From positions 1 to 64,000 of the IMG/VR virus record IMGVR_UViG_3300017917_001839: 64,000 nt of DNA; one strand, given 5' to 3'. The position numbers were made by a program, and so were the translations under genes. Source of the stretch: a virus. This document shows, piece after piece, positions 1 to 64,000 of this stretch (within the stretch, counting starts at the first letter, position 1; each line of letters begins with the position of its first letter). The notes beneath the pieces are model-generated. The model was not told where the DNA came from. It did no database searches and was given only the letters and a program-made list of their open reading frames with translations.

Positions 1-365
1 AACTCTTCGTTGTATCCAACATTAATAAATTGCTTAAGACAACATGCGATATTCAAACTACGTAAAATATCGTCAAACTTTTTGCGACTAATCATATAAA
101 CCTTATCTGATCTATTAATTAATCGCTTTAATAATTCGGCGCCGTTGGGTAAACGAAGAACATCTGAAGGATGGCACTTAACCACAGCCATTGGCATTGC
201 TTTTGTGTCGTCCATTAATGTTTTGCAAAATTTATCTACGAATTCCGGTGTATGACTTGATTGGTCGCCGAACACATCTCCATAATACTCTAGCCTGCAA
301 TCGCGGGCAAGGTCCAAACTAAATCGTGAACTTCCTGATCTATAATTATTCAATACAAGATGCAT
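1..365 (-). CDS. sulfotransferase-like protein (partial, runs off window start)
   Basis: Hand-translated open frame MHLVLNNYRSGSSRFSLDLA...; RSGSS resembles the 5'-PSB motif of sulfotransferases. Not in the ORF track because it is truncated. Confidence 0.45.
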   Translation of the reverse strand, partial: MHLVLNNYRSGSSRFSLDLARDCRLEYYGDVFGDQSSHTPEFVDKFCKTLMDDTKAMPMAVVKCHPSDVLRLPNGAELLKRLINRSDKVYMISRKKFDDILRSLNIACCLKQFINVGYNEE

Positions 366-366
366 A

Positions 367-966
367 TTAATCGCTCAATGTAAAATTACAGCATAGCACT
401 ACAGAATCTATCATGCTATTGTTTGGTGTGAATCCCCATGGAATATGTGCCGGAAAGAACACTATTTTGTTTTTTTCCGGTTTAATATAGTGTGTCATTT
501 CCTGAACATTTGGGGGAGTATTGTGTAACTTAGAGCTATGTAAGTCTAAGTATAAAGAACTACCATTGTCAACTGTTTGTAAAAATAATACGCATTGGTA
601 CCAACGAACCTTTTCAACGTTCTGTGGGATCATACCATTTGGCTTTATTCCATACAACCAGATATCAGGTATTTCCATTTTTCTGTTTTTGTTCTTAAAC
701 CTGAAATGTGTAACTGCATTTTCAAAAAACATACCACCAACATATTGGCTAGCCTTTACAATATTCTTGCCCAGTTGTGGTTGTTTTGCGTGTTTATTAG
801 TTGTCCAACCAAATACTGTATCAGTATAGTTACCATTTCGTTTTAAAACTTCTACATCATTAATAATAGATCGAGTTATTTCAGGAGTAAGTTGTGCTGT
901 TCCTTCAAACACCCACTCAGGAAAAACAGGATAACTTGATAATGTTGTTGGTGTTGTTATTTTCAT
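367..966 (-). CDS. 2OG-Fe(II) oxygenase-like (TIGR02466-like) protein, metal ligands apparently degenerate
   Basis: W..GIKPNG, 'IVFFPAHIPWGFTPN...CCNF' follow the family layout, but the expected His ligands are missing. Confidence 0.5.
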   Translation of the reverse strand: MKITTPTTLSSYPVFPEWVFEGTAQLTPEITRSIINDVEVLKRNGNYTDTVFGWTTNKHAKQPQLGKNIVKASQYVGGMFFENAVTHFRFKNKNRKMEIPDIWLYGIKPNGMIPQNVEKVRWYQCVLFLQTVDNGSSLYLDLHSSKLHNTPPNVQEMTHYIKPEKNKIVFFPAHIPWGFTPNNSMIDSVVLCCNFTLSD

Positions 967-984
967 CGTAATCCTAAATTTTGG

Positions 985-1013
985 TTGACAAACTATTTAA
1001 TACATTATATAAT
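985..1013 (+). promoter_or_regulatory. sigma70-type promoter
   Basis: TTGACA(985-990)-17bp-TATAAT(1008-1013). Confidence 0.7.
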
Positions 1014-1041
1014 GTAATACATAAGGATTTGGATTAGACCT

Positions 1042-1272
1042 ATGAACTCTAAAATTGACAAAACTTTAGTAACGCTGGGTGGTATTGCATTTTTAATCAT
1101 CACAGGGTTTACAGCAGGCTCCTATTATACCATGCACAAAATTACCGAAGTTGGTATTGATTTGCCCGAAGAGCTCGAAACCGATAAGATGGATAAAATT
1201 GAGCAAAAGTGCAAGGATGGGCAAGTAATTAGCATCAAAAAGAAGCAGTATTTCTGCATGCCCATGCGCTAA
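1042..1272 (+). CDS. small membrane-anchored hypothetical protein
   Basis: N-terminal hydrophobic helix, downstream of promoter. Confidence 0.6.
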   Translation: MNSKIDKTLVTLGGIAFLIITGFTAGSYYTMHKITEVGIDLPEELETDKMDKIEQKCKDGQVISIKKKQYFCMPMR

Positions 1273-1368
1273 GTTGTTGATTTACAACAGGTTTTTTTGG
1301 TTTAAAACTGGTTGACAACAGCTCTAATTCTGCTATACTACATATGTAGGATGAGAGTTAAGGAGTGA
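1270..1368 (+). promoter_or_regulatory. early promoter cassette: IHF-consensus site, -35/-10, conserved leader and SD
   Basis: TAAGTTGTTGATT(1270-1282); TTGACA(1312-1317)-16bp-TATACT(1334-1339); leader ATGTAGGATG(1344-1353); AGGAG. Near-identical copies at 27.8 and 28.1 kb. Confidence 0.8.
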
Positions 1369-1371
1369 AGA

Positions 1372-1647
1372 ATGCTTTATACAATTGAAATTTACAAAAC
1401 CGACAAGCGCACCAAAATGGGTCAGCGGCTGGTTGGCAAATACGATTACGATCGCAAGGATCGTGCTAGCATGGAGCGTGAAGTCCAGGCACTTTACCCC
1501 ACTTACAAAACCAAAGACGGTTACATTTTTAACATCGTTGAAACTATGGTGACCCGCACTAATGCAGTGAGCGGCAAGACTTTCCAAGAGCGTTACGACA
1601 CGCCCTACTACTGCTCGCCTAGTTCAGAATCTTATTGGAGCATGTGA
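1372..1647 (+). CDS. phage hypothetical protein
   Basis: Strong AAGGAG RBS; ends YYCSPSSESYWSM. Confidence 0.75.
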   Translation: MLYTIEIYKTDKRTKMGQRLVGKYDYDRKDRASMEREVQALYPTYKTKDGYIFNIVETMVTRTNAVSGKTFQERYDTPYYCSPSSESYWSM

Positions 1648-1649
1648 GC

Positions 1650-2069
1650 ATGACTAAGATTGTATATAATGCCTGTTATGGTGGTTTTGGTCTTTCCGAT
1701 GAGGCTATTATGCGTTACGCTGAAATCAAAGGTATCACGCTGTATCCCTCCGCTAGTCGATTTGGATTAACCATCTACTATCTTTGTCCGCCTGAAGATT
1801 ATGATCGTATCCTTGCTGAAGAAAATAGCAAGCCTATTGGTCCGGGGAGGTATGCTCAGTCAAACGAATTGTATTTTAGTGATCGCGATATTGACAGGGC
1901 CGATCCTGTGTTAGCACAGGTTGTCGAGGAACTAGGCGATCGTGCTAATGGCTCGCACGCCAAGTTGAGGATTGAAGAACTTCCCGCAGGTACATTGTAT
2001 CGTATCGATGAATATGATGGAATCGAATCTGTAATGACTCAAGGTGCTTATGAATGGAAGGTTGCGTAA
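1650..2069 (+). CDS. phage hypothetical protein
   Basis: ORF track 1635..2069, likely ATG at 1650; NACYGGFGLS and RIDEYDG motifs. Confidence 0.75.
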   Translation: MTKIVYNACYGGFGLSDEAIMRYAEIKGITLYPSASRFGLTIYYLCPPEDYDRILAEENSKPIGPGRYAQSNELYFSDRDIDRADPVLAQVVEELGDRANGSHAKLRIEELPAGTLYRIDEYDGIESVMTQGAYEWKVA

Positions 2070-2353
2070 TGTTTCGTATCAATGATAACAAAGGCTTTCA
2101 AATTAAATTTGATAATGGTTACACTGTAAGCGTACAGTTTGGCCCAGGCAACTACGGCAGTAACTATAGCCTAGGATTTGAAGAAATGGGTCGGCCTATG
2201 ATTGCAGCCAGTGCAGAAACTGCCCTAATTGACCCAGACGGTAACTTTGTAGAATACAACGGTGATGACGTACAAGGTCATCGCACATCGAGTGATGTGC
2301 TGGAATTGCTAAACTACGCGGCTGCTCTAAAAGGAACTAAAAATGACGGTTGA
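2069..2353 (+). CDS. phage hypothetical protein
   Basis: TAATG coupling with upstream gene; FDNGYTVSVQFG motif. Confidence 0.7.
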   Translation: MFRINDNKGFQIKFDNGYTVSVQFGPGNYGSNYSLGFEEMGRPMIAASAETALIDPDGNFVEYNGDDVQGHRTSSDVLELLNYAAALKGTKNDG

Positions 2354-2573
2354 ATATAAAGGTAAAGTGTACAACGATCGACACGGCGGTCCTTTTGATC
2401 GCGGCAGTGCCGATAGCTATTATGGTCGCCCATTCAAACCTCACTACTTTGAAGGTGCTACGTATAGCACGCCTGAAGTGATTCCGGCAGAAGGTAGTGA
2501 CGAATACGAAGCCTACGAAGCAGGTTTCATGTATAACGAAATGAACGGTGATAAAAAGGATTGGGGTCGTTAA
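2343..2573 (+). CDS. phage hypothetical protein
   Basis: RBS AAGGA; RHGGPFDRGSADSYYGR motif. Confidence 0.7.
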   Translation: MTVEYKGKVYNDRHGGPFDRGSADSYYGRPFKPHYFEGATYSTPEVIPAEGSDEYEAYEAGFMYNEMNGDKKDWGR

Positions 2574-3178
2574 TAGTGCGAGTAAATAAAAACAAAATTA
2601 TTTTAACTGACGTTGATGGTGTGCTTCTCGACTGGGAAGAAGGTTTTGGCATCTGGATGGAACATCACGGTCATACAATGGTTGATGGCGGTAAGCTAAT
2701 TTATAACATCGGTGACCGCTACAGCATTACTAACGAGCAGGGTAAGCAGTTAATCAAGCAGTTTAACGAAAGTGCCGCTATTGGCTTTTTGCCTCCTGTG
2801 CGTGACGCACAGTACTATGTAAAGTTACTGGCAGAAAAGCATCAGTATCGTTTCCTTGCTGTTACTTCGTTGAGCTTGGATCCGTATGCTAAAAAGTTGC
2901 GAACTCGTAACTTGATGAAGATTTTTGGTAACGACACGTTCATTGATGTTATCTGTTTAGACACTGGTGCCGACAAGGACGAAGTACTTGCAGAACTTGC
3001 ACAGACTTACAAAGGCAACTGGTGGGTTGAAGACAAGCCAGAGAATGTTGATGCAGGCGTTAATGTTGGGTTTAAAGGTGTGCTAGTAGAACATGGTCAT
3101 AACATGGACTACAAGGGCAACGCAATCATTGTCAAAAACTGGGAAGAAATTTATGACGTCATCACCACAAACGTTTGA
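2561..3178 (+). CDS. HAD-superfamily phosphatase / 5'(3')-nucleotidase (T4 30.2-like)
   Basis: DVDGVLLDW motif I and WVEDKPEN motif IV. Confidence 0.8.
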   Translation: MGSLIVRVNKNKIILTDVDGVLLDWEEGFGIWMEHHGHTMVDGGKLIYNIGDRYSITNEQGKQLIKQFNESAAIGFLPPVRDAQYYVKLLAEKHQYRFLAVTSLSLDPYAKKLRTRNLMKIFGNDTFIDVICLDTGADKDEVLAELAQTYKGNWWVEDKPENVDAGVNVGFKGVLVEHGHNMDYKGNAIIVKNWEEIYDVITTNV

Positions 3179-3824
3179 GTTCGCTGTCGCTGATGTTGTT
3201 GCTGCCTCATGTGCAGCCTTTAGGGTCAACGGCTTTGTTAAGCGCGACGACCCCGAAGTTTACGCTAAGACTAAAGTAGCAAACAGCAATATGCTCTATA
3301 CGCATTTTTGCAACGACACTAAGTTGGAAATTTTACCTGTTGACGTAGAAAAAGCAGAGCTGCTAATTGAATATCTTAAGGGTCTTAGCTTTAAGGCATT
3401 CGAACGTACACTCACTAGTTTTGAGACTAACGTTCTCAAGTTTGTAACCAGCGAAAAGGTTGGTAAGGATCTGCTGGGTATTGCAGCCAGTCTGCCCAGC
3501 GTTTACGAACGTAAGCTGGAAGCCGATGCTTGGACTGCCCGCGAAGCAGAACTTGCTAGCACCAGCGAATATGTTGGTACAGTTGGCACCCGGGCCGAGT
3601 TTGAGCTTAAGATTGAGAACGTTAGGTACATCGCAAAGACTGACAGCAGTCTCTACAGTTGCAGTGAAAATGGCAAAAACATTGTGAAGTTCTTTTCTGT
3701 AGAAAAAATGGGCGCGGTTGGAGATACTGTTAAGATTACAGGCTTTATTAAGAACCAAAGCCTTAGCAAGTACAGCTCAGGCAAAGAAACAATGATTAAT
3801 CGTGTAAAGTTGAACAATAAGTAA
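3153..3824 (+). CDS. hypothetical protein with possible C-terminal OB-fold
   Basis: ORF track 3093..3824, likely ATG at 3153; 'SEYVGTVGTRAEFELKI...VGDTVKITGFIK...TMINRVK' beta-rich tail. Confidence 0.55.
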   Translation: MTSSPQTFEFAVADVVAASCAAFRVNGFVKRDDPEVYAKTKVANSNMLYTHFCNDTKLEILPVDVEKAELLIEYLKGLSFKAFERTLTSFETNVLKFVTSEKVGKDLLGIAASLPSVYERKLEADAWTAREAELASTSEYVGTVGTRAEFELKIENVRYIAKTDSSLYSCSENGKNIVKFFSVEKMGAVGDTVKITGFIKNQSLSKYSSGKETMINRVKLNNK

Positions 3825-3837
3825 TTGAACTCCTATT

Positions 3838-3864
3838 AACCCCCGTAGTAATACGGGGGTTTTT
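3838..3864 (+). terminator. intrinsic terminator
   Basis: AACCCCCGTA-GTAA-TACGGGGGTT followed by T run. Confidence 0.85.
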
Positions 3865-3878
3865 CTATCACCTTTTCT

Positions 3879-3887
3879 TGATAAATA
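3879..3887 (+). promoter_or_regulatory. T4-late-like promoter (TAAATA core)
   Basis: TGATAAATA upstream of 3915. The same core precedes genes at 18150, 23486, 24521, 25381 and 31750 (+) and at 994-1000, 27750-27755 and 52648-52656 (-). Confidence 0.55.
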
Positions 3888-3914
3888 GTTATATAACTAG
3901 AAAAGGGGCAGTTT

Positions 3915-4241
3915 ATGTCTGGTGGAAAAAGATTACAAAGTGGTTCACAGTACGATCAATTTGATGTAGACGGCGACGGCATTGTTTCCGATGAGGAAAT
4001 GCTAAAAGCCGAAAAGATGATCGAGCTCGAGAACAAAGATAAAAAAGAAGACCAACTTCGTCAAATGGCTTGGGTAGCTATGCTATCAATGGTTGCATTT
4101 ACAATTGCACTATTCTTGCCTTTCCTCAGCGTCGAGCGTCTAACAGCACTGGATAACCTACTAAGCATGTTCTATATTGCACAGGCTGGTGTTGTTGCAA
4201 CATTCTTTGGTTCACAGGCTTACATGTCAAAGGGCCAATAA
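3915..4241 (+). CDS. small 2-TM membrane protein with EF-hand-like loop (holin-like candidate)
   Basis: DVDGDGIVSDEE loop plus two hydrophobic helices. Confidence 0.55.
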   Translation: MSGGKRLQSGSQYDQFDVDGDGIVSDEEMLKAEKMIELENKDKKEDQLRQMAWVAMLSMVAFTIALFLPFLSVERLTALDNLLSMFYIAQAGVVATFFGSQAYMSKGQ

Positions 4242-4251
4242 GGTAATTTAA

Positions 4252-4560
4252 ATGGCATTTGTTAAACACTTTTGTAGACTATTAACCAATCACGAGCTCA
4301 GCGATGAAGATGTGATTGAATTCTATGATGTAGTGCAAAGCATAGTGCCAACTAAATTGCTAACGGCATATACAAGCGATAATCAAGAAGTGGTCAGTGT
4401 AGAGGTAATAGCCTACACTGACCCAGATAGCTCTTCACAAAATGTGTATGAAATATTACTGGAAGGTGATATTTCGCCCGAAGAAGGCGATGCTATCTCA
4501 AACGAGCTATTAAACTCATTTGAGTTTGACTTCGATTTCGAAGCAAGCATAGAGATATAA
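4252..4560 (+). CDS. acidic hypothetical protein
   Basis: ORF with RBS TAAGGT. Confidence 0.6.
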   Translation: MAFVKHFCRLLTNHELSDEDVIEFYDVVQSIVPTKLLTAYTSDNQEVVSVEVIAYTDPDSSSQNVYEILLEGDISPEEGDAISNELLNSFEFDFDFEASIEI

Positions 4561-4561
4561 T

Positions 4562-5872
4562 ATGACTATAACATCATACAATCACCCTTACGGCGAACAT
4601 TTAAATAACCTGCATCATGCGATGGAATACAATGCTGCCGGGCAACCAGTAGTTCGTGTTACTACTTCGCCAGGGCGTTCAACTAATGATGGTGGACGAG
4701 ATGCATTTGGTAGACTACGAGTAGCAACACCACTGACACTGTTTGATGCACAGCAACGATATACAAAAAGGGATGACCTTTTTGCTACGTCAATTACAGG
4801 CACAGGCAGTAGTGTCAATTATCTACCAAACGAAAGTAGCACACAATTAATTGTTGGTACTGATAGTGGCTGTAAAGTAACCAGAGAAACATATCGTGTG
4901 TTTGCTTATCAGCCCGGTAAGAGTTTGCAAACATTAATGACATTTGTTATGGACGAAGGTCAAAATAATCTTGCACAGCGAGTAGGTTACTTCAACGATT
5001 ATAATGGATTATATTTTGCAAATATCAATGGTGTAAATTGTTTCGTAAAGCGTTCGTACATCAACGGATCTGTGCAGGAAACCGTTGTAGAGCAAAGTGA
5101 CTGGAATATTGACCGTGTTGATGGTACATCGGCTAGCGGTGTAAATCTCGATACTACTAAAGCACAAATTTTCTTTATGGATATTGAATGGCTTGGTGTT
5201 GGTATTGTGCGTATGGGATTTGTTATAGACGGTAATTATATATTATGTCATGCGTTTGGACATGCTAATAATATTGATAGCGTTTATATGACCACAGCGT
5301 GTTTGCCTGTTAGATATCAAATTGAAAATACTGGTAACACTGTTGCTAGCAGTTCAATGAAAATGATTTGTTCTACTATAATCAGCGAAGGCGGCTATCA
5401 GCTACGAGGCAGACAACGAGCTGTAGGTAGACCAGTTACTGCTATCATGAATCTACCTACCGCAGGTACATTCTATCCCCTAGTATCAATCAAACTAAAA
5501 GATTCTTCATTGGATGCAATTGCAGTTATTAAAAACATCAGTATGTTAGGTGTTGCTAACAACGGCAAGATGCAGTATAAATTAGTAGCTAACGCAACTA
5601 TCACAGGTGGCAGCTGGGTTGAGGAAGCCGACAGTCATGTTGCATACAATATTACAGCTAACACTATGAGCAACGGTCATACTTTAACCACAGGCTATGT
5701 GGGCATCAATAACCAAAGCGGTCAAACAATCGATTTGAATACTGAAGATTTTGATTACCAGTTAGAACGAAATGGTTTATCAAACACAGCAATAACATAT
5801 ACACTTGCTGTTGCAGCCGCAGCTGATAACGACGATGCTATTGGATCCATTGATTGGGAAGAAGTTTTCTAA
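4562..5872 (+). CDS. beta-rich phage protein, probably virion structural
   Basis: DAFGRLRV..P.TLFD and YQPGKS motifs; Thr/Asn/Gly-rich; in a putative late operon. Confidence 0.5.
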   Translation: MTITSYNHPYGEHLNNLHHAMEYNAAGQPVVRVTTSPGRSTNDGGRDAFGRLRVATPLTLFDAQQRYTKRDDLFATSITGTGSSVNYLPNESSTQLIVGTDSGCKVTRETYRVFAYQPGKSLQTLMTFVMDEGQNNLAQRVGYFNDYNGLYFANINGVNCFVKRSYINGSVQETVVEQSDWNIDRVDGTSASGVNLDTTKAQIFFMDIEWLGVGIVRMGFVIDGNYILCHAFGHANNIDSVYMTTACLPVRYQIENTGNTVASSSMKMICSTIISEGGYQLRGRQRAVGRPVTAIMNLPTAGTFYPLVSIKLKDSSLDAIAVIKNISMLGVANNGKMQYKLVANATITGGSWVEEADSHVAYNITANTMSNGHTLTTGYVGINNQSGQTIDLNTEDFDYQLERNGLSNTAITYTLAVAAAADNDDAIGSIDWEEVF

Positions 5873-5875
5873 ACA

Positions 5876-6079
5876 ATGAGAGTTGAAGTTCATTTTATTG
5901 GCAACCAATTCGTTGCTTATGATGAACGCGGCAATCAAATACGAGATCGTTACATTCTAGATCAAATAAGTTTTGGTCAATACCCCGGATTCAAAACTTC
6001 CTACTATGTTGAAGTTGCCGAGAATCCTAGTCCCCAAATCCCACTAAACATATATATTAACACAAACACAACGAGGTAA
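5876..6079 (+). CDS. hypothetical protein
   Basis: In-operon ORF. Confidence 0.55.
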   Translation: MRVEVHFIGNQFVAYDERGNQIRDRYILDQISFGQYPGFKTSYYVEVAENPSPQIPLNIYINTNTTR

Positions 6080-6081
6080 AA

Positions 6082-6345
6082 ATGGCTTATAATAGAATTT
6101 TTAATGCTGAAGAAAAAGCACGCCTTAAGAGACTAATCGACGAAGGCTGTCAAGTTCAGTATGAAATTGAAACCTTAAAGGAAGGTCTCAGCGAAACAGT
6201 AAAGGCTATCGCTGAAGAGATGGACGTTAAAGCCGCTACACTTAACAAAGCCATTAAGGTAGCACACAAGGCCAAGTTTGGTGAAGAGCGCGACAAGTTT
6301 GACGAGCTCGAGACTATCCTTGAAGCTGTTGGTAAAACGCTTTAA
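6082..6345 (+). CDS. T4 DsbA-like dsDNA-binding protein
   Basis: 87-aa helical protein, 'KAIAEEMDVKAATLNKAIKVAHKAKF.EE...ELETILEAV' pattern. Confidence 0.65.
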   Translation: MAYNRIFNAEEKARLKRLIDEGCQVQYEIETLKEGLSETVKAIAEEMDVKAATLNKAIKVAHKAKFGEERDKFDELETILEAVGKTL

Positions 6346-6352
6346 TAATCAC

Positions 6353-6391
6353 AGGGAGGTACTTGACTACCTCCCTATTTTAATATATAAT
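6353..6391 (+). promoter_or_regulatory. terminator-like hairpin overlapping the DNA polymerase sigma70 promoter
   Basis: AGGGAGGTA-CTTGAC-TACCTCCCT then ATTTT; TTGACT(6363-6368)-17bp-TATAAT(6386-6391). Confidence 0.7.
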
Positions 6392-6437
6392 ACATTGGTA
6401 GTGCGTCAGCCGCAAATGATGCTTGGAGAAAATTTAA

Positions 6438-9152
6438 ATGAGTTATGTGGATGCCTTTCACCACAAAGACAAGGATATTGTTTACGTCGTTGAACGAGTA
6501 AACGGTCAAAGAGTTCTAGTAGAACACAAGCCAGAATACAATTTTTATGTTGCAGATCCTCGCGGTAGTCATCGCAGTATCTATGGCGAGCCGGTAGCAG
6601 AAATTCGCTGCCGCGGAGTCAAAGACTTCCGCAAAAATGTTGCTATTAATAGGTCAAACAAAACCTATGAAAGCGATATCAAGCCAATCAACAAAACTAT
6701 TGCCAAGCACTATAACGGTGCCGAAACCCCAAAGCTACAAACTGCATTCTTCGATATTGAGGTGGACTTTGATCCACAGCGTGGTTACGCAAGTCCCGAA
6801 GAAGCATTTATGCCAGTAACTGCTATTGGCGTATACTTAGATTGGTTAGACACAATGGTGTGTCTTGCTGTTCCGCCAAAGACATTAAGTTGGGAACAAG
6901 CCCAAAGCATTGCCAGCAATCTTCCGGGTGTGCTACTATTCAAAACAGAAAAAGAAATGCTAGAAGTATTTCTTACGCTAATTGAAGACGCAGATATTCT
7001 CAGTGGATGGAACAGTGAGGGCTACGATATTCCGTACATTGTTCACCGCATCATTAAAGCACTTAGCAAAAATGAAACTCGTAGACTATGCCTTTGGGAC
7101 CAGTATCCCAAGGAACGTACATACGAAGCATTTGGCAGTGAGCGTGTAACATACGACTTGATTGGTCGTGTACACTTAGACTACATGCAACTGTATCGCA
7201 AGTACAACTACGAAGAGCGTCACAGTTACAGACTAGATTACATTGCCGAAATGGAACTAGGTGAACGCAAGGTTCCATACGAAGGTAGCTTGGATCGCTT
7301 ATACAATCATGACTTTGAAAAGTTCTTAGAATATAACATTCAAGATACTATGCTGTTGGGCAAGATGGATAAGAAGCTACAGTTCATCGATCTTGCTAAT
7401 ACAATTGCACATGATAACACTGTGCTGTTGCCCACAACAATGGGCGCGGTTGCTACCACTGAGCAAGCCATCATTAATGAAGCGCATCGCAGAGGATTCG
7501 TAGTACCTGATCGCAAGCGCGAAGAAAATTCAGATACGCAAGCAGCCGGTGCTTACGTAGCTTTCCCTAAAAAAGGCTACCACGAATGGGTAGGTAGCAT
7601 GGACATTAACAGTCTGTATCCATCTGTATTCCGTGCGCTAAACATGGCTGCTGAAACTATTGTTGGGCAGGTTCGCCTAGAGTACACAGAAAAAGAAATT
7701 CGCGACAAGACCACAGGGCGTTGGTGCGATGAAGATGGCTTGCCGCAAAAGGCTGTTAGCTTTGCTGACGCTTGGTTAGGTAAGTTTGCTTGTAACGAGT
7801 ATGAACTCATTATGCGCAAAGATACTAACACAGTATTACACTTAGACATGGAAGATGGTAAAACCATCGACTGCACCGGTGCCGACATTTACAATTTGAT
7901 CTTCCATAGCGGTCAACCATGGAACATCAGTGCTAATGGCACTATCTTTAAAACAGACTTCCAGGGCATTGTCCCAGGTTTGCTTGAACGTTGGTACAGT
8001 GAACGTAAAGAACTACAGGCTAAAAAGAAAGACGCTACTACACCAGAAGAAAAGGCGTTCTGGGACAAGCGACAGCTGGTTAAGAAGATTAACTTGAACA
8101 GCTTGTACGGCGCTATTCTTAACCCGGGTTGCCGCTTCTTTGATAAGCGTATTGGTCAGAGTACAACACTAACAGGCCGAAGCATTACACGTTTCATGGC
8201 TGCTAAGACCAACGAACTACTCACAGGCGAATATGATCACGTAGGAGATTGTATCATTTATGGCGACACTGACTCTGTATACTTTACCGCTGTACCTGCA
8301 TTACCTGCTGGCAGCGAATTAGATTTAGAAGGCGCTGTAAAACTATACGACCATATCAGTGATACTGTTAGTGATGCGTTTCCTAACTTCTTGAAGGAAG
8401 CATTTAATGTTCCGTTACAAAATGGTAAGGTACTAAAGGCAGGACGAGAAGTCGTTGGACGAGCAGGGCTGTTTATCACTAAGAAGCGTTATGCTATTAA
8501 CTGTTGGGACATCGAAGGTTATCAACCAGAAGGTGGTAAGCTCAAGATCATGGGTATGGAAATCAAGCGCAGTGACACGCCCGAATTTGTACAGGACTTC
8601 CTAGAAGAAGTTCTCAATGATGCACTAAGCGGCAAAACTGAAAACGAAGTTATTGAAAAGATCCGTGCATTTAAGAAAGAATTCCAAAGCATTGAGCCTT
8701 GGAAGAAGGGCATGCCTAAACGTGTTAACAATCTTACTGCATACACAAAGAAGATTGAAAAAGCCAAGCACCTTGATAACAATCTAAAAATTAAAAGGCT
8801 ACACGACCTCAAAGAAGAATCCAGCAGTAACACTATCCCAGGTCACGTTAGAGCCAGTATCAACTGGAACGAACTTAAACAAGCAAATGGCGACCAATAC
8901 AGTATGAGCATTACTGATGGCGCCAAGGTTATTGTTTGCAGATTGAAAAGTAATCCTATGGGATATAGCAGTATTGCTTACCCAACAGACGAACTTAATC
9001 TTCCACAATGGTTCAAAGAACTGCCATTTGACGAAGCTGATATGGAAACCGCAGTGCTTGATAAAAAGGTGCAGAACGTTCTAGGTCAGATGGGTTGGGA
9101 AATTGATCGTGCCAACGAGAGCGAAGCACTACAAGAGTTCTTTGAATTCTAA
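6438..9152 (+). CDS. family B DNA polymerase (gp43-like)
   Basis: Exonuclease DIEV and GWNSEGYDIPY; polymerase motifs DINSLYPS, KINLNSLYG, YGDTDS, KKRYA. Confidence 0.97.
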   Translation: MSYVDAFHHKDKDIVYVVERVNGQRVLVEHKPEYNFYVADPRGSHRSIYGEPVAEIRCRGVKDFRKNVAINRSNKTYESDIKPINKTIAKHYNGAETPKLQTAFFDIEVDFDPQRGYASPEEAFMPVTAIGVYLDWLDTMVCLAVPPKTLSWEQAQSIASNLPGVLLFKTEKEMLEVFLTLIEDADILSGWNSEGYDIPYIVHRIIKALSKNETRRLCLWDQYPKERTYEAFGSERVTYDLIGRVHLDYMQLYRKYNYEERHSYRLDYIAEMELGERKVPYEGSLDRLYNHDFEKFLEYNIQDTMLLGKMDKKLQFIDLANTIAHDNTVLLPTTMGAVATTEQAIINEAHRRGFVVPDRKREENSDTQAAGAYVAFPKKGYHEWVGSMDINSLYPSVFRALNMAAETIVGQVRLEYTEKEIRDKTTGRWCDEDGLPQKAVSFADAWLGKFACNEYELIMRKDTNTVLHLDMEDGKTIDCTGADIYNLIFHSGQPWNISANGTIFKTDFQGIVPGLLERWYSERKELQAKKKDATTPEEKAFWDKRQLVKKINLNSLYGAILNPGCRFFDKRIGQSTTLTGRSITRFMAAKTNELLTGEYDHVGDCIIYGDTDSVYFTAVPALPAGSELDLEGAVKLYDHISDTVSDAFPNFLKEAFNVPLQNGKVLKAGREVVGRAGLFITKKRYAINCWDIEGYQPEGGKLKIMGMEIKRSDTPEFVQDFLEEVLNDALSGKTENEVIEKIRAFKKEFQSIEPWKKGMPKRVNNLTAYTKKIEKAKHLDNNLKIKRLHDLKEESSSNTIPGHVRASINWNELKQANGDQYSMSITDGAKVIVCRLKSNPMGYSSIAYPTDELNLPQWFKELPFDEADMETAVLDKKVQNVLGQMGWEIDRANESEALQEFFEF

Positions 9153-9171
9153 AAAAATCAAAAAAATAGAC

Positions 9172-9200
9172 TTGACAAATCTAAATATATCATATAAACT
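9172..9200 (+). promoter_or_regulatory. sigma70-type promoter
   Basis: TTGACA(9172-9177)-17bp-TAAACT(9195-9200). Confidence 0.6.
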
Positions 9201-9224
9201 TAAACATTATAACAGGAGCATTCT

Positions 9225-9980
9225 ATGGCTAATAACTACATCAAAGACACACTAAAAGATGTGCTAAGACATACACACAGTCTCGGCATCTTTGAAATGG
9301 TAAAGATTTCCGGAACACTGGAAGAAACAAACATCGAAACTGTTGACGCAAACAAGACAGTAATTTTTAAAGGCAAGACAGTTAATCCTGTAGCAGACTT
9401 TGTTGACGCTACAGTTGGACTAAGCCGCATGAGCGTACTAGATGGTTATCTAAAGTACCCCGGATTTGACGATGAGGCTGCTACTGTTGCTGTTGTTACG
9501 CAAAATCGCAATGACGTCGATGTTCCCGTTGAAGTGTCTTTTGTTGCAGCCGACGGTACAGATGCTAACTATCGTTTCATGCTAGCAGACGTGGTTAATC
9601 AACAGCTTAAAGAAATTAAGTTCAAAGGTGCAGAGTTCGATGTTAACATTGTACCCAGTGCTAAGAACCTCAAGGATCTAAGCTACTTCAATGGCGTGCT
9701 CGGTGCGTTTGAAGCAAACTTTAGTCCTCGCACCAAGGACGGCAAGTTGTATTTCCACATTGGCGACGGTGCTAGCGATCGTACAAAGATTCTTATTGCC
9801 GAAGCAGTTGACGGCGAGATTACTAGCGAATTCCGTTGGCCACTAGATATTGTACTAAAGATTCTTCGCTTGGGTGATAACAGTAATGTTGTTATGAGCA
9901 TTAACAGCAAAGGACTACTACAGATTAAGGTACATAGTGGTCTAGGCGAGTACACATACCTATTGCCAGCAAAGAGCTAA
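9225..9980 (+). CDS. sliding clamp (gp45/PCNA-like)
   Basis: 251 aa directly after the polymerase; alternating beta/alpha pattern ending '...YTYLLPA' as in clamp folds. Confidence 0.65.
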   Translation: MANNYIKDTLKDVLRHTHSLGIFEMVKISGTLEETNIETVDANKTVIFKGKTVNPVADFVDATVGLSRMSVLDGYLKYPGFDDEAATVAVVTQNRNDVDVPVEVSFVAADGTDANYRFMLADVVNQQLKEIKFKGAEFDVNIVPSAKNLKDLSYFNGVLGAFEANFSPRTKDGKLYFHIGDGASDRTKILIAEAVDGEITSEFRWPLDIVLKILRLGDNSNVVMSINSKGLLQIKVHSGLGEYTYLLPAKS

Positions 9981-9981
9981 T

Positions 9982-11541
9982 ATGACAGATTTTGGAAAAC
10001 GTCAAAGAGACTATGCTGTCTACTTGCCAGCTATTAGTAGTTTCTATACAAAACAATTACAAAAGGCCGTTGATAATCCAAGCGATTGGCGTATCCCTGC
10101 AGGCTTTGAATTTGGTAATGGTGGATTAGATTTTCTTAAAAGAAATGACAGCTACTATCATTATCCCTACGGACTTTACTCAGCAGGGCATGCACACTTA
10201 GATCCTGCTAAGAGTGATGCTGAAGAAGCTATGGTACAAAAGCGTGACCGTAGTTACACTACTATCTTAGGTGACTCAGGCGGTTTCCAGATTGCTACAG
10301 GTGTTCTTAAACTAGATTGGAAGAACGCAAAGGATCCAAATGATCCGGCACGTACCAAGATCTGCAACGACATCCTCAAATGGTTAGAGCATACTGCGGA
10401 CTGGAGCATGACACTGGATATTCCAGCATTTGCTGCCGTAGAGCCACTAAGCAAAAAGACCGGGCTTACAAGTTTCCAAGACACACTAGATATCAGTTTG
10501 CTTAACCTAGATTACTTTATGCGTAATCGTACACCCGGTGCAACCAAGTTCTTGAATGTTATCTCGGGCACAGATGAAGCAACTAGTAAGCAGTGGTATG
10601 AAAGTGTAAAACACTTTAGCAACAAGAGTTTTGTTGCGGAAGCATATGGCGATGCTAACCGCGCACTAGAAGGTTATGCGTTTGCTGGTATTAACATGAA
10701 GGATCTAAGTTGCGTATTGAATCGCTTGTTGGATCTACGTGAAGATGGACTATTAGAAGATAAGAACTGGATTCACTTCCTAGGTACCGGCAAACTGCAA
10801 TGGGCTTGTTATCTAACAGCTATCCAACGTGAACTACGTGTACATGATAATCCAAACATTACCCTAAGTTTTGACGCGGCAAGTCCGTTTGTTAACACAG
10901 CATATGGCCAGACTTATGCTCATAACTTCTTTGAGCCGGGCAAGTTTGGTTACTTCATGGATCGCGCATTTGACCAACAAGCTCTTAAGGGCAGTGACTT
11001 GCCTGCACCGTTTGGTCATAGTCCAGTCATGAGCAGACTAACTATGGGCGACCTATGTGTTATGTCAGCTGGAGACCTAGACAAAAATGGTAAGGCTAAA
11101 CTAGCAGAAGGTCAGCCATTGCTAGACAAGGAAGGTAAGCCAAAGTTAGATGCAGACGGTAATGAAATGTTTGCTGAACGCGACAGCACTAGCTGGGACA
11201 CACTAAGTTATCTTTACTATATGGGTCATAGTGTGTACAACCATATTGATGCTGTACAAGAAGCTAATCGACTAGCAGATGTTGAGTCATATCGCGAGTC
11301 AGTTGATTACAAGCACTGGAAGAAGCCTAGTAAGAAGTCATCAAAAGCCAACGAAGTATCACCATATGTTCCAGTTAACATTTTGTACTTCCGCAGTTTT
11401 ATTAAGGACTTGTTAGATCCAAACAACACTAATGCTAGACAAATGATTCGCGACTACAGCGACTTCCTTGCACACTTGAGTTTAGGTGGTGACGATGATG
11501 GCACCAAAGAAGAAATCCTAGACACATTTTTTGAGATGTAA
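9982..11541 (+). CDS. dpdA: TGT-family DNA 7-deazaguanine transglycosylase (DpdA-type)
   Basis: TGT catalytic motif GDSGGFQ, MTLDIP, IHFLG, SFDAASP; clustered with folE and queE. Confidence 0.8.
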   Translation: MTDFGKRQRDYAVYLPAISSFYTKQLQKAVDNPSDWRIPAGFEFGNGGLDFLKRNDSYYHYPYGLYSAGHAHLDPAKSDAEEAMVQKRDRSYTTILGDSGGFQIATGVLKLDWKNAKDPNDPARTKICNDILKWLEHTADWSMTLDIPAFAAVEPLSKKTGLTSFQDTLDISLLNLDYFMRNRTPGATKFLNVISGTDEATSKQWYESVKHFSNKSFVAEAYGDANRALEGYAFAGINMKDLSCVLNRLLDLREDGLLEDKNWIHFLGTGKLQWACYLTAIQRELRVHDNPNITLSFDAASPFVNTAYGQTYAHNFFEPGKFGYFMDRAFDQQALKGSDLPAPFGHSPVMSRLTMGDLCVMSAGDLDKNGKAKLAEGQPLLDKEGKPKLDADGNEMFAERDSTSWDTLSYLYYMGHSVYNHIDAVQEANRLADVESYRESVDYKHWKKPSKKSSKANEVSPYVPVNILYFRSFIKDLLDPNNTNARQMIRDYSDFLAHLSLGGDDDGTKEEILDTFFEM

Positions 11542-11543
11542 TT

Positions 11544-11717
11544 ATGTTTACTATGAGAATGTATGCGTGGAACTTGCAATGCACCAATCACGAGTGCGGT
11601 GCATTTTATGAACAGAAGAGAACAGAGCCCGATGTACTATGCAACCGTTGTGGTTCTTTGCTAACTGTTACAGAAAAAGTTATTTTTAAAGAGGATGACA
11701 AAGATGCCAATTCCTGA
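11544..11717 (+). CDS. 57-aa zinc-ribbon protein
   Basis: Hand translation MFTMRMYAWNLQCTNHECGAFYEQKRTEPDVLCNRCGSLL...; two Cys pairs; fills the gap after dpdA. Confidence 0.6.
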   Translation: MFTMRMYAWNLQCTNHECGAFYEQKRTEPDVLCNRCGSLLTVTEKVIFKEDDKDANS

Positions 11718-11892
11718 GAGAATTATTATTCCTGCCGCCAAGGATCCAAGTCGCGGACACTTTTATGTTAGCCTAGTAAAGAGTGGATTACGTATTGCAG
11801 CAGGTGGATTCCTACTAACAGGTAATGTATTCCTCGCTGGTATACTACTAATAGGTGCCGAAGTATTAGGCATTGTTGAGGAAATTGTATGA
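11704..11892 (+). CDS. small membrane protein
   Basis: Hydrophobic 'SLVKSGLRIAAG...AEVLGIVEE'; RBS GAGG. Confidence 0.65.
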   Translation: MPIPERIIIPAAKDPSRGHFYVSLVKSGLRIAAGGFLLTGNVFLAGILLIGAEVLGIVEEIV

Positions 11893-12401
11893 ACCGAGAA
11901 GGTCACAATGATGTTAACTTCTTTGTAGGTACCGAAGTAGAACATAGCCCTGCACACGGACAGAGAACACTGTTTGTTGTAGGGCTACAGTCCAAAGAAG
12001 AAATCTTAGCTCGTGCGTTAAACAATAAATGCCCGCACATCTATTTAGGTGCCAACCAAAGTTTTGACCCAGCAACAGATGTCGAATGGGATAATTGGAA
12101 TAAATTAATTCGCGATCTTCTCAATGATGGCATTTGGGTTACACTAGACTTTGATGTTAAGTTTGCAAAGCATCCATGGTTCCACGATGGTGGTTGGTGC
12201 GAATTTGATAACTTTATCCCTATGGTTAGTGTTAAGTTGCCTTATATTAGGTTGTTCAACTACAACACTACAATCAAAATTGACGACACTGATTTTAAGA
12301 AATCAAATCCTGGTGTTTGGTGCCACAGCTTGCACAGCCTACAAAACAGAGAAAACTTCACTGACTGGTCTAAATATACTAGCGACGAAGTTATCTCTTG
12401 A
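11889..12401 (+). CDS. conserved hypothetical protein in the 7-deazaguanine cluster
   Basis: FFVGTEVEH, HIYLGANQSF and IKIDD.DF...NPGVWCH motifs; ATGA overlap. Confidence 0.7.
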   Translation: MNREGHNDVNFFVGTEVEHSPAHGQRTLFVVGLQSKEEILARALNNKCPHIYLGANQSFDPATDVEWDNWNKLIRDLLNDGIWVTLDFDVKFAKHPWFHDGGWCEFDNFIPMVSVKLPYIRLFNYNTTIKIDDTDFKKSNPGVWCHSLHSLQNRENFTDWSKYTSDEVIS

Positions 12402-12435
12402 CATACACAAAAAGTGTAGTATATTATAAACTAAT

Positions 12436-12618
12436 ATGAATATAAAATTAGAATGTGACGATGATGGAGTAGTAGTAAGTACCACGTTAAAGATTGATAG
12501 TTTAGATACTGAACAAGACTTACAAGAAGTCTTTATGAAGTTCATCAAATTTATTCGTAAGTGCGGTGCTAAGTTTCCTGAAGAGTTGGAACAAATAGAG
12601 CAGGAGTTTAGAAAGTAA
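12436..12618 (+). CDS. hypothetical protein
   Basis: Short ORF after TTGACA(12398-12403). Confidence 0.55.
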   Translation: MNIKLECDDDGVVVSTTLKIDSLDTEQDLQEVFMKFIKFIRKCGAKFPEELEQIEQEFRK

Positions 12619-12812
12619 TGGAAATAATTATTAACATTATAGTTGGCTTAGCCGCATTTGTTTTCTTTTCTATTCTTACTTGGTTTGTTTGGGAATCAAA
12701 CAAATATATTTCCGAACGCAATCGTTTAAGAAAAGAAACAGGCAAATACTACGAACATGAGATCCACGAAGAAATACTAAGGCGTTCAGCCGAAAGCAAG
12801 GACAAAGAATGA
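12618..12812 (+). CDS. small membrane-anchored protein
   Basis: N-terminal TM helix, translationally coupled. Confidence 0.6.
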   Translation: MEIIINIIVGLAAFVFFSILTWFVWESNKYISERNRLRKETGKYYEHEIHEEILRRSAESKDKE

Positions 12813-13219
12813 AAACTATTTGGGTTACGTTTCAAAAAGAAGGCGTCCACATGTATCCGGGTGCCGACACAGATCCTAAGTTAGCCACAGGCGGATGGGA
12901 TGATGTAAGTTTTCTAGGTGTGCCGCACAGGCACATGTTCCATTTTAAAGTATGGATTGAAGTATTCCACGACGATAGAGATATCGAATTTATTCAGTTT
13001 AAGCGTTGGCTAGAACGTCAGTACAGCACAGGCGTACTTGAATTGAATCATAAGAGTTGCGAGATGATCGCAGAAGATTTAGCACAGACAATTAGGAAAA
13101 AGTATCCTAGTCGCTGGCTAAAAATTTCTGTAGCCGAAGATAATGAAAACGGCTGCGAAATTGACTTTCCTGTTCAATTAGAAGATTGGCAGGTAGACGG
13201 TCCAACACATTTCAATTAA
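12809..13219 (+). CDS. dpdL: QueD-paralog T-fold protein, DpdL-like (putative CDG decarboxylase)
   Basis: T-fold layout (H...HRH...SCEMIA...EDNENG) with LGVPHRHMF = LxxxHRHxF instead of the QueD CxxxHGH motif. Confidence 0.6.
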   Translation: MKTIWVTFQKEGVHMYPGADTDPKLATGGWDDVSFLGVPHRHMFHFKVWIEVFHDDRDIEFIQFKRWLERQYSTGVLELNHKSCEMIAEDLAQTIRKKYPSRWLKISVAEDNENGCEIDFPVQLEDWQVDGPTHFN

Positions 13220-13231
13220 TAGGAGAAAAAC

Positions 13232-13420
13232 ATGACCGAGACACATTTGAAGATGAAGACACTATTCGATGAATACCTTAAGGAATCAGAAGCATTTGAA
13301 GTAAAGGGCGTTAAGGCAGCGGCTGCTCGCGCTCGTAAGGCACTAGGTGAGCTTGGTAAGCTAACCAAGCTTCGTCGTGCTGAAATTCAGGATAAGAAGA
13401 ACGCTGCTAGCGCAGGCTAA
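13232..13420 (+). CDS. histone H1-like Hc1-family small basic protein
   Basis: F.VKGVKAAAARARKALGEL.KL.K.RR.EIQ motif. Confidence 0.7.
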   Translation: MTETHLKMKTLFDEYLKESEAFEVKGVKAAAARARKALGELGKLTKLRRAEIQDKKNAASAG

Positions 13421-13432
13421 GGAGAAAAGGTA

Positions 13433-14110
13433 ATGACACCTGACGTATCATACAGAACAGCAACTGACATTAATGTTGCAATGGCGAGAGTCTACAACAA
13501 CATGTTTTTTGCTGTGCTTACAAGCATGGTGGTAAGCTACTTTGTTGGTAGCTCACCAGAACTACTACAATTCTTTTTTACAGGATTTACCAAGTGGGTA
13601 GTGATTTTTGCACCACTGGCATTTATCTTTGCTGTGCCATTCTTGCTTAATTCAAGCATTGGTCGCACAGGAAAGCTACTAGTACTGCATGGCTTTGCGG
13701 CCTTAATGGGACTTAGTTTTGCTACCATCTTTGCTGTATATACAATGGGCAGTATCTTTAGTGCCTTTATGGGTGCAGCCGTACTTTTTGGGACTATGAG
13801 TTTTTATGGATATTTCACGAAGAGAAGTCTTGATAGCGTTGGCCGCTTTATGTTTGTTGGTCTTATTGCTATCATCATTGCCAGCATTATTAATATTTTT
13901 GTTGGTAGCACTTTGGCTGCTATGGTAATTAGTGCCTTAGCAATCATTGTTTTCTTGGGACTAACTGCTTACGATACACAAAAGATTCGTGAGCAGATTA
14001 TGTACAGCAACTTTGACGACAGTGCAGAAATTTCAGGTGCGCTAACACTGTACTTGGATTTTATTAACTTGTTTATTAGCTTGCTGAGTCTCTTTGGTAA
14101 TAGGAAGTAA
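13433..14110 (+). CDS. Bax inhibitor-1/YccA-YbhL family membrane protein
   Basis: About 7 TM helices; AYDTQKI and ALTLYLDFINLF signature. Confidence 0.92.
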   Translation: MTPDVSYRTATDINVAMARVYNNMFFAVLTSMVVSYFVGSSPELLQFFFTGFTKWVVIFAPLAFIFAVPFLLNSSIGRTGKLLVLHGFAALMGLSFATIFAVYTMGSIFSAFMGAAVLFGTMSFYGYFTKRSLDSVGRFMFVGLIAIIIASIINIFVGSTLAAMVISALAIIVFLGLTAYDTQKIREQIMYSNFDDSAEISGALTLYLDFINLFISLLSLFGNRK

Positions 14111-14111
14111 A

Positions 14112-14294
14112 ATGAGCGAAGCACCCAAAAGTGCTGATGATCAAAATGCGGTAACCGATCAGCCTGAAAAAGTTGATAAGGTTACCGCAGATCGTCTAAA
14201 TAACTATGCACAAAGCCTTAACGATCCTATTACACATGTAGTGGATTATGGCGGATTAACAGATAACACACAGAGGAAAAACAAGAATGCGTAA
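14112..14294 (+). CDS. hypothetical protein
   Basis: ATG at 14112 after RBS TAGGA. Confidence 0.5.
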   Translation: MSEAPKSADDQNAVTDQPEKVDKVTADRLNNYAQSLNDPITHVVDYGGLTDNTQRKNKNA

Positions 14295-15465
14295 GCTATT
14301 CTATATGGGGTTAGAACCATATGAAGGTAGATATACACTACAGCTTCAACAATGGAATGAAGCTGTTTTTCAGCGACGTGGCATTGACTACGTTATTGTT
14401 CCAGGTTCAACTATTGACAACACTAAAGCAATTAGTGTAGGTCAAGTACTTGATGCACACGGACGTAGTTTCTTTGGCATGAGCCAAATGATGAACCTTG
14501 TGCAAATGATGAGGCGAGGCGATGTAACACATGAAGACGTTATCTACTTTGAAGACATGTTCCAACCCGGTATCGAAAGTTTACCTTACATATTTGATCA
14601 AATCCCTGCTGATCAGCGGCCTCGTGTATATGTGCGTTGTCTTGCTCAGTCCATTGATCCTGATGATTTCGTACACGTATGGGGTATGGAAAAATGGATG
14701 GGACTCTACGAACAAATGGTTAATGAGTTCGTGGATGGCGTTCTCGCCACAAATGAAGAGATGGTCGCTCATATGCGTATTGCTGGATGGTCTGCTCCTC
14801 TATATAATATTAGCGGGCTAGCTTTTGGCAAGGATGAAGTGCGCAATCGTGTAAACAACAACATTAAGCCATGGGATCAACGTGCAAGACGTGTAGTGTT
14901 TGCTGCACGTTTTGATCAAGAGAAGCAACCAGACTTTTACATGGATCTCATTGAAGCATGGCATCGTAATAACATGCCGGCTACAGAGTTTGCTGTACTA
15001 AGCGGTGGTCCTCTACGTAGTAACAATCCTCGATATCTAGAACGTGCTGAACAGCTAGAAGCCCGCGGTATGTTAAAGATTTATAAGGATCTTAAAAAGA
15101 ACGACTACTACAACATTGTCAATGATAGTCGTGTGCTGTTTAACTGTGCGTTACAAGACTGGGTAAGCAACACTGTTAGCGAAGCAGATGCACTTGGATG
15201 TAATGTGCTGTATCCTGCTTATCGCAGTTTCCCAGAGACATTTGCAAACGATCATACAAGAATGTATGTTCCTTGGAGTCAACAGGATGCATTTGACAAG
15301 CTAACTGGATTGCTGGACGCTCCGCACCCAGCACAAGGAAAGATCTCCGAATGGAACAACGGTACTATTGATCGTATTATTGATATTATTGAAGGTAATG
15401 GAGAGGTTTGGAATCGCAGCGGCAACAGATATAGAGATCATGTTGCTCCTGCAAAATACAAATAA
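14287..15465 (+). CDS. GT-B (GT4-like) glycosyltransferase
   Basis: FAARFDQEKQP and 'QDWVSNTVSEADALGC' (Ex7E-like region). Confidence 0.75.
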   Translation: MRKLFYMGLEPYEGRYTLQLQQWNEAVFQRRGIDYVIVPGSTIDNTKAISVGQVLDAHGRSFFGMSQMMNLVQMMRRGDVTHEDVIYFEDMFQPGIESLPYIFDQIPADQRPRVYVRCLAQSIDPDDFVHVWGMEKWMGLYEQMVNEFVDGVLATNEEMVAHMRIAGWSAPLYNISGLAFGKDEVRNRVNNNIKPWDQRARRVVFAARFDQEKQPDFYMDLIEAWHRNNMPATEFAVLSGGPLRSNNPRYLERAEQLEARGMLKIYKDLKKNDYYNIVNDSRVLFNCALQDWVSNTVSEADALGCNVLYPAYRSFPETFANDHTRMYVPWSQQDAFDKLTGLLDAPHPAQGKISEWNNGTIDRIIDIIEGNGEVWNRSGNRYRDHVAPAKYK

Positions 15466-15476
15466 AGGTAAAAATT

Positions 15477-16466
15477 ATGTTTATGCAAAAAGTAGCAGAA
15501 CCAAAGACAGTACTAGTAACAGGAGGCAGTGGCTTTATTGGCCAGATGGCATGTCGTTTACTAGTTGCTGCCGGTCACAATATTATTAACATTGACCGAC
15601 GTAAGGTTGATATTCCTGGTGTTCATCAGTATCCATTTGATATCGATAACAATCAACTTAAGGGAATTATTAACCTTACCAAACCAGACACTATCATGCA
15701 CTTTGCTGCCGATCATGAGGTTGGCCGCAGTGTTACTGAACCTGGCGTCTTTTATTGGAACAATGTTGCTAATACTGTGAGTCTGCTTAACCATGCAGTT
15801 AGAGCTGGAGTTAAGAACTTTATCTTTAGCAGTAGCAGTAGTGTATACGGAAACATTACTAAGTTTCCTACCACAGAAGACACTCCTAGAAATCCAATCT
15901 CTCCATATGGTAAAAGTAAGAACATGGTTGAAGACATTCTGCCCGACTTTTACACAGCATATGGACTAAAGTTTGCATCACTTAGATATTTTAATGCAGC
16001 AGGTGCAGATCCAAACGGAGAGTGTGGCTATACACAAGACCCAGCAAGCCACTTGATTCCAATTATCTGCCGTTCAGTTATCCGCGGTGAGACACTTAAG
16101 ATTTACGGCGATGACTACAATACAGTAGACGGTACCTGTGTGCGCGATTACACCCACGTATTTGATATTGCTAGTGCGCACCTTGCTGCCATGAATTATC
16201 TCGACGATGGCGGTGAGTGTGGTGCATTTAATATTGGTGCAGGCAATGGTACTAGTATCCTTTCTGTTATCAAAGAGTTTGAGAAGGTAACAGGGGAGAA
16301 AGTCAAGTACGAAGTAGCACCGAGACGTGCCGGTGATCCACCTACTACATATGCAGACATTACAAAGGCAAAGACAGCGTTTGGTTGGGAACCTATCTAT
16401 GGTATTCCAGATATTGTTAGACACGCATACGACTGGGAAGTGAAGCAGCAGAAGAAAAGAAAATGA
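15477..16466 (+). CDS. galE: UDP-glucose 4-epimerase
   Basis: TGGSGFIG, FSSSSSVYG, YGKSK, LRYFNAAGA, DGTCVRDY, RRAGDP. Confidence 0.92.
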   Translation: MFMQKVAEPKTVLVTGGSGFIGQMACRLLVAAGHNIINIDRRKVDIPGVHQYPFDIDNNQLKGIINLTKPDTIMHFAADHEVGRSVTEPGVFYWNNVANTVSLLNHAVRAGVKNFIFSSSSSVYGNITKFPTTEDTPRNPISPYGKSKNMVEDILPDFYTAYGLKFASLRYFNAAGADPNGECGYTQDPASHLIPIICRSVIRGETLKIYGDDYNTVDGTCVRDYTHVFDIASAHLAAMNYLDDGGECGAFNIGAGNGTSILSVIKEFEKVTGEKVKYEVAPRRAGDPPTTYADITKAKTAFGWEPIYGIPDIVRHAYDWEVKQQKKRK

Positions 16467-16930
16467 CCAAATACGAGTATCTATCACACAAGGACATGAA
16501 TAACTACTATGCTGAAGTTATTCGTAGTATGACAGTTGACAAGTTTAAGCCAGATGTAGTATTCGCACCAATGCGCGGCGGCGCCGACTTTGGTATTAAA
16601 CTAAGCAACTATTACGATATTCCGTTTGAATCAATCCAGTGGCAGACCAGAGATGGTTCAGCTAGAGACGTAGCAAGACTCAAAGAGTTATATACAACCT
16701 ATGACGGCAAACAAATTCTAATTGTTGATGATATCTGCGATAGTGGAGAAACACTTAAGGGAATTGAGGCAGCATCAGGGTATAACAGAAGTAATATTAG
16801 ATTTGCTGTAGCTATCGAAAACTTAGAGTGCGGTTTTGCTTGCGATTATTCTGCAAGACAAATTGGTCGTTCCGACGACACACAATGGTTTGTCTTTCCT
16901 TGGGAAGATTGGTGGCGTAGGCTTGATTAA
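16463..16930 (+). CDS. type I phosphoribosyltransferase (Gpt/Hpt-like)
   Basis: MRGG, PRPP loop LIVDDICDSGET, WFVFPWE. Confidence 0.88.
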   Translation: MTKYEYLSHKDMNNYYAEVIRSMTVDKFKPDVVFAPMRGGADFGIKLSNYYDIPFESIQWQTRDGSARDVARLKELYTTYDGKQILIVDDICDSGETLKGIEAASGYNRSNIRFAVAIENLECGFACDYSARQIGRSDDTQWFVFPWEDWWRRLD

Positions 16931-16944
16931 TAAGTAGAAGCAGG

Positions 16945-18111
16945 ATGAATTTATCAACAGGCCTTTTTGACATACAAGCAGTACATATTGAACCAAGTGG
17001 CATGTGCCAAGCAACATGCTCTAGGTGTCCTCGGGCAGTAGGAACTAACCGTCAGGACACAGTAGGCTTTATTAGCTTCGCTGATTACGAAACTCACATC
17101 GCGCCATACCTAAATAGATTTGGAATTACCTTTTGCGGTAACTACGGCGATCCGATGATGAATCCCGAAATGGCTGCAATTGCGATTGATGCTGCTAAAA
17201 GAAAAAATAGACCCAGCATTAACACAAATGGTGGTATTGGTAAAACCCAAGACTACTACGATATGGCCGCTGCCGGAGTACGTTTCATATTTGACGTAGA
17301 AGGTTCTACTCAAGAAATACACGAACGTTATCGTCGTGGTGTAAACTTTGCTAATCTGAAAAAGAATATACAAAGTGCATACGAAGGATGGAACTCTATT
17401 AGGCATGCACCAAACAATGCACAAATTGAGTTTTATGTAATACCTTGGTCGCACACAATTGCAGATCTTAAAAATATCATTGAGCTAGCAAAGAGTGTTG
17501 AAGCAAATATTATTATACCGCGGCCTCGACATTTAGCTGGAGGTACACCTGCGTTTGATAGGAATGGTACTATAATCGATGTACTTTCCTTAAATGAAAA
17601 TTGGCAATCGTTCCCATATGGTACATACTTCCACAGTGCCCCGGAACCCACATTAGACAAACTATTAGACTTTGATTGGGGTCAACCTATACCTATTACT
17701 AATACCAAGTGGTATGGTATGCAACAAAAGGAACGTGTTGAGCAGTACAAGCCTTACGAATACCAAGAGAATGTTGACTACTTTAATTATCATAGTAGCC
17801 CAGTTAAGGTAAACTGCAAAGTTGAAAAACAAAACAGTGTGTTTATTTCATACGATCTTAAACTATTACCTTGTTGTCATTTAGGTACACATATTACAGG
17901 CGAAACTGCGAAACTAAGAAGAGCCTGGGACGATTGGATTAAACTAGCACTTAATCATTATGCCGACTGCGGCGATCATACATTTGATCTTAAGAGTCGC
18001 AAATTTGATGAGATTGTAAATGACCCTGTTTGGAGGCAGTTTGCATTTGGTAATCTTGAAGGAAACAAGGTATTGAAATACTGCGAAGTTATTTGCGGTT
18101 TATGCAAGTAA
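16945..18111 (+). CDS. radical SAM protein with C-terminal SPASM/twitch-like domain
   Basis: CQATCSRC, GNYGDP, NTNG; C-terminal C...PCC...CEVIC. Confidence 0.85.
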   Translation: MNLSTGLFDIQAVHIEPSGMCQATCSRCPRAVGTNRQDTVGFISFADYETHIAPYLNRFGITFCGNYGDPMMNPEMAAIAIDAAKRKNRPSINTNGGIGKTQDYYDMAAAGVRFIFDVEGSTQEIHERYRRGVNFANLKKNIQSAYEGWNSIRHAPNNAQIEFYVIPWSHTIADLKNIIELAKSVEANIIIPRPRHLAGGTPAFDRNGTIIDVLSLNENWQSFPYGTYFHSAPEPTLDKLLDFDWGQPIPITNTKWYGMQQKERVEQYKPYEYQENVDYFNYHSSPVKVNCKVEKQNSVFISYDLKLLPCCHLGTHITGETAKLRRAWDDWIKLALNHYADCGDHTFDLKSRKFDEIVNDPVWRQFAFGNLEGNKVLKYCEVICGLCK

Positions 18112-18114
18112 ACA

Positions 18115-18157
18115 TTGACAAAAACCTATGTTTATAGTACAATGAAATGTATAAATA
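18115..18157 (+). promoter_or_regulatory. tandem sigma70 and T4-late-like promoters for folE
   Basis: TTGACA(18115-18120)-17bp-TACAAT(18138-18143); TATAAATA(18150-18157). Confidence 0.7.
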
Positions 18158-18215
18158 TATTTGCTACACAAAGGTAGCAAAACAATTTAAATTATCCGTG
18201 TAAGGAAGGAACTAT

Positions 18216-18890
18216 ATGTCATTTAATAAAACTAAAACTGATTCTGATCTAGGTCGCAGAGTTCACGAACACCTAGTTAATATGGGTGTTGAAACCCCAA
18301 CTGTAGACAACGGTGTTGACCGCAAAGACAAGATCGAAATTATCGAAAAGCACTTTGCTGAAATCATGAAGACTATGGGGCTAGACTTAGCCGACGACAG
18401 TCTCATGGATACACCAAAGCGTGTAGCAAAGATGTATGTAAATGAAATCTTCTGGGGGCTAGATTACGATGCGTTCCCCAAGTGTACCACAGTAGACAAC
18501 AAGATGAAGTACGACGAAATGGTTGTTGAGCGTAATATTAACGTTCAAAGCAACTGTGAGCACCACTTTGTTGTAATTGACGGTCTTGCTACTGTTGGTT
18601 ATATCCCAAAGCAAAAAGTACTAGGTCTCTCTAAAATTAATCGCATTGTGGAATATTTTGCAAAGCGTCCACAGATCCAAGAGCGTTTAACAGAGCAAGT
18701 ATATTATGCCTTGCAGTATATTCTAGATACCGATAACATTGGTGTAGTAATTGATGCAAAGCATTATTGTGTCAAGAGCCGCGGTGTTGAGGACGTAGGT
18801 TCCAGTACCGTTACAAGTAAACTAGGTGGAGTATTCAAGTCTGATCCTGCTGTTCGTGCAGAGTTCATGAACATTGTTAATAAGCAGTAA
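18216..18890 (+). CDS. folE: GTP cyclohydrolase I
   Basis: TPKRVAKMY, CEHH, GLSKINR, RPQIQERLT, HYCVKSRG. Confidence 0.97.
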   Translation: MSFNKTKTDSDLGRRVHEHLVNMGVETPTVDNGVDRKDKIEIIEKHFAEIMKTMGLDLADDSLMDTPKRVAKMYVNEIFWGLDYDAFPKCTTVDNKMKYDEMVVERNINVQSNCEHHFVVIDGLATVGYIPKQKVLGLSKINRIVEYFAKRPQIQERLTEQVYYALQYILDTDNIGVVIDAKHYCVKSRGVEDVGSSTVTSKLGGVFKSDPAVRAEFMNIVNKQ

Positions 18891-18901
18891 GGAGATTTAA
18901 T

Positions 18902-19438
18902 ATGTCCATTGCTGCCAGAGGACCAAGGAACCACCTAGTCCTAGAAGAGTCGGGCATCCTCATTAAGGAAATTTGGGATGCTATTGCAGATCACAAGGAT
19001 ACAACTTGGCTTAAAACAAGGTATCCAATTTCCGACGATGATATCTTTGAGTGCATTGATGCACTGGTTGATTTAACCGAGCCCGACGAAAAAGACTTTA
19101 TTGAATTAGTATGTGTTAAAACAGGCGAAGAGCCCAATGACATTGAATTAGAAACTCGCGGTATTACTGATCGTATTTTCTTTTCTGTAGTCTCTTATGC
19201 TAAAAGCATCTATGCTGGCGATACTGATATTCAAGTGTTATACACTAAGGGTCTAATGCAACTTATCAACGATTGCTTAAACGATATCACAAACGGTTCG
19301 ACTGCATATGCCGAATCTTATTTGCACAATAAGATATACGAATCCTTTGTTAATGCTTATGGTAAAGTTGGATCAGTTGACAATATCTTATCCATACTAG
19401 ACAAAGACACACTTTTTAAGAGCAAATACCATGACTGA
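18902..19438 (+). CDS. hypothetical protein, N-terminus DUF433-like HTH
   Basis: 'SGILIKEIWD...RYPISDDDIFECI' pattern. Confidence 0.45.
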   Translation: MSIAARGPRNHLVLEESGILIKEIWDAIADHKDTTWLKTRYPISDDDIFECIDALVDLTEPDEKDFIELVCVKTGEEPNDIELETRGITDRIFFSVVSYAKSIYAGDTDIQVLYTKGLMQLINDCLNDITNGSTAYAESYLHNKIYESFVNAYGKVGSVDNILSILDKDTLFKSKYHD

Positions 19439-20318
19439 TATAAAATACAGTGAGTTGTTTTACAGCGCACAAGGCGAAGGAAAATACGTAGGTATACCTA
19501 GTCTCTGGCTACGTTTTTTCCTTTGCAACTTACAATGCAATGGATTTGGTCAATGCAATCCAACTGATCCAAACACATACGAGTTGCCTTATGAAACTAT
19601 TGACATTAGCAATATTACTCGTGTAGAAGATTTGCCTGTGTTTGATAAAGGTTGCGACAGTAGCTATACTTGGAGCAAGCGTTACAGTCACCTTATTACA
19701 AAGCGTACAGTAGAGGAAACTGTTGATAATCTAACAGCACTGTTGCCGGGTGGCACATTCCAGCACCCTAAAAGCGAGCAGTGGGCGCACATGGTATTTA
19801 CTGGCGGCGAGCCAATGCTTAAGAAGTCACAGGAAGGTATTGTAGCTATCCTTAATGAGTTTGGTCGTAGACTAAACATGCCTAAGAATATTACAATTGA
19901 AACCAACGGTACCCAACCTATTACAGAAGAACTAGATCGTTTCATTGCAGAATACTTTTGGAAGTACGGCGGTGATTGGTACTGGAGCATCAGCCCTAAG
20001 CTATGGAGTACTGCTGGCGAGAAACATAAGAAGGCAATTAAGCCTGAAGTTATTGCTAAGTATGCAGAGGCTTCTCGGCATGGTCAGTTGAAGTTTGTTG
20101 TCAATGGTAGCAAGGAAAGCTGGCAAGAAGTAGAAGAAAATACTAAGCTATTTCGCGATGCAGGTTGCAACTTCCCTGTATGGATTATGGGTGTTGGTGG
20201 CACACTTGAGGGCTTAAAGATCACAGAAGCTATGATTGCCGACGAAGCTATTCAGCGTGGGTATAACTATACGAGTCGTGTACACGTACACATTTATGGC
20301 AACGCAATCGGCAAGTAA
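19431..20318 (+). CDS. queE: 7-carboxy-7-deazaguanine synthase
   Basis: ELFYSAQGEGKYVG.P..WLR...CNLQC...CDS, FTGGEP, IETNGT, SPK, RVHVHIYG. Confidence 0.92.
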   Translation: MTDIKYSELFYSAQGEGKYVGIPSLWLRFFLCNLQCNGFGQCNPTDPNTYELPYETIDISNITRVEDLPVFDKGCDSSYTWSKRYSHLITKRTVEETVDNLTALLPGGTFQHPKSEQWAHMVFTGGEPMLKKSQEGIVAILNEFGRRLNMPKNITIETNGTQPITEELDRFIAEYFWKYGGDWYWSISPKLWSTAGEKHKKAIKPEVIAKYAEASRHGQLKFVVNGSKESWQEVEENTKLFRDAGCNFPVWIMGVGGTLEGLKITEAMIADEAIQRGYNYTSRVHVHIYGNAIGK

Positions 20319-20319
20319 A

Positions 20320-20874
20320 ATGTTCCAAACGGTTCCAAATATTTTTTCTGATAGTACATTAAAACTATTAAAACCGTTTTTGGAGATATTACCTACGGAC
20401 AAAAGTAGCTATGATATATGGCCGCTGGAATCAACTAGTAATAAAACAGCGCCAGAATGTTTTACGCATACCTTAACAGATAATATAAGGCTAACTGTTA
20501 TTTCTGAATTGTTTAACAATACAGAATTGCCCTGTTATAAAAAGAAATGGCTTAAGGATGCAGATATCGCTATTCAGAAGATACCAGCTGGTGGGTTTAT
20601 ACCTAAGCACACCGATTATTGCATGTTTAGTTTAACTGTGTTTCTTAGCTCAGTTGAAGGTGGTGAATTTATATGGTGGGATGAACAAACCGCTCATATT
20701 GTTGTACCAGATATTAATAAAGGTATTGTTGCTTGTTACGAAACATTTTCTCGTGGACCAAGCCATAGAGTTGAGCCAGTAATCAGCGGACTAAGATCTA
20801 CACTACAATTATTTGTATTTGATAAATTTAATAAAAGTAACAACGAATCAAGATCTGTTATCATAGAGGAATAA
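20320..20874 (+). CDS. 2OG-Fe(II) oxygenase (prolyl-hydroxylase-like)
   Basis: HTD, EGGEF, HRVEPV.SG.R.TLQ; likely ATG at 20320. Confidence 0.8.
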   Translation: MFQTVPNIFSDSTLKLLKPFLEILPTDKSSYDIWPLESTSNKTAPECFTHTLTDNIRLTVISELFNNTELPCYKKKWLKDADIAIQKIPAGGFIPKHTDYCMFSLTVFLSSVEGGEFIWWDEQTAHIVVPDINKGIVACYETFSRGPSHRVEPVISGLRSTLQLFVFDKFNKSNNESRSVIIEE

Positions 20875-20878
20875 AAAA

Positions 20879-21403
20879 ATGTCAAAAAAGAAACTACCAT
20901 TTTGGATGCTACCAGCTAGCTGGGGTCTCAAAGGAAAGACCCGTGCTATTGCCGAAGCCGAGTATATGTTTGAAGGCAAAGAGCTAGAAGAGAAGTTAGC
21001 AGAGATTAATGCTAACACTCCAGAAGAAAAAGAAATTGCTAAACTTGCTGTTAAGCTCAAGCACGAAGAAATTAGTCAGGATGCACACGACAAAGCAGTT
21101 GCTACAATCAAGAAAGAACCATGGGTCAATGTTGTTAAGATGGGTGTAAACCCAAGCAATGTTGCCGCAGGGTTCTTTGAACTTGATTGGAATGATGAGT
21201 TTATCATTATGCTACAAGAAAATGGTTACACAGGTCAAAGCGACGAAGAAACTGTTAACAAGTGGTTCAATGATGTATGTCGTACTGTACTGATTCAAGA
21301 GCGAGCTGACCAAGATTACGGATTACAAGAACAAAGAACGGACGTAGAAAATGTCTCAAAGCCAAAAAGAAAGCGCACTCCTAAAACTGAACAGCCTAAT
21401 TAA
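20879..21403 (+). CDS. phage hypothetical protein
   Basis: KEPWVNVV...GFFELDWNDEF...KWFNDVC. Confidence 0.7.
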   Translation: MSKKKLPFWMLPASWGLKGKTRAIAEAEYMFEGKELEEKLAEINANTPEEKEIAKLAVKLKHEEISQDAHDKAVATIKKEPWVNVVKMGVNPSNVAAGFFELDWNDEFIIMLQENGYTGQSDEETVNKWFNDVCRTVLIQERADQDYGLQEQRTDVENVSKPKRKRTPKTEQPN

Positions 21404-21593
21404 TGCCGTTCAACCAATCGTATCTGCACACATAGAGCAGATGAGTGCGGCCGAAATACATTACATTATTCAAAATTTTAGTAAGCATCTAAAGTTAGAC
21501 CTACTACGAGATTTTGAAAAGGCTAGAGAAAAAGGTCTTAAGTCTAGTCCTTTTGATGATATTCTTTCAGATTTTAGTCTTGACAAAAAGTAA
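21351..21593 (+). CDS. hypothetical protein
   Basis: ORF overlapping upstream gene end. Confidence 0.45.
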   Translation: MSQSQKESALLKLNSLINAVQPIVSAHIEQMSAAEIHYIIQNFSKHLKLDLLRDFEKAREKGLKSSPFDDILSDFSLDKK

Positions 21594-21608
21594 TTATCCA
21601 GTTATACT
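21580..21608 (+). promoter_or_regulatory. sigma70-type promoter
   Basis: TTGACA(21580-21585)-17bp-TATACT(21603-21608). Confidence 0.7.
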
Positions 21609-21636
21609 AACAGTATACAATTGCTAAGGACTATAT

Positions 21637-22650
21637 ATGGCAACTTACATTCTAGTAGATAGTTTGAACATGTTTATGCGAGCCAAGCACGTAGGTGGCG
21701 GCAAGGACATGGACATGCGTGTAGGCATGGCTATGCACATCATGTTTAACAGTGTGCGCAAAGCATGGCGCGACTTTAACGGTACTCATGTTGTATTCTG
21801 TTTAGAAGGTCGTAGCTGGCGCAAAGACTTTTATCCTCCTTATAAAGCCAATCGCAAAGTTCTTGCAGACAAGCGAACCCCACGCGAAATTGAAGACGAT
21901 GAACTGTTCTTCGAAGCATACGATGACATGATTAAGTTCTTTAATGATAAGACTAACTGTAGTGTTATCCGTTGTCCTAATGCTGAAGCAGATGATCTTA
22001 TTGCTACATGGATCCAAACACATCCCGATGACGATCATATTATTGTTAGCACAGACAGCGACTTCTACCAGTTGCTGGCTAACAACGTAAAGCAGTATAA
22101 TGGTACAACAGAAGAGATCGTATCACTGGATGGTGTAATTAACGCTAAGACTGGTAAGCCTGTTATGGATAAGAAGACAGGTAAGCCTAAGACTGTAGGC
22201 GATCCGTCGTTTGTACTATTTGAGAAGTGTGTACGTGGTGACCCAACTGACAACGTGTTCAGTGCATTTCCAGGTGCTAGACTAAAGGGCAGTAAGAACA
22301 AGACAGGTATTACTGAAGCATACGAAGATCGCGAACGTGGCGGATATAATTTCAACAACTTCATGCTACAGCGTTGGGTTGACCACGAAGAAGTTGAACA
22401 TCGTGTACGCGACGACTATGAGCGTAATCGTGTACTCATTGACCTCACTGCACAGCCCGATGACATTAAGGATGCATGCCGTAATGTAGTTCGTGATGCT
22501 GTACTTAAAGATCCTGTATCGCAAGTGGGCATTCACTTTATGAAGTTTTGTGCTAAGTGGAACTTACAACGCCTTAGCGAAAGTGCAACAGACTTTGGAG
22601 AAATCCTTAACACTGGGATTAAAGAATCCCGCATGATTGGAATCGAATGA
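21637..22650 (+). CDS. rnh: RNase H / 5'-3' exonuclease (T4 Rnh-like, FEN family)
   Basis: LVD..N, SWRKDFYPPYKANR, EADD, STDSDFYQL, GDPTDNV. Confidence 0.92.
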   Translation: MATYILVDSLNMFMRAKHVGGGKDMDMRVGMAMHIMFNSVRKAWRDFNGTHVVFCLEGRSWRKDFYPPYKANRKVLADKRTPREIEDDELFFEAYDDMIKFFNDKTNCSVIRCPNAEADDLIATWIQTHPDDDHIIVSTDSDFYQLLANNVKQYNGTTEEIVSLDGVINAKTGKPVMDKKTGKPKTVGDPSFVLFEKCVRGDPTDNVFSAFPGARLKGSKNKTGITEAYEDRERGGYNFNNFMLQRWVDHEEVEHRVRDDYERNRVLIDLTAQPDDIKDACRNVVRDAVLKDPVSQVGIHFMKFCAKWNLQRLSESATDFGEILNTGIKESRMIGIE

Positions 22651-22916
22651 ATTCAAAACAACTAGAAATCCTTGATATCTTGCAAGAAGAATGCGGCGAG
22701 TTAATTGTTGCTATCAGCAAGGTTAAAAGGTTTGGCATTGATAGCAGTTATAAAGAGGGTGGCACACAGCGAGCGCATCTCACACAAGAGGCTGGAGATG
22801 TGTTACGTATGATACAGCTATTAACAGCACACGGAGTTATTTCAGCGGCCGAAGTAGAAGATGCGTCTACTAGGAAAGCTGAAAAATTAAAACAATGGTC
22901 AAACATCTATGCGTGA
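22647..22916 (+). CDS. MazG-like nucleotide pyrophosphohydrolase
   Basis: QEECGEL...QEAGDV motif. Confidence 0.7.
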   Translation: MNSKQLEILDILQEECGELIVAISKVKRFGIDSSYKEGGTQRAHLTQEAGDVLRMIQLLTAHGVISAAEVEDASTRKAEKLKQWSNIYA

Positions 22917-23148
22917 ATGGACCGAGACTGAAAAAGCGTTTTGGATTCTAGAGAATGGTGAGCCTGAGTTCGCGTGGATATTTGAGCGCAACGGCGACGA
23001 TGTATATCGCAGACCCATGGCAGAACCTGGCAAGGAACTTCCGCCCTGGATCAGTAAAGAGCGAGAATTATACAGTAGCATGCTTACAGGCAGAAAAGTT
23101 GATATGGTTATACTAGATGAGGCTTTAAAATATGGAAATTGTAACTAA
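22909..23148 (+). CDS. hypothetical protein
   Basis: Coupled ORF. Confidence 0.55.
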   Translation: MREWTETEKAFWILENGEPEFAWIFERNGDDVYRRPMAEPGKELPPWISKERELYSSMLTGRKVDMVILDEALKYGNCN

Positions 23149-23488
23149 AGAAGAACACCCATTTGATTCTGATACTGGTCGGCAGTGGTTGCGCGACATG
23201 TTACACATGGGACCGGTAACTGTTACGTTTACTAAAAAAGACGGTGATACTAGGGTAATGAATTGCACACTAGAAGAATCGGCTATCCCTGAAGAGTTTC
23301 GTCCAAAGCCACTAGCAGAAGGACAAGCACCACGTAAGCGCAGTGAAGACAGCCTTAGTGTCTGGGACTTAAATGCAAATGGTTGGCGCAGTTTCATCTA
23401 CAAAAACGTTACAGGTGTATCGTTTACAGTAGGAAGCGAAAATGCTGATCGTGTTGAGGGCTTTGAAGAGCCCCCAAAATTTGCCTGA
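23132..23488 (+). CDS. WYL_2/SH3-like beta-barrel protein
   Basis: VTFTKKDGDTRVMNCTL...VWDL.ANGWRSF. Confidence 0.75.
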   Translation: MEIVTKEEHPFDSDTGRQWLRDMLHMGPVTVTFTKKDGDTRVMNCTLEESAIPEEFRPKPLAEGQAPRKRSEDSLSVWDLNANGWRSFIYKNVTGVSFTVGSENADRVEGFEEPPKFA

Positions 23489-23517
23489 TAAATAAATGTA
23501 CACACGGAGATTACATC

Positions 23518-24045
23518 ATGACAAATATTGAAAAAACTGTGCTTCAGCAGATTTCTGATGTTGCGTGGCTGGTGCACCAAGGACCCAATAAGTTAGGTAT
23601 CCTTAACAAAGGTGTGCAGGAAAACTTTACTTACATTACTGGTAAAGAATTACTATCCTTCAAGGACGAAGGAGATGTAAAAAAGCACTTTGGTAATATG
23701 ACACTGTTTGAGGAGCAAATGACTATTTCTCCCGTCAAGCAGGATGCATTTTATATCAAAGGCTTTGAGGTTGATTACGAAACACCTTACGCACTTGACG
23801 AAAGCCACCCTGACTATAACGAAGACTTGCCGCTTTATACAAAGATTGAAGGCAGCGATGTCTACTATGCAGCTGGTTATTATTGTATTAACTTTGACAA
23901 GGGTTGGAAGCCTGCACACGGTCCAAAGCTAGCTACACTGCTTAAGTACGGATTCACAGGACCTTATAAAACAGAACTCGAAATGCGACAACAGCTAAAG
24001 AAGCTCAACAAAGAAAAGCGCATTAGCAATGAACGAGAAGGATAA
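23518..24045 (+). CDS. phage hypothetical protein
   Basis: LPLYTK...YYAAGYYCI.F.KGW...GPYKTE.EM. Confidence 0.7.
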   Translation: MTNIEKTVLQQISDVAWLVHQGPNKLGILNKGVQENFTYITGKELLSFKDEGDVKKHFGNMTLFEEQMTISPVKQDAFYIKGFEVDYETPYALDESHPDYNEDLPLYTKIEGSDVYYAAGYYCINFDKGWKPAHGPKLATLLKYGFTGPYKTELEMRQQLKKLNKEKRISNEREG

Positions 24046-24220
24046 GCTAATACTTCGATTGCAGAACTTAAAAAAAAGTAAGTCCAATCAGGTAACATTA
24101 GATATTGAATATCTGCTAAACATTTTGCAGACTGGACTTGTTACAGAAGTAAGGCGTGTTACACCAGTTGAAATTTTTAACAAAGTAGATGTAGACGGCG
24201 GCGGATTCCGTGAAGACTAA
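24029..24220 (+). CDS. hypothetical protein
   Basis: Ends VDGGGF. Confidence 0.55.
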   Translation: MNEKDKLILRLQNLKKSKSNQVTLDIEYLLNILQTGLVTEVRRVTPVEIFNKVDVDGGGFRED

Positions 24221-24494
24221 TGTAGTTACAGTTGCTGAATCTGCTACAGGCAGCGGAGAGTATAACAAGTTCTATAGATATACTTGGCGGACTTGTACTA
24301 ATTCGCTGCCCATGCATGTTCTGCAAATGATTAATAGAATAACCGAAGGGCGTAAATGGGGCTGGAGTTTTTTACCACACGAAAACATAGACTATCAACA
24401 GCCCAACTGGTATGTTAATCAAACACTTATAATGTCGTTTGAAAACAAAGATGACCTTATACAGTCCAAGTTAGAAGTTGCACACCTCCTGTAA
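24210..24494 (+). CDS. hypothetical protein
   Basis: Overlapping in-operon ORF. Confidence 0.5.
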   Translation: MKTNVVTVAESATGSGEYNKFYRYTWRTCTNSLPMHVLQMINRITEGRKWGWSFLPHENIDYQQPNWYVNQTLIMSFENKDDLIQSKLEVAHLL

Positions 24495-24548
24495 TTAACA
24501 ACTACTTTAATTGGTCTAAATGATAAATATGTGTAAGGAGACACACAT

Positions 24549-24857
24549 ATGAGTAGACCAAAACCCTCAATCCTGCTGGAAGTTGTCAACAAGAGCAATT
24601 ACAAAGCAGAACAAGTTCTTAGCGCCGAAGCAATTTACAGCGTCTTTTATAAGGGCGACCCTATTAATCTTCGCACTTTAAATACGCTAGTAAGTTACCC
24701 CGGACCCAAGTACAAAAAGGTTTCCTTTAGTAACCCTGGTCATGCATTTAATCTCGCTGAACGATTAAACAAGATTTTTAAAACCACTGATTTCAAAGTA
24801 GTTAAACTAACAGCTGGAACTATTGTTAACGAAGATGAACTTTCTGAGCTTAACTAA
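24549..24857 (+). CDS. phage hypothetical protein
   Basis: MSRPKP...YPGPKYKKVSFSNPGHA; RBS AAGGAG. Confidence 0.75.
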   Translation: MSRPKPSILLEVVNKSNYKAEQVLSAEAIYSVFYKGDPINLRTLNTLVSYPGPKYKKVSFSNPGHAFNLAERLNKIFKTTDFKVVKLTAGTIVNEDELSELN

Positions 24858-25380
24858 AAGTGTATTTGAAGGAACACTATTTGTAGTGGACGGTGTAAAG
24901 CTGGTTCGCTTGTCAGATTGTTTTTCTGATGAAGACTTAAACAACATCAACGAGGTATATGCTACTGATCCTGAACATGTAGTAACCAGTTATTCAATGA
25001 ATAAAAAGGATTGGCCTTTTGAGCTAGATAAATCTAGTACAGAGTATCAACTATTCCTCGATGCTGTTAACGCAAAACTAGGCACAAATTTTGATCACTA
25101 CGTAGGAAGAATTTGGCAAGAGGAAGCAGGTCATCATATGGGCATGCACGTTGATAACGATATGGTGTGTGGTAGTATGCAAATTTATTTGCCATCAACA
25201 GCAGATGAGAATACTGGAACTGTCTTCTACAACAATGGCGATCCAACGCTACAGTTTAAGTTCAAGCCAAACACAGGATATTTGTGTGCAGATCCTAGAA
25301 AGATTTTTCACAGCACTGGTGATGCAGTAGCTGAAAATAAATTTCGGAGAAGTGCATACTTTATATTTAGGAATGCCTAA
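24835..25380 (+). CDS. 2OG-Fe(II) oxygenase
   Basis: HVD, QIYL, GTVF, FH, RRS motifs. Confidence 0.75.
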   Translation: MNFLSLTKSVFEGTLFVVDGVKLVRLSDCFSDEDLNNINEVYATDPEHVVTSYSMNKKDWPFELDKSSTEYQLFLDAVNAKLGTNFDHYVGRIWQEEAGHHMGMHVDNDMVCGSMQIYLPSTADENTGTVFYNNGDPTLQFKFKPNTGYLCADPRKIFHSTGDAVAENKFRRSAYFIFRNA

Positions 25381-25408
25381 ATAAATATTTTAGAGAGGAC
25401 CAAGAACA

Positions 25409-25786
25409 ATGAATATGCATATTCAAATCTTATCCAAACTAAAAGTAGACATTGATGCCCACTGTCAAAAAGCACTAGGTGACAATCGTGCGTTCAGCGA
25501 AGATGAACAGTTTAGAATGCTTTTTGAAAATTATCGCAAAATAAATGATCGTCCATATGGATTGAGACTAACCGGTTTTGGTAATAAGTTGCTCTCAAAA
25601 CACTATGATTTTTACAAGTACAACCACGAAGAAAAAATTCTTAATAAGGCGTATGTAGTACTTGACAAAAGCATGAAATGGCCGTATTATTTAGGTAGGC
25701 AGATAGTAACTTTCTATAGTCACGAAGATGCCGCTTGGTTTAGACTTAACGGTCAAGACCTAAATAGATTTATAGATTATATGTAA
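25409..25786 (+). CDS. phage hypothetical protein
   Basis: GLRLT.FG...LDKSM.WPYY. Confidence 0.65.
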   Translation: MNMHIQILSKLKVDIDAHCQKALGDNRAFSEDEQFRMLFENYRKINDRPYGLRLTGFGNKLLSKHYDFYKYNHEEKILNKAYVVLDKSMKWPYYLGRQIVTFYSHEDAAWFRLNGQDLNRFIDYM

Positions 25787-25791
25787 GAAAA

Positions 25792-26301
25792 ATGGATACA
25801 CTACTTTTAAACAAAGATGCACAACCAATTAGCATCTTACCATTAAGCGCAGTAGGATGGCAGGAAGCCATTAAGTACCTATGGCTGGACAGAGTACATG
25901 TTCTCGAGTGGTACGACGACTGGATCGTTCGCAGCACTAGCTGGGAAACTCGTGTACCTGCGGTTATGATGGTCAAGGATTATGTAAAGAATAAAAAGTA
26001 TCCTCGCTTCAGCAAGTATAACGTAACACTACGTGACCGTTTCACATGTCAGTATTGCGAAACACATGTTGGTACAAATACTGTAACCATGGACCACGTG
26101 CTGCCAATTAGTCGAGGCGGTAAGACTTCATGGGAAAACATTGTTGCGGCATGTGGACCTTGCAATAGCAAGAAGGGCAGTGACATGCACATGAAGCCAC
26201 GTCGTGAGCCATATAAGCCAACCTATTACGAACTTGCGCAGATTCGTAAGAGCCTGCCGTTTGACTTGCGCCACCCAAGCTGGAAGGATTATCTAACATG
26301 A
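25792..26301 (+). CDS. HNH endonuclease (McrA-like)
   Basis: RDRFTCQYC...DHVLPISRGGKTSWENIVAACGPCN. Confidence 0.92.
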   Translation: MDTLLLNKDAQPISILPLSAVGWQEAIKYLWLDRVHVLEWYDDWIVRSTSWETRVPAVMMVKDYVKNKKYPRFSKYNVTLRDRFTCQYCETHVGTNTVTMDHVLPISRGGKTSWENIVAACGPCNSKKGSDMHMKPRREPYKPTYYELAQIRKSLPFDLRHPSWKDYLT

Positions 26302-26666
26302 ACGACAACGACAACATTCTAAGTTTCCCAACGGAAAAAAGAAAAGAAGAGGTTCGAAAAGATAGGGTTGATCAGCAGGGCTTCACTGTGCCTGCATTCA
26401 ATCAATTCTACAATTTTGATACTATCACTTTTAACTTTGATAATATCCCCAATGAGCCAGTATACGTACCAATGAACCATCTTAAGGTTGATTATTCGCC
26501 AGTGCTAAACCAACCAACCAAGTTGGAAAGGCTGATGGATCGTTGTAACGATCTTCAAAAGCGTATTGTATATCATGTTGCAAAAGATAATGATGTACTG
26601 CTATCGATGATCGAAGATAAGATCAAAGAAGCATTAGATCTGGCCAACTTGAATAAAAATATTTAA
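26298..26666 (+). CDS. hypothetical protein
   Basis: ATGA-coupled ORF. Confidence 0.55.
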   Translation: MNDNDNILSFPTEKRKEEVRKDRVDQQGFTVPAFNQFYNFDTITFNFDNIPNEPVYVPMNHLKVDYSPVLNQPTKLERLMDRCNDLQKRIVYHVAKDNDVLLSMIEDKIKEALDLANLNKNI

Positions 26667-26674
26667 AATACCGG

Positions 26675-26702
26675 TTGACATTAATTTGTTTTATGCTATA
26701 GT
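26675..26702 (+). promoter_or_regulatory. early-type sigma70 promoter
   Basis: TTGACA-16bp-TATAGT with TGC before the -10. Confidence 0.65.
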
Positions 26703-26751
26703 TATATAGTTAGAGTAATTCTAACAATATGTTAACTAAGAGGAAAAACAT

Positions 26752-27018
26752 ATGTCAAATACGACAACTAAGGAAGCCCGTGTGCTCGAAGCACTTAAGG
26801 CTAATAACCGTGGTCTTACTGCCGCACAAATTGAAAGCCAGTTTGGCGTAGGTAATGCCCGTTCAACCGTATCAGCACTTCGCATGAAGGGTTTCGCAAT
26901 CTATGCAAACCAGCACACTGATACAAAGGGTCGCACTAAGACTTTCTATCGTCTAGGCACCCCAAGCCGCGCTGTTGTTGCAGCCGGTTACAAGGCACTC
27001 GCCGCAGGCCTTGTCTAA
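26752..27018 (+). CDS. small winged-HTH DNA-binding protein
   Basis: LTAAQIESQFGVGNARSTVSALRMKGFAIY...YRLG. Confidence 0.7.
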   Translation: MSNTTTKEARVLEALKANNRGLTAAQIESQFGVGNARSTVSALRMKGFAIYANQHTDTKGRTKTFYRLGTPSRAVVAAGYKALAAGLV

Positions 27019-27081
27019 GCCTTTACTGTTCTCCTAAAACGTAAATAAGGCTGGAAAGGGGCGTTCTGCCCCTTTCCTTTT
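27018..27081 (+). terminator. anti-SD-loop hairpin followed by intrinsic terminator
   Basis: Bulged stem around loop TGTTCTCCTAAAAC (27027-27040), then GGAAAGGGGC-GTTCT-GCCCCTTTCC-TTTT. Confidence 0.75.
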
Positions 27082-27084
27082 GAC

Positions 27085-27744
27085 TTAAAAATTTAGACCC
27101 AAGTTAAAGCTAGTTACACTTTCAACTCGTGGATCGTGTACAACTTGGTTCTTAAGTCCAAAGGTAACATTCTTTGAAATGTTATATTCAATTTCTAGTA
27201 TGTTGCGAATAAATGTTTCGCTGCTTCGCTCTACTAGAAGTTTGTTGCTGATGGATGTGTTGGGTGCAAAAGTATATTTTACCCATAAGCTATTTCTTAA
27301 AACAGGTTCCCAGTCACTGCGTCTAAAAATTACACCAGCTGATATTTCATTGCTGGCACGAAAGTTTTTAGTTCTTGCTATCTTATATCCATAGCCGGGG
27401 GCTGCTACAAACTGCTCCGGATCGTTTCTAAATTTGTTATAGTCGTAACGTGTCTCCATGAACACATAATGCTTCTGTGCTAGCGCATAATTTGCCTTTG
27501 CACCGCCAAAGCCTCTGCTCATCTTAACAGTACCATCAGGACTTTCTTGGTGTGTATATGATCCGTTAACAATGTATTGAAAGCGTTCTTTCTGGAAAAC
27601 TTTTTCACCGGCTGTGTCAATTGTAAAGCCATCAGTGTTTATAAGTATCCCGCCTAGCGAGATTTTGCCCTCATCTTTTTCCTGTGCGTGAACAGGTGAT
27701 GTTAGTGCCACTAGGGCTAGAAGTGTATATATTAGATTTTTCAT
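27085..27744 (-). CDS. DUF481/YdiY-like outer-membrane beta-barrel protein
   Basis: Signal peptide (VHA-Q), amphipathic strands, GYGY, terminal Phe (GLNF). Confidence 0.7.
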   Translation of the reverse strand: MKNLIYTLLALVALTSPVHAQEKDEGKISLGGILINTDGFTIDTAGEKVFQKERFQYIVNGSYTHQESPDGTVKMSRGFGGAKANYALAQKHYVFMETRYDYNKFRNDPEQFVAAPGYGYKIARTKNFRASNEISAGVIFRRSDWEPVLRNSLWVKYTFAPNTSISNKLLVERSSETFIRNILEIEYNISKNVTFGLKNQVVHDPRVESVTSFNLGLNF

Positions 27745-27755
27745 ATCAATATTTA

Positions 27756-27805
27756 GCTAAGTCTTTGATTTATATAGAGATTCGCTAAGTTATTGATTTA
27801 TATAG
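27756..27805 (+). repeat. tandem direct repeat of an IHF-consensus element
   Basis: GCTAAGTCTTTGATTTATATAG (27756-27777) and GCTAAGTTATTGATTTATATAG (27784-27805). Confidence 0.75.
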
Positions 27806-27841
27806 GTTTTTTTCTGTTGTAAAAACGCCACATTTTAGTGG

Positions 27842-27895
27842 TTGACCTTTTTCCTAAAGATGCTATACTACATATGTAGGATGAGAAATAAGGAG
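27842..27895 (+). promoter_or_regulatory. early promoter/leader cassette, copy 2
   Basis: TTGACC-16bp-TATACT, then ACATATGTAGGATGAGAAATAAGGAG. Confidence 0.8.
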
Positions 27896-27901
27896 CGTTA
27901 A

Positions 27902-28066
27902 ATGACTGCTTTTGTTGCTCGCAATCACAACGGTACGCTAATTGGCTGGAACGTTGACCTCGGAAACCTAATGGAAGAAGCTATGGTTTACGAGGAAGTT
28001 ACCGGAAATAAAGTATACATTAACGAGGAAACTTTCGCGGAAAAACCCGAAAGAAATCGTCGATAA
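27902..28066 (+). CDS. 54-aa early hypothetical protein
   Basis: Hand translation MTAFVARNHNGTLIGW...RNRR; has its own promoter and AAGGAG RBS. Confidence 0.75.
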   Translation: MTAFVARNHNGTLIGWNVDLGNLMEEAMVYEEVTGNKVYINEETFAEKPERNRR

Positions 28067-28071
28067 ACCGG

Positions 28072-28125
28072 TTGACAACAGACCAAAATTTGCTATAATG
28101 TATATGTAGGATGAGAAATAAGGAG
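28072..28125 (+). promoter_or_regulatory. early promoter/leader cassette, copy 3
   Basis: TTGACA-16bp-TATAAT, then GTATATGTAGGATGAGAAATAAGGAG. Confidence 0.8.
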
Positions 28126-28131
28126 TTTGAA

Positions 28132-28479
28132 ATGACTGTTGCAGTTTCCCCCGAAATGGTTCCCCAGATTGTTGCAGAAGCAGAGCAGGCTGCTAAGGCC
28201 GCTGCCGCTAAGTTCTTCCAAGAGCGTTTGGGCGGTAAGGATCAGTATGCTTGTGGCTTTGCCTGGGTTGAGATTTTTAATGTTAAGGGTAACACCAAGC
28301 TGGGCAAGGCGCTTGCCGCTCAGGGCATTCGCAAGAGCTACAGCGGTGGCTTGCAGATGTGGAACCCCAGCAAGATGATGGTACAGAACGTAGATACGCT
28401 GGAGGCTGGTGCAGATGCTGCCGCGGCAGTGTTCAAGAAGTACGGCTTTACCGCTTACGCTGGTTCGCGTTTGGATTAA
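28132..28479 (+). CDS. phage hypothetical protein
   Basis: Start at 28132 after AAGGAG; CGFAWV...AYAGSRLD motif. Confidence 0.75.
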   Translation: MTVAVSPEMVPQIVAEAEQAAKAAAAKFFQERLGGKDQYACGFAWVEIFNVKGNTKLGKALAAQGIRKSYSGGLQMWNPSKMMVQNVDTLEAGADAAAAVFKKYGFTAYAGSRLD

Positions 28480-28489
28480 GGAGATGAGC

Positions 28490-28585
28490 ATGAACTTTAT
28501 AACTAAAGATGTGCTAAAGATGGTTGCGTATGTTTTTGCGGCGTATGCGATTCCGTTGACACTTTATTGGGTCTTTGTGGGGTGA
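28490..28585 (+). CDS. 31-aa hydrophobic microprotein
   Basis: MNFITKDVLKMVAYVFAAYAIPLTLYWVFVG; preceded by TAAGGAG. Confidence 0.55.
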   Translation: MNFITKDVLKMVAYVFAAYAIPLTLYWVFVG

Positions 28586-28587
28586 AG

Positions 28588-28812
28588 ATGAAACGAACTT
28601 CAAACAAATTTGCGCGAATTAGTTTCTACGGAGACTTGGTAGTCCCGCTGAATCTACTAGAAGACTTTCTAGAAGAGTGCTATTCAGTCTCTACTGAATA
28701 CAAGGACGGTGACTACGTAATCACTAAGGCAAAGAAGCTTAATAACTTCGCTGTACATGAGCGCGAAGAGATTGAAGTTGGGCTATCGCAGGCCGCACTG
28801 GAAAAAAATTAA
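28588..28812 (+). CDS. hypothetical protein
   Basis: ATG at 28588 within ORF-track frame 28567..28812. Confidence 0.55.
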   Translation: MKRTSNKFARISFYGDLVVPLNLLEDFLEECYSVSTEYKDGDYVITKAKKLNNFAVHEREEIEVGLSQAALEKN

Positions 28813-28821
28813 AAATACCGG

Positions 28822-28883
28822 TTGACAAAGTTTAGCAATATGCTATTATAACAGCATAGAGTTTGTTTTTAAGGAGTGATGTA
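28822..28883 (+). promoter_or_regulatory. promoter and RBS of the AAA ATPase gene
   Basis: TTGACA(28822-28827)-16bp-TATTAT; RBS AGGAGTGATGTA(28872-28883). Confidence 0.7.
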
Positions 28884-28885
28884 AA

Positions 28886-29992
28886 ATGGATACTTTGAGT
28901 GTTAAGCCGTCCCAGGTGTCAACTATTGCACTGCGGGCAATGATGGCTAATCGTCCCTTGTTTATCTGGGGGCCTCCGGGTATTGGTAAGAGTGAACTTG
29001 TGCAGGGTATTGCAGACAGCGGTGCCCTCGGTAGTACGCTAGTTATTGACTTGCGTCTTGCTCTGCTTGAACCCACCGACTTGCGTGGTTACCCCTTCCG
29101 GAACCCAGAGACCAATACAATGGATTGGTCACCTCCGCAGGATCTCCCCAGCGAAGCAGTTGCGGCTCAGTACGATACTGTTATCCTGTTCCTAGACGAG
29201 CTTAATAGTGCTCCTCCTAGTGTGCAGGCGGCGGCTTATCAGCTGGTACTTAACCGTCGCATCGGTCAGTATGTTCTTCCTAAGAACGTTAAGATTGTTG
29301 CCGCAGGTAACCGCGAAACTGACCGCGGTGTTACGTTCCGTATGCCGGCTCCGCTGGCTAACCGCTTCCGTCACATTAACATGGCAGTAGACTTTGGCGA
29401 CTGGCAGCGTTGGGCTATCAACAACGAAATCCATCCAGACGTTATTGGTTACCTTTCCTACGCCAAGCAGGACTTGTTCGACTTTGATCCTAAGACTAGT
29501 TCACAAGCGTTCGCTACTCCGCGTTCGTGGTCATATGTTAGCGAAATCCTGTTTACTCCGGGCTTCGAAACTGTAGACACGTTTGAACAGAAGGCAGAAG
29601 TTGCCGGTGCTGTTGGCGAGGGTATGGCAGGTAAGTTTGTTGAGCATCGTCGAATTGCTAGCCACTTGCCCAAGCCGGAAGATGTTCTTGCTGGCAAGGT
29701 GAAGAAGCTGGATAACAAGCTCAACCAGGAAATTTCCGCCAAGTACAGTCTGGTTGTTGGTCTTACGTATGAGATCAATCAGATGTACAAGGAGAACGGT
29801 ACCAAGGGTCCGTTTAAGGATTCATTCAACAATGCTGTACGTTTTGCTTACGATAACTTTGAAGCAGAAATGGTTATCTTGTTCTTCAAGACTATCATGA
29901 CCGACTACGGTATCAAGTTTAACATCCGCACCGATCTTGAGCAGGATCTGTACAAGGTGTTCAGCGAGCGGTATACCAAGTACTTGGTATAA
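28886..29992 (+). CDS. MoxR-like AAA+ ATPase
   Basis: Walker A GPPGIGKS, Walker B LFLDELN, AAGN sensor, LANRF arginine finger, TPRSW. Confidence 0.9.
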   Translation: MDTLSVKPSQVSTIALRAMMANRPLFIWGPPGIGKSELVQGIADSGALGSTLVIDLRLALLEPTDLRGYPFRNPETNTMDWSPPQDLPSEAVAAQYDTVILFLDELNSAPPSVQAAAYQLVLNRRIGQYVLPKNVKIVAAGNRETDRGVTFRMPAPLANRFRHINMAVDFGDWQRWAINNEIHPDVIGYLSYAKQDLFDFDPKTSSQAFATPRSWSYVSEILFTPGFETVDTFEQKAEVAGAVGEGMAGKFVEHRRIASHLPKPEDVLAGKVKKLDNKLNQEISAKYSLVVGLTYEINQMYKENGTKGPFKDSFNNAVRFAYDNFEAEMVILFFKTIMTDYGIKFNIRTDLEQDLYKVFSERYTKYLV

Positions 29993-29997
29993 GTTCA

Positions 29998-30070
29998 GAA
30001 AAGCGCCACATCCTACATCACTCCTGTGGCGCTTTTCGAGTCCCTCTACTGCAAAGTAGGGGGACTTTTT
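29998..30070 (+). ncRNA. candidate 3'-UTR-derived anti-RBS small RNA plus intrinsic terminator
   Basis: Perfect 13-bp stem (29998-30010/30025-30037) with loop TCCTACATCACTCC complementary to several phage leaders; then a GCAA-tetraloop terminator (30039-30066) and T run. Confidence 0.6.
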
Positions 30071-30076
30071 ATTTGC

Positions 30077-30146
30077 TAAACTGTTGATTTACTGTGGGTT
30101 TTTTGCCACATTTACCAGTTGACATTACCCTGTTTTCGTGTATAAT
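30077..30146 (+). promoter_or_regulatory. IHF-consensus site plus sigma70 promoter
   Basis: TAAACTGTTGATT(30077-30089); TTGACA(30119-30124)-16bp-TATAAT(30141-30146). Confidence 0.75.
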
Positions 30147-30171
30147 ATAAGTATAGTGAAAGGATGGATAT

Positions 30172-31464
30172 ATGAGCACCAGTACTGATAAGCGAGCTTC
30201 TAAAACACTTCGACCCATTCCGGAGACTAAGAAGACGTCCGCGCAAATTGAAGATGTTCTAATTCGCGCTCGCGTTAATATGCTAATTAACGCACCATTC
30301 TTTGGTAACTTGGCTACACGGCTTCGCTTTAAGGATGCTACAGAATGGTGTCCTACTGCCGCTACAGATGGACGTTACTTCTACTACAATCGAAACTTTA
30401 TCGATGCTCTAGGCGACGGTGAAGTTGTGTTCCTGATGGGACACGAAGTTCTCCACTGTGTTTACGACCACATGGATAAGTCGCGTTTGGGAAGTCGCGA
30501 TCCGCGTCTTGCTAATATTGCGCAGGACTTTGTTATTAACGGCGATCTTATTGAAGCTCAGATTGGTGAGAAGATTAAGATTGTTGATATCTGTTTTGAT
30601 TACAAGTACCGCGGTAAGTTTTGGGAAGAAATTTACGACGACTTGTTTGCCCAAGCCGAAAAGGATGGTCGCGTAATTAACTTGGATACGTTTGATATCC
30701 ACTTGGATCGCGATGACGATGGCGATGACGATGGCTCCGGTGACGGCGAAGGTGACGACAAGAATGACGGCACTAAGGGTCCTGTTCGTTACAGCAAGGA
30801 AGAGAAGCAACGCATTAAGGAAGAATTCCAGAATGCTGTTATGCAAAGTGCTAAGGTATCAGGCGGTGCTGGTAACTTGCCTGGTGGTGTTAAGCGCCTA
30901 ATTAATAAGTTGCTCAACCCACAGTTGAGCTGGCGCGAGCTGTTGCCAATGCAGATCCAGAGCGTTATTAAGAGTGACTATACTTATATGCGTCCTAGCC
31001 GTAAGGGACTAGACGCTGGCTTCTACTTGCCTGGTATGGATCGGGAGCAGACAATTGATGTTGCTATTGCACTAGACTTGTCTGGCTCAATCAGCGATGA
31101 GATGTCCACAGACTTCCTTAGCGAAATCCACGGCATCATGAGTCAGTACAATGACTTTAACATTCACTTGTTCTGCTTTGATACTAGTGTGCATAACCCA
31201 GTTAAGATTACCGCAGACACTGCAAATGACTTGCTTACTTATGAGCTTGTTGGTGGTGGCGGTACTGACTTTGACTGTTGCTTCAACTATATGAAGGAAG
31301 AAGGTATCGTTCCTAAGAAGTTCATCATGTTTACAGATGGATATCCATGGGGTTCATGGGGCGACGAAACTTACTGCGATACGCTGTTTATTGTACACGG
31401 TGGTAAGGGTGACCAAGTTCCAACTTCACCGTTTGGTATTACTGTACCTTACAGTAGGGATTAA
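30172..31464 (+). CDS. DUF2201-type metallopeptidase-vWA protein (MoxR partner)
   Basis: TAATDG, HEVLH (HExxH), acidic linker, MIDAS DLSGS, GGGGTDF, FTDG. Confidence 0.88.
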   Translation: MSTSTDKRASKTLRPIPETKKTSAQIEDVLIRARVNMLINAPFFGNLATRLRFKDATEWCPTAATDGRYFYYNRNFIDALGDGEVVFLMGHEVLHCVYDHMDKSRLGSRDPRLANIAQDFVINGDLIEAQIGEKIKIVDICFDYKYRGKFWEEIYDDLFAQAEKDGRVINLDTFDIHLDRDDDGDDDGSGDGEGDDKNDGTKGPVRYSKEEKQRIKEEFQNAVMQSAKVSGGAGNLPGGVKRLINKLLNPQLSWRELLPMQIQSVIKSDYTYMRPSRKGLDAGFYLPGMDREQTIDVAIALDLSGSISDEMSTDFLSEIHGIMSQYNDFNIHLFCFDTSVHNPVKITADTANDLLTYELVGGGGTDFDCCFNYMKEEGIVPKKFIMFTDGYPWGSWGDETYCDTLFIVHGGKGDQVPTSPFGITVPYSRD

Positions 31465-31470
31465 TTAGAG

Positions 31471-31740
31471 GTGGTTATTATGGATTCGAGACAACTAGAC
31501 CAAGTTGAGTTTGAGCTACTCAAGGGTACCGAAACTATGGTTAATATGATCAAGAATCGTAAACATGTTATCGGTATCTCGTCAGACTTATTTGACGAAT
31601 TGCTAGACTACTTAGATGTTAACGCTGAACGTTTGTACTATGTTCGCAGTCTGGGCAATAAGAATACAATCTACTTTGAGAGCCCAATTGACAAAGAAAA
31701 TGTAACTCAATTGTTGCGCCAATATTCCGGCGAAGAATAA
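31471..31740 (+). CDS. hypothetical protein
   Basis: ORF after vWA gene. Confidence 0.55.
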   Translation: MVIMDSRQLDQVEFELLKGTETMVNMIKNRKHVIGISSDLFDELLDYLDVNAERLYYVRSLGNKNTIYFESPIDKENVTQLLRQYSGEE

Positions 31741-31788
31741 AATCATTCGTTAAATACTATTATAATTTGAACATCAAAGGAGTTTAAT

Positions 31789-32046
31789 ATGGCAAAGAAC
31801 AAAGTTCAAGAAAAAGTAACTGCTGAAGCAGAAACCACTGCTACACCAGAATCAATTAGTCTACAGGACCTACAAGTACTGCTACAGATTGTTGATCTAG
31901 CAAGTTCACGTGGTGCTTTCCGCGGTGCAGAACTTACACAGGTAGGCGCTATTTTTGATAAGCTCAATGCATTCCTATCATTCATTGCGGCCCAGCAACA
32001 GGCTGCTAAGGAATCAGCTGAGCAAAGTGCAGAATCTGCCGAATAA
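31789..32046 (+). CDS. phage hypothetical protein
   Basis: IVDLASSRGAFRGAEL motif; AAGGAG RBS. Confidence 0.7.
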   Translation: MAKNKVQEKVTAEAETTATPESISLQDLQVLLQIVDLASSRGAFRGAELTQVGAIFDKLNAFLSFIAAQQQAAKESAEQSAESAE

Positions 32047-32057
32047 GAGGATACTTT

Positions 32058-32669
32058 ATGGCTACATTAATGAAACACGTTGGTAAGTTTGGAGAAAAAC
32101 CTTGTGTGGTTGTCTTCCGCGAACTTCCCGGCGAACAAGAGTACTGTTTGATTGTTCAAACAGACAACCTAGATAGTAGACAGCACGATGACCTAATGAA
32201 TGTTATTCAAAGTGCTGAAGCTCAAACATCTAATGATATTAGTCAAGTGCTACATCGTAGACAGTTCACTGACGGAAGTAACATGCTTAGTACACTACAC
32301 TATGCAAAAAAGCTTCAGAAGGTACCTGTTAGCCATGTAAGTCTAACACCTATCCCAGGTCAAAGTATTCCACTAGCAGATGTAAATGTAGAAATTCGCA
32401 AGATTGATGGTGGCTATGTACCACCAAAGACCGAGCAACCTACCGAGCAAGTACGAGTTACAACAAAGGAAGTCGAAGGCACACTAGCCAACGAAGCCGA
32501 AGACACCAGCGAAAGTGGTGTAGCAAAAAATCTTCTTGCACAGGCTCAGCTTATGGAAGATGATGCTAAACAACTACTAGCAGAAGCAGAAGCAAAGAAA
32601 GCTGAAGCCTACAAGCTAGATCCAACGTTGCGTGGCCCAGGCAGGCCAAAGAAGGCTAAAACAAACTAA
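32058..32669 (+). CDS. phage hypothetical protein with coiled-coil C-terminus
   Basis: MKHVG...VVFRELPGE...; GAGG RBS. Confidence 0.7.
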   Translation: MATLMKHVGKFGEKPCVVVFRELPGEQEYCLIVQTDNLDSRQHDDLMNVIQSAEAQTSNDISQVLHRRQFTDGSNMLSTLHYAKKLQKVPVSHVSLTPIPGQSIPLADVNVEIRKIDGGYVPPKTEQPTEQVRVTTKEVEGTLANEAEDTSESGVAKNLLAQAQLMEDDAKQLLAEAEAKKAEAYKLDPTLRGPGRPKKAKTN

Positions 32670-32681
32670 AAGGAGTCCTTT

Positions 32682-33014
32682 GTGTCTCATGTACCACGTG
32701 TGGTACTGTTGGGAAAAAACTCTGGTTCTAACACAGAAAAAACACAAAAGATCCTTTCAAGTATAGACCCATCTGAAATACCTGGCGAGTTTTTGTATTC
32801 TGTATTCGTAACTTCTACCAACGGTACTAGATACCAATTAGATAAAAAAATTATAAAAAGAGGCATTAGCTACAAACACATAGACGAAAGCATTCGAAAA
32901 CTAAACATTAAAGAACCAATTGATGTTATTGAGATTGTGATCGATTTAAGTAAAGTTCAATCAAAACTAGATGAACAAAGCGCAGAATATTTGAATAAGT
33001 TCTTTGATAATTAA
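32682..33014 (+). CDS. hypothetical protein
   Basis: GTG start after AAGGAG. Confidence 0.6.
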   Translation: MSHVPRVVLLGKNSGSNTEKTQKILSSIDPSEIPGEFLYSVFVTSTNGTRYQLDKKIIKRGISYKHIDESIRKLNIKEPIDVIEIVIDLSKVQSKLDEQSAEYLNKFFDN

Positions 33015-33022
33015 ACCCTTAT

Positions 33023-33049
33023 AAGGTGCCTCCGGGCACCTTTTTTTTT
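33023..33049 (+). terminator. intrinsic terminator
   Basis: AAGGTGCC-TCCG-GGCACCTT then T run. Confidence 0.85.
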
Positions 33050-33093
33050 GGTTTAATACTTGACAAAAACCTTGTTTGTGTTATACTAATAAT

Positions 33094-33534
33094 ATGAGCT
33101 ATTACCTTTTCCTAGACGATGAGCGTAACCCAAATCAAGTTACTTGGGTAAACATTCCACGTGACCGCATATACGAAGTTGTTCGCAACTACGACCAATT
33201 TGTACAGCATGTTACACAAAAAGGTTTACCTGCTTACGTTACATTCGATCATGATCTAGCTGATGCACATTATGCAGCCATGCTAAAGGAAAACCAATCC
33301 GCTGATAACAAGTTTACAATTTGGATGCCTGGAGACGATGATAATGTAGGAATGAATATCACTGTTGACTATGGTCCTGAAAAGACCGGATACGATTGTG
33401 CTAAGTGGCTTGTTGACTATTGTGCAGATAACGGACTTAAGTTTCCTGCTTATGCTGTGCATTCGCTCAACCCAATTGGTGGCAAGCGCATCAACGATTA
33501 TATCATTAACGCAAAACAACACTTGGATATCTAA
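33094..33534 (+). CDS. cyclic-phosphate-processing receiver-domain protein
   Basis: LFLDDERNP, FDHDL, GYDCAKWL, HSLNPIG; promoter TTGACA(33060)-16bp-TATACT(33082). Confidence 0.75.
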   Translation: MSYYLFLDDERNPNQVTWVNIPRDRIYEVVRNYDQFVQHVTQKGLPAYVTFDHDLADAHYAAMLKENQSADNKFTIWMPGDDDNVGMNITVDYGPEKTGYDCAKWLVDYCADNGLKFPAYAVHSLNPIGGKRINDYIINAKQHLDI

Positions 33535-36060
33535 ATGCGAACACAAGCTGTAATTCTTAGTTCTGTTCTTCTTACTGCATGCGCAGGAGGTGGAGGTACA
33601 GTTAACACTAATTCGTCTGTTACTGTTCCACCGGTGGCAGCGCCTACTTCTGCACCTGCCCCAGTTGAAACCGATAATAGGATTAAGTTTGAACCTATTA
33701 CATTTAAAGAAACCCTAGCCAAGTACGGCGATACTGAAGTAACATATTCTGTTAGTTCTTTTCAGCCTAGCACAAATTTTGATCGTACTGACAAATACAA
33801 GATCGCCGATTTTGGTTTCTTTACTGCTACTGTAAAAGGAAAGCATACAGGTGCGTTTGAAGATCCAAACGAACCAATCCGTGCAGGTGTCTGGGAACCT
33901 AGTTATCAAATTTACGAAGCTGATATTAACGGCGACGGACACAAAGACTTTTATGCTGTAGAGTATATTCAAGGTGCTCGCGATGATGCACCAAAGTCTA
34001 GACTGCTACCATTTATCAATGACGGTAAAGGTCACTTTAAACTGTCACCAGAATCATTTGCAGATGGCAAGTTTGGTTGCATTGCATCGGGTAATCAATT
34101 AGGTAGTGCAGACATTAACAACCAATGTGGTTACTACAAGAGTCTAATCCGACATCCAGTTGTAGCTGATCTAGACGGTGACGGTCGTTCTGATTTCTTT
34201 TGGCCTACGCTGTTATATCTTAGCAAAGGTGGCGCACTACAAAATGCCAGCAATACACTGCCTACAGAATTCTTTAAACAGCCGCATATTGGTCCTACGT
34301 TTGTACACGACCTAGCCAGCGGTGATGTTGACGGCAATAAAAGCATCGATATCTTTGTTCCACTGTTTGGTACTACCAAGGCTGGCTACAAGTTAGATGG
34401 TTCAAAAGATCCGTGTAGTATTTGCAATCAGCCATTGCCATGGGTAATGCTATTAAACGACGGCAAGGGAAACTTTACAACAAATACTAATTTCCCAACT
34501 ATGCCAATCCTACAACAAAACCAATCCATTAATCTTTGGGCGTCTACCGCTACTATTGCAGATTTTGACGGTGATGGTAAAGGCGATGTTGCAGTGGGTT
34601 GGGCCAATCCCGGTAATGCAGAACACTTTGGCTATGTTAAAAACAGCGCCGGTATGGTATACTACAATGACGGCAAAAATGATTGGCGTGTACGTAAACC
34701 CAGTGAGCTACCTGCTAACTGGTATGGCGCTAATGGTCGTGCCAACGATATTGTAGCAATTGACTTTGACGGCGACGGTAAGATCGATATTGCATTAGCC
34801 AGCACACAAAGCAATCCATACTACGTAGGGCGTATGGTGCAAATCTTTAAAAACGTTAACGGCACTTCGTTTGTTGATGTAACCAAAGATGTTAATAACA
34901 ACACCAAATACGAACTTGGCAATGGTACGCCATGGTGGAATGGCGAAGGTCTACTTACTGTAGTAGACTTTAACAAGGACGGTAAGCCTGACATTGTTGA
35001 CAGTAACTATAACACCTACGTGCTAATTAACGAAGGTGGTAAGTTCAAGCTCGTTGACAACTTTCCCAAAGTTGGAGGCGGTCCAAAGGGACAAGCACAC
35101 GGCGCTCTTTATCCTGTAGAGATTGACGGCAAATGGGACTACGACTTTATTGCGTATAAGTTTGATGAAGGCACTGATACTGGTACTGCTACAATGTACC
35201 AAGTACTAGATCCGCCAGCGGGTACTGTTCCTGGTTTGTATGATATTATGCTTGACGACTTTACTCGTAAGCCATCAACATACACAACAATGGCAGCACT
35301 GGCTAATCGTGCGTATACAGACTTGTTCTACTACAGTCGCTGGAATACTAATAACGCTCGTGTGTTTAGCACATACAATAATGGTGTAACCACAGTAGGT
35401 GGTACATTTGGAGGCCGGGACGCAGGACTTACTGTGCTAAACGCTAAGTCATCAAACGTATCTCCTACAAGCGTATTTACTGGTGATACTGATGCTATTG
35501 GCTTTTATGCTAATCGTGGTAAACTGTTTACAATGTTTGGTTATAGTCATAGCAAACTAGCTGGTAGTATCGATTCTGAGTTCTTTGGTACTGCTCGTAG
35601 TAACACCACTGCTGATACATTTGGTGCAGAACTATCCTATAAGGATGAACTAGGTAAGTTTAGCTACAGCATTGGTTCACGCTATAACAGCACTGTGGTA
35701 AAGGGCTTCCTTGAACAAGGCGCGGATGTTAATTTGCGTGTAGCCGATCAGCATTACAATTCAGCTAACCTTGTTGCTACGCTTGGTTATTTTGATTGGA
35801 TTACTTACAAGGGTACACGATTCTTTTATGGTGCTGATGTAGAATACTTGCGCTACTTTTACTCAAGCGGCAATGATGTGCGTGTATCCACAGGCGGAAC
35901 ATTTACATCAGTTAAAGGTGTTAATCGTTTAAATAAGGATGGTGCCGCAGTATCGCTTAACGCAGGTGCATGGTTGAACCCAAATACAAACGTACTGCTA
36001 TCAGTTACTAATGCTACAAAGGATCCATCCTATACAGTAGCACTAGGCTACCGTTTTTAA
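33535..36060 (+). CDS. lipoprotein with FG-GAP/VCBS repeats and C-terminal autotransporter-like beta-barrel
   Basis: Lipobox LLTAC; about six D-x-D/N-G/K-D-G-x-x-D repeats; amphipathic C-terminal ~260 aa ending LGYRF. Confidence 0.7.
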   Translation: MRTQAVILSSVLLTACAGGGGTVNTNSSVTVPPVAAPTSAPAPVETDNRIKFEPITFKETLAKYGDTEVTYSVSSFQPSTNFDRTDKYKIADFGFFTATVKGKHTGAFEDPNEPIRAGVWEPSYQIYEADINGDGHKDFYAVEYIQGARDDAPKSRLLPFINDGKGHFKLSPESFADGKFGCIASGNQLGSADINNQCGYYKSLIRHPVVADLDGDGRSDFFWPTLLYLSKGGALQNASNTLPTEFFKQPHIGPTFVHDLASGDVDGNKSIDIFVPLFGTTKAGYKLDGSKDPCSICNQPLPWVMLLNDGKGNFTTNTNFPTMPILQQNQSINLWASTATIADFDGDGKGDVAVGWANPGNAEHFGYVKNSAGMVYYNDGKNDWRVRKPSELPANWYGANGRANDIVAIDFDGDGKIDIALASTQSNPYYVGRMVQIFKNVNGTSFVDVTKDVNNNTKYELGNGTPWWNGEGLLTVVDFNKDGKPDIVDSNYNTYVLINEGGKFKLVDNFPKVGGGPKGQAHGALYPVEIDGKWDYDFIAYKFDEGTDTGTATMYQVLDPPAGTVPGLYDIMLDDFTRKPSTYTTMAALANRAYTDLFYYSRWNTNNARVFSTYNNGVTTVGGTFGGRDAGLTVLNAKSSNVSPTSVFTGDTDAIGFYANRGKLFTMFGYSHSKLAGSIDSEFFGTARSNTTADTFGAELSYKDELGKFSYSIGSRYNSTVVKGFLEQGADVNLRVADQHYNSANLVATLGYFDWITYKGTRFFYGADVEYLRYFYSSGNDVRVSTGGTFTSVKGVNRLNKDGAAVSLNAGAWLNPNTNVLLSVTNATKDPSYTVALGYRF

Positions 36061-36749
36061 CGATAACCAATCTGCATAAATCTTGTGTACGCAGGTGTTC
36101 GCATAATGCCTGCGTACATTCTTTTATGCATAGGATACTTGCTAAACATTTCTTCAATGCTCTTGCAAGTGTTGATATGACCCATATAGCCTTCGCTGTC
36201 GTTGGTCTGCATAGCAATTAGTTGGCTGCTATCAGCTGTTTCAAACCAATGTGTGTCCATGTGTTCGCAACTGGTATTGATAACAATATCAGGTGTAGTT
36301 TGGATCAACTCTCCACCAGTTTCAAATAACATGTTGCTGGTGCATAGTGTGCTTGCATCAGCAACAACACCTTTAAACTTCCAACCATCTTGTACATAAC
36401 GCTGATTGAAACGTTCAGCTAAGTTGATAGCATCTGGACTAACATCAATACCGTATACACGTTCAATGTCTGCGATATTAAACAAGGGCTGTACAATGCT
36501 GCCTACCCAACAACCCAGTAGTGCTACAGTATATGTTTTGTTATACTCACTGGCTTTGAATAGCTTTTCCAGCAACCAGCTCTTACTGGCTAGCTGTCCT
36601 TTGCTGAATGCATCTCTAGGATAGCCACCATAGATGGCACGTTCGAAATAGCTGGGAGGCATAGCAACAAAACTGCTTTCGCTGTCAATGTATGCTTCCA
36701 CCTTTGCCCAGGTATTAATGTTGATTGTATCTATCTCGCAGCCACTCAT
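36057..36749 (-). CDS. class I SAM-dependent methyltransferase-like protein
   Basis: LLGCWVG, GIDVS, VADA, IVINTSCEHM. Confidence 0.65.
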   Translation of the reverse strand: MSGCEIDTININTWAKVEAYIDSESSFVAMPPSYFERAIYGGYPRDAFSKGQLASKSWLLEKLFKASEYNKTYTVALLGCWVGSIVQPLFNIADIERVYGIDVSPDAINLAERFNQRYVQDGWKFKGVVADASTLCTSNMLFETGGELIQTTPDIVINTSCEHMDTHWFETADSSQLIAMQTNDSEGYMGHINTCKSIEEMFSKYPMHKRMYAGIMRTPAYTRFMQIGYR

Positions 36750-39700
36750 AATCGTTTATCCTTGATAATGCTTCTACGTCATTGCGGTTAGCCTGTGCAT
36801 AAGCACGACCTTCTTCTGCGCCTCGTATAGCTTCTTGTCTAAAGAAAGCTGTTGGTAGAGGTTGTAACCAGCCCTCTAATCTTTCTTGACTCTCAGTATC
36901 ATCCTTTAGTGCGAGCTTAACACACTCTCGGAATGCACTACGCCATGTGCTATAACCGTCGCTGTTAAATTTAGTTATACAACTTACTTCGGGCATTGAT
37001 TTGAATCTGGTACTTAGTCCTGTGGTAAAGTCTAATCCCCAACTCGTAGCGTCAAGTACTTGTTCGCGATTGAACAGTTTAACACCACCATAACCATATT
37101 CTTGTCCAGTTACTGGGTTACGGCTAGCCCAAACGTGTACTACTTCTTGGTCGTAAACGTCTGGTATGTAATCAAAGTTAAATGTATCTTCAATCCATGC
37201 ATCAGCATCTACTACCCAAAACATCTTGCTGTTAACGCTACTAGCAGCCTCTTTGTGCGCTTCAAATATACCTGCTATATCTTTTACCCAGGTAGCAGGG
37301 AAACGTGCTGTAAGACGCTTATATGTGTTCTCAGCACCCGGTTCGTGGTAAGATAGGAACACAATATCGTAAGGTTTATAAGTTGAGCCAGGTGCTTTTA
37401 CATATTGTATATTTTTGATCTTATTTAGACGTAAGCTGTCTGTGGTTACTTCTCTGTAGTCGCGAGCAGTTGGCCATAATCTTAATCCGCCGTAGCTGTG
37501 TGTTTTACCAGTGTGCGGATTTAAACGCTGCCATACATGCACACGATCAATATCAGTTAGTGATGGAAGGTAACCTGCGTCCAGAACGCTAGTATCTACA
37601 CTAACATCAGGGTCGACAGTCCACAGGAATGGTATCCCCTGATTAACGGATTCCTGTAGAGCATTCACCAGTTCAGCTTTTGTGACATCACTGAGATGTA
37701 CTACTGGCCAACGTGGACGCAAGCTACCTACAGTATTTATTTGCTTTAGCTTGTCAAAACTGTTATTGGCTATATCTTCTAGTGTATATGTCTTAGCAAA
37801 TGTTCCCCGAGGATACAGTCGTATATTTCTATATGCGCCATCTTCATCAGCAAACACATGAACGTTTTGTTGATCCCATTGTGTAGGATAGTAATCAAAC
37901 TTAAACGTATCATTTACTTGTGTAAAAGGATCCACAACCCAATACATGGAATTCGTCACAGTACTGTCTATGTGTGTAAGTTGTTCAACGATATCAAGTT
38001 GTGGATCTAAATAAAATACAGGAAACTCTTTTTGTGTACACGCGGCTTCGCGAATGTACTTAGGGCGTCCTTTGGCTTGTGGTACCTTAGGGCATAGCAT
38101 AACGCCAGCATAGTCGTATTGACGTCCGGTAACAGGATTTAGTTTTTGCCATACGTGTGTCTTACCAGCGTCCCAAACCTTAGGTACATAATCTAGCTTA
38201 AAGTCAGGCAATAGTTCTACGTTAGGATCTACTACCCAGAACCAACCGGTAGTAGCTTTAGCTCGTCCTGTTTCTTCATCGGGGTATACATCAAATGTTA
38301 GGTTGTCACCAAATGGTGTGATATCATGTATCTTAGTTTTGGCGCCGCGCCAGTTTGCAGGAACCCAGTACACACCACCCATTGCTTCTGGATACTTGTG
38401 CTCTAGCTGTCCTCTAACTTGGTATACATGTACCATGTTCTTTTCTGTTTCGTTCTGCCATGGTATTACTGAAATGTTTTCATTCAATACATATTCTTTA
38501 TCTACTAACCAGCAGTCTTCTGTAACAGTGCTAAAATCTTTAGGATCGTCTACAAAGTATACAGGATACCCATTGCCAGTTAACAATAACGGCTTGTCTT
38601 GAACTTTAAGCTGTGCATTGCTACGATCAGCTGGATACCAATAAAGGCCGCCCATGCTTTCAGTATACTTGCTGGTTAACTGACCATACACATGGAACAC
38701 ATGTATCTTGTCACGATCGTATTCTGGTGGTACCCAGTTAATAGGTGGCTTGATTCTATACAGCGAGTCTGCTACCCAACAGTTTTCATAAGTGTCGGGT
38801 GCTACTGTAGGATCGTCTGCAAAGTATACAGGATACTGCTTTTCTACTCGCAGATATTCTTTGTGTATTACATACTCGCCATTCCACTTAGCAGGAACCC
38901 AACGCATACCACCCATTTCAGCAGGATACTTATCGCGTAACTGATTGGCTACATGAAACACATGTATAGCTTCACGTTGGAAGTACGGAGGATTCCAATC
39001 AATAGTTTCGTCTACTTCGTAGCCCTTGTCAATTAGCCAACAATCATTTTTAACCACAGATAGGTCTTCAACATTGCCGACTCGCAGTACAGGATATACT
39101 AGGTTAGTTGTTACTGCATCGTTGTGTATTACATAGTTGCCATCCCAGTCCAGTGGTACCCAACGAACACCACCCATTTCTTCTGGGTACTTGTGTTGTA
39201 GTTGGCCAGGTACGTGGAATGTGTGTATACTGCTACGCTCAAAGCTGTTAGGTGCCCAGTCAATGTCGCTGCTGATTTGATATTCTTTATCTACTAGCCA
39301 GCAGTCTTCAGTTACCTTGCTCAAGTCATCTACGCTGTCTACACGTATTACAGGGAATCGTTTGAACTCAGATTGCAACGAACCCTTGTATTTTATTTGT
39401 GTTTGGCTGTCATAGTTGCGTGGTACAAGATAAACGCCGCCTTCCTTTTCAGGATACTTGTGGCGCAGTTGATTGTTAACTTGATAGTTGAGTATATACT
39501 TCTGCTCATGCTTGGGCACTACCACCTTAAAGTCGTTGCGTAGTTGATACTCGCTGTCAATTACCCAAAACATTTTGGTTGTGCTTTTACGTGCGTAAGT
39601 TTCAAACTGCTTTACATTATTTGCGTAAAAGATATCGTAACGTACAGGCACTACATTGGGCTGATACTTGTGTTTGGTCATATCAAAGTTCTTATTAACC

Positions 39701-40791
39701 AAACGCACACCACCACAACGGTTGTCCCATGGTTGTGTTGCTGTAACTGGATAACGCTCTTCTAGCATACCAGGAACTTTAAACACATGTATGTATTCTT
39801 GCTCGTGGGCAGCAGGAACGTACAATAGTTCACCGTTAAAGTCGTATTCTCTGTCCACTACCCAGAACCAATCAGTCTTGCTACGGTTAGCTAGGTCTGC
39901 GTATGTTTCTTCGTTGAACTCATCATCGCTAATATAAAACACATCATACTTTTCATCCTTAACTGGACAACTAGGATGTATCTTTAGTTCTGCAGATTTC
40001 CAATTGCGTGGTACTAAGCGTATGCCGCCCATTGCTTGTGGATACTTCTCGCCCAACTGATAGGGCATGCGAAAGCTGTGTACGTATTTGCGTTCAAACG
40101 GATTAGGTACCCAATCTAATGTGCTGGGATTGATACTGTGTTCTCGGTCTATCAACCACACGTATTCATCATCAAAAATGTCACGCTGTGCATAATCTTC
40201 GACACTAGTAACTCGCAGAACAGGATATTCAATCCCAGCATCTAGGAATGTGTGATATTTAATTTTAGCAGATTGCCAATCACGTGGATATAGCTTGATA
40301 CCGCCTTCTTTTTCAGGGTACTTGTGTTCCAGCTGATCACGTAAGTGGAAGCTGTGAATAAACGTAGGCTCAAAGTTATCTGGTGCCCAGTCAATGTCGC
40401 TGTTTAGTTTATACTCAGGATCAACACACCATACGTGAGTAGCGTATGGGTGTGTATTAAAGTAATCCAGTGGTGTAGGTGTATGCAGTATGTCAAAGCT
40501 CTTGCGACACACTACACGATTAATCTCTTTGGTGCCTTTAGCACTTACACGTGGTAATAGTTTAACACCACCATAGTTCTTGCTACTCCACTTCCATACA
40601 TGCTCGTATACTTGATCATGATCCGGTGGACGGTATTCAAAAACAGTTAGATCCGTAATTTCAATGTTTGGTTCTACTAGCCAATACATCTTAGTACGTG
40701 AATTAATGCTGTCGTTGGCAGTTACAGGTGTTGCGAACGGCAACGCCTCTTTTAGCTTTGTGTTTTCACCAATGTAGTAAACATCAAACAT
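36715..40791 (-). CDS. 1358-aa protein of 13 tandem glycosyltransferase-like modules
   Basis: Repeating W.(V/I)D...W.P....HVF......KYP..GG..L.P units; last module (WVVDAD, YGGVKLF, FRECVKL) parallels 61301..62299. Confidence 0.7.
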   Translation of the reverse strand: MFDVYYIGENTKLKEALPFATPVTANDSINSRTKMYWLVEPNIEITDLTVFEYRPPDHDQVYEHVWKWSSKNYGGVKLLPRVSAKGTKEINRVVCRKSFDILHTPTPLDYFNTHPYATHVWCVDPEYKLNSDIDWAPDNFEPTFIHSFHLRDQLEHKYPEKEGGIKLYPRDWQSAKIKYHTFLDAGIEYPVLRVTSVEDYAQRDIFDDEYVWLIDREHSINPSTLDWVPNPFERKYVHSFRMPYQLGEKYPQAMGGIRLVPRNWKSAELKIHPSCPVKDEKYDVFYISDDEFNEETYADLANRSKTDWFWVVDREYDFNGELLYVPAAHEQEYIHVFKVPGMLEERYPVTATQPWDNRCGGVRLVNKNFDMTKHKYQPNVVPVRYDIFYANNVKQFETYARKSTTKMFWVIDSEYQLRNDFKVVVPKHEQKYILNYQVNNQLRHKYPEKEGGVYLVPRNYDSQTQIKYKGSLQSEFKRFPVIRVDSVDDLSKVTEDCWLVDKEYQISSDIDWAPNSFERSSIHTFHVPGQLQHKYPEEMGGVRWVPLDWDGNYVIHNDAVTTNLVYPVLRVGNVEDLSVVKNDCWLIDKGYEVDETIDWNPPYFQREAIHVFHVANQLRDKYPAEMGGMRWVPAKWNGEYVIHKEYLRVEKQYPVYFADDPTVAPDTYENCWVADSLYRIKPPINWVPPEYDRDKIHVFHVYGQLTSKYTESMGGLYWYPADRSNAQLKVQDKPLLLTGNGYPVYFVDDPKDFSTVTEDCWLVDKEYVLNENISVIPWQNETEKNMVHVYQVRGQLEHKYPEAMGGVYWVPANWRGAKTKIHDITPFGDNLTFDVYPDEETGRAKATTGWFWVVDPNVELLPDFKLDYVPKVWDAGKTHVWQKLNPVTGRQYDYAGVMLCPKVPQAKGRPKYIREAACTQKEFPVFYLDPQLDIVEQLTHIDSTVTNSMYWVVDPFTQVNDTFKFDYYPTQWDQQNVHVFADEDGAYRNIRLYPRGTFAKTYTLEDIANNSFDKLKQINTVGSLRPRWPVVHLSDVTKAELVNALQESVNQGIPFLWTVDPDVSVDTSVLDAGYLPSLTDIDRVHVWQRLNPHTGKTHSYGGLRLWPTARDYREVTTDSLRLNKIKNIQYVKAPGSTYKPYDIVFLSYHEPGAENTYKRLTARFPATWVKDIAGIFEAHKEAASSVNSKMFWVVDADAWIEDTFNFDYIPDVYDQEVVHVWASRNPVTGQEYGYGGVKLFNREQVLDATSWGLDFTTGLSTRFKSMPEVSCITKFNSDGYSTWRSAFRECVKLALKDDTESQERLEGWLQPLPTAFFRQEAIRGAEEGRAYAQANRNDVEALSRINDYEWLRDRYNQH

Positions 40792-40792
40792 G

Positions 40793-42334
40793 TTAATCCG
40801 CAGTGTGTACCTTTACACCGTAATAGGCTGCAAATGCTTCTGCATCGGCAACTGTGTTAACAATAGGTTGGCCTTTGATATTAAGACTGGTATTAACCAG
40901 CATTGGACAACCAGTTTTATTATAAAACTTAGTTAGTAGTTCGTATAGTCCTGGATGCTGTGTTTTGTTTACTGTTTGTACACGGCTAGTACCGTCTGCG
41001 TGAATAATAGCAGGAAATAGATCTGGGTGACGGCAACGAGCAACAAACTGCATATACGGGCTACTGCTATCTGGTGTAGGCATATCAAAGTAATTGTGTG
41101 CGTGTTCTTCTAGTATGACGGGAGCAAACGGACGGAACTTCTGACGCTGTTTAATGGCGTTCATCCTGTCTTTAATATCACCTCCTCGTGGGTCTGCTAA
41201 TAGGCTACGGTTACCCAGTGCTCTGGGACCAAATTCAGCCCGACCGTTTGCTATCCCAAAGATTTCACCACGCTCTAAAGATTGTAGTGCTTTCTTTACA
41301 GGATACTTACCTGGAATATTGTAACCCAAATAAGGACCCTGCCATTCTACTCTTTTAGCTGTAATATTATAGTAGTGTAATGCTGCCGCGCCTAAGCTAC
41401 TGCCAGCATCGCCTGGATTAGGCATGATATGAATATTTTTAAATATTTCAAACAAACGGCTGTTGGCTACACAGTTAAGTGCAACCCCGCCCATGAACAC
41501 AAGATTATCCGTGCCAACTTCAGTGGCAGCATAACGTGCATAAGATAAAATACGATCTTCAACTACCATCTGCGCTGCCATAGCAATAGTAAACTCGTCG
41601 TAGCCTTCTAGCTCACCGGGAATTAAACCACGCTGTAGATTACATTTGCCTACAATTGACTCGCGTGGATTGGTATGAGGGTGTGTATGCTTAAAGTATC
41701 TACTGGACATAATGTTAGCCAGCTGTGACGCTTTTACAGGATTACCGTATGCTGCCATGCCCATTAAGATATATTCATCTTCGTTGGGCTTAAGCCCAAC
41801 ATAGTGTGTAACTGCACTGTAGAATAAACCTAGACTGCTGGGAAACTTTGTGCTGTGCTTTTTCTTTAACTTACCATTGCGCCAACTCCAGATACTAGCA
41901 GTATCAAACTCGCCAATAGCGTCCAACACCATAACTGCACATTCGTCGAACTCTGATGTTAGTACGCCAGCAGCGGCATGCGTTTCATGATGCAAATATT
42001 GGAATGTGGGAACAAGACCAATCTCGTCTCCGATGATCTGATATGATAGTTCTGGATAAAAGTCTCGTACCCATTGCTGTTGGCTGGGCTCTTTGAGTGC
42101 GCTCCAGTTACCAGCACGAATTAGTCGTAGTTTTTTAAGCCAATTAGTTTCGTGATATGCGATAGCGTCTGGTCTGCCAAATTGCAGTGCATCCGCAATT
42201 AGTTTGCGGTTTAAAAATCTATCGTTTTTATCGCCACTGTAACGCTCCGCGTGAGCAGCAAAAAGAATTTTACCATCTTCTACTACTGCTACACTAGCAT
42301 CGTGAAACATGCTACTGATGCCTAGAATTCTCAT
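40793..42334 (-). CDS. carbamoyltransferase (NodU/CmcH family)
   Basis: HDAS, EERY-like AERY, HHETHA, DAIGE, EYILMGMAAYG, GGVALNC, EFGPRALGNRS, FRPFAP, NTSLN. Confidence 0.95.
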   Translation of the reverse strand: MRILGISSMFHDASVAVVEDGKILFAAHAERYSGDKNDRFLNRKLIADALQFGRPDAIAYHETNWLKKLRLIRAGNWSALKEPSQQQWVRDFYPELSYQIIGDEIGLVPTFQYLHHETHAAAGVLTSEFDECAVMVLDAIGEFDTASIWSWRNGKLKKKHSTKFPSSLGLFYSAVTHYVGLKPNEDEYILMGMAAYGNPVKASQLANIMSSRYFKHTHPHTNPRESIVGKCNLQRGLIPGELEGYDEFTIAMAAQMVVEDRILSYARYAATEVGTDNLVFMGGVALNCVANSRLFEIFKNIHIMPNPGDAGSSLGAAALHYYNITAKRVEWQGPYLGYNIPGKYPVKKALQSLERGEIFGIANGRAEFGPRALGNRSLLADPRGGDIKDRMNAIKQRQKFRPFAPVILEEHAHNYFDMPTPDSSSPYMQFVARCRHPDLFPAIIHADGTSRVQTVNKTQHPGLYELLTKFYNKTGCPMLVNTSLNIKGQPIVNTVADAEAFAAYYGVKVHTAD

Positions 42335-42338
42335 GATA

Positions 42339-42509
42339 TTATCTGTAAATAAATGGGTCGCGCTTGCGTAGTTCTTCTAGCTTCTTTTTAAGCTCTGCTT
42401 CTTCGGCTTCTGTGAGTTCTAAGTTAACATCTGTTGTATTATCTGACGCTGGATGTACATCACCGTGTCCATCAACAAATTGTTTATTGTCTTTATTCTG
42501 CTGGTTCAT
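42339..42509 (-). CDS. 56-aa microprotein ending KRDPFIYR
   Basis: Hand translation MNQQNKDNKQFVDGHG...KKKLEELRKRDPFIYR; stop 4 nt before the carbamoyltransferase ATG. Confidence 0.65.
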   Translation of the reverse strand: MNQQNKDNKQFVDGHGDVHPASDNTTDVNLELTEAEEAELKKKLEELRKRDPFIYR

Positions 42510-42660
42510 CGCTGGGTTCCTGTGGTTCCGCTTCTGCTGTAGCTGGTTTTGCGGCTGCTACTACAGTGGCCGGATCTTCCTTAAAGAAGTAATTGCCTGC
42601 TGCAATAATGCCAACTATGGCTGCTACAAATAATACCTTAGGCAATACGCTCTTAAGCAT
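42493..42660 (-). CDS. 55-aa membrane-anchored microprotein
   Basis: MLKSVLPKVLFVAAIVGIIAAGNYFFKEDPA...; RBS GAGAGGA. Confidence 0.55.
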   Translation of the reverse strand: MLKSVLPKVLFVAAIVGIIAAGNYFFKEDPATVVAAAKPATAEAEPQEPSDEPAE

Positions 42661-43279
42661 ATACTGCTATCCTCTCTGCTTGCATGAATCCTAATAATTC
42701 ATTTGCTATATATTTGTGTACCACCGAGTCAGCATGTTTGGTATTGGAAAAATGACTGGGCATAATACCTAAATATTTTTCAATAATTCCGCTGTGTGGC
42801 ATGTAGTACTTATTCTTATTCATTGCTAGCCACACAGGATGCTGGCAGTCTTTGGGTATGCTGTTAAACATATTGCAATAGACATAGGGTATTTCGCGCT
42901 GTTCCAAATATAACTGTAAGCTATATTGATACACCAGTGTAGACTCTAGACCAAAATTCCAATCAGCTAAGTGTAGATCAGCATAGCGATAGAACTTTTC
43001 TAAGTCAGGATTGCTGCTGGTTTTGTCTAGGGTGTAGTCCTGTACTGTGCCATCAAAACAGAATTCAAAACGCTCGTGTGTGCTCCAGCCAATTACCACG
43101 AGCTCAGGTGAGGGATTAGTTTCCAACCATTCCATTGTTGTTCGCAGTATTCTGTGATTTCCGCCGCCTGGGTGTGCAATATTTGTTACTTGCATGTTTA
43201 ATGCTTCAGCTATATATTCTACATAGTTGCGAGGACTTTCACTGCCTGCTGTATGGCTGCACCCATTTGCAAATATCAT
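42653..43279 (-). CDS. SGNH-hydrolase-like protein
   Basis: ANGCSHTAG, PGGGN..I.R, VIGWS...R.E, C-terminal His. Confidence 0.65.
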   Translation of the reverse strand: MIFANGCSHTAGSESPRNYVEYIAEALNMQVTNIAHPGGGNHRILRTTMEWLETNPSPELVVIGWSTHERFEFCFDGTVQDYTLDKTSSNPDLEKFYRYADLHLADWNFGLESTLVYQYSLQLYLEQREIPYVYCNMFNSIPKDCQHPVWLAMNKNKYYMPHSGIIEKYLGIMPSHFSNTKHADSVVHKYIANELLGFMQAERIAVYA

Positions 43280-44007
43280 AGTCTATCCCTTATATATTCA
43301 ATCAATTCTGCATTGGCCAGTGGGCCTAAATGATTAGGGTGTTCATCACCTACAGGACGGCGCCACCAGGTATGGTCCGGCAGATCGCCTTTGTAATACT
43401 TTGCACACATGCCACTTAAGTAAAACTCTGTGCATAAATGCCCCGTTTCAGGAGCATGGAATTTGTACACACGCGACTGTATGTGTTCTGGCACTTGTTG
43501 AGCAAACTCAGTATCAAAACAATAAAAATGGAACAATTTACTTTTAACATCTTTTAACAAATTGTCAACAGCATTCACGCTCATATTGTATGCATTAAAA
43601 CGTTCATAGTCATTGTATATGTGCATGAAAAACAACTTAGATGCTTCGTGCATTTTAGATTCGTTAATAGGATCGTAATCTGTATAGTGTCGCAATGGCT
43701 TGCCTAGCCCGTCCTTGGATCTTGCATACTGACTCCAAGTGATTATTACTAAATCAGTTTCTGTTAATTTATTGCGAGACAAGAAGTTTGACAATTGCCA
43801 AAACACATCAGACGGGCCAGTGCCCGGGCTGCCCACATGCATAACAGGTGCATCAAGCTGATCAGACAACTCATCTATCCAGCTAATATTAGAACCCCAG
43901 TGCTTGTTGGTCCACGCTTGATAGGCGGTGTCACCAGCATAGTAATTTCTTGAATCTGCTACAAAGCTATCGCCAAAGCACAGTATTCTTTTAATTGTTG
44001 CGCCCAT
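43276..44007 (-). CDS. SGNH-hydrolase-like protein
   Basis: FGDSF, PGTG, ITWS...R, NHL...AN. Confidence 0.6.
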   Translation of the reverse strand: MGATIKRILCFGDSFVADSRNYYAGDTAYQAWTNKHWGSNISWIDELSDQLDAPVMHVGSPGTGPSDVFWQLSNFLSRNKLTETDLVIITWSQYARSKDGLGKPLRHYTDYDPINESKMHEASKLFFMHIYNDYERFNAYNMSVNAVDNLLKDVKSKLFHFYCFDTEFAQQVPEHIQSRVYKFHAPETGHLCTEFYLSGMCAKYYKGDLPDHTWWRRPVGDEHPNHLGPLANAELIEYIRDRL

Positions 44008-45295
44008 ACATCAATTCCCAAAGCTCAGGTATAGCACTGCTCATGCTTTCATTACGCTGTCGGTCCAACATCTGTGTATATTTTTTAAATATGGCCAGTT
44101 GCTGTTCCCAATCCTCATGTCGGTTTTCTTTTAGTGCGCGAATTAATGCGTTAATTGCTTGTAGGTTGCTTTCGCGCTTTACAAGAATCTTACTGGTAGG
44201 AATCCATGCTTCTAATCGTTCCACTGCTACACTACGTACACTATCTGGCAGGTTACGGAAGTCTAGACTGCGCGGATAATCACAGATTAAGAAAGTTAGG
44301 TGTATTTCTCGATTATACTCTTGTTCTAGGCTTTCGCAATAGTCCAATAATTTTGTAATATCTAGAATATTGTATATTTGAATTACAGGACTAAACAACA
44401 AGCTACCAACTACTTTACTAGCACAGTAGCGACGAACGTTTTCATCTGTTTGCGTCCAGTGGCTAGCACCGCGAATATATTCATTTAATTCGCCATAAGC
44501 ATCTACGCTAAAGCACATTAACACTTTCTTAAATTGTTCAACTAGATTAATAAAGCGTGGCTTAATGTTGGTCATGTTGCTGTTAAACACCAATTCAATG
44601 TTTTGTGCAATACCCAATTCCACACACTTTTCTAAGATCCAGTATGTGCGTTCAATTAGTGTAGGTTCGCCGCCGGTAAAGTATAGCTTGTTAACACCGG
44701 GTAACCACTCTTCTACTTGACGTAGGAAGTCTGGATCATCCTGCCATGGAGTAATATGATCAGCAAACTGACCCCAAGTAAAGTGATCCTTAATAAACTG
44801 TGCAGCCATAGGATCGTTTTCTTCTATGCGCTTGTATTCCTTTTGAATCTGACTACTGTTTTGTGGTTGGCACATACGACACTTTAGGTTACATAAATTA
44901 CCCAAGCGGAAGTCCAAATACATAGGTGCTTCTTCTACTACATAGTCGTTGTCAATGCTACGCTCAATGCGTTGCATGATACTTTCGCCATGACCACTAT
45001 ACTCAAACCAGTCGCGTATATAGTTAGTGCGATAGCTAGGGAAGCCCATCTTTTCTAAATCGTAGCAGTGTTCACAGCCTTTTACTGTTTCGCCCTCAAT
45101 CATCTGTTTGCGTATCTTACGCATGTGATTGTTGTTCCACACAGTTTCAATCTTATCTCCGCGATTAAGATCAAACATAGTACCGTCATCGTTTTTAAAA
45201 TTGTCGCGAGCAACACAGCACCAACTAACTGTGCCGGTGGGCTGGGTCATTACGTGTATCCACGGATACGGACAAAAGGTTTTACTGTATTCCAT
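43991..45295 (-). CDS. N-terminal twitch/SPASM radical SAM protein (1 of 9)
   Basis: CPYPW.H..CC..CEHC; CNLKCRMC; TGGEP. Confidence 0.9.
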   Translation of the reverse strand: MEYSKTFCPYPWIHVMTQPTGTVSWCCVARDNFKNDDGTMFDLNRGDKIETVWNNNHMRKIRKQMIEGETVKGCEHCYDLEKMGFPSYRTNYIRDWFEYSGHGESIMQRIERSIDNDYVVEEAPMYLDFRLGNLCNLKCRMCQPQNSSQIQKEYKRIEENDPMAAQFIKDHFTWGQFADHITPWQDDPDFLRQVEEWLPGVNKLYFTGGEPTLIERTYWILEKCVELGIAQNIELVFNSNMTNIKPRFINLVEQFKKVLMCFSVDAYGELNEYIRGASHWTQTDENVRRYCASKVVGSLLFSPVIQIYNILDITKLLDYCESLEQEYNREIHLTFLICDYPRSLDFRNLPDSVRSVAVERLEAWIPTSKILVKRESNLQAINALIRALKENRHEDWEQQLAIFKKYTQMLDRQRNESMSSAIPELWELMYGRNN

Positions 45296-46436
45296 CCCAA
45301 TCTCTCTTAATTAATTCATATAATTCCGGAAATGTTTCCGGTAGTTGTTCGCGTCTATGCTGATCTATACGACGAGTAATAGTTAAAAAGTTCTGCCAAT
45401 CTTCTACTGTATAGTGTTCACCATTCATGAAGTTAAGCGTCTTTTGTACGTATTCAGGCGCATTGTGATACTTTATACTTATGCGTTCCTTGATACGTTT
45501 AGGCAATACTTTAGGCGATATATGGCTGGGTGTAAACACCATGTTATAGTGTATGCGTATACCCGGCAAGTGTTCAGCGCAATAATCAGTAAGCTCGGTC
45601 ATTGTAGCAATATTGAATATGCTGAACGTTTGAAATATACCTAATTCAAAAGTCTCCGGTGGCAACTGTGCAAATAATTTCAAATTATTCACTACAGCAT
45701 CAAAGTCCCCAGGGTAACGTATATAGTGAAAACGCTCGCCTACGTCATCTAAGCTAAAGAATATCTCTACCTTTTTAAACTGCTTCCACAGTTCAATTCT
45801 ATGTTCAGGATAAATGCTGCCGTTGGTATTGTAACTAACAGTAATGTCTTTGCTACGCCCTAGCTCTACTGCACGAGTTAATATATCGTAGTGACGTTCT
45901 ATTAGCAGCGGTTCTCCACCATAGAACTCTAACTTCTCTACTGTGTTTAAATATTGATCAATATCTGTCCAAAACTGTTCGTTGCGTTCGGGCCAACGAC
46001 CCAAATGATTAAACATCAATGCTGTCTTATTATTTGGATTAAGTTTAATCTCTTCTGCGGCCCACTGACTGCTGGCAAAGCTACTGCATATTCTGCACTT
46101 GCTGTTGCAGATGTTACCCAGCTTTAGATCCATACTTTTTATACTGGGTTCTGTATGTGTACCCCAGTACGCTAGTTCACGTAGACGTTTGCTCTGTATG
46201 CCGGCTGCTTCTTCGCGCCAGCAGTTATTACATGCACTGGGCTGTTTATTATCTAAAAAGTCTTGCTGTAGATTAGCCAGCCACTCGCTGTTGCGCACAT
46301 CTGTAAACGTATCGCCCTGCGCTAGATTAAAACTACTGCCATCACTTTTACGTGCGTGATCCTGCATAATACAGCATACGCTCATTGTGCCGTCTGTGCG
46401 AGCTTCAAGGTTAATAAATGGCAGCGGGCAACTCAT
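45282..46436 (-). CDS. N-terminal twitch/SPASM radical SAM protein (2 of 9)
   Basis: CPLPF..CC..CNNC; CNSKCRIC; GGEP; NTNG. Confidence 0.9.
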   Translation of the reverse strand: MSCPLPFINLEARTDGTMSVCCIMQDHARKSDGSSFNLAQGDTFTDVRNSEWLANLQQDFLDNKQPSACNNCWREEAAGIQSKRLRELAYWGTHTEPSIKSMDLKLGNICNSKCRICSSFASSQWAAEEIKLNPNNKTALMFNHLGRWPERNEQFWTDIDQYLNTVEKLEFYGGEPLLIERHYDILTRAVELGRSKDITVSYNTNGSIYPEHRIELWKQFKKVEIFFSLDDVGERFHYIRYPGDFDAVVNNLKLFAQLPPETFELGIFQTFSIFNIATMTELTDYCAEHLPGIRIHYNMVFTPSHISPKVLPKRIKERISIKYHNAPEYVQKTLNFMNGEHYTVEDWQNFLTITRRIDQHRREQLPETFPELYELIKRDWDGIQ

Positions 46437-47659
46437 AGATTGGCCAACTCCGGAAATACACTTGCAAAGTCTTCACTGCGCAATTGATCAAACTCTGTGT
46501 TAAAACGTTTAAACTCATCAAACAAGTGTGTATGATCATCATCTAAGAACTTGATAGCACTCTTATAACCTTCTGTAGCGCGACCAATATGATCCTGCGG
46601 TTCTAGCCAACGTAGATGCTTTTCCCACTTATACTTAATTTGTTCTTTAAAGTCCTGTGGCAGGATGCTCATGCGGAAACGTGGATTGTTTAACAGTACG
46701 TTTACATACCAGTCGCCGGCACGTATATAACCTTTTTCTACCCAGCTGCGATGGAAGTCCGGCAAGTGCCACGCATTATATGCACTAACAGTAGAACTAA
46801 CATAGAAATCAATCTCCGGTGCGCGGCTGCGCAATTCTTTGATATTAGCTACTACATCGTTCCAGTCTGTGCCTTTACGCTGATATTCACCACGTGCGCC
46901 TTCTGCGTCTAGGCTAGCACCTACACTGATATGCTTAAAGTTTTTCCATAAATCAATTACACTGTGTTGCTTGTAGCGTAATTTAGTGAAATTAGTATTG
47001 TAGAATATACGAATATCTGTTTTACCCAACTCCACGAGACGATTCATGATGTGCCAATGTTCGTCCATGATAATAGGTTCGCCGCCTGCCCAGTATATCT
47101 GTTCAATGTGCGGCAGCATAGTTTCAAATTCTTCCATAAAGCCCGCAACGTCTTTACGAATTTGGATTACACTCTCTGTAGGTGTTTGGTTAAAGCTACT
47201 CTTTACAGCGTCATGGAACCAGTTACTGCTTAGTTCGGGACCACAGTAACGGCAGCGTAGGTTACATACGTTACTAAAGCGGAAGTCTAAGTATACAATG
47301 TGCAGATCATCTAAGCTACCATCAGGGTTAGTTTTTGCAACCTTATCCCAATGTGGCTCTAGCCAGTCTCTGTTACTGCGAACACGTAAGCTGTCGTGGC
47401 CGTACTTTTCTTTTTCATAACAGCGAACACATTCTTTGCAGTGTTTGCCTTCCAACATGTTAAGACGAACTTTACGCATAGCAGGACTATTCCATACTTC
47501 GCGTAAGCTGTTTTCACGCAAGTCGCCTATGTTGGTTTCCCATGGACTGTCACAGCACAGCATGGTTTTGCCATTGGGCCAAGGGTGCATGTGAATCCAA
47601 GGAAGGATACACATGGTCTTGCTGTCTTTGTGGTCTTCAAAATTCATGCTGTATCCCAT
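46433..47659 (-). CDS. N-terminal twitch/SPASM radical SAM protein (3 of 9)
   Basis: CILPW.H..CC..CVRC; CNLRCRYC; GGEP. Confidence 0.9.
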   Translation of the reverse strand: MGYSMNFEDHKDSKTMCILPWIHMHPWPNGKTMLCCDSPWETNIGDLRENSLREVWNSPAMRKVRLNMLEGKHCKECVRCYEKEKYGHDSLRVRSNRDWLEPHWDKVAKTNPDGSLDDLHIVYLDFRFSNVCNLRCRYCGPELSSNWFHDAVKSSFNQTPTESVIQIRKDVAGFMEEFETMLPHIEQIYWAGGEPIIMDEHWHIMNRLVELGKTDIRIFYNTNFTKLRYKQHSVIDLWKNFKHISVGASLDAEGARGEYQRKGTDWNDVVANIKELRSRAPEIDFYVSSTVSAYNAWHLPDFHRSWVEKGYIRAGDWYVNVLLNNPRFRMSILPQDFKEQIKYKWEKHLRWLEPQDHIGRATEGYKSAIKFLDDDHTHLFDEFKRFNTEFDQLRSEDFASVFPELANL

Positions 47660-48881
47660 GCTTGTTTAACAGCTCTACTAATTCTGGAAATACCGTTCTC
47701 CAGCCCATAGCAGGCAAATGCTGGCGCTGTTTATCTAATTGATCGTTATAGCGGCAAAACTGTGCCCACTTAGCTGGATCCCAGTCACTGTTATCATACA
47801 TGCTGATCACTGTACTAATGTGCTGACTGTTACCGTGTTTGCCGGCTCTATATCGGTTTAATATTTCCTGTCGCACTGGTGGAGGTAGCACACTGGGACT
47901 TAAGAAGTCTGGGTCATAAACAAAGTTCATGTCCACAGGTACTGGTGCCCAGTCTAGGAATTCATCTAAATAAGCAAAATTAAATGCACTAACAGTCTGT
48001 GTAATACGTACAGTTAGATCAGTTTGCATTAGTGCATTTAGATTGGTCTTAACGTCAGCCCAATAAGTAGGATAACGTATATAGTGATTGCGTAGACTTA
48101 GATCGTCGATGCTGGGGCATACGCGAGTTTCTTTAAATTCGCTCCACAGCGGAATAGCCTGCTCGGGTAAGTTGGTCATATTAATATTATACCATAACAC
48201 AATGTTCTTGCTACGACCGCTTTCTACTAGTTTGCGTAGGTACTTCCAGTGTGCTTTGATCAGCGTAGGTTCGCCACCGTTAATATATAACACTTCCATA
48301 TTGGGCGCACAGTTATACAAGTCCTCGTAGAAACTTTCATCCTCGGGCCACTGGAAGTCATGCTTGTGATCTAGCCAACTGTATCCATCGTTAACAAACT
48401 CTAGCGTTTCCACCAATTCTTTATAGTCGCGGCGCCATTGGCTACTACTTGCAGGATTGCAAGTACGACACCGTACATTGCAAACATTACCAAGCCGAAG
48501 CTCAACAAAGCGCAAATCAAGAGGAATCCCCCCGTTAGCGTCAGTACTGCTCCTAGCCCAAGAAAGGCCTCTGTGAGGGTATTGTTCGATCTCGTGTAAA
48601 CGTTTGCTGCGTAATCCTTTATCTTCTTCATCATAACACCTCATACATGCTGCGGGTTTCTCTCCGTCTAGCATTTGTTGTCTAATTTCTTTAAAATAAT
48701 CACTGTTCATATGAGTGTTGATGTTGTGATCATTTAGGTTAAAAAACTCGTCGCGATCCGTGCCATAGTTTCTGGCACGATTCTTTCCTGCTGTGTGATC
48801 GCTGATACAGCAAGGTGTGACACCACCGTGAGGGTGTGTGCCTAAGTGTATCCACGGTAAAGGGCAATAGGTTTTACTCAT
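47637..48881 (-). CDS. N-terminal twitch/SPASM radical SAM protein (4 of 9)
   Basis: CPLPW.H..CC..CMRC; CNVRCRTC; GGEP. Confidence 0.9.
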   Translation of the reverse strand: MSKTYCPLPWIHLGTHPHGGVTPCCISDHTAGKNRARNYGTDRDEFFNLNDHNINTHMNSDYFKEIRQQMLDGEKPAACMRCYDEEDKGLRSKRLHEIEQYPHRGLSWARSSTDANGGIPLDLRFVELRLGNVCNVRCRTCNPASSSQWRRDYKELVETLEFVNDGYSWLDHKHDFQWPEDESFYEDLYNCAPNMEVLYINGGEPTLIKAHWKYLRKLVESGRSKNIVLWYNINMTNLPEQAIPLWSEFKETRVCPSIDDLSLRNHYIRYPTYWADVKTNLNALMQTDLTVRITQTVSAFNFAYLDEFLDWAPVPVDMNFVYDPDFLSPSVLPPPVRQEILNRYRAGKHGNSQHISTVISMYDNSDWDPAKWAQFCRYNDQLDKQRQHLPAMGWRTVFPELVELLNKHGIQHEF

Positions 48882-50206
48882 ATTACTTTCCCTGGTTCTA
48901 GTGCGCCATAGCGCGGATTTAATTTAGCAATATTATGCTCATGTGGATAGTTCATTTTTTTGTTCTTTAGTAATATTGTATATAATTCAGGAAAACATTC
49001 ACGGAAGTTTTCTTTTCTATAAACGTCTCCGGCAATCACTTGTTCAACAAACATGCGCCAACGTACAGCAATTTCGCTTTCTACAGTGTCTGTGGGCAGG
49101 TCGCCGTAGGGCTTAACTGTTTCTTTGCGCGGTGTTAACACAAACTTTACAATACCATCTATGTCACGCTGTATATATTCGTGTGCATAGGTAGCTTCTA
49201 CCAGTGGCTTAACAATATCCGGCTTGCACTCTTCTGGAAATACGTTAGGGTTATACCAGCTGGGATAGAAAGCTGTGTTATGGAATATTCTAAATTCGGG
49301 CCAACGCTCTGCAAATATTTGATGAAACTCTGCTAGGTACATTACATTAAGTGCTGTTACTGTACAAGTAATACCCACGTGCGCTTTCTTATTAACATGC
49401 AATTCATGATAATAATCTAAATTATCACGCACTTCATTCCAGTCTGCACCGTGACGTAGATACTCAAAACGCTTCTTTACTGCGCTGTCTATGCTTACAT
49501 TAAAGCCCACACTGGCAAAGTTCTTTAACATTTTATTCATAAATGTTTTATTCAGTGTAGTGCCGTTGGTGCTGAAGTTTATGTGTACGTTCTCGCTGAT
49601 GCCATCTGCTACTAGTTTATCCACAAATTCACGAAACTCTTTCATGTACAGTGGCTCACCACCCATTACTTCAAGGTAACGTATGTGTGGCAACCAGTCG
49701 TTGATCTCGGTCCAGAAGCGACTGTTTTGCATGTCGTCTAGACTTATATTAACACTTTCTTTAACATAGGGCAAGCCTCTTTCTTCAGCTTCTTTTACCC
49801 ACTTACTGCTATATCCAGGATTGCAACTGCGGCACTTTAGGTTACAGGTAGTGCTGAGAATTAATTGGAAATCCTCTGGCATGTCTGGTTCTTTATCCCA
49901 ATCTATAGGACCATAGCGCCATTCTGCATACTCGTTATATATTTCACGTTTGCTCTTTTTACCGTTGCGCTCGTCTTGCCAGCAAGGTTCACAGTTAGCT
50001 GGTAGTTCGCCCAACCTAATAGCGTTGCGAATATTCTTATAATAGTTGCTGTGAAATATATCACGTACACTGGTCTCACCTAGTGTATAAGGCTTACCAT
50101 TTTCGTCATGTACCCGCTCACGTGCGATGCAACAGGTGCGCACATGCCCCAACGGCTCGTTGCTGATATGCTTCCATAATAGACTGCAATACTTAGGTGC
50201 TGACAT
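48878..50206 (-). CDS. N-terminal twitch/SPASM radical SAM protein (5 of 9)
   Basis: CSLLW.H..CC..CEPC; CNLKCRSC; GGEP; STNG. Confidence 0.9.
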   Translation of the reverse strand: MSAPKYCSLLWKHISNEPLGHVRTCCIARERVHDENGKPYTLGETSVRDIFHSNYYKNIRNAIRLGELPANCEPCWQDERNGKKSKREIYNEYAEWRYGPIDWDKEPDMPEDFQLILSTTCNLKCRSCNPGYSSKWVKEAEERGLPYVKESVNISLDDMQNSRFWTEINDWLPHIRYLEVMGGEPLYMKEFREFVDKLVADGISENVHINFSTNGTTLNKTFMNKMLKNFASVGFNVSIDSAVKKRFEYLRHGADWNEVRDNLDYYHELHVNKKAHVGITCTVTALNVMYLAEFHQIFAERWPEFRIFHNTAFYPSWYNPNVFPEECKPDIVKPLVEATYAHEYIQRDIDGIVKFVLTPRKETVKPYGDLPTDTVESEIAVRWRMFVEQVIAGDVYRKENFRECFPELYTILLKNKKMNYPHEHNIAKLNPRYGALEPGKVI

Positions 50207-51320
50207 TGGTTTTGCCTTTGTTATATATTGTATATGCTAATGCGTAATTGTGTTCTAGCACTTCTTGCACTTCGGGGCTGTTGACTTTTTCACTTAATTC
50301 GCTGTAGGGTAAATCTAAATAATATTCAATTTGTTTTAAAATATGATCGCATCTATCATAAAAGTTTTCAATGCTGTCATAGCTTTCATCAAATAATATT
50401 CCATCAAATGTACGGAATCCGCATTCTTTTAAACGCTGTAAACTATGTGGCATACCTAATCTAATAAATGGACGCTTTAATAAAATACATTTAAATAGCT
50501 TTTCTGATAGCACATCTTCTTGCCACCAACTTTGTTCTGATTTAAATTCTAAATACTGCTGGTAATCAATGTTTTCATGTTCTACGTAATCAACTGTAAA
50601 ATCAAATAGCCCACGCAATAGATTCTTATTAAATAATTCCGGGTCACCATTTAACCATGCATTACTGTGATCCTGTGTAGCTGATTCCAGCTTTCCAGGT
50701 AATTCTTTAACTCTGTGCTTGTTATCCCGGAACCATGGATCTGCATCACTTACATTAGCATATAAGAATGTACCCAGTACATTGCTTTGTCTGCTGGTTC
50801 CGTGAACATTATCCAGATACCACTTGACCACATGATTCTTTTGAAACCTAGGACGACCAATAAACAGAGTCATATGCTTGTCGGGATGCACATCAAATAT
50901 TTTACTGTATCCGCTGTCAATGGATCGCGATGCCCAATAGCAAGTGTCATGACTGATCTTCATACGCTTGGATACATTGTTTAGGCTGCACCAAGCATTG
51001 TATGATTTCTTAGCATAGATATTGCCTGATAAAAATTCAATGTTCTCTACTGGATAATCAAATTTATCACACACAGCATGTATTAAACTGAACCAATTGT
51101 TATCCGGATCAGCAAATGTTTGATCTAAGAATAACATTGGTTCAGTAATATAGCTCACTGTGATATGTTTGTTGCTGGCTTTTTTAGAGCTTAGAACTAT
51201 GCGTTCTAAAACTTTTTTAATGCCAACAGGACGTCCACCTGTAACTTTAATATAATAAGAAGCTAGAGCTAAATCCCTAACTTCTATTTTTGGTTTTACA
51301 AGTGTCTCCGTTGCAAACAT
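50193..51320 (-). CDS. hypothetical protein, possibly glycosyltransferase-like
   Basis: 'SEKLFK.....RPFI..G....L..LK..GFRTF....DESYD' motif resembles GT10-like C-termini. Confidence 0.45.
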   Translation of the reverse strand: MFATETLVKPKIEVRDLALASYYIKVTGGRPVGIKKVLERIVLSSKKASNKHITVSYITEPMLFLDQTFADPDNNWFSLIHAVCDKFDYPVENIEFLSGNIYAKKSYNAWCSLNNVSKRMKISHDTCYWASRSIDSGYSKIFDVHPDKHMTLFIGRPRFQKNHVVKWYLDNVHGTSRQSNVLGTFLYANVSDADPWFRDNKHRVKELPGKLESATQDHSNAWLNGDPELFNKNLLRGLFDFTVDYVEHENIDYQQYLEFKSEQSWWQEDVLSEKLFKCILLKRPFIRLGMPHSLQRLKECGFRTFDGILFDESYDSIENFYDRCDHILKQIEYYLDLPYSELSEKVNSPEVQEVLEHNYALAYTIYNKGKTNVST

Positions 51321-52604
51321 TTATCTAGTATTACCATAGTGTACTACACGCACACCTTCTAGATTAGGTGTCTTACGCCACGGGTCAACAACTACACTGC
51401 CCTGTGCAAATGACAATGCTGTACCATTTGCTGTGGCCACTGTTAGTGCTTCGTCAGCACCTGTAACACGATGGTCTTTGTACCAACCTGCAACAAAGTC
51501 TAACTGTTCACCGTAAGTGATTTGTGGGTTGTGTGCTAATAGATATACTGCTGGCTTAGACATCACATCAGCTGGCGGCATTTCGCCAATTACTTCATCT
51601 AAGTAATATAGTTGTGCGCCCATTTCAGCTACGTAGTGTCCTACCAGCATGCTGCTTGAACCTGCTTCATAAGGTACCAGTGGCTTGTAGGCTTTACCCA
51701 CAATAATCACGGGCTTGCCCTCAGACAGATCAACCAGCTTACGAGCCATGTTCTTTGCTTGTACTTCTCGCGAGTACATTACAGCATCAAACAAGTCATA
51801 GCCCAAGTCTAGTCGCTCAGCTAGGTAACGTAGTGCAATGTTATCGCGTGGATGACATGCACCGCCATCGCCCATACCAGGCTTCATATAACCAGGACCC
51901 ATAATGCGTCTGTCGCTGGCTGCTAGTGCATCGCAAACTACTTCAGCATTAACATGACCTAGCTTTTCAGCTACGTCCTGAATCATGTTTACTAGACTTA
52001 CTTTAGCACTGATGAATGTATTGTAGAATACTTTGATACACTCAGTTTCTTCCCAAGTACCAACAATGTAACGTGGGCTGTTCTGCATAATGGTCTTGTA
52101 GAAGTCTACAAGTTCTTTTGCATCACCAGTTTCGCTGCCATCTTCTGTACCAATCATAACCATTTCTGGGTTAACCATGTCCCACTTTACAGTACCCATC
52201 GCAATCAAGTATGGATTGTAAATGAAACGTGCATTAGTTATTAATGGTTGTAATTGGCTACGCACTGTGCCAGGTAGCACAGTTGAGATTAGAACAATTA
52301 ACTGAGATGGTGTTGCAACCGCATTTACTTCACGCAGAACATTCTTAACCACAGTGTAGTCGAAGTCCTTGTTGGGTAAATGGCTGGTTGGCGCCTTGCC
52401 ATCATATTGTGGATCATGTGGTGTTTCTACTGCGATAAACACAATATCTCTACCACGTACTGCTTCTGCGAGTGTGGGAACCATTTTAAAGTTCTCAGGC
52501 TCACGTGGAGCAATGTCGTATCCAACAACATCATGGACCTCAGCTACCATCTCGGCGCAGGCTTGTCCTAGCTTGCCCACTCCGATAAATCCGATCGAGG
52601 CCAT
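51321..52604 (-). CDS. ugd: UDP-glucose/GDP-mannose dehydrogenase family protein
   Basis: GVGKLG, AVETP, STVLPGT, K..YNTF, GDGGACHPRD, GKAYKP. Confidence 0.9.
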   Translation of the reverse strand: MASIGFIGVGKLGQACAEMVAEVHDVVGYDIAPREPENFKMVPTLAEAVRGRDIVFIAVETPHDPQYDGKAPTSHLPNKDFDYTVVKNVLREVNAVATPSQLIVLISTVLPGTVRSQLQPLITNARFIYNPYLIAMGTVKWDMVNPEMVMIGTEDGSETGDAKELVDFYKTIMQNSPRYIVGTWEETECIKVFYNTFISAKVSLVNMIQDVAEKLGHVNAEVVCDALAASDRRIMGPGYMKPGMGDGGACHPRDNIALRYLAERLDLGYDLFDAVMYSREVQAKNMARKLVDLSEGKPVIIVGKAYKPLVPYEAGSSSMLVGHYVAEMGAQLYYLDEVIGEMPPADVMSKPAVYLLAHNPQITYGEQLDFVAGWYKDHRVTGADEALTVATANGTALSFAQGSVVVDPWRKTPNLEGVRVVHYGNTR

Positions 52605-52672
52605 TTGTTTCTCCTAATTTTTTAAGTACAGTTTTAACTGTACGCAATATTTATCAGGGGATTTTACAGTAC

Positions 52673-53407
52673 TTAGAGTTTTTTGACGCCGTGGTCTGGA
52701 AACAATCTATTGAATATATCAATATCCTGGTTAACATAATCTATGATGTTTAGCCTGTTAGCATATGTTTCACTGTTAACTAATGCTGTTTTGATTAATT
52801 CTATTTCAGCTGGGTTTGACACATTTTGTCTAGAGCCCGGTGTTAGTCCTAGTTGTGTAATTAAAGTATCCAAGTTGTTGGATAGTATTGGTGTTGCACC
52901 GTAATTTTCAACTAAATGTTCTACTTCGTGTAACCAGTTTCTTGTGTGATAATTATAGTGTATTGCGTAACTACTGGGCAAATTCTTATCTGTTTTATAT
53001 TCGCTGAGATAGAATATTCTATTAATATGCTGTTGCAGGTGATCTGGATTAGTCATTAAATGCTGCCATACACCGCGGAAATATTCTGTGTCGCCTAAGG
53101 CACTTATTGAATCTTGTAATATTTCTTTAATGCCGCTTACATAACGTTCCCACGGATCGCGTACAATACAGTAAAATTCGTCAGCTATACCTGCAACGTA
53201 TTGAGCTGCGCTATACTGATCAACAAAGCGGCTGATTCGATTTTTGTATAAATTGTCATAATAGTCGGCAGCTAGTTCAAACATAAAGTCTGCACTGTAT
53301 TCTCCCACGCCCCGCCATGCGGGTGTTATAGTATTGAGCAAACTGGTGCTGCCAGTTTTACCCACACTATATACTGCACACTTAAGATCGTCTTTGACGA
53401 CTAGCAT
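52673..53407 (-). CDS. sulfotransferase-like protein
   Basis: KTGSTSL (5'-PSB-like) and RDPWERYVSG (3'-PB-like). Confidence 0.6.
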   Translation of the reverse strand: MLVVKDDLKCAVYSVGKTGSTSLLNTITPAWRGVGEYSADFMFELAADYYDNLYKNRISRFVDQYSAAQYVAGIADEFYCIVRDPWERYVSGIKEILQDSISALGDTEYFRGVWQHLMTNPDHLQQHINRIFYLSEYKTDKNLPSSYAIHYNYHTRNWLHEVEHLVENYGATPILSNNLDTLITQLGLTPGSRQNVSNPAEIELIKTALVNSETYANRLNIIDYVNQDIDIFNRLFPDHGVKKL

Positions 53408-54074
53408 ACTTTAACCTATTGTAAATTACGTATTCGGGTTTTAGGTGATCTACAATTTCATTGTAGCACAGTAGGCTGGGCAATACTTCTTTGGCAAAGC
53501 GGCGATTTAAGTTACTCACTGATATGCCCAATCGAACTACGTAGTCCATGTCGGATGTTTTGTTATATGTTGTTACATTCTCATATCCGGCGCTGGCTAA
53601 GAAGTTATTTAAATCTTCCATCAACACATATTGAACTTTGGTATCGCCTAGGCGATCAAATACTGACAACCAATTACCGCAGTGTGCAGTATAGCCCATG
53701 GTAGCATGCCCCCAGTTTGGATTAGATCCGCCCTGTGTTTCAAAGTATATCTCTGTGGCACGTTTCCAGAAATCATTGCTTTGCGCAAGACTTTCCAGTT
53801 TAGTATTATTAATAAGAAAGAAGTCTGTATACAATTTTAGTGTGCGCTTGATTTCTTCTAATAACCCACTAGCATATCTATCCATGGGATCGCGTAAAAT
53901 ACCTACTACAGTTTTATCGCTGTGCTGTGCAATTAGTTTGGGTAACTCTTTATCTGTAGCAAATAATTCATTGCCTACACCAGCTAATTCAATCAGCGTG
54001 GATGACGCATTTTTATTAACTGTAATTATTAGATATTTACCCAAAGGTATACAAATTACTCTGATATCATCCAT
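53382..54074 (-). CDS. sulfotransferase-like protein
   Basis: KNASSTL and RDPMDRYASG. Confidence 0.6.
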   Translation of the reverse strand: MDDIRVICIPLGKYLIITVNKNASSTLIELAGVGNELFATDKELPKLIAQHSDKTVVGILRDPMDRYASGLLEEIKRTLKLYTDFFLINNTKLESLAQSNDFWKRATEIYFETQGGSNPNWGHATMGYTAHCGNWLSVFDRLGDTKVQYVLMEDLNNFLASAGYENVTTYNKTSDMDYVVRLGISVSNLNRRFAKEVLPSLLCYNEIVDHLKPEYVIYNRLKYASRQRRS

Positions 54075-55164
54075 TGTATAACTCCGGAAATATTTGTTTG
54101 CTGTTCATGTTATATTTTTGATCCATGATAGATAGAAATTGTTCTAGTGTTTGATTACTGTTATGCGGTGTATTTAATACACCCTTTATAGTACTATATA
54201 CCTGATCACTGAATATACCATTGGTATAATAATGCTCAATGTTTTGCTGTACTTCATCGAGTATGTGCGGTACATTTCTAATATCTAGTGCATGGTGCGC
54301 TACTGGATCTATTAGTATATTGTCAACATTTAAATCTTTTAATGCATTATAAGAACGATCAAAGTCTTTGTAACTCAGAGAAAAGTAAACCATGTGTGCA
54401 TGCACGGTATGCCCTGGAAGTGATCTTACTACAGATAAATTATTAACAAAGTTGTCCCACGTATTGCCATGTCTTATATAAGCAAACTTATCTGGATTTG
54501 TAGTATCAACACTAACCACCCATGTAACATTTTCTAGTTGCTTTAGTAATGCAAACACCGGTGTGTTAATTACACTTAAACCTGTGTTTACAGTAATTGC
54601 ACACTTAGGATTTTCCAATAATACGTTACTGAGCAGTGTAATATATTCTTTCATTAGCATTGGTTCACCGCCAGCTAAAAACAACCTACGAATATTAGAT
54701 AAATCAATATTATCAATATACTGTTGATACTGTCTTTGGTTTTCTGCTGTAGGAATTAATCTATAATGATTATCTCTTTTAGCAATAGTAGAACTCCATA
54801 TAGGACCGCAGTACACACAATCTAATGTGCATAAGTTGCTGGATCTTATATCAGCAGCATGCAATGTAATGTGATCTAACTCTTGTTTAACAAAGATGTC
54901 TAAGCGTTCCGATTTAGTTAAATCGTTGATGATGTCGCCAGTCCTAAAACCGCAAGCAGATTTACAGCGTAAGGGTATAACACCATCTAAGAAGCCCTGT
55001 CGTACTTCACGTGCGGCTTCACTGTTTAATATATCTGTTAAAGATCGTTCTCGCAGATTACCCAGTGTGTTTTCAGGGTTGGCCATTAAACAGCAAAAGA
55101 ATACATCTAATTGCTGATTAATGTGTACGCCTGACCAAGGTAAGCTGCAAAAAGGTTTAGCCAT
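54067..55164 (-). CDS. N-terminal twitch/SPASM radical SAM protein (6 of 9)
   Basis: CSLPW..CC..GNL..CKSAC; CTLDCVYC; GGEP. Confidence 0.88.
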   Translation of the reverse strand: MAKPFCSLPWSGVHINQQLDVFFCCLMANPENTLGNLRERSLTDILNSEAAREVRQGFLDGVIPLRCKSACGFRTGDIINDLTKSERLDIFVKQELDHITLHAADIRSSNLCTLDCVYCGPIWSSTIAKRDNHYRLIPTAENQRQYQQYIDNIDLSNIRRLFLAGGEPMLMKEYITLLSNVLLENPKCAITVNTGLSVINTPVFALLKQLENVTWVVSVDTTNPDKFAYIRHGNTWDNFVNNLSVVRSLPGHTVHAHMVYFSLSYKDFDRSYNALKDLNVDNILIDPVAHHALDIRNVPHILDEVQQNIEHYYTNGIFSDQVYSTIKGVLNTPHNSNQTLEQFLSIMDQKYNMNSKQIFPELYNG

Positions 55165-56569
55165 GTTGATTGTGCTTGGGATCTAGTCTCATCCACCATT
55201 CGTGTAATTCTGGGTCTGCACTATAGATATGTTCAATACGTGTGCTGCCTTCTCCACTGCGAATATCAGCAATCTTATCCTGCCAGTTGCGACCTTTGAA
55301 GAAGCTGGCTTCAGCTACATCTGGCCACTGTTCTTGGAACGTGGGTGTTACTAGCATATTCTCTAATTCACGAATTAATGTTTGTTGTTTGTGTGTGGCA
55401 CGTGGGCGAATATATTCTAAATTATCGTTGATAATTCTATTTAAAATATGACGTGGCCAAGCCATAGGACTAAACACAATGTCTGGATGGAATGCAAACA
55501 TACGCTTGGTTTCAATCTTAACATCTAACTCTAGTGCATAGTCAAAGAAGTTCTTAAGGTCAAACATGCCCGGGCCTGTTAGCGTTAAGTCCATTAGCAT
55601 ACGATCCTTGCCGCCGGGTAATGCTACACCTTCACGGAAGTTGCGATCCCACTGATCCCATTTAAGACCTGTGCGAATAAACTCTCCAATTTTACCTGTG
55701 CCATCAATACTAGCGCACATAGTCCAGTCTTTGGCTTGTGGTAGCCAATCGTATAAGTAATGTTCGCCAAAACGCACACGACTTAGGTTACTGTTATAAC
55801 GTAGGTGTACTTTGCGTAAATTGTTATCCTGTGCTAATCTATCCATAGCACGCCAGTGGATATCATACATCAGTGGCTCACCGCCTACCCAATATATTTC
55901 CTCTACTACACCGCTACAGATAGCAGCCCAGAACTCTTCTTCTACAACTTCTTTTTGGAATCGCTCAATGATAGCCTTATTCTCCGGGACCATAAAGGGT
56001 TGGTTTTCTGGGCTCCAGAGTCCGTGCTTGCGCTTTTCGCTTTCCCAGCTTGAGCTGAGTGGTTCTCCGCACATTCTACATTTAAAGTTGCATAGATTAC
56101 TGACCCTATAGTCAAAGCTAATAGGAGGCATAGCAGTATAACCATCATCATCGGTCTCCTCAAAGGCTTGTTCAATTTTATCTTTAAACAAGAACCCTGT
56201 AAACCACTGGCGGTATGTACTTTGACTTAAAATACTGTCATTGCATACTGCACACTGTGGAATAGTTTCTCCAGCCATCAGCTTCTTGCGAATGTCCTTC
56301 ATATAAGGACTGTTCCAATGTTCTGCTAGGCTAACTGGCTTATAGTCATCAATGGTGCCTACTTCTTTGTACTTGCCTGTGCTTTTATCGTTGCTGGCAT
56401 CAATATACTGACGCTGCATCATATGTTCTTCGCGGCTAGCACAACACATTCTGCGTTCGCTTTGTGGACTAATATAGGTGTGCGTCCAGGGTGCCATGCA
56501 GAATGTTTTGTTAGGCGATTCCGGGCTCATTTGTCCGTGTTCCCAAATTGGTTTAATTCTCTGTGTCAT
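55157..56569 (-). CDS. N-terminal twitch/SPASM radical SAM protein (7 of 9)
   Basis: CMAPW.H..CC..CAVC; CNFKCRMC; GGEP. Confidence 0.9.
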   Translation of the reverse strand: MTQRIKPIWEHGQMSPESPNKTFCMAPWTHTYISPQSERRMCCASREEHMMQRQYIDASNDKSTGKYKEVGTIDDYKPVSLAEHWNSPYMKDIRKKLMAGETIPQCAVCNDSILSQSTYRQWFTGFLFKDKIEQAFEETDDDGYTAMPPISFDYRVSNLCNFKCRMCGEPLSSSWESEKRKHGLWSPENQPFMVPENKAIIERFQKEVVEEEFWAAICSGVVEEIYWVGGEPLMYDIHWRAMDRLAQDNNLRKVHLRYNSNLSRVRFGEHYLYDWLPQAKDWTMCASIDGTGKIGEFIRTGLKWDQWDRNFREGVALPGGKDRMLMDLTLTGPGMFDLKNFFDYALELDVKIETKRMFAFHPDIVFSPMAWPRHILNRIINDNLEYIRPRATHKQQTLIRELENMLVTPTFQEQWPDVAEASFFKGRNWQDKIADIRSGEGSTRIEHIYSADPELHEWWMRLDPKHNQHG

Positions 56570-56787
56570 AATTTGTATATATCTATTACACCATAGTGGT
56601 CCATCATTGCCACTGTTATTTTATGTCGTTTAATTACTGCAAATACCAAATCAATCATTACGTGGCTATTACCGCAGATAATCTTTAATGGTAGCAGGTC
56701 TTGATTCATAAAGATAAAGTTTTCTACTAAACGATCTACTTCATGATGTCTTACACCGTGTAGGTCCAGCGTTGTGTTTTTACCCAT
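56566..56787 (-). CDS. Smr-domain-like small protein
   Basis: LDLHG...IICGNS. Confidence 0.65.
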   Translation of the reverse strand: MGKNTTLDLHGVRHHEVDRLVENFIFMNQDLLPLKIICGNSHVMIDLVFAVIKRHKITVAMMDHYGVIDIYKL

Positions 56788-57517
56788 TTGCTACCTCTAA
56801 TATTTCTAAATTTTTAAAGTAATCGTAGAACTGCTCAGGTGTTAGTATTGCAGGATTATCGCTGTCCTCATCGCCTAAGTATTTTTCAATAAAGTCAACA
56901 CCTTTATATGCTACTGCTACACTAGGAAATACTCCAGCATCTCTGCTTTCGTATCCAACTGTATATTTTTGTTTTTGTAAATTATCAATAGTAGATAGTG
57001 CCAGATCTTCTGTGCTGGGAGGAAATGCATCTGTGGTATAGTATACAGTTACTTTAGCTTTGTTTGCGTATAGCACATCTACTTCTTCTAAATGACGATG
57101 ACTATAAATTACTTCTGGGAAGTTGTCTTTACAGTAACGTGTAAGTTCGTAGATATTAAATGCACCATAATGCAGTTTTACTGTTTTAGCATCACAGTGT
57201 TCTTTAACAAACTCTGCGGATTGGCTGTCGGTGATGCTCCAAATAATAGGAATACCTATACGTTTTGCAAGCGATGTAATATGTTCAGCTGATTCAGCAT
57301 CTAGCTCACTGCGCTTGGCAACTTCTAGATAAGGTAAATGTCCCCAACGGCTAGGAATAGATACGTACTTCTTTTCGTGGGGTATAAGCAAACTAGGCGT
57401 GCTTTTAGTAATTACAACCGCGTCAGCATTACACTGCGCGGCTGCAATCAATCGTGCTTCTAGAACACTAACTTTATTTTCGTGTCCTATGCCTATGTTA
57501 GCATATAATTTAGCCAT
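56780..57517 (-). CDS. NeuB (nonulosonate synthase)-like protein, degenerate
   Basis: ANIGIGH..ADAV, ..G.DFIEK layout of NeuB barrel; catalytic residues altered. Confidence 0.6.
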   Translation of the reverse strand: MAKLYANIGIGHENKVSVLEARLIAAAQCNADAVVITKSTPSLLIPHEKKYVSIPSRWGHLPYLEVAKRSELDAESAEHITSLAKRIGIPIIWSITDSQSAEFVKEHCDAKTVKLHYGAFNIYELTRYCKDNFPEVIYSHRHLEEVDVLYANKAKVTVYYTTDAFPPSTEDLALSTIDNLQKQKYTVGYESRDAGVFPSVAVAYKGVDFIEKYLGDEDSDNPAILTPEQFYDYFKNLEILEVANG

Positions 57518-59186
57518 TGCCCTCTACGCCGCCAAGACCATCCGTCTCAGTATCCCAACCAATGCTGCTACCGCCAATCTTCTTTAGCAGTTCAGCACGA
57601 GCTTCTGGGTCTAGCGGATTATCATACCAATCGGCGCTTTCTCCTGTCTTGCGTTCACGTAAACGTACTTCTTCTACAATCACTTCGCCATCTTCACTAA
57701 CTGTGCGATGTGCATATACACCACCATTCTTAGCAATAGTCTTAGGCTGTTGAATATCCTGTTCTTTCTTTTCCAGCGGGAATACTTTGATGCTGTCGTA
57801 AAACTCTACAAAGTTAGGGAAAGTCTTACGGAAGTCTTTGCCGCGACGTGCGTCATACTGCTCGTAGAATACCTTAAAGTCATGCTCTAGTAGCTCACGG
57901 TCCGCAGTATTACGGTGTGGAGTCTTAACAACGTCTAGGTATTCAATTAGACGACTTACCTGATCCTGTTCCCATGGCTGTACAAGCTGTAGTCCATTTG
58001 CGTCGCGCTCGTCGCGCTCACGTACTTCCTTGAGCCAGTTATAGATCTGGTCGTGATACTTTTTACGTAGCTCGTCGGGTAGTGTTAGTGGACTTTGGAA
58101 GCTAGGGAAGCGTAGAATGTTGCAGGTAAAGCCTGGACGATTGTGTCCATACTTGCGCTTCATTTCCAACATCCAATTAAAGAAGTCTACAATAGTATCC
58201 AAGCATAGCGCATTAATAGTCATCATCATGTGCAAGCCTTCAATACGTGCTTCGCTACAAATACGCTCAAAGTTATGTGTCCACTCATCCCACTTTAGTC
58301 CGTCGCGAATATATTCTGCTTGTGGGCCATATGCTTCGCAACTGGTGTACAAGTGGAAACGTGGAATGTGCTGTGTACCATTAATTAGTTTGTCAATAAG
58401 TTCTTTCTTAGAACCTAAGTTACTGTTAATAGCAAGACGCATCTTCTCTGCTTGTGGTGTACCGGCATTTTCCTTGAACCAATCAAACAACTTGTAGATG
58501 TCTGGAGTCATTGTGGGCTCACCACCAGTGACACGAATCTCTTCTAGCTCTTGGCTAAGTGTAGGCCACCAACGCCAAAACGCATCTACATATGGATTGA
58601 ACTCATCGCGATCAAATGGCTCAGCATAAGGAGCATCATCAATAAAGTGTCCACGTGCGTCACTGCGGATATTATGATAGCCGCCGTTGTTGCGGATATC
58701 CTTTACCCATGTAGTACTGAATGCAGGGTTACAGTAGCTACATGCAAACTGACAGGTACGGTTGAACGAAATTTCTAGAGTCTTAAGATTAACATCTGCG
58801 TCTGGATTTAGTTTAGCAATCTTCATCAAGTCCTCATCTTCATAGATAACAGTCTTGTATGTACGATCACTTACAGGCTCGTTGCCGTCAGCATCTTTGC
58901 CCATGTCCTCAATCTTCCAGCAGTATTCACATTCTTTAGGACGCTTGCCTTCCTGCATCATCTGACGCATTTTCTTTTTGTGCTTGGTGTTGTGAATAGC
59001 ACTGGGATTTTCTTTGATTTCTTCTAAATCAATTTGGTGTGCGGGAGGGTGATGGCAACTAGTAGTACCGCCATGCCCTAGCCAAATAGTAGCATTAAGC
59101 CACTTAGCCGCACAGAATGATTCGCTGACGCTGTCAATCATTCTCTTCTTAAACTCTCTGTGGCTTTCGCCCTGCTTACGTCCCAT
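57510..59186 (-). CDS. N-terminal twitch/SPASM radical SAM protein (8 of 9)
   Basis: CAAKW..SCHHP..CEYC; CQFACSYC; TGGEP. Confidence 0.9.
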   Translation of the reverse strand: MGRKQGESHREFKKRMIDSVSESFCAAKWLNATIWLGHGGTTSCHHPPAHQIDLEEIKENPSAIHNTKHKKKMRQMMQEGKRPKECEYCWKIEDMGKDADGNEPVSDRTYKTVIYEDEDLMKIAKLNPDADVNLKTLEISFNRTCQFACSYCNPAFSTTWVKDIRNNGGYHNIRSDARGHFIDDAPYAEPFDRDEFNPYVDAFWRWWPTLSQELEEIRVTGGEPTMTPDIYKLFDWFKENAGTPQAEKMRLAINSNLGSKKELIDKLINGTQHIPRFHLYTSCEAYGPQAEYIRDGLKWDEWTHNFERICSEARIEGLHMMMTINALCLDTIVDFFNWMLEMKRKYGHNRPGFTCNILRFPSFQSPLTLPDELRKKYHDQIYNWLKEVRERDERDANGLQLVQPWEQDQVSRLIEYLDVVKTPHRNTADRELLEHDFKVFYEQYDARRGKDFRKTFPNFVEFYDSIKVFPLEKKEQDIQQPKTIAKNGGVYAHRTVSEDGEVIVEEVRLRERKTGESADWYDNPLDPEARAELLKKIGGSSIGWDTETDGLGGVEGNG

Positions 59187-59196
59187 TGTGTGTCCT

Positions 59197-60732
59197 CTAG
59201 ATCATTGCATGTGCTTCTTGGCAAATCTGCCACCAGTCATCCATTTCTGGAAACACTGATAAAAAGTCTGTGCCTCTACGCTCATCGTGTTGCGTAAAGA
59301 ACTTGTAAAAATTTGCTCGCGCTTTTAATACTTCTTCTTCACTTAACTTACTGCCCGCTTTCATCCATTCTAGATTACGACGAGCTTTATCAATTTCAAA
59401 ATCCTTAAAGCCTCTATAGTCGATGTACTGCTCGTTGGCAGCATTAAGTTCCATAAAAGCAATTGCTTCTTCTAAATAGTCCTGGTACCATTCTGGCATT
59501 ACTTGTATGCACTGCCAGTGTGGCGCTCGCAATAACGGAATGTCAAACCAAATACGTTGCTTAGGACGTATTTCATAGTCTGGGTGTTTGTGTCCACCAT
59601 TATCCGGTACTGGTATATATTTAATGCCTTGGCGATCTTTAGCAAACTCTTCGCGGAGCTCTAAAATAAACTGTAACCATTCACGGAAGCTGGTTAAGCT
59701 AAGTGCATTAAATGTATTAATAAATGTTATAGTAGTGTTGTCTGTTTCACGTAGAATACGTAACACATTCTTCTTTAGTACTTCAAAGTCCATGCCATTG
59801 CGCATATACTCTGCTTGCTTACCATAACCATCACAGCTAACGAACACAGCAAAGTTCTTACAAGCTGGTGCTACATACCAGTTGTTCCCACTGTTTGGAT
59901 TAAACTTTTGTGGGTCCTCCCAAATTTGAATCTGTTCTAGTCTCTGTAGCGATTCAATAAACCGGTCCATTAGCTGTGGCTTCGGTGGACACATATTTGA
60001 TGTAACACTCATTTCTAGCCATGCGTTAGGATTTGCATAAACATAGTCTAGTACTTTAAAAGTGTTAATGTCCATAAGTGGCTCGCCGCCAGTCATACGG
60101 AACACTTCTAGGTTCTTGTACAGCTCGGGCCACCACTTCCAAAATGCTTCTACATAAGGATTTTCATCCTGTGCCACACGCAAAGGCATTAGGCCTGCGC
60201 GAGCCAAACTTTCTGTGTTGTTGTGTTCCCCACCTACAATCTGGTAAGGACCAAAATCTTTTACTTCTTGGTGCCAGCTTGTGCTTAGGTGAGGACTGCA
60301 ATAACTGCATTTAAAGTTACAGGCTTGATTGAAGTTAACTTCTACATAACGAGGGTTAATGTTACCCTGCCATCCGGCTGCTTTAATATCTTCCTTAGCG
60401 TTTTGTGCCCAGTATTCACCACTGCGGTAAACACGGTCGCTGCGACCGCCTACATCCTCGATGCGCCAGCAATAGCTACAACCAGCTGGGCGTTTACCTT
60501 CCAACATCTCTCTGCGCTGTTCTTTTTTCTCAGACGTATTGTGTAGTGCGCTAGGATTGGCTTTTAGTTCTTCTAGGTCAATTTTATGTGTTGGTGGATG
60601 ATAGCAACTGTGCGTCATACCGTTAGTAAGATGCATAGATACCTGCGCCCACTTTGCATAACACATAGTTGGGCTAATAACATCTAGCTCTTGCTGTGCC
60701 GCATCTGCGGCTTGTTCGTATATGCTAGTCAT
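59197..60732 (-). CDS. N-terminal twitch/SPASM radical SAM protein (9 of 9)
   Basis: CYAKW..SCYHP..CSYC; CNFKCSYC; TGGEP. Confidence 0.9.
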   Translation of the reverse strand: MTSIYEQAADAAQQELDVISPTMCYAKWAQVSMHLTNGMTHSCYHPPTHKIDLEELKANPSALHNTSEKKEQRREMLEGKRPAGCSYCWRIEDVGGRSDRVYRSGEYWAQNAKEDIKAAGWQGNINPRYVEVNFNQACNFKCSYCSPHLSTSWHQEVKDFGPYQIVGGEHNNTESLARAGLMPLRVAQDENPYVEAFWKWWPELYKNLEVFRMTGGEPLMDINTFKVLDYVYANPNAWLEMSVTSNMCPPKPQLMDRFIESLQRLEQIQIWEDPQKFNPNSGNNWYVAPACKNFAVFVSCDGYGKQAEYMRNGMDFEVLKKNVLRILRETDNTTITFINTFNALSLTSFREWLQFILELREEFAKDRQGIKYIPVPDNGGHKHPDYEIRPKQRIWFDIPLLRAPHWQCIQVMPEWYQDYLEEAIAFMELNAANEQYIDYRGFKDFEIDKARRNLEWMKAGSKLSEEEVLKARANFYKFFTQHDERRGTDFLSVFPEMDDWWQICQEAHAMI

Positions 60733-61304
60733 GCTGGTACCTCATCACCGGTATTAGCAAAATACACTTTACCAGGCTTTGCGTTACTTAAGGCTAAGTC
60801 AACAGTTCTATTAGCATATTCAACTGTATTATCGCTGTTTAGGCCGCCCGGGCAAATACCTAGCGCATTGATACCATCTGCTGCGGCAGCATATATAAGC
60901 TGATGCTCAAGTGCCCGCAACATTCTGTATGCTAGCAGTTCCATGCCATGTTCTTTTAATACTGCAATACTGCTGGTAATAAAGATAAACTTTGTTTGTT
61001 TAAAGTATTCAACTAGATAAGTTTTAAACAACAAAACCGAATCCATATGTTCATACATGGGCTTTAGTGTATAGTCTCTGTGAAACTCGGGATGATAGTC
61101 TAGGAATGGCTGTTGGAAACCACCACTTACATGTTGATTAAAAATAATCATGTCGGGTGCGTCGAGACCTTCTACAAAATCTTTTGGTTCTGTATAGTCA
61201 ACTGTGCCGCGACCAAACGCAAAAACATGATGGCCAGCAGACTCTAGTGCTGCCTTAACTGCAACAGCAAAAGGAGAAGTTGAACCAAACAGCCATACTA
61301 TCAC
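60729..61304 (-). CDS. atypical short-chain dehydrogenase/reductase-like protein
   Basis: FGSTSPFA Rossmann-like start, FITSS, YRMLR, ICPG. Confidence 0.5.
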   Translation of the reverse strand: MIVWLFGSTSPFAVAVKAALESAGHHVFAFGRGTVDYTEPKDFVEGLDAPDMIIFNQHVSGGFQQPFLDYHPEFHRDYTLKPMYEHMDSVLLFKTYLVEYFKQTKFIFITSSIAVLKEHGMELLAYRMLRALEHQLIYAAAADGINALGICPGGLNSDNTVEYANRTVDLALSNAKPGKVYFANTGDEVPA

Positions 61305-62299
61305 TGTAACAAGCCTTTTTCTAACAGCTCTTGAATCTGCTTTTCACGAATCATTACACCCCAACGGCGTGGGTTTACATAAGTCTTTTTAAAGAACTTA
61401 CACATCTGCGGATTAGGATCAAACAGCATCATTTCATTGATGCCTTCGTTGAGTTCTTTACCTAGATCGCATACTGCATTATACAACATTTCTTTGCTCC
61501 ATGCAACCTTTGTATAGCGACAAACAGTATCGCCTGCAAACTGCGGAGCAATTTCTTTATTGAAATAATCCTTAAACCATTCATAATCAGCAATTTGGTT
61601 TGTGTCCCAATCTGTAAGTACGGTTAACTTACAACCTAAACGTGCGCCGTAAATTGCCCATAGACCATTTTCAACATCGGTGCCAATATTGCACCATGTC
61701 TGTAGTCTGTTATAGTTGCCCCACCAAATTTTGTCCTTGAACTCATCAGCGCGAACACGCTTGCCCTGATCCAGACTCATCTTCACGCCTTCACGGAAGC
61801 CTGCACGAAAAGCCTGGAACGGGCTGGCTGTTTGATGTACTTCACTGAATGTGTCGTTTAACTGAATATAGTTTAGCTTCCAGCAGAACTCCATACCTTC
61901 GCCATCGGCCGCTGCTTCATGGGTCTGCATTTGTAACGCATATTCTTTTGGCCAGCACTTTAGGCCGCCATTGCCGTACACTAGTCCGTTCAACAAATTC
62001 TTAGCATTCCAACTAAAGATGCTTTGGCTGATATTGTTGCCGTCGTGGTCGGTGTCAGGTACATCTAGCACCTGCTCAAAGAAGTCGTCCATTACGATGT
62101 TGTCGCCGTCTACCGTAATAAAGCGATCAGTTTCGCTTTGTGCAGCCGCGGCTTTATGAGCCGCATCAAACCCCTTAACACCGTGAATTCTTTTGGCCCA
62201 AGGAACCTTATTAAGGAGGTCAGCCCAATTTTCTTCGGCGTTGGGCTCATCGTAACTAATATAGAAGATGTCTAGTTCAGTAACATCAATTTTGGCCAT
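61301..62299 (-). CDS. GT-A-like glycosyltransferase candidate
   Basis: FYISYDEPNA, GVKGFDAAH, DxD (VDGD), YGNGGLKCW, FREGVKM. Confidence 0.6.
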   Translation of the reverse strand: MAKIDVTELDIFYISYDEPNAEENWADLLNKVPWAKRIHGVKGFDAAHKAAAAQSETDRFITVDGDNIVMDDFFEQVLDVPDTDHDGNNISQSIFSWNAKNLLNGLVYGNGGLKCWPKEYALQMQTHEAAADGEGMEFCWKLNYIQLNDTFSEVHQTASPFQAFRAGFREGVKMSLDQGKRVRADEFKDKIWWGNYNRLQTWCNIGTDVENGLWAIYGARLGCKLTVLTDWDTNQIADYEWFKDYFNKEIAPQFAGDTVCRYTKVAWSKEMLYNAVCDLGKELNEGINEMMLFDPNPQMCKFFKKTYVNPRRWGVMIREKQIQELLEKGLLQ

Positions 62300-62314
62300 A
62301 TGTGTGTCCTGTAA

Positions 62315-62971
62315 TTAAGTACGCACATATTTATCAAACGCTTTTGTGGTGTAGATGCTACATTGGCTGTAGTCTGTGTCAGTTTTAATTTCAATTTCTT
62401 CAGACGTAATCAAGTTTGCTAAACTAACATTAACGGTCTTTAGCATAAAATGCGGATCGTTCTTAGCAGTAATATAAAACTTTAAGATCTTCTTTCCCTT
62501 AGCAACCATGTTACTGGGTTCAACGTCCGAATACTTCTTTATCAAATTTTTATGGGCTGTTACCGTAAACTCTGTTGCCGTTAATTTACATTTGATATCA
62601 TAGCTGCTTGTTTTTGCAGGTTCTACCAAAGAAAGGAATTCCTCTTCAGCAGCAACATATTGGCTTTCAACAGATCTACTTTCAATGCTGAACAAATTAT
62701 CTACTAGCGGATCTTGCTTAACATAGAATAAGTTATGATTCTTACCTTTGAGTATCTCTACTTGATCCTGTGTAAACTCATGCTTGTTAGTCCAGTGTGA
62801 TAATACTTCTACATCTTCATCTGTGGTAACGCATAGAATAGTACCTGTTTCATCAAAGTAAACAGTTGCAGGTTTATTTGAGTTAGCTTTAATCAATGCA
62901 CCGGCTGTGCCGCCTGCTGCTTCTTTAGCTGCAATAAATCGCAGACGTCTTAGCTCTGCTTCAGATTCCAT
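62315..62971 (-). CDS. hypothetical protein
   Basis: In-operon ORF. Confidence 0.6.
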   Translation of the reverse strand: MESEAELRRLRFIAAKEAAGGTAGALIKANSNKPATVYFDETGTILCVTTDEDVEVLSHWTNKHEFTQDQVEILKGKNHNLFYVKQDPLVDNLFSIESRSVESQYVAAEEEFLSLVEPAKTSSYDIKCKLTATEFTVTAHKNLIKKYSDVEPSNMVAKGKKILKFYITAKNDPHFMLKTVNVSLANLITSEEIEIKTDTDYSQCSIYTTKAFDKYVRT

Positions 62972-63824
62972 AATCCTGCTCCATTTGTTTTATCATATCA
63001 GCAGTTATCCAATCTTTTTCTACGTAATGAAATGGCAGTGTTTGCTGAAAGTTACCAATTTTAAAATCTGTATAACTGTTATAGTATGTAGGTAGAGTGT
63101 CTGTCCAACACTCACTAATTTTGCTACTAGGCACATTCTGTACATGGCTCTTCATGTGTACAAACGTTGGTACTGCATCAATGTTTTCTCGGGTACATTC
63201 ATGTTCAATACCCAGTAGCTGCATAGCTAGTGCAAATGCAACGTCACCGCTGAGCCAATCAGGTTTGCCTTCAGGCATATACTTGTAGAAGAAACGCTGC
63301 CAGTGCTGGAATACAATTTCAGTCATAGCAAACAATTCACTTGCTAGTTCACTTTTCTTAAAATAAAAGAAAGCGGTGTACACATTGGGTAGATTGTTTT
63401 TTACAAAGTATTCACGATAGTAGTTACTGCTAACAGTTTCTCCGCGGAAGGTACGCACCTTAGTAGTAGCCCATACATCACGCTGTGCTAGTATATCCCA
63501 CCAGTGACTTACATCTGTGGGGAAGATCATATCTGTGTCTAATATAACTGTTTCGTCATACGGAGTCATATACAAGTATTTCCACTTGTTGTTGATCTTC
63601 CACTCTGCATCTGCTGCATCATCCTGCCAAGGAATGTCAACTATGTAATCAAACACTTGCTTGTGCTTACTAGTAATTAGCTTTTTAGTTTCAGCGTCAA
63701 CACAGACTGTTAGATTGTTAACAGTGCTTTGAGTAAGTTTTAAGTTGAGCGCAAGGGCATAAGCCTGCTGGAGGTAATCCACAGACTTTGTGTTTTGTGC
63801 TATAACTATATAACCTCTACTCAT
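62961..63824 (-). CDS. GT8-like glycosyltransferase
   Basis: YLQQAYALA, TPYDETVILDTDM (DxD), FVHMK, FHYV. Confidence 0.7.
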   Translation of the reverse strand: MSRGYIVIAQNTKSVDYLQQAYALALNLKLTQSTVNNLTVCVDAETKKLITSKHKQVFDYIVDIPWQDDAADAEWKINNKWKYLYMTPYDETVILDTDMIFPTDVSHWWDILAQRDVWATTKVRTFRGETVSSNYYREYFVKNNLPNVYTAFFYFKKSELASELFAMTEIVFQHWQRFFYKYMPEGKPDWLSGDVAFALAMQLLGIEHECTRENIDAVPTFVHMKSHVQNVPSSKISECWTDTLPTYYNSYTDFKIGNFQQTLPFHYVEKDWITADMIKQMEQDYGI

Positions 63825-64000
63825 CTAACCCCGCTAGCTAATACAATCTTACAAATGTGTTCTAGTCGTTCGATGTGTTCCATAGCACGCCACGGACTAG
63901 TATCAATGCTAACAACACCGTGACCTTTAATGCCAACAATATCATAAGCAACATTACCATGGTCATCTAGTTGTAGGTTCTCATGACACTTGGTTGCTAG
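63821..64000 (-). CDS. class II aldolase/adducin-family protein (partial, C-terminus)
   Basis: Hand translation ...IVGIKGHGVVSIDTSPWRAMEHIERLEHICKIVLASGVR*. Confidence 0.6.
   Translation of the reverse strand, partial: LATKCHENLQLDDHGNVAYDIVGIKGHGVVSIDTSPWRAMEHIERLEHICKIVLASGVR

Follow-up and report, generated by a model that had tools for sequence, protein, structure and literature searches.

In type I toxin mRNAs such as hok (fbi-tac) and aapA1 of Helicobacter pylori, the 3' end of the transcript pairs with its own 5' end or Shine-Dalgarno (SD) sequence, which blocks translation; these mRNAs are activated through 3' trimming and controlled by an antitoxin sRNA. OppZ and CarZ of Vibrio cholerae are described as autoregulatory sRNAs derived from 3' untranslated regions (3'UTRs; Hoyos et al. 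2020, PMC7398697), and the icaR mRNA of Staphylococcus aureus as carrying a 3'UTR anti-SD motif that keeps the initiation complex from forming by pairing with its own SD region (PMC3868564; Ruiz de los Mozos et al. 2013). In phages P1 and P7, the antisense RNA c4 exposes sequences in loops that bind on either side of the target ribosome-binding site (RBS) and prevent translation (PMC12197685). The cuckoo RNA family (CcsR or alpha-r14) of the Alphaproteobacteria is composed of two to four hairpins that each bear the loop motif CCUCCUCCC (PMC4615179). According to a 2025 preprint (PMC12697547), anti-SD-like sequences located hundreds of nucleotides downstream can base-pair in vivo with the RBS, which prevents initiation and favours decay of the mRNA; such distant sequences are depleted from genes and are argued to be generally harmful and selected against.

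The locus compared here with these systems lies in a window of 64 kb (64,000 nucleotides), which forms the first part of an apparently metagenome-assembled phage genome consisting of a single 122,294-bp contig (41% G+C). Near-identical DNA was present in several metagenomes (contigs of four runs compared), the best DNA match being a pond metagenome; no RNA run was among the listed matches. None of the listed differences between these contigs and the window lay in 29998-30070, an observation given no weight here. The gene of interest encodes a MoxR-like AAA ATPase (28886..29992, + strand; 368 aa; Pfam AAA_5, PHROG 1297) and ends with a TAA stop codon that was read directly at 29990-29992 (+ strand). 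Its nearest cultured homologue belongs to Pseudomonas phage PA5oct (47% amino-acid identity), and a Megablast search of positions 28700-30400 against a phage collection gave no match. The gene is preceded by a strong sigma70-type promoter (28822..28849, + strand), made up of TTGACA, a 16-nt spacer and TATTAT with a TG extended -10; promoter scoring matched 11 of the 12 consensus positions, with the TG present, and a homologous promoter was seen in all relatives examined. Judging from the position of the -10 element, transcription would start near 28856, which gives a predicted stretch of 5' leader, RBS and start codon at 28856..28888 (+ strand) that includes the 12-nt sequence AGGAGTGATGTA (28872-28883). 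The leader, of about 30 nt, had no significant structure (z = 0.44). Downstream of the ATPase gene, a partner gene encoding a DUF2201_N metallopeptidase-like and VWA-like protein (30172-31464, + strand) has a promoter of its own at 30119 (promoter and leader, 30119..30174, + strand). No + strand promoter-like site was found between 28850 and 30118. Since both the ATPase gene and the next gene have their own promoters, the ATPase mRNA is predicted to be monocistronic, with a length of about 1.2 kb, and its 3' end is predicted to fall in a region containing two hairpins.

Hairpin 1 (29998..30037, + strand) begins 5 nt past the ATPase stop codon and is characterized by a stem of 13 perfect pairs (29998-30010 with 30025-30037) and a 14-nt loop devoid of G, TCCTACATCACTCC (30011..30024, + strand). 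It is directly adjoined by hairpin 2 (30038-30067), which has 13 pairs, six of them G-C, and a 4-nt GCAA loop, and which is trailed by TTTTTATTT (tail TTTATTTGCT). By fold and terminator scoring, hairpin 2 and its T-run (30038..30076, + strand) have the features of an intrinsic (Rho-independent) terminator of the ATPase transcript. The RNAfold structure consisted of just hairpins 1 and 2, with an energy of -43.4 kcal/mol (z = -8.0), and none of 200 shuffles folded as well. Direct reading and folding thus agreed at every coordinate with the first-pass annotation, which had noted a perfect 13-bp stem, a 14-nt loop and a separate terminator. Of 3000 random windows, 320 contained a stem of at least 9 bp with a loop of 12-32 nt, and in 3 the loop was in addition of the pyrimidine-rich CCTAC/CTCC type. 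An anti-terminator formed by the 3' arm of hairpin 1 and the 5' arm of hairpin 2 was also considered and rejected, as the two arms are not complementary.

The 3' half of the hairpin 1 loop is antisense to the RBS of the ATPase gene itself, and its 5' half to the 5'-end motif ATGTAGGA of early leaders. As reported in the first-pass annotation, positions 30014-30025 are an exact 12/12 complement of the ATPase RBS AGGAGTGATGTA at 28872-28883; this 12-mer was present in the window as a single copy on each strand, at 28872-28883 (+) and 30014-30025 (-), and a search tolerating up to one mismatch gave 2 matches, versus 0.26 expected. The full 17-mer, i.e., the reverse complement of the loop region, agreed with positions 28872-28888, start codon included, at 15 of 17 positions (2 matches versus 0.09 expected). 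The 10-mer ATGTAGGATG, said to be shared by three early leaders, indeed had exact + strand copies at 1344, 27874 and 28104 and a - strand copy at 30009-30018, i.e., four exact copies versus 0.16 expected, a number reached by 0 of 100 shuffles. With up to one mismatch it was not enriched (6 matches versus 4.0 expected), and two bases out of the ten in its loop-side complement (30009 and 30010) belong to the stem. Moreover, the three + strand copies lie in paralogous promoter-leader modules and thus represent one independent evolutionary event. These leaders, all on the + strand, are possible trans targets: the leader of a 91-aa gene (1372-1647) at 1344..1368 bears ATGTAGGATG at 1344-1353 and AGGAGTGA at 1361-1368, and ATGTAGGATG stands at the predicted mRNA 5' end of a 54-aa gene (27902-28066) at 27874..27883 and of a 115-aa gene (28132-28479) at 28104..28113.

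Two further matches pointed out in the first-pass annotation were present but carried less weight. The 8-mer AGGAGTGA at 1361-1368 was not above chance (3 matches versus 1.35 expected, a number reached by 18 of 100 shuffles), and AGTGA (30155-30159) and AGGATG (30161-30166), in the leader of the partner gene, are weak matches of 5 and 6 nt that by themselves are not above chance. When the loop was compared by RNAduplex with both strands of the 122-kb genome, its best target besides its own antisense was the ATPase RBS (-22.8 kcal/mol), ahead of a next-best target at -20.4 kcal/mol and a 0.1 percentile of -16.2 kcal/mol; the three ATGTAGGATG leaders were absent from the top 30 targets.

A search with the ATPase protein provided 80 IMG/VR loci and 80 metagenome loci (80 of roughly 330 metagenomic homologues); the two sets overlap and, with the window, gave 161 records, of which 9 were partial and 152 complete (individual loci are designated by L numbers). 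A hairpin followed the ATPase stop codon in 92 of the 152 complete loci collected and was lacking in 60. These 92 loci corresponded to 50 distinct leader/hairpin combinations, 49 of which had at least 7 contiguous nt complementary to their own leader. The element was characterized, from the stop codon outwards, by a stem of 8-15 pairs beginning 5-9 nt past the stop, a loop of 14-28 nt containing CCTAC and CTCC and at most two G, and a GC-rich second hairpin. Two adjacent hairpins were predicted in 21 of 21 non-redundant loci, all with the second GC-rich hairpin. The element was always located 3' of the ATPase stop codon, in a single copy per locus, and could be traced to ATPase relatives of about 54% identity; more distant homologues had a plain terminator, among them PA5oct, which has no display hairpin. 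A 30-nt piece of the hairpin, used as an exact pattern, had 0 matches in IMG/VR. In many loci, CAGUU was conserved between the stop codon and the stem. We also observed that CCUAC repeats, two to three per loop, were kept in all loops of the hairpin 1 type, whatever the exact RBS.

Among 10 clade representatives, the stem arms were 25-27% identical and the loops 77% identical, with 3-5 pair types at each of nine stem positions; G made up 4.5% of the loop bases (11 of 247). In 15 distinct stems, the non-Watson-Crick pairs read on the + strand comprised 10 G.U and 0 A.C, which indicates that the selected structure is an RNA of the + (coding) strand, and not DNA or the minus strand. In the window subclade, i.e., relatives of 90-100% ATPase identity, for which covariation was counted on 4 distinct sequences, 81 of 81 cells paired and five stem pairs had changed on both sides; this combination was matched by 0 of 500 shuffles, and slid controls paired at 43-56%. 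The 14-nt loop was identical in the four full-length relatives of this subclade, and the fifth sequence, the partial L088, had a 2-nt insertion. A MAFFT alignment of 18 elements was structurally inconsistent and was therefore left out of the covariation analysis, the stems being anchored by script instead. Similarly, RNAduplex comparisons of long loops with whole loci were noisy, since GG-rich parts of coding sequences formed G.U pairs with the loops, and were supplemented by longest exact matches and by rankings restricted to leaders.

In every clade, the reverse-complemented loop resembled the early leader of that phage, comprising a predicted transcript-start motif (TGTAGGT, CATAGGT or AGTTAGG) and the SD with its flank. 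In all 10 clade representatives, the loop paired better with its own leader than composition-preserving shuffles did (p = 0.0005-0.02 by duplex energy), and reversed loops gave matches of only 3-6 nt to the own leader. The combined p of about 1e-16 overstates independence, as the clades are phylogenetically related, and is to be read as an upper bound on significance and not as a real probability. Among the 5-13 SD-bearing leaders of each locus, the own leader ranked first in 9, second in 8 and third in 1 of 18 loci, its usual competitor being the leader of the downstream partner VWA gene. Within its own mRNA of about 1.2 kb, the loop was the best partner of the RBS in 15 of the 18 loci; in the exceptions (L002, L008 and L049), another intramolecular site paired better with the RBS.

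The RBS flank and the loop also differed together, with at least eight matched sequence versions among the clades. The matched RBS and loop sequences were AGGAGTGAT(GTA) with (TAC)ATCACTCCT, AGGAGTAAC with GTTACTCCT, AGGAGTAGTA with TACTACTCCT, GTAGGAGTAA with TTACTCCTAC, GGTAGGAG with CTCCTACC, AAGGTAGGT with ACCTACCTT, GCAGGAGAA with TTCTCCTGC, and GTTAGGAGC with GCTCCTAAC. Two of these versions came from clades with a different 3' architecture, namely L018/L039 and L079. In L018 and L039, a 5-bp mini-hairpin with the loop TTCTCCTG spans the stop codon, and both CAGGAGAA, in the ATPase RBS, and TTCTCCTG, in the hairpin at the stop, occurred a single time within 7 kb.

In the window subclade, one loop was retained alongside two homologous leader variants. 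In the first variant, 12 contiguous nt matched at the SD in the window, L082 and L144, and 11 in L083; in the second (L088-L090), 9 nt matched at the SD, together with ATGTAGG at the 5' end of the transcript. The window, L082 and L144 have lost this 5' motif (CATAGAG) and have a longer match on the SD side instead. Since L088-L090 pair through the 5' end, the loop half that matches three early leaders in the window matches, in these relatives, the 5' end of the ATPase mRNA itself. The first-pass annotation had suggested looking for covariation between loop and leaders: it was seen for the own ATPase leader, with the at least eight versions above, and not for the three early leaders, which, like the loop, are unchanged in close relatives and so provide no covariation information.

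Several observations limit how closely a loop can be assigned to its own leader. The cross-clade matrix of loops by leaders was not diagonal-dominant; because motifs are shared, loops matched the leaders of other clades nearly as well, and strict one-to-one covariation was clear for some pairs only. Moreover, any loop containing CUCC is trivially anti-SD, and in L096, where the RBS is mutated, the match was reduced to 6 nt. CCUAC was found in every loop, even when the own leader lacked GUAGG (window, L006 and L008), which points to extra targets or a protein partner. For a 12-bp helix to form within the 14-nt loop, the 13-bp stem that closes it would have to open in part.

Overall, we propose that the 3'UTR of the ATPase mRNA, of about 80 nt, is a conserved regulatory RNA module that would serve in autoregulation as an anti-RBS element, either in cis or after processing to a 3' fragment; from the sequence comparisons, we give this reading a probability of roughly 0.68. 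Hairpin 1 would hold open a G-poor, pyrimidine-rich loop antisense to the translation-initiation region of the same mRNA, that is, to the SD and its private flank and, in many relatives, to the first bases of the transcript as well, and hairpin 2 would end transcription and shield the mRNA 3' end. Pairing between loop and RBS would cover the SD, and in the window also the start codon, so that loading of the 30S subunit would be blocked and the ATPase gene would cap its own output. The pairing may be intramolecular (5'-3', icaR-like) or intermolecular, after a fragment comprising hairpins 1 and 2 has been cut out (OppZ/CarZ-like). The computations show the structure with its strand and conservation, and the complementarity with its specificity for the own leader and the joint change of leader and loop; pairing in cells, repression rather than activation or mRNA stabilisation, the cis or trans mode and any processing of the 3' fragment are inferred. 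Transcription passes the leader about 1.1 kb ahead of the loop, so that the first ribosomes would load freely, and repression would set in only after completion of the transcript or build-up of the 3' fragment, giving delayed negative feedback on ATPase translation. In addition, with the stem beginning 5-9 nt past the stop codon, terminating ribosomes should melt its base, given the footprint of the ribosome. The CAGUU between stop and stem fits the preference of RNase E. Because distant anti-SD sequences are normally selected against, a conserved, loop-displayed and RBS-matched copy is hard to explain as neutral. The cis-or-trans action envisaged in the first-pass annotation is borne out insofar as loop-leader pairing appears to be under selection, with the own leader favoured, and we found no support for the toxic protein or the timing function that it also considered.

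Among the other explanations, we regard as unlikely a trans-acting regulon sRNA, in which a stable fragment comprising hairpins 1 and 2 would use the two halves of its loop to pair with early 5' ends and SDs and shut down early translation as it accumulates. Two hairpins and a U-tail are the typical shape of 3'UTR-derived sRNAs, CAGUU lies between stop codon and stem in many loci, and the three early leaders carry the exact 10-mer complement, one of them with AGGAGTGA in addition. However, in the leader ranking of the window these three leaders paired at about -11.7 kcal/mol, versus -19.5 kcal/mol for the own RBS, they were outside the top 30 genome-wide targets, and no covariation specific to them was seen. 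The two sites in the 1344-1368 leader follow each other in the reverse of the order needed for a simple antiparallel bipartite duplex, and the hairpin has no promoter of its own. In relatives, the loops look like an early-leader consensus in compressed form, with the 5'-end motif and the SD, CCUAC is universal even where the own leader has no GUAGG, and other leaders, especially that of the partner VWA gene, were runners-up or best (L002, the L016 group and L011), but within the 7 kb of L018 and of L039 no site other than the ATPase RBS has the matched motif. A regulon-wide early shut-off, the trans half of the earlier proposal, is thus a tentative possibility without specific comparative support.

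It is similarly doubtful that these transcripts form a widespread class of self-closing phage mRNAs, in which the loop would functionally circularise the mRNA. Ribosomes that stop 5-9 nt before the stem would melt the hairpin with every termination, so that the element could count or gate rounds of translation, and hairpins surviving mRNA decay would later act in trans as a brake on early leaders that share the 5' motif. In L001, L005, L006 and L011, the loop would pair with both the 5' end and the SD of its own transcript, in leader order.

Much less probable is that the loop serves as a binding site for the ribosome or for a protein, such as S1, one of the cold-shock type or an RNA-binding protein of the phage specific for CCUAC/CUCC, or that the element is a plain pre-terminator stabiliser, the complementarity to purine-rich leaders being a by-product. 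The strong G-poverty of the loops and the conservation of CCUAC repeats in all loops of the hairpin 1 type, regardless of the RBS, would fit such a role, as would a second hairpin-plus-terminator at 27018-27081, with a CUCCU loop whose match to its own RBS is limited to the SD core. However, conservation of the loop would be superfluous in a plain stabiliser, and composition-preserving shuffles failed to reproduce the complementarity, as did reversed loops (3-6 nt). Furthermore, the loops mirror private RBS flanks (GTGATGTA, GTAAC, GTAGTA and GCAGGAGAA), and the own RBS is mirrored even by quite different 3' elements (the L018 mini-hairpin and L079). The structure at 27018-27081 was itself considered as a further copy of the element and rejected, as its conservation is confined to L001 and L002 and its loop is no mirror of the RBS of its own gene.

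It is scarcely credible that the element is due to chance or is a relic at the DNA level, such as an inverted leader copy trapped in a palindrome or a minus-strand feature: the minus-strand loop does read as an RBS followed by ATG (AGGAGTGATGTAGGATG), and in the window the symmetry of hairpin 1 would let it fold on either strand, but this explanation is largely refuted by the wobble pairs, which fit + strand RNA only, by the conservation of the element down to about 54% ATPase identity with stems completely replaced, by the spread over 92 of 152 loci with one copy per locus, always behind the ATPase stop, and by the lack of a notable minus-strand ORF. A minus-strand gene start in the loop was also rejected, as no ORF of at least 40 aa begins there and the wobble pairs are on the + strand only.

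If the autoregulatory reading holds, the segment behind the ATPase gene is, for annotators, more than a terminator. The at least eight RBS/loop versions constitute a natural series of matched pairs for testing long-range mRNA pairing in translation control. To our knowledge, no conserved 3'UTR element of the autoregulatory kind has been described for virulent-type phages before, and this would be the first.

Regarding known families, an E-value search of 29800-30300 against Rfam 15 gave PyrR as its best hit, at 31.3 bits versus a threshold of 54, and a gathering-threshold search of 11 related loci passed two tRNAs and no family for the element; the Rfam search suggested in the first-pass annotation thus yielded no matching family, either at the window or in the 11 related loci. 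A full-text literature search found no description of the phage element; the supplementary phage sRNA tables of PMC10914365 may be relevant to its novelty. The type I toxin mRNAs differ in that no toxin, antitoxin RNA or processing is evident at the phage locus.

The element shares some features with each of the four remaining systems. Like the cuckoo RNAs, it has highly variable stems that display a conserved, pyrimidine-rich, anti-SD-like loop, and the loops of L006, L007 and L011 contain CUCCUCCUAC. However, the phages have one display hairpin, located in the 3'UTR, with motifs that vary by clade and track the own RBS; only hairpin 1 carries a large loop (UCCUACAUCACUCC), that of hairpin 2 being GCAA. 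Like c4, it is a phage RNA with an anti-RBS loop directed at a target on the phage's own transcript. As described, c4 differs in being a separate processed RNA, located upstream of its target (ant), with a role in the immunity of a temperate phage.

With icaR, the element shares a motif in the 3'UTR that can pair with the mRNA's own SD. The icaR 3'UTR is described as long (more than 100 nt, versus about 80 nt in the phage), its motif as a generic UCCCCUG and its duplex as an RNase III substrate. By contrast, the phage loop also reproduces the RBS flank that is private to the gene and, in relatives, the 5' end of the mRNA; its duplex of 12-17 bp (12 contiguous in the window) is probably too short for RNase III; and the gene is of phage origin, with conservation among many uncultured phages. 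As with OppZ and CarZ, the putative regulator lies in the 3'UTR, shares the terminator of the mRNA and is complementary to the RBS region of its own transcript, with negative translational feedback as the predicted outcome; computation placed it between the stop codon and the gene's own terminator, promoterless and complementary to its own initiation region. For OppZ and CarZ, cleavage by RNase E and Hfq-dependent action in trans have been demonstrated, whereas for the phage element such a processed RNA is putative. Moreover, unlike in OppZ and CarZ, the phage target is the first and only cistron of a monocistronic mRNA, and the seed is displayed in a large hairpin loop. Whereas the 2025 preprint argues for selection against distant anti-SD sequences (PMC12697547), selection appears to maintain the one described here, which is presented in a hairpin loop and matched to the RBS of its own gene in many uncultured phages from aquatic habitats. 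Overall, the element resembles OppZ/CarZ, icaR, c4 and the cuckoo RNAs, and belongs to none of them.

Among the related ATPase loci from public viral and metagenome contigs (L-numbers), nine carried a miniature element, unlike the hairpin of the window, directly 3' of the gene for the MoxR-like AAA ATPase (L018, L023, L028, L030, L033, L035, L039, L041, and L076). This element was characterized by a 5-bp stem, CCTAG/CTAGG, which contains the ATPase stop codon, and by the loop TTCTCCTG. The loop was complementary to the RBS of the same ATPase gene, GCAGGAGAA, in L018, L023, and L039, and likewise to the RBS CAGGAGAA in L028 and L041; the RBS of L033, AAGGAGATAA, matched it weakly. Another conserved hairpin was observed 3' of the stop codon in L056, L058, L065, and L078, as well as in L057 and L060. 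It exhibited a GGAGG/CCTCC stem and a loop with an SD-like CAGGAG, a polarity opposite to that of the ATPase 3'UTR element of the window. The locus L099 was found to be a mosaic, with an ATPase leader of the L001 type and a 3'UTR hairpin of the L003 type, which suggests recombination between subclades, inside or adjoining the ATPase gene.

A second hairpin, with a bulged stem and the loop TGTTCTCCTAAAAC, was observed in the window at 27018-27081, 3' of an 88-aa gene (PHROG 4973) and with a terminator immediately downstream of it. When this loop was compared with the RBS of its own gene, no mirroring was detected past the SD core. A similar hairpin was kept in L001 and L002, only a single-stranded TTCTCCA was retained at this site in L003 and L004, and the hairpin was absent from relatives more distant than these four.

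Three near-identical promoter-leader modules were identified in the window (1312-1374, 27842-27904, and 28072-28134), each composed of TTGAC(A/C), 16 nt, a TG-extended -10 and then ATGTAGGATGAGA..TAAGGAG. The genes behind them are small and of unknown function (91, 54, and 115 aa), and the modules were retained in L082, L090, and L144. The 18-mer GCTAAGTTGTTGATTTAC occurred four times with at most three mismatches (1268-1285, 27756-27773, 27784-27801, and 30075-30092), versus 0.10 occurrences expected, and sigma70-like promoters (1312, 27842, and 30119) lie 25-60 nt downstream of every copy. Similar words (TAAGTTGTTGATTT) were found at the equivalent place in L001, L002, and L014. This 18-mer is a candidate regulator-binding or UP-type site.

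The partner gene next downstream of the ATPase gene (30172-31464) belongs to PHROG 1314, named 'HNH endonuclease'; this label looks like a misannotation, because the Pfam domains are DUF2201_N (putative metallopeptidase) and a VWA-like domain. In one relative, two tRNA genes were observed upstream of the ATPase locus (L011:1003-1155).

Finally, TACCTTGTTAC was present in the loops of the corresponding 3'UTR hairpins of L001-L004 (e.g., L001:4125-4152). This sequence would be complementary to a conserved part of the 16S rRNA, the site of primer 1492R, and could have arisen incidentally from the leader consensus (GTAACAA..AAGG).
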